Below, one piece after another: positions 1 to 20,000 of a stretch of 20,000 bases of DNA. A program made the translations under genes and the position numbers. The stretch comes from Ancylonema sp. (taxonomy: Eukaryota). The stretch's first letter is position 1; each line of letters opens with the position of its first letter. The notes under the pieces are model-generated. The model had not been told where the DNA came from and did not search any database. It saw only the letters and a program-made list of their open reading frames with translations. The DNA lies in assembly GCA_050230475.1 (NCBI GenBank), contig JBFLGF010000080.1:59635-79634 (forward strand). The letters are read 5' to 3'.

Positions 1-1
1 C

Positions 2-1642
2 CAGTTTGATGCAAAATAGTACACCGCTCATGCATTCTGTGAATACTACAAAGGGAAACACCACACCCGAGACCAATGTCAGAAACTTGCCAAGGCACAT
101 AACTTACTAACTCTCAGTACACCACCCACTGCAGATACTCAACCCAAACAAATCGGGTGGAAGACTCCTGAGACGCAGACAAGTTACCTGGCTATGCAAG
201 TAGACGACTTGGCACGCCAACGCGAATTCGAAAACATGTCGCACCAGACAACGGACTCTGAGGTAATTGACCATACCATTCCATGTCAATACCTAATGTC
301 CACCAGACGTTCGAAAAGAGAAAAAGAAACAAGCGGCTATTAAGAAACATACCCAATTTCATGTTCCTGTGGTCACTATCAGCTGTGATGCAGTTTGATA
401 CACCTGTGAATGAAACGCAAGTACCACCCTTGCCTGAAACTACACCAATTCATTATCAATCTGATCCTGAACCAAGTAGTTCTACCACTCCATATCCGGA
501 GCCACATCTAGAGACATTGCTTGAACAACGAACAAGAGAGGGGGAGGATTACGGTCGCAGACAGGGATACAGTACAAAGATGCCAGACTCATTTGTACCT
601 GATTTTCCCAACATTTTGGAAGCTGGCACTACAAACATGAACCAGTTCCATAATACTGCTGTCCCTCCACCCATGCCTCTACCACAAGCACAAGCTCTTC
701 ACGACATGCTTCATGACCATGTCAATATTTTGCGTGCACAACTGCAGATCGCAGAAAAAGCACGAGACAACGCGGCTGCACTTGTCAGTTCCATGCAAGA
801 ACCTGCAGCCCAATACACCACCAGTCAGGATTTCACCACTTCCTCAACACGAAACTCTCAGGACATCAAATACGGTATTGCACTCCTTCGCAACAACCGT
901 GGGGTGTTAAAAATCATGAATGAGAAACCAAACAAGGTGGTAGTCGACAGTGGTGCCATCAAAACCATGATTGGCAGAATCATGGCATCCAAACTTGGAA
1001 TCACACCAAACATGTTGAAACCTGGAACACCATACATCACCGCATCTGGTGTGCTCAATAAATCAGTCTCGGCAACCAAGGAAAAATTTTCCGATTACGA
1101 TTGGCAGCGGCACACCCAATCCAACCACCATTTATATGGAACTCCACATGTCTCCATCCAGAGAATTTGACGTCTTACTGGGCAATGAAATTCTTGGACC
1201 AATTGGTGGATACTCTGACCCTTGGCAACATCTATTTTTTTATAGGGCAGATTGGGAAAGAGGTGAGTTATGCCTAGCATCTTTACCACTCACAGTCCGA
1301 CATCAATCCAACAAATTAGAAGTGTATATGACAGATAGTGATTCACCATCTCTGACCCTCACACCTTGGGATCGTGCTGCAGCTCTCCAACAGAAGGAGA
1401 AGAAGGCAAAAGCAGACCAATCTACCAGAGACAGTGAATTTGCACGTGCTAGTCCACGCCGTTCCATTCAATTCGGCTCTCAACCAGAAGAGGCCGTCTT
1501 GCCTACCTTACCACCGGTCAAAGTGGCAGCACGTGATTATGAGGATAACTATCCACCTACACCTGGCTCCAAACGCATTGACCCTCCACAACGGACTATG
1601 GGGAAATACAAGAAACTGCGGATACACGTCACCAATCAGTAG
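2..1642 (+). pseudogene. Gag (CCHC knuckle remnant) - aspartic protease polyprotein remnant, frameshifted
   Basis: Frame +2, 38-79 reads CEYYKGKHHTRDQC (CX2CX4HX4C spacing, second Cys codon is TAC). Frame +1 has VVVDSGAIKTMIG (~937-975). After a frameshift near the A-run at ~1080, frame +2 has FDVLLGNEIL, the C-terminal retropepsin motif. Confidence 0.75.
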
Positions 1643-1756
1643 TACGCAAACGATTGTATGCTGAAATCGAGGACAAAATCAAGCGCAAGTGCATTCCCCA
1701 GGCACTTGAACAAGCAAAGTTTGTAGATTTCAACCAACCCATCTCATCTCGCAGCA

Positions 1757-3151
1757 GTGTGTGCCAAACATTCTTGCGCTGGTGGATTTGAAGAAACTCC
1801 TACTCCTATGGAATTAGATACATCAACCATTCCATCCTCAGACATTCCAACCAATCCTACATCTCGCCAACATCCTCTACTTGCTCCTGACACTCAGTTA
1901 CTTTCAACCATGCTTTTGGATACAGACCTTTCTCGAGCTACCAACGACACCTTCGAACCAGATGAGCTACACGAGCTCACTGAAGACGAATTGCGAGACC
2001 GATACCACGTTATGATCTCGCAACAGAATTTTTTTCGAACAGTCGTCCTCAAAGCAGCAAAAACAGAGGCACAGGCAACGATTACACACAGAATCACACA
2101 AGTCATCAACGAAAAAAAATCGGTGCTTCTCTGCAAGGATGTGCAAGCTGAACTTGACATCGCCGCAGCCCGGCAGGAAGAAAAGAGCAAATGGATCCAG
2201 CAGTATGATCTTCTAGTGGACAAACTGCATTCCAAATTGGAAGACAAGATGCAGGACGTGGTCAAACTTCACGCAACGCAAGAAGTTCGCCAAGAAGCTG
2301 CTCGTCTGGAACACAGGCTACAGATGGAAATCGGCAAAAATGTGCTGCGAGAAGAACAGTCGACAGCAATTCCCCTTTCTTCACCTACTAGCTCCGCACC
2401 CTCAACATCCATCAGTCCTGCACTTTCTCCTGTTGCAATCGCCCCTACCACCAGTGGGGGTGATACCATGGACACCTCGGAGGCCATAAAACCTCCTACA
2501 ACTGCTGCGCGCAAACGAGAGGCGTATTCCACTCAACCAATTTCCCCGAGTGAAGTACGTCCCGCCAACCGGCAGCGCATGCAGTGAGCATCACCAGTCG
2601 CGGCAACACATCGAGTAGAGACCTACCTGATGGATAGTCGGCGGTCTACACCTACAACTCCCAGCTCTTCATCCCAGCTACCCACGACGGAGGACCCAGG
2701 GCAATCCATCGTCAAAACGATGGAGAATGAAGCTGTGAAGAACAAGCCACTCGGTGCATACGCTCACCTGCGCGACCCCAGAGACAAAACCGATGTTGCT
2801 CAACGACTGGCACGCACAAACACCAGTGTGTCAGATTTTACCTTCCGCCAATCATTCGTTCGACCGGCTATGGCGCATCTCCTTAACATGGGCGCCATCC
2901 CGAAGGCCTTCTCCGGAGCACACCACAGCAAGTTGGCAGATTCCATTTACGCGCCAAGTATCCTGCATTACGGAGACGCGCACTACCAAAACATCAGGCG
3001 AAATGGTCAAATTTATATGCGGGAGGCACACCTCAAATTGCGGCATGACTACCAACCACTCCCATCATCCATCAAATGGTGTGGTCCTACGTTTCAAGGA
3101 GCATACGAACTTCCCCGAACCATCATTTCTACGCAACCAGCTTATGAGGCT
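1757..3151 (+). pseudogene. Unknown polyprotein segment (charged helical/coiled-coil-like region plus S/T/P-rich linker), in frame with the DNMT-like domain
   Basis: ORFs 1757-2587 and 2630-3409 are both frame +2, separated by a single TGA. E/K/Q/L-rich helical stretch at ~1960-2350. No recognised family. Confidence 0.45.
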
Positions 3152-4141
3152 CGAGGCCTGCACATTTACATCCCCTTCGGAAACCTGGAGATTGTGGAGA
3201 TCTGTCTTGAGGGAGGCTCCATCATGTCCCACGTCACGCCGCAGACGGACTGCATCCACACCAAAAATCGCTACCGCCAGAAGCTGCGACAACTGCAACT
3301 CCGCTTTCCAGACCAGCTGCCGAATTTTGCTATCGAACACTGCGATGTAATCCTGTCTACGAGCGTCACCGACACGACAACGGAGCAGATGGACGCACTC
3401 TTCCGTTAGAAAGGCCCCTTCGACGTGGTCGGTGGTAACAATCACACAGAGGTGGAGCGCACCTACACTCCTCTACGTGGCGGTCAAGACCGTCGTCTCG
3501 CTCCACTCCTCGCTGTCATCAAATGGATACACTACAACGCACGGCTCGCACAATTATACCCGGTGCTCATTTTTTACACCAACATCGGCACACCCGAGGA
3601 CCCTCCTTGGGTAGACGACCTATACCACGTGACGCGTGCATTCTTTGGCAACGCTGCGGAGCTCCAACCACTCCAGTTCTAAGGCCACGTCCATCGCCCA
3701 ACCAAGGTGTGGACCAACTGCATTACACCACGCGAGCTGGAACTTGCACAACCCAACAGGCAGATCCGGGAGCCGCTGCAGCACCTTCTGCAACCCGGGC
3801 ACACTGCACAAATCATGACTCTTCCCGACCTGGTGAACCACAAACTCAACCGCATGGGCAACCGCCTGGCTGTGTTTCCCACTGTGAGTCCTTATCTCTA
3901 GACATGCGACTATACGCTGCGATCGGATGGACGACCCGGCATCGGGATGCTGTTCGATGCACCATCTCAGCAGTATGTGCCACCTTCTCCATTCGAGATC
4001 GAGCAAGCCCTGGGACGACCTGTGGGCTACACAGCTCATCGACGTATCACCGACGCCAGGCGCGCCTCCCACCTGGGCCACATGATGGACGGACGACTCA
4101 TCATGTTCCTGGCGGAAATCCTTCAGGGCACCAAACCATAG
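3152..4141 (+). pseudogene. Retrotransposon-borne C5 cytosine DNA methyltransferase-like domain, catalytic residues substituted, three internal stops
   Basis: ORFs ending 3409, 3682, 3901 and 4141 are all frame +2. Read through, they give motifs in canonical order: I LHIYIPFGNL (3158-3187), LRQLQLRFPDQLP, IV GPFDVVGGNNH (3413-3445), VI FYTNI (3572-3586), VIII HRPTKVWTN (3692-3718), IX-X EIEQALGRPVGYT...RRASHLGHMMD (~3995-4090). These resemble DNMT3 GPFDLVIGGSPC and EMERVFGFPVHYT...RQRLLG. Confidence 0.75.
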
Positions 4142-4236
4142 GGATCACCCCTCACCTCGGAACAAAGGTATTTACCAACCTCAACTCTGGGGGGGAGGGA
4201 CACTAGATCCTCTGGTCAACAATTTTCAACCAAACC

Positions 4237-4631
4237 TGTGAGAGTCGCATTAGCGGCGGCTCTAGCTTATGGGAAAGCATTCATTCACAAACACAGATAC
4301 ACGCTGGAAGGGTTGGAAAGTGCAAGTATGAATATGAAGGAGTACAGGAGTTGATCAGGATGCATAATGAGCACTCCTGACGGGTTTAAATACTAGTCTG
4401 AAACTAGGGTCGGAAGTGATCTCGTTATAAAGGAAAACTGAAGAGCTAAGGGCAAACACTCGATACAAGGACAAACTGGAAGATAGGGCCTAACAAAGGC
4501 TTAACTAATGATGAGGTCTAATAAAAATAGGGCCTAATTACTGGGAGGCGACCGGGATAAATAGCTAAGAGCTAGCAAAGGTTAGGGCACTCTCTAGGGT
4601 AACCCTAGGGACAATAGAGAGAGTCCTAACA
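4237..4631 (-). repeat. 3' LTR of nested element (395 bp)
   Basis: tgtgagagtcgc...gagtcctaaca; aligns end to end with 7024-7411. Confidence 0.93.
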
Positions 4632-4647
4632 GGACCCCCCCCTCAAG
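4632..4647 (-). other. Polypurine tract of nested element
   Basis: Minus strand reads GAG + G-run + TCC directly before the TGTTAGG start of the 3' LTR. Confidence 0.8.
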
Positions 4648-5338
4648 GGCGCGGCGTGCCGCGTAAGCAGGAGAAGGGCAGAGGCCGGGGCGGGCTCCGG
4701 GCGGGAAAAATGAGCCCAAGACAGGCGGGGCTCCCGACGGGGGAGAAATGATGGCGGGGCTCAAAGGCATGGAAAAGAATGAGCCGGGGATCGTAAGGGA
4801 AATAACGGGCTCCCGCGAAAACGAAAGCGGGGGGCCGTCGGATGGACGGCTCGATGCAGAGGACGAAAAAACTGGAAATCTGACACTGACGATAACGACC
4901 GTCCGATCTGTATGTGTCAGAAACTGGCGTAGGATAGGATGGCGCCACGTTGACGAAAATGGATGATGGTGCGATTGCGAATGCGCTGCTGGCAGATATG
5001 AAAGCTGTGTAGGGTGGAGATGCTGGCTGAGGAATCCGAGTGGACGGCGGAGATGGAGATAGGTTGCCAAAAAACTGGGCGAGCTGCGAAACGCCGATGC
5101 GGAGGGACACTGCCGAATTTCGAGGTTCCAGAATGTTCCGAGTACGGCCAGGATGCAGGTCCGGGCATTGACAGTTGGAGATGAGGCCACGTCGAGCTGG
5201 ACGAGCCGAAATCTGGAGGCTAGGACCTCGATCCCCCGCAAGACCCCGCAAGCCTGGCGGCTGGAAGGCAGGCCAAAACCTGCATCCCGCACGTGCGACG
5301 GAGCTAACTAGTGCCGGCAAAGGGCTCCGATTTCGCGA

Positions 5339-5414
5339 AGCGCTAGTAGTAGAGCACGGGCATATCAGATTAGACGAGCGCTAGTAGTAGAGCACGGGCA
5401 TATCAGATTAGACG
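5339..5414. repeat. Perfect 38-bp tandem duplication
   Basis: agcgctagtagtagagcacgggcatatcagattagacg at 5339-5376 and 5377-5414. Confidence 0.95.
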
Positions 5415-6193
5415 GCCGGGTTAGGGAATGGGACGTGGGAGGGGAGGGGGGGGGGTAGTTAGGAAAAACTCCATCGTGGCGGGGAGTCAAACTGGGAATT
5501 TGGGCTGGAAATGGGAACGGGTGGGGAGCCTGAACCTGAAATGCTCTGGGGGGATGGAGTAGAACTGGGTAGGGGATTAGGACAATGCGCCTTGCACGGA
5601 GGTAGTCGCGTGCAGCGGGGAGATGGGGGGAACTGGCATGACAGCAGGTCATGGTTGCCAGGTAGGCGGCAGCGCGCAAAGCAGCGGGAACGCTAGCTGA
5701 TGGCGTGGCGCGATGGGGCGGGCGTGGCGGTCCGAGCTCGGACTGCAGAGCCGGGCGGCAGGCGTACGGACGCCGAGGTCCGTGGGGGTGGCCAGTGGTC
5801 GGATGTGGGGAGTACCATTGCGTGGATCGGGGGGAAACAGGGGGGACAAAAAAGGCAGTAGGACGGGAGGGGAGGGTGGGAATGGGAAAGACTGCAGGTC
5901 GGGAAGGAAAGCCTGCAGACTGTGGCTGGTCTGGATTGCGTTGGAGAACACAGCGGGAGCGGAGTGAGCGACAAGGCTCACTGGATCTGGAATAGCGACA
6001 GGAGTAGTCGTAATAGCAACAGATGGACCAGCTTCTGGGGTATTAGGAGCTGGCAGCAAGCAGGTAGCTACGTCAGCCGGAGCAGGAGTGGGTGTGTCAA
6101 TGGCAGCCTGCAACTTGGCTATAAGCTCCAAACACACTGCAGGTGCCGTGCCATAGCGAGAAGTAGGAGGGGGAGGAGTGTATTCTGCCCATT

Positions 6194-6904
6194 TTACAGT
6201 AGAAACTGCTGGTATGAAAGTACGGACAGGCGCCAGGGCAGGAGTAGGGGTGGGAGCAGATACAGCGACAAAGTTCGCTGGAGCAGAGAAATGGCTGCAG
6301 GAGTAGTTGCCGCACTGATAGTTGTGGGAGCAGAAGGCTTGGTAGCTTTGTTAGCGGCTAGGATAGGAACAGCAACGTGAAGAGCTGCAAAGGGGGGACT
6401 GACTGTCGCTGAAACAGATGGAGCTGGAGCTGGCGTAGGAGCTGGAGCTGGCGTAGGAGCTGGAGCCGGAGCTAGGATAGGCTGAGGAGCGAGAATAGCT
6501 GCAGGGGTAGGTACAGAGTCTGCGGAGCAGACAGGTAGGATAGTTGCGATAGGGTAGACGGAAATTGGGGCAGCTGGTAGCACTTGGATCTTGTTGAGCT
6601 GCCACTTCAGAGTAGTACACCACGAAAGTATTTCAATTGGAGTTGGTATAGCTGCAGCTTTGCTTGTGTAGGCACGGAGTCTGTCCGTCAGAACTTCGAT
6701 GAGAGCTTCGCGGAAAATGTTGAGGTCTTCCAACCATGGATCTGCCGCGTCTACGTAGGGGCGATAGTAGATTAGTTCCCTGTCTGTATCCTCCAGTTTT
6801 GAACTCAGTTGTTGTAACTTTTGAAGATCGTCGTCTTGGACAATCCACGGGTCTTGGATCGATAGATTGAATGGTTGCCGAAATGGCTGGATTGATGGAT
6901 TCAT
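6194..6904 (-). CDS. Hypothetical 236-aa protein of nested element (gag position; helical N-terminus, Ala/Pro-rich tail), possibly degenerate
   Basis: ATG about 110 nt downstream of the PBS on the element's sense strand. APAPAPT repeats come from an 18-bp tandem at ~6420-6470. Similar A/P/T-rich coding continues in ORF 5649-6137. No recognised domain. Confidence 0.45.
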   Translation of the reverse strand: MNPSIQPFRQPFNLSIQDPWIVQDDDLQKLQQLSSKLEDTDRELIYYRPYVDAADPWLEDLNIFREALIEVLTDRLRAYTSKAAAIPTPIEILSWCTTLKWQLNKIQVLPAAPISVYPIATILPVCSADSVPTPAAILAPQPILAPAPAPTPAPAPTPAPAPSVSATVSPPFAALHVAVPILAANKATKPSAPTTISAATTPAAISLLQRTLSLYLLPPLLLPWRLSVLSYQQFLL

Positions 6905-7009
6905 GGATGAATCGATGGACTCGTCCCGAAATGGGTGAAGGGTATCAAAACCCCAGTGTGATTCACAGTGAAGAATACTACAAAAAACTCAACTGGAAAA
7001 ACACACTCA

Positions 7010-7021
7010 GATCCTGATCAA
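7010..7021 (-). promoter_or_regulatory. Non-tRNA primer-binding site (TTGATCAGGATC), complementary to LTR-internal sequence 7136-7147
   Basis: Starts 2 nt after the 5' LTR CA end, does not begin with TGG, and is an exact 12-bp inverted repeat of 7136-7147. Confidence 0.8.
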
Positions 7022-7023
7022 AG

Positions 7024-7411
7024 TGTTAGAGTCGCATTATAGCGGCGGCTCTAGCTTATGGGAAAGCAATTCACAAACACACATACACGCTAGAAGGGTT
7101 GAAAAGTGAAGTATGAATATGAAGGAGTACATGAGTTGATCAGGATCCTGAATGAGCAATCCTGAGGGTTTAAATACTAGTAACTAGGGTCGGAAGTGAT
7201 CTCGTTATAAAGGAAAACTGAAGAGCTAAGGGCAAACACTCGATACAAGGACAAACTGGAAGATAGGGCCTAACAAGGGTGTAACTAAGGATGAGGTCTA
7301 ATAACCAAAATAGGGCCTAATTACTAGGCGACCGGGATAAATAGCTAAGAGCTAGCAAAGGTTAGGGCACTCTCTAGGGTAACCCTAGGGACAATAGAGA
7401 GAGTCCTAACA
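7024..7411 (-). repeat. 5' LTR of nested element (388 bp) with TATA-like TATTTAAA (7176-7169)
   Basis: tgttagagtcgc...gagtcctaaca; terminal inverted repeat TGTTAG/CTAACA. Confidence 0.93.
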
Positions 7412-8208
7412 AAACCTGTCAAACCACACGGCCGGAATAAACCAAATTCCAAAGTCAACAGTCAAAACCAAACTCCGGGCAAACCCAATACAACCAAAAG
7501 TCAACACACCAATTTAGGACCAAACATGGTATCGAAACCCGGTCCAAGACCACGACCCACAAATTCAACCAAACCAACCAAATTAAGGCCTAACAACTCA
7601 ACAGTCAAACTTGATTCTTCAGGTCCACGACATTCTGGTCTCCGGTCCTTACCTGGTCAACGAAGTAACACTCGGAATCAGCCTCTAACCATCCCAGACC
7701 TACCACACATCACTTGGATATCAAACCAACCAAGACGATAATCTCATTCCACATCTCATGCTGCCTCTTACCATACGAGGAAACAACACCAAAAACACCA
7801 TGAACATTTCTCTTTCATCAACCACACTTTTCAATACCAACCATCGGAACCTCCTTTCGTACCACCTATACAACTACATTTTTCTTTATCACCATATTCT
7901 ATCTCTCAGCATACCCGATAGTCTACCAAACTTGCTGGAAGTACCATCTTCCCTAGATTATGAACAAATCGTTTATACATATTTGGATGATGATACCATT
8001 CCTACCTATACTCAGGGATCTGCACCTAACCCTGATGCATTGTTCGCATTATTAAGTACACGATTACCTTCTACTGGTGATCTTGTCTTACCTTCACCTT
8101 CTAGTTATGCCACTAAACCACGGCATACTTTTGTCATGTTCTTGTACAACCTCGTCTGCTGCTGTTTCCCAGCTCCTTCACAAGCGTTCCACAGCTCGGG
8201 GGGGGGAG

Positions 8209-9158
8209 TGAGATCAGCCGGACCACCAAGTCCACCTGAGACCCTTCGATCACCTACGAACATCATCCCAACCCAGTCAACATCATCGCTACTCCACCGC
8301 GAGCATTACCACATGCATCATTATGAGAAACATCCGGGAACAAAGGCGACAAAGTATGAGGAATATCAATTTAGGCGGCCGACTCCAAACAACACTTCAG
8401 CTTTCATGACGCTAGAGATCGCTAAGGCGAAACCCCTCTAGATTGTTCACAAACCCCTCTAGATTGATACTCTGCCACAACGAGAATATTCGATATAACG
8501 ACTTTCTAGAATTAGTACTTTACTAGAAACATAGTGAAGTACGAAATTTGTACGACTCGAAAATAACGCGTGGCGTATTTTCCGAAGTCTAGAATCTAGC
8601 AGTTTCAACAAATAGCTGCGTGTCGATTTTGTCGATTTTGTTTAAATCACAAGTCTCTTTCGACTTGTCGATAATCCCGGCGATTAAATCCAGCAGAGAA
8701 ATATCTCGCGCCATTTTCATCGGAGCGCCGAGATTAATTGTAATGTTCTAGAAGCCAGCCTGTCGCTATATCTTCGACACTTTAACTATAGTTAACTCTG
8801 CCGGTTAGCACCGCGCAACAACTTTGTGATAAAAGAAAAAGTGTACTTTCAGATCTGCCAGCTTCCGCTGTCAGATTGTGATGTTAAGAAATCTCCCAAC
8901 AATCTTGTGTGTTATCTGAATCCTTTGCAATTATGTGAATATTGCATCCCTTCTTCGCTTACGCAACTTCGCAACGTGCTCGTCTTCCGAAGCCTGACGG
9001 CTGTTAACCTTGATAGTCTGCACCAGACTATCTTGTTTGCTTTATAGTATTTTCATAGACTTTTGTACTATAAACCATCTGTTAGCTCGCCCTCGGTGTT
9101 AAGTAGTGAATTTCACCAGACCGCTGAGACGTGTGATAGATATAATATTGATATCTCA
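8209..9158 (+). repeat. Probable 3' LTR of the outer gypsy-like element (~950 bp)
   Basis: Preceded by G9AG purine tract (8198-8208). Begins TGAGAT and ends ATCTCA. Its first ~190 bp recur at 9188, starting at the same TG. The right boundary rests only on the inverted terminus. Confidence 0.7.
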
Positions 9159-9187
9159 GTAGAGACTCAATTTGCAATACTACTTAG

Positions 9188-9370
9188 TGAGAGCAGCCGG
9201 ACCACCAAGTCCACCTGAGACCCTTCGATCACCTACAAACATCATCGATACCAACCCAGTCGACATCATCGCTACTCCACCGCGAGCATTACCACATGCA
9301 TCATTCTGAGAAACATCCGGGGACAAAGGTCACAAAGTATTAATTTAGGCGGCCGACTCCGAACAACACG
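9188..9370 (+). repeat. Truncated second copy of the same LTR (5' part only)
   Basis: tgagagcagccggaccaccaagtccacctgagaccc...ggccgactccgaacaacac aligns with 8209-~8396 with small indels. Confidence 0.88.
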
Positions 9371-10542
9371 TCACCCGTGCCTCCACGATTATCGATGCCA
9401 CCACCTCTGCCATAATTGAAACATTTTTGTCGAGTTGACCACTTAGCACAGTTCGCACCAACTTCTAGAGGCCTCACCATCTTTGACAGCTTTTTATTTT
9501 TTGTCATCCAGCTCACCCATTCCCATCTGCCCCCAGATCCAACTCATTCCAGGTGCTTCTTTCTGCCCGTAGTACAACTTTTCCAGGATACTGTACTTTG
9601 TCCTAGACATGCCAACGAACAACGCCATCACCTGATCTTTTGCACTAACAGGGAATTTTTGATGCACACACTCTCTGATGATCAACAGAAAAGTATTCTT
9701 AATGTCTCGGACTTGCATCTTCTCGTCGAATCTGAAAGAATTCAGCTTTTCTTTTGCGATCTGTTGAAGTTCTGGCGTCAGTTTATCATACTCCTCTGTA
9801 AGATAGTACCACATTGCCTTTGGATCTCGCTCAAATTGTTCAAGAGATGTTGCGATGTCATCACTGACAAGTTGCATGAGTAGCATAACCGCCTTCTTTG
9901 TTGTTTGCGGAAGCTTTTGACGTCTACTGTGTGCTGATCCATCTCTGCTTCATCTGTCACCCAGTATTCATCATCACAACAAGTTGTAACCTCATTTGGT
10001 ATTGTCTTTGTTCCTTTGCAGATCTCAAGGAACTCGGCATCATCAAGAGTAGCTAAGGCCTTAGATCTCCATGCTCGAAAGGTAACTTTGTCTCCGTCCA
10101 GAATGCAGTACCATGCTATGATACCACCGTGAGAACTTTTTCCTGCCATCGATGCAAGAATAAATTTCACTTCTCTTAATCTCTTTGAATCAAAAGGAAC
10201 ACGTCATTACACACATCGACACAACAAAAGTGCAAACTTGAAGTAGAAAGTGTTGATTACAGAATTCTGCCTGCAAGCTCGGACCCACTACAATCGAGTG
10301 TTGCCTGGTCAAAGATTTACTCATATCGAAAGTACTTGGTCAACTGCCAATCATATCTAAGCATTCTGCCACATCATCTTATTCTTATCGATACCTGTGC
10401 CAGATGGCCAAGCATGCCGACGAAATCATTGTAACAAGGACATCGGCCTGCATTTGCTGAATAATGACAAAACAAAAGCTAATTTCCCGGAAATATTAAA
10501 ATCGATATAACGACAAAAGTTCACAGCCCCTAAAAACTTACT
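9371..10542 (-). mobile_element. 3'-truncated Ty1/copia element: 5' LTR plus frameshifted gag, same family as 10848-14818
   Basis: Reverse complement aligns with 10848-~12020. Gag ORFs 9778-10170 and 9494-9886 closely match 11366-11587/11454-12377 (ERDPKAxWxYLTEEYDK, QKEAPGxSWIWGQMGM). Confidence 0.88.
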
Positions 10543-10847
10543 GATTCGGGTCCACTTGTGTTTGGGACCGTCTCAACCCGTCCATGGTTTATGGTCTGGA
10601 CATGTGAGTAGGTACACACGGTTTGCTACCATGCACATGACGTATTCCGTATATAACACGTCTTTCTTGGTAAGTGTCCGGAGTAGTGACCGATGGAGCA
10701 CGTGACCACTCTCAAGATCAGCGGACCATGTGACGAGTTGCACTCTTTGGTTATGAACGACGATTTGGTGGATCTCGTGCCGCTCGCGGATCCGGACATA
10801 CACAAACTTGATTATTAGTGCACACAATTCCGTACACTGTTGTTTAT

Positions 10848-11226
10848 TGTTAGTTTTTAGGGGCTGTGAACTTTTGTCGTTATATCGATTTTAGCAACAC
10901 CGGGAATTTAGCTTTAGTTTTGTCGTTATTCAGCAAATGCAGGCTGCAGGCAGCCTGCAGGCCTGCTGCAGGCCGATGACCTTGTATCAATGATTACTTG
11001 GCCATCAGGCACAAGTGTCGATAAGAACAAGTTGATGTGGCAGAATGCTTAGATATGATTGGCAGTTGACGAAGTAGTTTCGATAGCAGTAGATTCTTTG
11101 ACCAGGCAACAATCGACTGTACTATGTCTGAGCTTGTTTGCTGAATTCTGTAATCAGACTTTTCTACTTCAAACTTGCACTTTTGTTGTGTCAACGTTTG
11201 TAATGACGTGATTTGTCGATTCAAGA
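10848..11226 (+). repeat. Copia 5' LTR (3' boundary uncertain, between 11188 and ~11226)
   Basis: tgttagtttttaggggctg... matches 14475-14818 up to 11188; no clear PBS seen. Confidence 0.75.
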
Positions 11227-11262
11227 GGTTGTCTGAGAGAATTGTGCTTTATTCTTGCATTG

Positions 11263-14200
11263 ATGGCAGAAGAAAGCACTCACTATCAGAGCACGGTACT
11301 GCATTCTGGATGGAGATAAAGTTACCTTTCTCTTCAAGCATGGAGATCTAAGGCCTCAGCTACTGTTGATGATGCTGAGTGCCTTGAGATCTGCAAAGGA
11401 ACAGAGACTATTCCAACTGAGGTTACAGCCAGATATGATGATGAACACTGACCATGAAACAAATGAAGCAGAAATGGCGCAGTATACACTTGATGTCAGA
11501 AGCTTCCGCAAAAGATCAAAGAAGGCAGTCATACTACTCATGCAACTTGTCAGTGACGACATCGCTACATCACTTGAAACAGCTTGAACGAGATCCAAAG
11601 GCGATATGGGACTATCTGACAGAGGAGTATGACAAGGTGTCTCCAGAACTTCGACAGATTGCAAAAGAGCTGAACTCTTTCAAGATCGATGAAAAGATGC
11701 CAGTCAGAGAAATCAAGAATGCTTTTCTGTCGCTCATCAGAGAGTGTGTACATCAAAAAATTACAGTCAGCGCAGAAGATCAGGTGATGGCATTGTTTGC
11801 TGGCATGTCAAGAACAAAATACGGCATGTTGAAGAAGCTGTACTATGGGCAGAAAGAGGCACCTGGGATCAGCTGGATCTGGGGGCAGATGGGAATGGAT
11901 GAGCTGGACGACAAGAAAGAAAAGGATGTCAAAGATGCTGAGGCACTAGTTGTAGAGGCAAACTATGCTAAGTGGAGCCAAGGCACAAAGGTGGTGGTAT
12001 CGACAATCGTGGAGGCAGGGGTACATTCAGGGGGTATTCAGCAAATAATCGTGGAATCAGAGGTGGTCGTGGAGGCAGAGGTGGACAGTGGATCAAGTGG
12101 AGGACATTCCTGCTATACTTGTGGAGAGACAGGTCACAGCAGAGACTGCTCCAAGAAAAACGAAGAATGCAAATATTGTGGAGCCATTGGTCACGTGGAA
12201 TTAACATGTTTCGACGACAAGAAAAAAAACGAAGCTCCACGAATGCAGAGAAAGGGGGTACGCAGTGGGAGAAAAACAACTTTCGTTGGCGAAATCGAAT
12301 CGATGAGGGGAAGAGCTGTGGTCATGCAGAAGCTATCATCGCTGAAATCTAATCTATGGAGGAAATGTTGCAGATAATGATGATCAGAGAAAGATTTCCT
12401 TTTCGACGATGGTTCCAGTCACCATTCCTGTGGACAAAAAAATCTTTTCAAAATCCTCGAAGACATTCGACACGAGGTCATCATGCATCATCTGGTCGGA
12501 AGTGTGCGAGTGAAGGAGTGGGGAACAATTGAGCTGAATACTGAGGGAGAGTGTGGAGGAGTAACACTCAAGAAATGTTTGTACATTCCTGGGATGCGCA
12601 TTAATTTGTTCAGCGGTCAGAAAGCAGAGAGCAGGGTGGTCTTACACTTGCAGTGGAAAAGCTGGTGGCATCATTCCAGTTTACAACAAATCTGGACAAC
12701 AAGTCTGCACTCTCTGCAAGAAACATCGACAGGTCGAAAAACTATAATCTGCACACTGGTTCGGCTTCAGCAACTTAGTGAAGGGGAAGCTCTTGTAGCT
12801 GCTGTCGAAATCAACCTCCTGCACACAAGACTTGGGCATGCAAATGAGAGAGTGCTCAAATGGCACGACAACATATTGTACGAGGACTAAAAAGAGGCAT
12901 CTCAAGAGTTCTGCGAAACTGTGAAGGGTGCAAGCTGGGGAAGGCACACGACAAACCTCATCCTCGACGAGAAGTTGGTGAAGGAGAACAAGGCTGCCTG
13001 GGAAGTGTGTCGGTGGACTTGGCAGGGCGTTCAATCCAGCATCAATAGGGGGAGGAGTGTACAACATGGTGCTCGTCGATGAATACAACCGAAAATCCTG
13101 GGTGGAAATACTTCGCAGCAAAGATGATGCAGCTCCTCAACTGAAACAAGATCGGACTGGGAAAATGAGTGCGCTGGCTTGGCTTGGTGTGTTAGTTGGA
13201 TGGAATCCCGACACTCCTTGCTACCGAGTCTGGGATCCTGCAACGAACAAAATACACAACGTTGGCACTGGTCATGCAGACTTCGATGAATCTGTCAAGC
13301 AAAGCTGGTGGAGGAGACACAAAATTGGCAAGAAGGCACGAGTGCATGAGCCAGTCAGTTGCAGAAACAAAAATGTCATGGCCAGATCTGGATGCAGCTG
13401 ATCAAGGAGCAGGGGGTAGTGTTGGCCTCGGAGGGGGCATTTCTGGAGGTGGGCAACCTGCCTATGGCGATCCAAATTCTGTCGATGAAGAGAGATCCCT
13501 GATGTTGTGGGAAATCCATTGCCACAGCTTCCGAGATCCCCTCTTCCTCAGAGTGCAGATCTTCCAAAACTTGTCAGCAATTATAGTGGAGGCGATGAAG
13601 ACGAAAGATCATCTGGAAGCTGGTCCAGAATGGTATCCAGATGATGCTACTCCTCTTTAGCTGGGTGTAAAATTTTCTGCAAACTGTGAATCTGCTTCTG
13701 AATCCGCTGGAATAGAGGGTGTGGGCTACAAGTTTGCAACGGGCAGTTTGCTGCATCTCACTTCTGGAACAAGACCTGATCTGGCAGCTGCTGTTAACTC
13801 CTTGTGTCGATACAGTCAGCAGCCAGGGGACAAGCATTGGGCAAGCATTGGGAGGGGGTAAAGAGAGCTCAAGGGAACTGTCAATTTAGGGCTGATGTAT
13901 AAGAAAAGAGGTGATTTGCCAGTCATCGGTTACTCAGATGCTAGTCATGGTGACGACGCCGACACTAGGAAGGGGAGAACTGGCTATGTCTTTCTTAGTG
14001 GAGGAGCTGCTGTGAGCTGGAAAAGTGGTCTCTTGGAAACAGTCACACACTCAAGCTGTGAAAGTGAGTATTTGGCATTGAGTGCTGCTGGAAATGAGGC
14101 CATTTATTTGAGCCAGATGCAACAGGAGTTGGGTATTGATGGGGGGGGTGTGCTATTGCTGGGAGACAATGAGAGTTCTTTGAATCTTGCTGAGACTCCT

Positions 14201-14413
14201 GTTTTTCACAAGCGCTCCAAACACATCGAGATCAAGTATCATTCCATTCGAGAGAGGGTGTTCAAGAAAAAGATCAGTCTACAGTTTGTCAAGAATGAAG
14301 AGCAGGCTGCTGATATGTTGACAAAACCAGTAGTGTCTGTCAAGTTGAAGAAGAATTGTGATCTGGTGGGGAGCTGGTGTATTAGTGAGTTTTTTGTCGA
14401 CTTGTGTTTGTAA
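11263..14413 (+). pseudogene. Copia gag-pol pseudogene (multiple frameshifts; integrase core and most of RT deleted)
   Basis: Zinc knuckles CYTCGETGHSRDC and CKYCGAIGHVELTC (~12111-12210), protease FLFDDGSSHH (~12396-12425), LLHTRLGHA and CEGCKLGK, VDLAG/LVDEYNRKSWV, RT tail TRPDLAAAV (~13770), RNase H GYSDASHG...SSCESEY...KHIEIKYH...ADMLTK (13895-14413). Confidence 0.92.
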
Positions 14414-14474
14414 AATCGATATCGTTGTGGTTATCGTTTTTGGAGGGGGAATACAAAAGTACCCAGGAAGAGGG

Positions 14475-14818
14475 TATTAGTTTTTAGGGGCTGTGAACTT
14501 TTGTTGTTATATCGATTTTAGCAATACCGGGAATTTAGCTTTAGTTTTGTCGTTATTCAGCAAATGCAGGCTGCAGGCAGGCTGCAGGCCGGCTGCAGGC
14601 CGATGTCCTTGTTTCAGTGATTACTTGGCCATCTGGCACAAGTGTCGAGAAGAACTAGTTGATGTGGCAGAATGCTTAGATATGATTGGCGATTGACGAA
14701 GTAGTTTCGATACCAATAGATTCTTTGATCAGGCAACAATCGACTGTAGTACTAGGTCTGAGCTTGTATGCTGAATTCTGTAATCAGACTTTTCTACTTC
14801 AAACTTGCACTTTTGTTG
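14475..14818 (+). repeat. Copia 3' LTR, truncated on the right
   Basis: Begins TATTAG (TG>TA) after the PPT. Similarity to the 5' LTR stops abruptly after ttttgttg at 14818. Confidence 0.9.
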
Positions 14819-15786
14819 CACGCTGCGGTTAGCACCCTTCACAAGTTGGCGAGGCCAGGGTTCGTGAGGGGGCTGGAGGGTGGCCTGGTTGGGGAGCTGA
14901 AAGTCTGCCGTGGCTGCAAGTTGGGCAAGCCGCTGGCGAAATCCCACCCGCAGAAGGATCCAGCCTTCCGAGCAGGGAAGCCACTCGATCTCGTTCACGC
15001 TGACTTGGCAGGCCCGATCAAGCGTGCCACCTGGGGTGGGAAGCTCTACGTGTTTGTTCTCATCGACGATTACAACAGGAAATCATGGGTAATTCTGCTA
15101 AAAGAACAAATCAGATGTCGAATTGAGGGTGAAGGAGTGGACAACGCTGGTAGAGCGCAAATCCGGTTATCGGGTGGGGCGGTTCCGTAGTGACAACGGG
15201 GGGGAGTTCGTGAAGCAGACGTTGAAGGACTGGTTTCGTCTACGTGACATCACCCAAGAGTTCACCCCCCCCCGTACTCCACAGGCGAAACGGGGTCGCC
15301 GAACGACTCAATCGTACCCTCCAGGACCGAGTCCGTAGCATGATGACGGAGGGTGGGCTCGGGGGCGGAAGCTGGGGGGAGGTTTTTCTGGCGGCATCGT
15401 ACCTCAGGAACCGGGGACCGGTTACTGGATTGAATCTGACGCCGCAAGAGCTGTGGAGTGGGAAGAAGCCGACCTCGGCGCACCTGCGGGCCTACGGCTG
15501 CAAGGTGTATGCGCCCATCGAGAAGGGTGACAGGGCAGGGAAGCTCGGGAAGGTGTTCTGGGAAGGGGTGCTACTCGGTTACTCGGACAGCAGCCCTTCG
15601 TACCGGGTCTGGGATCCGGTGAAAGGGAAAGTCTACAATGTCGGCGGAGCAGACTTCGATGGGACGTGGAGGGGGGCTGGTGGAGGCAGCAGCTTCTTTT
15701 GCAGGGTGACTACGTGGCAGAGCCTGAAGAGATCCCCCAGGACTGGGCGGCAGATTCTGGCGCAGGCGCAGGCGACGGGGCACGCT
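14819..15786 (+). pseudogene. GC-rich integrase fragment of a second, related copia family (two frameshifts)
   Basis: HAAV...CRGCKLGK, LDLVHADLAGP, LIDDYNRKSWV, FRSDNGGEF, NGVAERLNRTL, HLRAYGC, YRVWDP across ORFs 14768-15190, 15123-15338 and 15244-15789. Confidence 0.9.
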
Positions 15787-15791
15787 TGACA

Positions 15792-15797
15792 TTTATT
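15792..15797 (-). terminator. Candidate AATAAA polyadenylation signal of the M16-like gene
   Basis: AATAAA on the minus strand about 180 nt downstream of the stop codon. Weak on its own. Confidence 0.35.
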
Positions 15798-15978
15798 GAC
15801 ATGGAAGATATGTTGCTTAAAGTCGTCGACTGAAGTGACAAACTTTTCCCAATCCAAGCTTGCACCTACATGGATGGTGGCAAAAATCACAAGCCTTACT
15901 CTGCCATAAATGTGATTATAACACAAAACAACTGTATAATATGTACAAGTGGCTCAAAGTGCCACACTATCTGCCAAA

Positions 15979-18900
15979 CTAGTCAACACTCAAGTCAACT
16001 AGAGGGAGACCTAGATCCTCCAACGAGGAACGTATGCTATCGACATCTGTAACTATGAGAATGGTTTGTTTCTCTGGATGCAAATGACGTCTTGCAGCCC
16101 GTAAAACGTCCTCTGCACTCGTCTCTTCGATCCCTCTCTTGTATCGAAAGATGAAGTCTTGATCGATTCCAAACAGCTCATATGTCATGATACGACTCAA
16201 TTGGGCACCCCTGCAGAATCAACATTCTTAACTAGCTAGAGTCAAAGTCAGCGCTTAGATTTACCTTCAACTTTCCTCTCGCAATCCGCGTCAACATGTT
16301 TCAATGCTCGTAAAACATTCTGCGACTGCGAATGAGCTCATTGGACCTACGACATGAAACCACACAAAGCTTTGCCCAATATGTGCGCCAAAAGACCTGT
16401 ATCCTCTTTTTTCCCGTAAAGATCCGCTTGAATGACGATTGGGAAGATCGACTTACGAGTCAGCAAAGTTGAAGACGAAGGAGTTGAGGGATGAATCTTT
16501 GGCTTGCGACAACTCCTCTGCATGAGCCACGAGCCAAGTCCCCATGAGCCCATAGGCCATGAACCATGGCCCGACACCATCCTCTATCATCCTCCATCAT
16601 CCACCTACCTCAACTAGCAAACATTCCAACAAGTGAGCCCAAAACTCTTTCACTTTTCCACTTCTCATCTTTGAACCCAAACCAATCACCCCAACCTCCA
16701 CCCCTCGAAACCTACGCCCTAGTTTGCCCTCCCTCCCCCCCCTACCCTGCGTGGGCGGCTGAGTCCTCACGTCTCTCATCACCCTCTGCACCGCTGCCAC
16801 AAACTGTGGGATGGAGCTCACGCGGCTCTCCCCCCCTGCCACAAACGCCCCCTGAAGGAGGCGGGAGGCAGGATGTAAGACAAGGATGGGTGACCACCGT
16901 GGTGTGCCTTTTAGTAAGATAGACCCCCCCCCTCACCCTGTGCTCCATGGCTGGGGCCCACCCGCCGGAGACAGAGTAGGCCAGACCTTCTCGGGAACGA
17001 ACCTGGGGGGGGGGCACATCCCAAGTTTCCATCCTGAGAAGCGGCTACCCCCTAAAAATCGAAGGGTCACGGTTCATGGGTCTCACCTCATCGAACAGCC
17101 TCCCCCCGAATCCGTTCAGCTCCGAGTTGAGCACATCCAGAGCAACCAGATCAGGATCGTCCAGAGTGGTCCCAAGCTCCGCCATCCGCACATAGCTGCC
17201 AACCACCACCAACCACTGCCTACCACCAGTCACCACACTTCCTAACGAATAGTGAGATGGCAATGCAACGAAGATACAAACAGCTGCCCAGCCATCTGCT
17301 TCTAACGCATTCGTGATGCTCCCACCCACCCACCCCTGCGTGAGCCCTGGGCGGTTGATAAGGTAGACACCCGGTGGGCTCCAACCGCTGCCCTCCTCCT
17401 CAAGGGGTGGGGGGGGTGGTTGGGAAGGATGCCCTCCACTCCACCCTCCCATGGAAGAGAGAATGAGGTCCTGGGCGGTGGTGGAGTCGAAATCGCCCCA
17501 CAGCCCCAACCCCGCCTCATTGGGACGGTACACGGCGTCGTGGAAGGCGACGAGATCGGATTGTGTGATGGCCTTCACATCTGAAGCCTGGGGCACTCGG
17601 GCGTAGGGACTGGTGGGACCGTACAAAAGCTTGGGCACCTCTCTGCTCGCTATCCCTCCAGGCTGCAGGAGAGGAGGAGAGGACAGACAGACAGACAGAC
17701 AGGCAGATAGGGGAAGTGAGGTGGAAGGTGGGAGGTGCAGGGGTGGAGGGGTGGGGTGGGGTGGGGAGTGGTTACGTCATCATTGCGTCGCGCTAACACC
17801 CCTAGGAGTTGGCGGCGAACGAGGTCCAGCTTGTCTTGGGGCATGGCGGGGTGAAGGACCACTGGAGTACCAGGGGAGCAACACAGAGTGGAGTGGGAAT
17901 GATGGGAGAGGAGGGGGAGGATGGGGAGGAGGTCCGTCCGTACCGTCCGTGAATATTGGGAACACCTCCTCAAGGTCCTCCCGCAGGCAGCGGAATGCCA
18001 CACTCATCTCGGACACGCCCGCACCAGACTCGATCCGAGCAGCCATGGACTGACAACCCACAGACCCAACAACCAACAAAACGATGAACAACATCCACCA
18101 CGGCCATCAACGATACTCCCACGAACCGCTGCAAGGAATCAGTGGCGACGAGTTTTGATGAAAGGGGAAGGGAGAGGATCCATGATTGCTGCAATATGAT
18201 TCGATTTGATTTGATTTTGTTTGTGAAGGAAGGCTACCGTACCTCAAGGCGGGCGTTGAGTGCGTCTCCCGGGAGGGCGTCGGTTCCGCCCCCGCGCTGG
18301 ACCGCCCCCGTCACTGCAGCCAAACCGACCTACAGCAAACAGGGCGGATGATGCGGGGGAGGCAGGCAGTGTGTGTGTGGGTCGCAGTTGGTGTGTACTT
18401 TCGGATTCGACGAGTAATTTGACGTGACAGCTGGCATGGCTTCTCGTGATGAACACTGGAAGCGAACATGAAGTTGAATTAAGTTCCAGGTTCAGGTTCA
18501 GGTTCCGATTCTGTACCTTGCCTGCTGGGTCGGCCTTGCCACCTCCTTTTACAAGAATCTGGCCTCCAACCTTCAGAGACCAAACACACCACAAACTGAT
18601 GGTAAACGCTTGAGAGAGAGCGGTGCAGATTCCTCGACATGGATGTGCCATTTTTTAGCAAAAAGATGGAGGCAACCACCGGCCTCGCCACACACAGAGG
18701 ATACAGTTGCTGGAGGGGACAGGTATACGTCTCCTCACCAGGCCAAGCTCGTGATCTTCCAGGAGGAGCACCTTGAGGCCATTCGGCAGGACCACCTACA
18801 CCATACGACCAGAGACCATTTCGGCAGCATCAGAACGCGGACACAGAAGAATATCATGATAATAGTGTACTCCTACGCCGCAAGGGAATGACGAATCTAG

Positions 18901-19665
18901 AATTGGAGAAGCGGCGAATTGGAGAAGTGGCTAGATTAGAGTTTAGCTCCTGTACCTTTTTGTAGATTGGAAGGGTCAGATCTGGAAGAGGAGGAAAGTC
19001 GGTTGGGATAGGCGGCAACTCTATGGCCCTAACCTCCACCTCCACAGCGTTTCGTAAAGAAGGAAAATCCAACAGCTCTGCGGCAATGCTTTCGCAAGAA
19101 AAAGTGATCTTCCGATCAATTGTGGTCCTTCAAGCGTGTGTTGTTAACGCACCATTCTTCACAAATGTCGCAGTCAGCCGACCGAAAACCGTCCTGAGCC
19201 GGACTTCCGACATGATATTGAGCCTTTTAAAACCAAAGGCCTTATCTGGCATCTGTCATACACTTACCATGAAGATGGCTGCAGAAAAAGCGTTGTTGCG
19301 GACAGTAAGAGGACCCCTTTCGAGCCTGCGGAGAATATACACTGCAGCAGACTACCAAGAGCTCCAGGTAGGACCTTGAAAATATATGAAGAATACCTAT
19401 TCGGATTCAGATCGAAAGACGTCGGGAATGCGGGTTGGGGCTGACTGAAGAAGCTGGGAGTATGCCTCCGAGATATGGAGCTCTGGGTGTGATGAAATGT
19501 ACGATGACTCAAGCATCTTTTTCCCGATCTCGGAGGAGGGGATTCGTACTGATTAGGATGTGCAACGGACTTCCTCCTTTTGTGCGGCAGATGAGCAGGA
19601 GCCTTCAACTGGCAATCAGGAATCGTTCTTGATAGTGACATTCCTGCATTCTGTGTGGACAACAT
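15979..19665 (-). CDS. Peptidase M16 (insulinase) family protein, cyanobacterial-type non-catalytic subunit, probably plastid-targeted; 13 exons, ~607 aa
   Basis: Hand-spliced GT-AG exons with consistent phases: 19665-19268 (uncertain), 19088-18956 (acceptor uncertain), 18795-18739, 18570-18517, 18329-18243, 18049-17944, 17861-17776, 17662-17334, 17195-17087, 17002-16937, 16851-16746, 16517-16457, 16210-15979. Motifs LPNGLKVLLLEDHEL, GGRLFDEVRSREGLAYSV, LNSFVFNF and FHDAVYRP are typical of M16. Confidence 0.88.
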
Positions 19666-20000
19666 ACTTCCGAAAAAATATGAGTAGTAACTAGGCTACA
19701 ATCCAGAGAATAATGAAGAAAAAGTCACACACAAGACGACATGAGAGTGATCTGAACTGTACCACGGTTTTTCCCCGTGTTTTTTCCCTCTGTTTTTCCC
19801 CGTTTTTTTCCCCTTTCCCGGTGTGAACAAATATTATGCAAATTGGTACCCCGTCTAATCTACTAGAAAATCCCCGGGGGATCGGGGCGGGAAAGCGAGG
19901 GCGAAGTTGGGGCGACAACTTGTGGGGCGGTGCCAAACTCCGGCGTCCTGCTTTCCCCACTTGCTGCGTACCGACCCCCCGTAATATCGGGAAAACGGCA

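Follow-up and report, generated by a model that had tools for sequence, protein, structure and literature searches.

A transposon-borne DNMT3-type domain without catalytic residues in a multi-copy LTR retroelement of Ancylonema sp.

Why retrotransposons carry DNA methyltransferases (DNMTs) is a standing question. Self-methylation has been proposed for retrotransposon DNMTs, and in the accessible part of that 2018 study the activity of the Klebsormidium enzyme could not be shown (PMC5890265). The 20,000-nucleotide stretch of Ancylonema sp. DNA analyzed here (hereafter the window) contains an LTR retroelement whose polyprotein ends in a methyltransferase-like domain with altered functional motifs. 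Is this domain the debris of one decayed copy, or has a protein been kept in a family of elements after catalysis was lost?

The domain lies on the forward strand at positions 3152–4141, where frame +2 gives 330 codons with internal stops at 3407, 3680 and 3899, a terminal stop and no frameshifts. An earlier sequence-only reading had joined four short frames across these stops into about 330 codons; the length and the motif strings it quoted were both found in the translation. It had also proposed a C5-methyltransferase-like domain, and profile, model and relatives agreed on a DNMT3-type fold. A phmmer search of 1.84 billion representative sequences (query 2720–4138) returned 91 matches (relatives are given by P numbers), 88 of them within the domain. 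These 88 were aligned, after removal of P0002 and P0005, which match upstream of the domain, and of P0078, an ankyrin false match. Against a profile of 77 active-type relatives, with alignment columns fixed on the window, the domain scored 152 bits, compared with 1.6 bits for the best of 500 shuffled sequences (228 gave a score); the C5-methyltransferase assignment is well beyond chance. DNMT3A ranked first with a profile of the window and 59 matches (E 2.6e-20). An alignment-based structural model reached a pLDDT of 90.5 from an input alignment dominated by active enzymes, compared with only 34.8 for a single-sequence model. Its best matches were DNMT3A (Foldseek E 1.3e-13) and DNMT3B (Z 22.9, rmsd 3.3, 273 residues aligned). 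Motifs I–X follow in unpermuted order on a C5-methyltransferase fold, judged by the alignment and by the model, which leans on active relatives. The domain is thus a DNMT3-type C5-methyltransferase fold of the Gypsy-DNMT3 retrotransposon group, complete from motif I to motif X and the last domain of its polyprotein.

Generic searches were largely blind to it. Pfam gave no match on the open reading frame pieces or the read-through of 3152–4141, and a PDB search with the single sequence returned chance DARPin matches only. PF00145 was detected in many of the relatives, often within gypsy Pol proteins (86 proteins scanned, including 81 of the 91 matches). Word-index searches with the domain found no near or longer homologue and one shorter fragment of 43 aa, and no related loci were found in metagenome or viral contigs, also with a degenerate motif-IV pattern. 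For the relative P0006, Rossmann-type methyltransferase structure matches in the Atlas fell below the naming bar. The CpG observed/expected ratio in this one copy was 0.93 in the domain and 0.59 in gag-protease.

The functional motifs were compared with the 77 active-type rows of the alignment, P0062, P0063, P0082 and P0083 being set aside as partial or misaligned. In the SAM pocket (motifs I–II, 3164–3247), the acidic residue of motif I is replaced by Ile7, FxGxG reads F-G-N-L-E, and the acidic residue of motif II is replaced by Thr32. Active-type rows have E/D in 45 of 47 cases at the first position and D/E in 55 of 55 at the second; the window and P0006 both have Ile and Thr, and P0006 also has the Asn of F-G-N-L-E. 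The altered FxGxG had been recognized before, and the loss in motif II adds to it. In motif IV (3437–3451), N-[NYW]-H-T-E replaces G-W-x-C-Q, and the catalytic Cys is replaced by Thr99 (3446–3448). This position is Cys in all 60 active-type rows with a residue there and Thr in all four altered rows extending over it (window, P0003, P0006, P0013). In motif VI (3575–3583), E-N-V has become Y-[NT]-[NH], with Tyr142 (3575–3577) in place of the Glu and His at the third position in siblings and P0013; Glu was present in 67 of 67 active-type rows and Tyr in three of three altered rows. The second Arg of motif VIII (3692–3718), found in 72 of 73 active-type rows, is Thr184 (3701–3703) in the window and Thr in P0013, in keeping with the RxR change noted earlier, and the first Arg and W-T-N are kept.

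Two of the earlier residue assignments had to be shifted by one position in the alignment with 88 relatives. The change described as PC>NH is one in which the catalytic Cys faces Thr99 (W-x-C-Q > [WY]-H-T-E), and that described as ENV>TNI is one in which the Glu faces Tyr142 (E-N-V > Y-[NT]-H). The Asn residues in these strings, moreover, are private to this copy and not common to the family: codons 97 and 144 encode Tyr and His in siblings, at 99.7% and 100% of the contig depth of run X1, respectively. Retained in the domain are H181-R182, R115, R203, R304, motifs IX–X and the recognition region. Of the marks of an active C5-methyltransferase, neither the motif IV Cys, the motif VI Glu, the second Arg of motif VIII nor the SAM pocket is present. 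By the C5-methyltransferase mechanism, a protein without the catalytic Cys, Glu and Arg and the acidic residues of the SAM pocket is unable to methylate cytosine.

Whether these changes belong to one broken copy was addressed with contigs from four runs (at most three samples, two studies) placed on 2600–4300. X1 by itself contributed 4,600 of them, and depth summed over contigs was not taken as copy number. In the rows listed, siblings have sense codons at three of the four premature stops (2585, 3407 and 3899). At 3407, 94% of X1 depth has sense; the stop at 2585 (codon 2585–2587) is private, with sense in 98% of X1 depth, and that at 3899 is Trp in P0001 and P0004. P0002 and P0005 are siblings of the 3' part of the preceding linker, 75–83% identical. 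This copy is broken, and the element family is multi-copy. A Cys-bearing minority may exist among the siblings.

The catalytic replacements, by comparison, are old. As the sequence-only reading had supposed, the loss is common to a family of elements and predates the stops of this copy, the replacements recurring in P0003, P0006 and P0013. Identity with the window is 43% for P0006 and 29% for P0013, and 35% between the two; both read N-W-H-T-E, and the changes are therefore not decay of this copy alone. In trees of the two half-domains, which were quick trees of fragment rows with long branches and no bootstrap, altered rows clustered in both (SH-aLRT 91). P0062 fell among them in the N-half tree, where they adjoin the intact-site rows P0042, P0008, P0033 and P0051. 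P0062, a fragment, keeps the motif I Glu, and its motif IV region is apparently degraded or frameshifted; from its sequence it is a possible intermediate.

Identity of the window to P0006, P0007 and P0013 was 47% (84/179) at columns conserved in active relatives and 26% (45/174) elsewhere (p 4e-5), with P0007, like P0009, classed as altered by tree position alone. For the two rows verified at motif IV, the values were 42% (49/117) and 29% (35/120; p 0.043), neither row being significant singly. P0007 had 56% identity at conserved and 19% at other columns, and its best-kept part was the C-terminal recognition and IX–X region. The frame ends 14 residues past motif X in the window, P0001 and P0007. 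Conservation among altered forms thus tracks the core of the fold, which argues for selection after catalytic loss, and these comparisons make it likely that a pseudoenzyme has been maintained by selection. The altered clade consists of short fragments on contigs of 600–1300 bases, so neither an intact member nor the architecture of its distant members was seen.

The element around the domain begins beyond the 5' end of the window. Its first visible feature is the end of gag (20–343, +), with a degenerate zinc knuckle (C-x2-Y-x4-H-x4-C) recognized in the sequence and no Pfam match; a frameshift near 313 is absent from the sole contig that bridges it. A retropepsin follows at 916–1375 (+), its DSG triad near 946; in this copy a frameshift splits it. 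It matched PF13975 (E 3.7e-5, under the curated cutoff) and, by tblastn, the PR-DNMT relatives P0028, P0056, P0057, P0066 and P0075 (E 3e-7 to 2e-4); among 107 proteins, its best matches were the proteases of PR-DNMT relatives. A linker of about 600 codons (1376–3151, +), of low complexity and helical, then leads to the domain. It has no Pfam match and no reverse transcriptase (RT), RNase H (RH) or integrase (IN), and sibling contigs were found in every one of its bins.

Profiles of RT, RNase H and integrase, built from 9–10 relatives each, had no match in 1–9400; the integrase profile did recover a copia integrase at 14867. X1 and X3 contigs covered all 30 bins of 1–9400, and sibling contigs ran collinear through the element. 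No single contig spans it, and the loose ends listed included no large insertion point between protease and domain. The previously proposed layout of gag, protease and pseudo-DNMT without RT, RNase H or integrase is thus the one that the sibling contigs listed appear to follow. The claim that the DNMT stands in place of these enzymes, by contrast, did not hold, as relatives place the domain upstream of RT. Full-length P0095 and P0107 are arranged as zinc knuckle-(PR)-DNMT-RT-RH-IN. Given relatives of the form gag-PR-DNMT-RT-RH-IN, the layout here reflects loss of what lay downstream of the DNMT, and not a substitution of the domain for RT. The intact-site relatives P0008, P0010, P0053 and P0075 also stop right past the DNMT, so that this layout is not peculiar to the dead form. 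As judged from its coding content, the element is probably non-autonomous, and an RT-bearing subfamily may exist.

Downstream of the domain, the element is interrupted by an unrelated nested LTR element (4237–7411, −) with LTRs at 4237–4631 and 7024–7411 and a 5-bp target duplication (4232–4236, 7412–7416). Sibling contigs leave the window at 4233/4239 and rejoin it after 7417, skipping the insertion. The nested element has LTRs of 390 bp and a 2.4-kb interior with a proline/alanine-rich frame of 264 codons (6194–6988) and no Pol. Covered by many contigs, it is a second multi-copy non-autonomous family. The 3' region proper (7417–8208, +) has a depth like that of the coding region and ends in a polypurine run (8198–8208). 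A frame of 250 codons (7689–8441, +) starts within it and has no Pfam match. One sibling contig over 7636–7905 differs at 48 letters with no gaps, and there is a hint in the sequence that this frame is under coding constraint. A stretch at 7507–7522 within this 3' region, which starts with TGGTATC and adjoins no LTR, resembles an initiator-tRNA primer site.

The 3' region runs into a terminal repeat block (8207–9373, +) composed of B (8207–8399), A (8402–9185) and B' (9186–9373), the last cut at 9373 by copia sequence. B and B' are 88% identical, and the period of B-A-B' is 979 bp. At 8404, 82 contigs with mixed flanks end, joints enter via TG, and depth rises about tenfold; an abundant LTR starts at 8402. 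These contig ends and the depth step displace the LTR previously placed at 8209–9158. The LTR likely belongs to the pseudo-DNMT3 element. The polypurine run lies ahead of B, whereas contig ends place the start at A (8402). Two readings suit such a block: a split repeat of the DIRS-like kind, or an LTR whose 3' end is repeated once more internally. Beyond it lie decayed copia elements (9373–15789), one at about 10850–14820 with LTRs, an inverted partial duplicate at 9373–10541 and a fragment of another at 14820–15789. They are followed by an intron-split host gene resembling M16 peptidases (exons 15979–17776, −; PF05193, E 3.6e-10), which marks the DNA as eukaryotic.

Gypsy-borne DNMT3 domains are already known; the new part here is a transposon-borne form without the catalytic residues. 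The closest described system is KnitGypsy-Dnmt3 of Klebsormidium nitens, with key residues conserved and Pol domains present in the accessible part of de Mendoza et al. 2018 (PMC5890265). Both elements have a DNMT3-type domain within a gypsy-type LTR polyprotein, and the DIRS-like repeats described there (A-coding-B-A-B) resemble the B-A-B' block at 8207–9373. Set against that description, the present element stands apart in having other residues at Cys, Glu, Arg and the SAM pocket, and in its lack of RT, RNase H and integrase (PMC5890265). The Ancylonema element has the retroelement-borne DNMT3 domain that defines the Gypsy-DNMT3 group and lacks the RT, RNase H and integrase of its Pol. Among 20 clusters of matches looked up, no K. 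nitens sequence was identified, and Closterium proteins were the only named relatives, which makes a streptophyte alga the likely host. The domain is about 18–24% identical to those of polyproteins arranged as gag-PR-DNMT3-RT-RH-IN or PR-DNMT3-stop (P0011/P0095, P0107, P0053/P0098, P0075; Closterium CAI7911866.1 and CAI5990913.1). These have a similar protease upstream, and several stop no more than 20 residues past motif X. They differ from the window in their intact Cys, Glu and H-R-x-R and in a short protease–DNMT spacer, as against about 600 codons here. Gypsy-borne DNMT3s, the Closterium proteins among them, are widespread in databases. They come in three or more layouts (RT-RH-DNMT-IN-PHD, PR-DNMT-RT-RH-IN and PR-DNMT-stop; P0011–P0107), and most have W-E-C or W-P-C for S-P-C.

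Catalytically mutated DNMT3-family proteins that are selectively kept are described, in the accessible part of PMC2965745, in DNMT3L and Arabidopsis DRM3; these are host genes aiding silencing, whereas the pseudo-DNMT3 is transposon-borne. DNMT3L aligns over only 160–171 residues, whereas the domain here spans the whole fold. EpiLTRs are LTR elements that carry DNMTs, the DNMT in Cymbomonas occupying the 3' end of pol; unlike the DNMT3 here, their DNMT is DNMT4-related and accompanied by DAM and a chromodomain, and the main text of the preprint never uses the word "inactive" (bioRxiv 10.64898/2026.05.21.726589). TR-GAG elements, as far as described in the accessible text, are non-autonomous LTR elements below 4 kb that keep a single Gag frame, whereas the present element exceeds 6 kb and adds a protease and the pseudo-DNMT3 (PMC4350172). 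A literature search, with most subscription papers beyond its reach, turned up no earlier description of a transposon-borne DNMT3 that is catalytically dead.

We tentatively favor, at less than even probability, the explanation that a DNMT3-fold domain without catalytic Cys, Glu and Arg has been kept as a module that binds DNA without catalysis, in a multi-copy LTR family that is probably non-autonomous. An ancestor with gag-PR-DNMT3-RT-RH-IN would have lost everything past the DNMT, and one lineage would then have lost SAM binding and catalysis while retaining the fold. Gag and protease would come from the element itself, RT and integrase from a helper; the protease would free the pseudo-DNMT3 from the Gag-PR polyprotein, and the domain would be carried into the particle. 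It might then bind DNA without methylating it, on new cDNA in the particle or on integrated copies, and by occupying sites it would compete with active de novo methyltransferases. Such a DNA-occupying role is plausible from the domain's residues, though we would not put it at an even chance. In C5-methyltransferases, the motif VI Glu and the motif VIII Arg contact the flipped base. The accessible part of PMC4437897 describes a Cys mutant of M.EcoRII as a tight DNA binder; since the Glu and Arg contacts are lost here too, what holds for mutants of the Cys alone may not hold for this domain. In a bolder version, which we consider possible but unlikely, the host's type of de novo silencing enzyme was captured and disarmed and its site rebuilt (His-Thr-Glu plus His), giving a transposon-borne pseudo-DNMT3 of a new anti-silencing class that would block or erase silencing and let RT-less elements multiply.

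Among the alternatives, the domain could be a passenger, a folded tail on the polyprotein that helps stability, processing or RNA structure and does nothing else. Of the 77 columns with 70% or higher conservation in active relatives, 41 are lost in the window; this loss, the long branches and the weak constraint on the N-half speak for the passenger, an unlikely but serious contender. A single stop could drop a C-terminal passenger, yet subfamilies with about 40% identity share the frame end, and the altered rows also share the replacement residues. Rather unlikely, too, is a partner of the DNMT3L/DRM3 kind, which would pair with an active DNMT3 of the helper or host and tune or poison it. The helices matching the DNMT3A stretches RLFFEFYRLL and ISRFL, which form the DNMT3A–3L interface, stay hydrophobic and carry an aromatic residue in the window, P0003 and P0013. 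The two host proteins named above are precedents for catalytically mutated DNMT3-family helpers (PMC2965745, accessible part), but the best-conserved part, the C-terminal recognition and IX–X region, lies outside the coverage of DNMT3L.

That the old active site was rebuilt for new chemistry or metal binding around His98-Thr99-Glu100 and His144 appears doubtful. N96, H98, T99, E100 and R103 are common to all four altered rows that cover them and nearly absent from active rows (N96, H98 and T99 occur in none), and His144 is found in P0003, P0013 and sibling contigs. Only three independent subfamilies are represented, however, so that shared ancestry explains the common residues, and Atlas feature matches for P0006 were at chance level (best 0.84). 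Plain decay or deletion of an ordinary active Gypsy-DNMT3 element is very improbable: it would account for the four stops, the several upstream frameshifts, the nested insertion and the near-neutral drift of this copy from its siblings in the domain (8 of 22 major differences silent, in the best 40 of 468 rows), but not for catalytic replacements shared by siblings and by relatives 29–43% identical, and P0003, P0006 and P0013 contradict it.

As Pfam is blind to this domain, more cases are probably present without annotation. A lineage that kept the fold and dropped catalysis implies that methyl transfer is not the sole selected role of retrotransposon DNMTs, and active and dead Gypsy-DNMT3 elements form a natural pair in which to test what that role may be.

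Follow-up and report, generated by a model that had tools for sequence, protein, structure and literature searches.

Predicted self-priming in a very high-copy, non-autonomous family of LTR retrotransposons

The 20,000-nucleotide stretch of DNA analyzed here (the window) carries on its minus strand a complete LTR retrotransposon of 3,175 bp. Self-priming is predicted for this element, because its PBS exactly complements 11 nt of its own LTR, starting 30 nt past a TATA box. The best reading of these features is Tf1-like priming of reverse transcription by the 5' end of the element's own transcript, to which we assign a probability of about 0.7. Directly observed are the anatomy of the element, the complementarity and how rarely it arises by chance, and the very high copy number of the family that carries it.

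The coordinates of the element and its parts are given in Table 1. Two direct TG..CA LTRs, a short TSD, a PBS candidate and a polypurine tract (PPT) are all present, these being the structural features by which LTR retrotransposons are recognized. Both LTRs start with TGTTAG and finish in CA, with the common pattern TGTTAG..C(T/C)(A/C)ACA, and their bounds (7411-7024 and 4631-4237) are each one base wider than in the repeat-finder output. In the alignment of the 5' and 3' LTRs, 370 of 383 aligned bases are identical (96.6%) and 17 nt are gapped; three of the 13 mismatches fall within positions 7147-7150. Judging by the LTR divergence and the indels, the window copy is old rather than young, and, with its old LTRs and a frame-shifted ORF, it is probably dead itself. 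The PPT is also found in other contigs of the family (loose ends at 7411). Within the internal region, about 38 nt (CGTCTAATCTGATATGCCCGTGCTCTACTACTAGCGCT, present twice) are duplicated in tandem at approximately 5339-5414 (minus strand).

Table 1. Features of the element in window coordinates.
Feature	Position	Strand	Basis or remark
Upstream TSD copy, GGTTT	7412..7416	-	sequence reading
5' LTR, 388 nt, TGTTAG...CTAACA	7024..7411	-	aligned to 3' LTR
TATA box, TATTTAAA	7169..7176	-	sequence; putative promoter function
Predicted self-primer, ATCCTGATCAA, where the transcript is predicted to begin (its first 11 nt, start of R)	7136..7146	-	exact PBS complement
Predicted hairpin in U5 (5+3 bp), with its end 5 nt ahead of the PBS	7027..7053	-	MFE and centroid
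PBS, TTGATCAGGATC, preceded by a CT spacer (7023-7022) after the LTR-terminal CA	7010..7021	-	7021-7011 pair with the family 11-mer
Internal region, 2,392 nt, C-rich	4632..7023	-	no gag/PR/RT/RH/IN
Polypurine tract, GAGGGGGGGG, 3 nt ahead of the 3' LTR	4635..4644	-	sequence reading
3' LTR, 395 nt; contains a TATA box and, at 4361-4351, the 11-mer	4237..4631	-	alignment
Downstream TSD copy, GGTTT	4232..4236	-	sequence reading

The triplet TGG is absent from the 39 nt that follow the 5' LTR, and therefore the canonical site for a tRNA 3'-CCA primer is absent as well. The exact complement of the PBS, GATCCTGATCAA, is located inside the 5' LTR at 7147-7136 (12 nt, 100% complementary, 114 nt apart), where the first T of the TATA box precedes the 12-mer by 29 nt and its A by 30 nt, the distance in the 3' LTR being 31 nt. 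In the 3' LTR, CATCCTGATCAA is found at 4362-4351, with 11 nt kept (4361-4351) and a C preceding them. In all these respects our analysis agrees with the earlier note, which had described a PBS without TGG at 7021-7010, 2 nt past the 5' LTR, an exact complement at 7147-7136, 29-30 nt downstream of TATTTAAA, and 11 nt retained at 4351-4361 in the other LTR, with a difference at the next base upstream; the coordinates check, and pattern and repeat searches led to the same places.

The complementarity is rarely produced by chance. The sequence after the LTR, taken at offsets 0-5, was matched to dinucleotide-shuffled LTRs, with the match allowed anywhere in the LTR and no position relative to the TATA box demanded; under these settings 4 of 20,000 shuffles contained a complement of at least 11 nt, and 3 of 20,000 one of at least 12 nt. 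The rule published for plant elements (Neumann et al. 2019, PMC6317226, as worded in the part of the paper available to us) calls a self-primer where at least 10 bp, starting 0-5 bp past the 5' LTR, are complementary to the 5' LTR. The complementarity described here starts 2 bp downstream of the LTR and comprises 12 bp in the window copy and 11 bp in the family.

Another possible primer is an RNA of the host (half a tRNA, a fragment from inside one or some other small RNA), in which case the copy of the sequence in the LTR would be unrelated to priming. Half-tRNA priming does exist in the plant-lineage copia elements Osser, Bryco and Bianca, according to the available part of PMC6317226. Here, however, it would require two coincidences, namely a non-canonical primer and an exact 11-12-nt copy of its site at TATA+30, and the shuffles already put a complement of at least 11 nt anywhere in the LTR at 4 in 20,000. 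Moreover, Rfam yields no match, tRNA included, on 4200-7450 at E up to 10, and there is no TGG. Priming by a host RNA is, in our estimate, improbable.

The predicted structure of the RNA is consistent with Tf1-like self-priming. In the 157-nt leader RNA (7146 to 6990) both the MFE and the centroid structures pair nucleotides 1-11 with the PBS, the folding energy being -36.6 kcal/mol (z -3.27, equalled by 1 of 200 shuffles), and the predicted primer-PBS helix closes a multiloop of three hairpins. In RNAs of 142-448 nt that start at 7146 or 7147, this helix has a mean pair probability of 0.79-0.96. Folding of the first ~150 nt of the RNA had been suggested in the earlier note, and the 5' end is indeed predicted to pair with the PBS. 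The commonest indel of the family (2 nt at 7038) lies in the loop of the predicted U5 hairpin.

A stable helix could also have been selected for some other step, such as leader folding for packaging, dimerisation or translation control, with priming achieved by other means. The predicted stability of the helix fits this explanation, and long-range leader structures are common in retroelements. On the other hand, the paired segment occupies exactly the place of a primer 3' end, 2 nt past the CA of the LTR, and there is no other PBS candidate, as TGG is absent from the 39 nt. We regard selection for another step as a poor prospect.

Parts of the stretch are matched by public runs, among them two from 'organism A' and metagenomes with the labels glacier, ice and sediment. 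Recruitment at 80% likeness onto 6900-7450 gave 1,211 contigs from run X1, 53 from X2, 11 from X7 and two from the RNA run X10; the count of zero for run X5 is not evidence of absence. The family is of very high copy number and is seen in the samples of other studies too. The two RNA contigs cover 7189-7414 only (U3), and one of them runs from the PPT into U3.

At position 7147 the family base is C in the sense orientation (142,196 of 144,382 word depth in 37 contigs of X1; 131.1 of 131.1 in four contigs of X2), in agreement with the 3' LTR of the window copy itself, and position 7150 likewise differs from the window in most copies. Since the majority base of the family at 7147 differs from that of the window, the family-wide complementarity is 11 nt, ATCCTGATCAA; the G at 7147 stretches the pairing to 12 nt in the window copy, and this twelfth pair is private to its 5' LTR. 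The family 11-mer is preceded by C, which yields an initiator-like C|A dinucleotide 30-31 nt past the TATA box. A distance of about 30 nt from the TATA box is the usual geometry of TATA-driven transcription start.

Among the variants listed, with a share of at least 5% or at least 1%, none falls inside the PBS (7010-7021) or the 11-mer (7136-7146), though the listing at 1% omitted 7147 and 7150, and sites near the end of the stretch can be missed. Variants flank the LTR 11-mer at 7135 (18,130 of 263,602 depth, ~7% in X1), 7147 and 7150. As the family is young and little varied overall, with about seven listed substitution sites across ~160 nt, the absence of variants from these 22 nt is weak evidence and only weakly informative of constraint, being expected by chance in about one case in three (an estimate); the variant data show conservation, not covariation.

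Within the family, no part of the LTR varies more than the region from the TATA box to the 11-mer (7147-7184), which shows a dip in depth and several insertion variants at 7181; the 11-mer adjoins this region downstream, yet has no variants among those listed. Subfamily variants, seen in the loose-end consensus, retain the TATA motif as TATTTAAA or TATTTATA amid differing neighbouring bases. Single contigs from X1 and X2 fit the stretch up to 7029, and then unlike sequence replaces the LTR (breaks at 7026-7029; 156 nt in X2). These contigs may stem from a rearranged copy or from a sister family whose LTR body is different, and the 11-mer copy is absent from the 30 letters seen of their divergent sequence.

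A chance match in a dead element, made easier by the palindromic cores TGATCA and GGATCC (a palindrome takes up 6 of the 12 nt) in an old and degenerate window copy, is highly improbable, as its frequency in shuffles is 2 in 10,000 for at least 11 nt even before the TATA+30 position is demanded, and the same 11-mers are present in hundreds of contigs of the family, from runs of at least two studies.

The claim of the earlier note that the element self-primes has gained support from the geometry, the start at TATA+30 with its C|A dinucleotide, the 11-mers free of variants among those listed, and the predicted fold, all of it at the level of sequence. Under Tf1-like self-priming, transcription would start at the A of the C|A dinucleotide (7146), and the 5' end of the RNA would fold back onto the PBS. 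The RNase H of a helper element would then cut after nucleotide 11, and the freed 3'-OH would be extended through CT, U5 and R, giving minus-strand strong-stop DNA, which would be transferred to the 3' R. With its 2 nt, the CT spacer would supply the two bases past CA that integrase usually trims off. A start upstream of 7147 would be compatible with this scheme as well, because the decisive point is the 3'-OH that the cut produces. An autonomous element, either Tcn1-like Ty3/gypsy or TAR-like Ty1/copia, would have to supply Gag, reverse transcriptase/RNase H and integrase in trans.

The internal region is open in several frames, but none of the 17 stop-to-stop frames of at least 75 aa in 4597-6988 (both strands; 4 + 13 frames) matches a Pfam family. 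The first ORF, 6904-6194 (minus strand), is a frame-shifted remnant of a family-specific ORF that continues onward in other frames. Its sole relative among 5.8 billion clustered proteins is P0002, which is 94% identical and, by this similarity, clearly another copy of the element's own family; P0002 stays in frame at the point where the window copy shifts frame. A full HMMER pass of the ORF against 1.84 billion representatives again returned P0002 alone. No longer proteins sharing the N-terminus of the ORF were found, although such a search is weak evidence, and there were no feature-based look-alikes in the Atlas and no detectable similarity to Gag. The AlphaFold model of the ORF has a mean pLDDT of 44.6, too poor for a structure search. 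Since the frames contain no Pfam family and P0002 is the only relative, we conclude from these protein comparisons that the element is non-autonomous and that its ORF, if genuine, is an orphan.

The earlier note had likewise described a non-autonomous LTR element, which is borne out by all 17 frames, and had made it dependent on a Tf1/chromovirus-like helper, a claim for which our analysis offers no support. Neither protein searches with the ORF nor scans of contig collections revealed an autonomous partner or sister families, and exact patterns of the LTR, of U3 and of the LTR end with the PBS gave 0 loci in metagenome, genome and viral contig collections. Membership in the Tf1/sushi-Tcn1 clade is defined by RT-RH-IN phylogeny and the chromodomain, and the element encodes none of these; nor does it have the copia-order polyprotein that defines the TAR lineage. 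A helper from the Tf1/sushi-Tcn1 clade or from the TAR lineage is possible, with a chromovirus and a copia-type helper equally plausible, because self-priming in plants is predicted in both Tcn1 and TAR elements.

The element is nested in a larger repeat on the plus strand, which occupies 1-4231 and 7417-9340. Upstream of the element this repeat has a frame for a gag-type aspartic protease at 271-1170 (PF13975, E 3.7e-05, below the curated cut-off), and it also contains long frames without any Pfam family. After a G-run at approximately 8198-8209 comes a unit of about 980 nt, the first 150 nt of which recur at 9186-9340 (repeat families D4/D7); the unit and its recurrence are possibly an LTR and a second, truncated LTR.

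Fragments of copia elements lie downstream of the element. A copia gag fragment at 9494-10203 (PF14223, E 1.1e-10) is on the opposite (minus) strand and hence represents another nested insertion. A copia-type element on the plus strand (10848-14818) has gag, Pol_BBD, integrase SH3 and RNase H-like frames and LTRs that are 94-97% alike and also start with TGTTAG; the likeness of its 3' LTR ends at 14818, and there the integrase frames of a second copia start (14762-15789). It shows no TGG-type PBS after the shared part of the LTR, with TATCAGAGC about 95 nt further on, and no self-complement of at least 9 nt. This element was considered as a control with a tRNA PBS and rejected, its 3' LTR being truncated and a clean TGG-type PBS being absent.

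An exon-like frame at 17045-17776 (minus strand) encodes a Peptidase_M16_C domain and is the one fragment of a host gene in the window. Among named proteins, those labelled Spirogloea, Mesotaenium and Closterium are its best relatives, with 38-44% identity, whereas an Atlas search with the fragment yielded no informative taxon. These relatives, the sole hint in the window at the broad group of the host, point to a zygnematophycean-like alga.

To our knowledge, self-priming has been proven only in fission-yeast elements, and in plants it has been predicted for two lineages, Tcn1 and TAR. The mechanism itself is not new, nor is it rare in plants. The earlier note had called it uncommon among described plant-lineage elements, which is overstated: in the available part of the survey by Neumann et al. 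2019 (PMC6317226) self-priming is predicted for 12% of the plant elements covered, being dominant in Tcn1 chromoviruses (83% of 1,500) and in TAR Ty1/copia elements (89% of 203). Our literature search found no self-priming PBS in non-autonomous or LARD elements, nor in elements of Zygnematophyceae, a statement on which the per-element supplement of PMC6317226 may bear.

One may speculate, although we consider it unlikely, that a zygnematophycean-like alga, from the algal group nearest to land plants, harbours an active self-priming lineage through which a passenger without genes has risen to very high copy number. In that case no self-primed non-autonomous LTR family would have been described before this one, and, if the helper is Tcn1-like, the Tcn1 elements of mosses and club-mosses would have been inherited vertically from streptophyte algae and not acquired from fungi. 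Apart from this speculation, a very abundant non-autonomous family with a clean 11-nt signature in an alga near land plants would extend the range known for the mechanism, and would show the signal to work in trans, the RNA of the passenger being served by the RNase H of the helper. It would also provide a handle on the debated origin of moss Tcn1 elements (horizontal transfer or inheritance).

In its general organization the element resembles LARD, TRIM and TR-GAG elements, in which LTRs, a PBS and a PPT are present but pol is not, and which are mobilised in trans, often to high copy number. The size ranges of TRIM and LARD elements bracket 3.2 kb, and unlike either of them the element, with 3.2 kb and 388-nt LTRs, sits between the two.

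With the TAR Ty1/copia elements (Houba, Osr-1) it shares, as far as the available part of PMC6317226 goes, occurrence in the plant lineage, predicted self-priming and 5-bp TSDs, but the TAR elements are autonomous and 5.2-10.9 kb long. The Tcn1-clade chromoviruses are similar to it in the same three respects, according to the same part of that survey, and differ in being autonomous, 5.5-9.4 kb long and equipped with a chromodomain. In the available parts of PMC6317226 and of Novikova et al. 2010 (PMC2864245), Tcn1 elements are reported from mosses and club-mosses only; Tcn1-like elements were not found in the algae tested (PMC2864245), and no Tcn1-like gene was seen in the window.

The closest parallel in priming is with Tf1 and Tf2 of S. 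pombe and Tj1 of S. japonicus, although membership of the element in their clade cannot be claimed. These are autonomous fungal chromoviruses with experimentally proven self-priming, whereas the element described here, a non-coding derivative predicted to self-prime, lacks pol and belongs to a plant-lineage alga. In the accessible text on Tf1 (PMC7175516), the transcript's initial 11 bases anneal to the PBS and RNase H cleaves between bases 11 and 12, and Tj1 is interpreted likewise as self-primed in the accessible text of PMC4600332. As in these elements, the PBS complements the start, here predicted, of the element's own RNA in place of a canonical tRNA site, the 11 nt that pair equal the length in Tf1 (PMC7175516), and a multi-hairpin structure closed by the primer-PBS helix is predicted.
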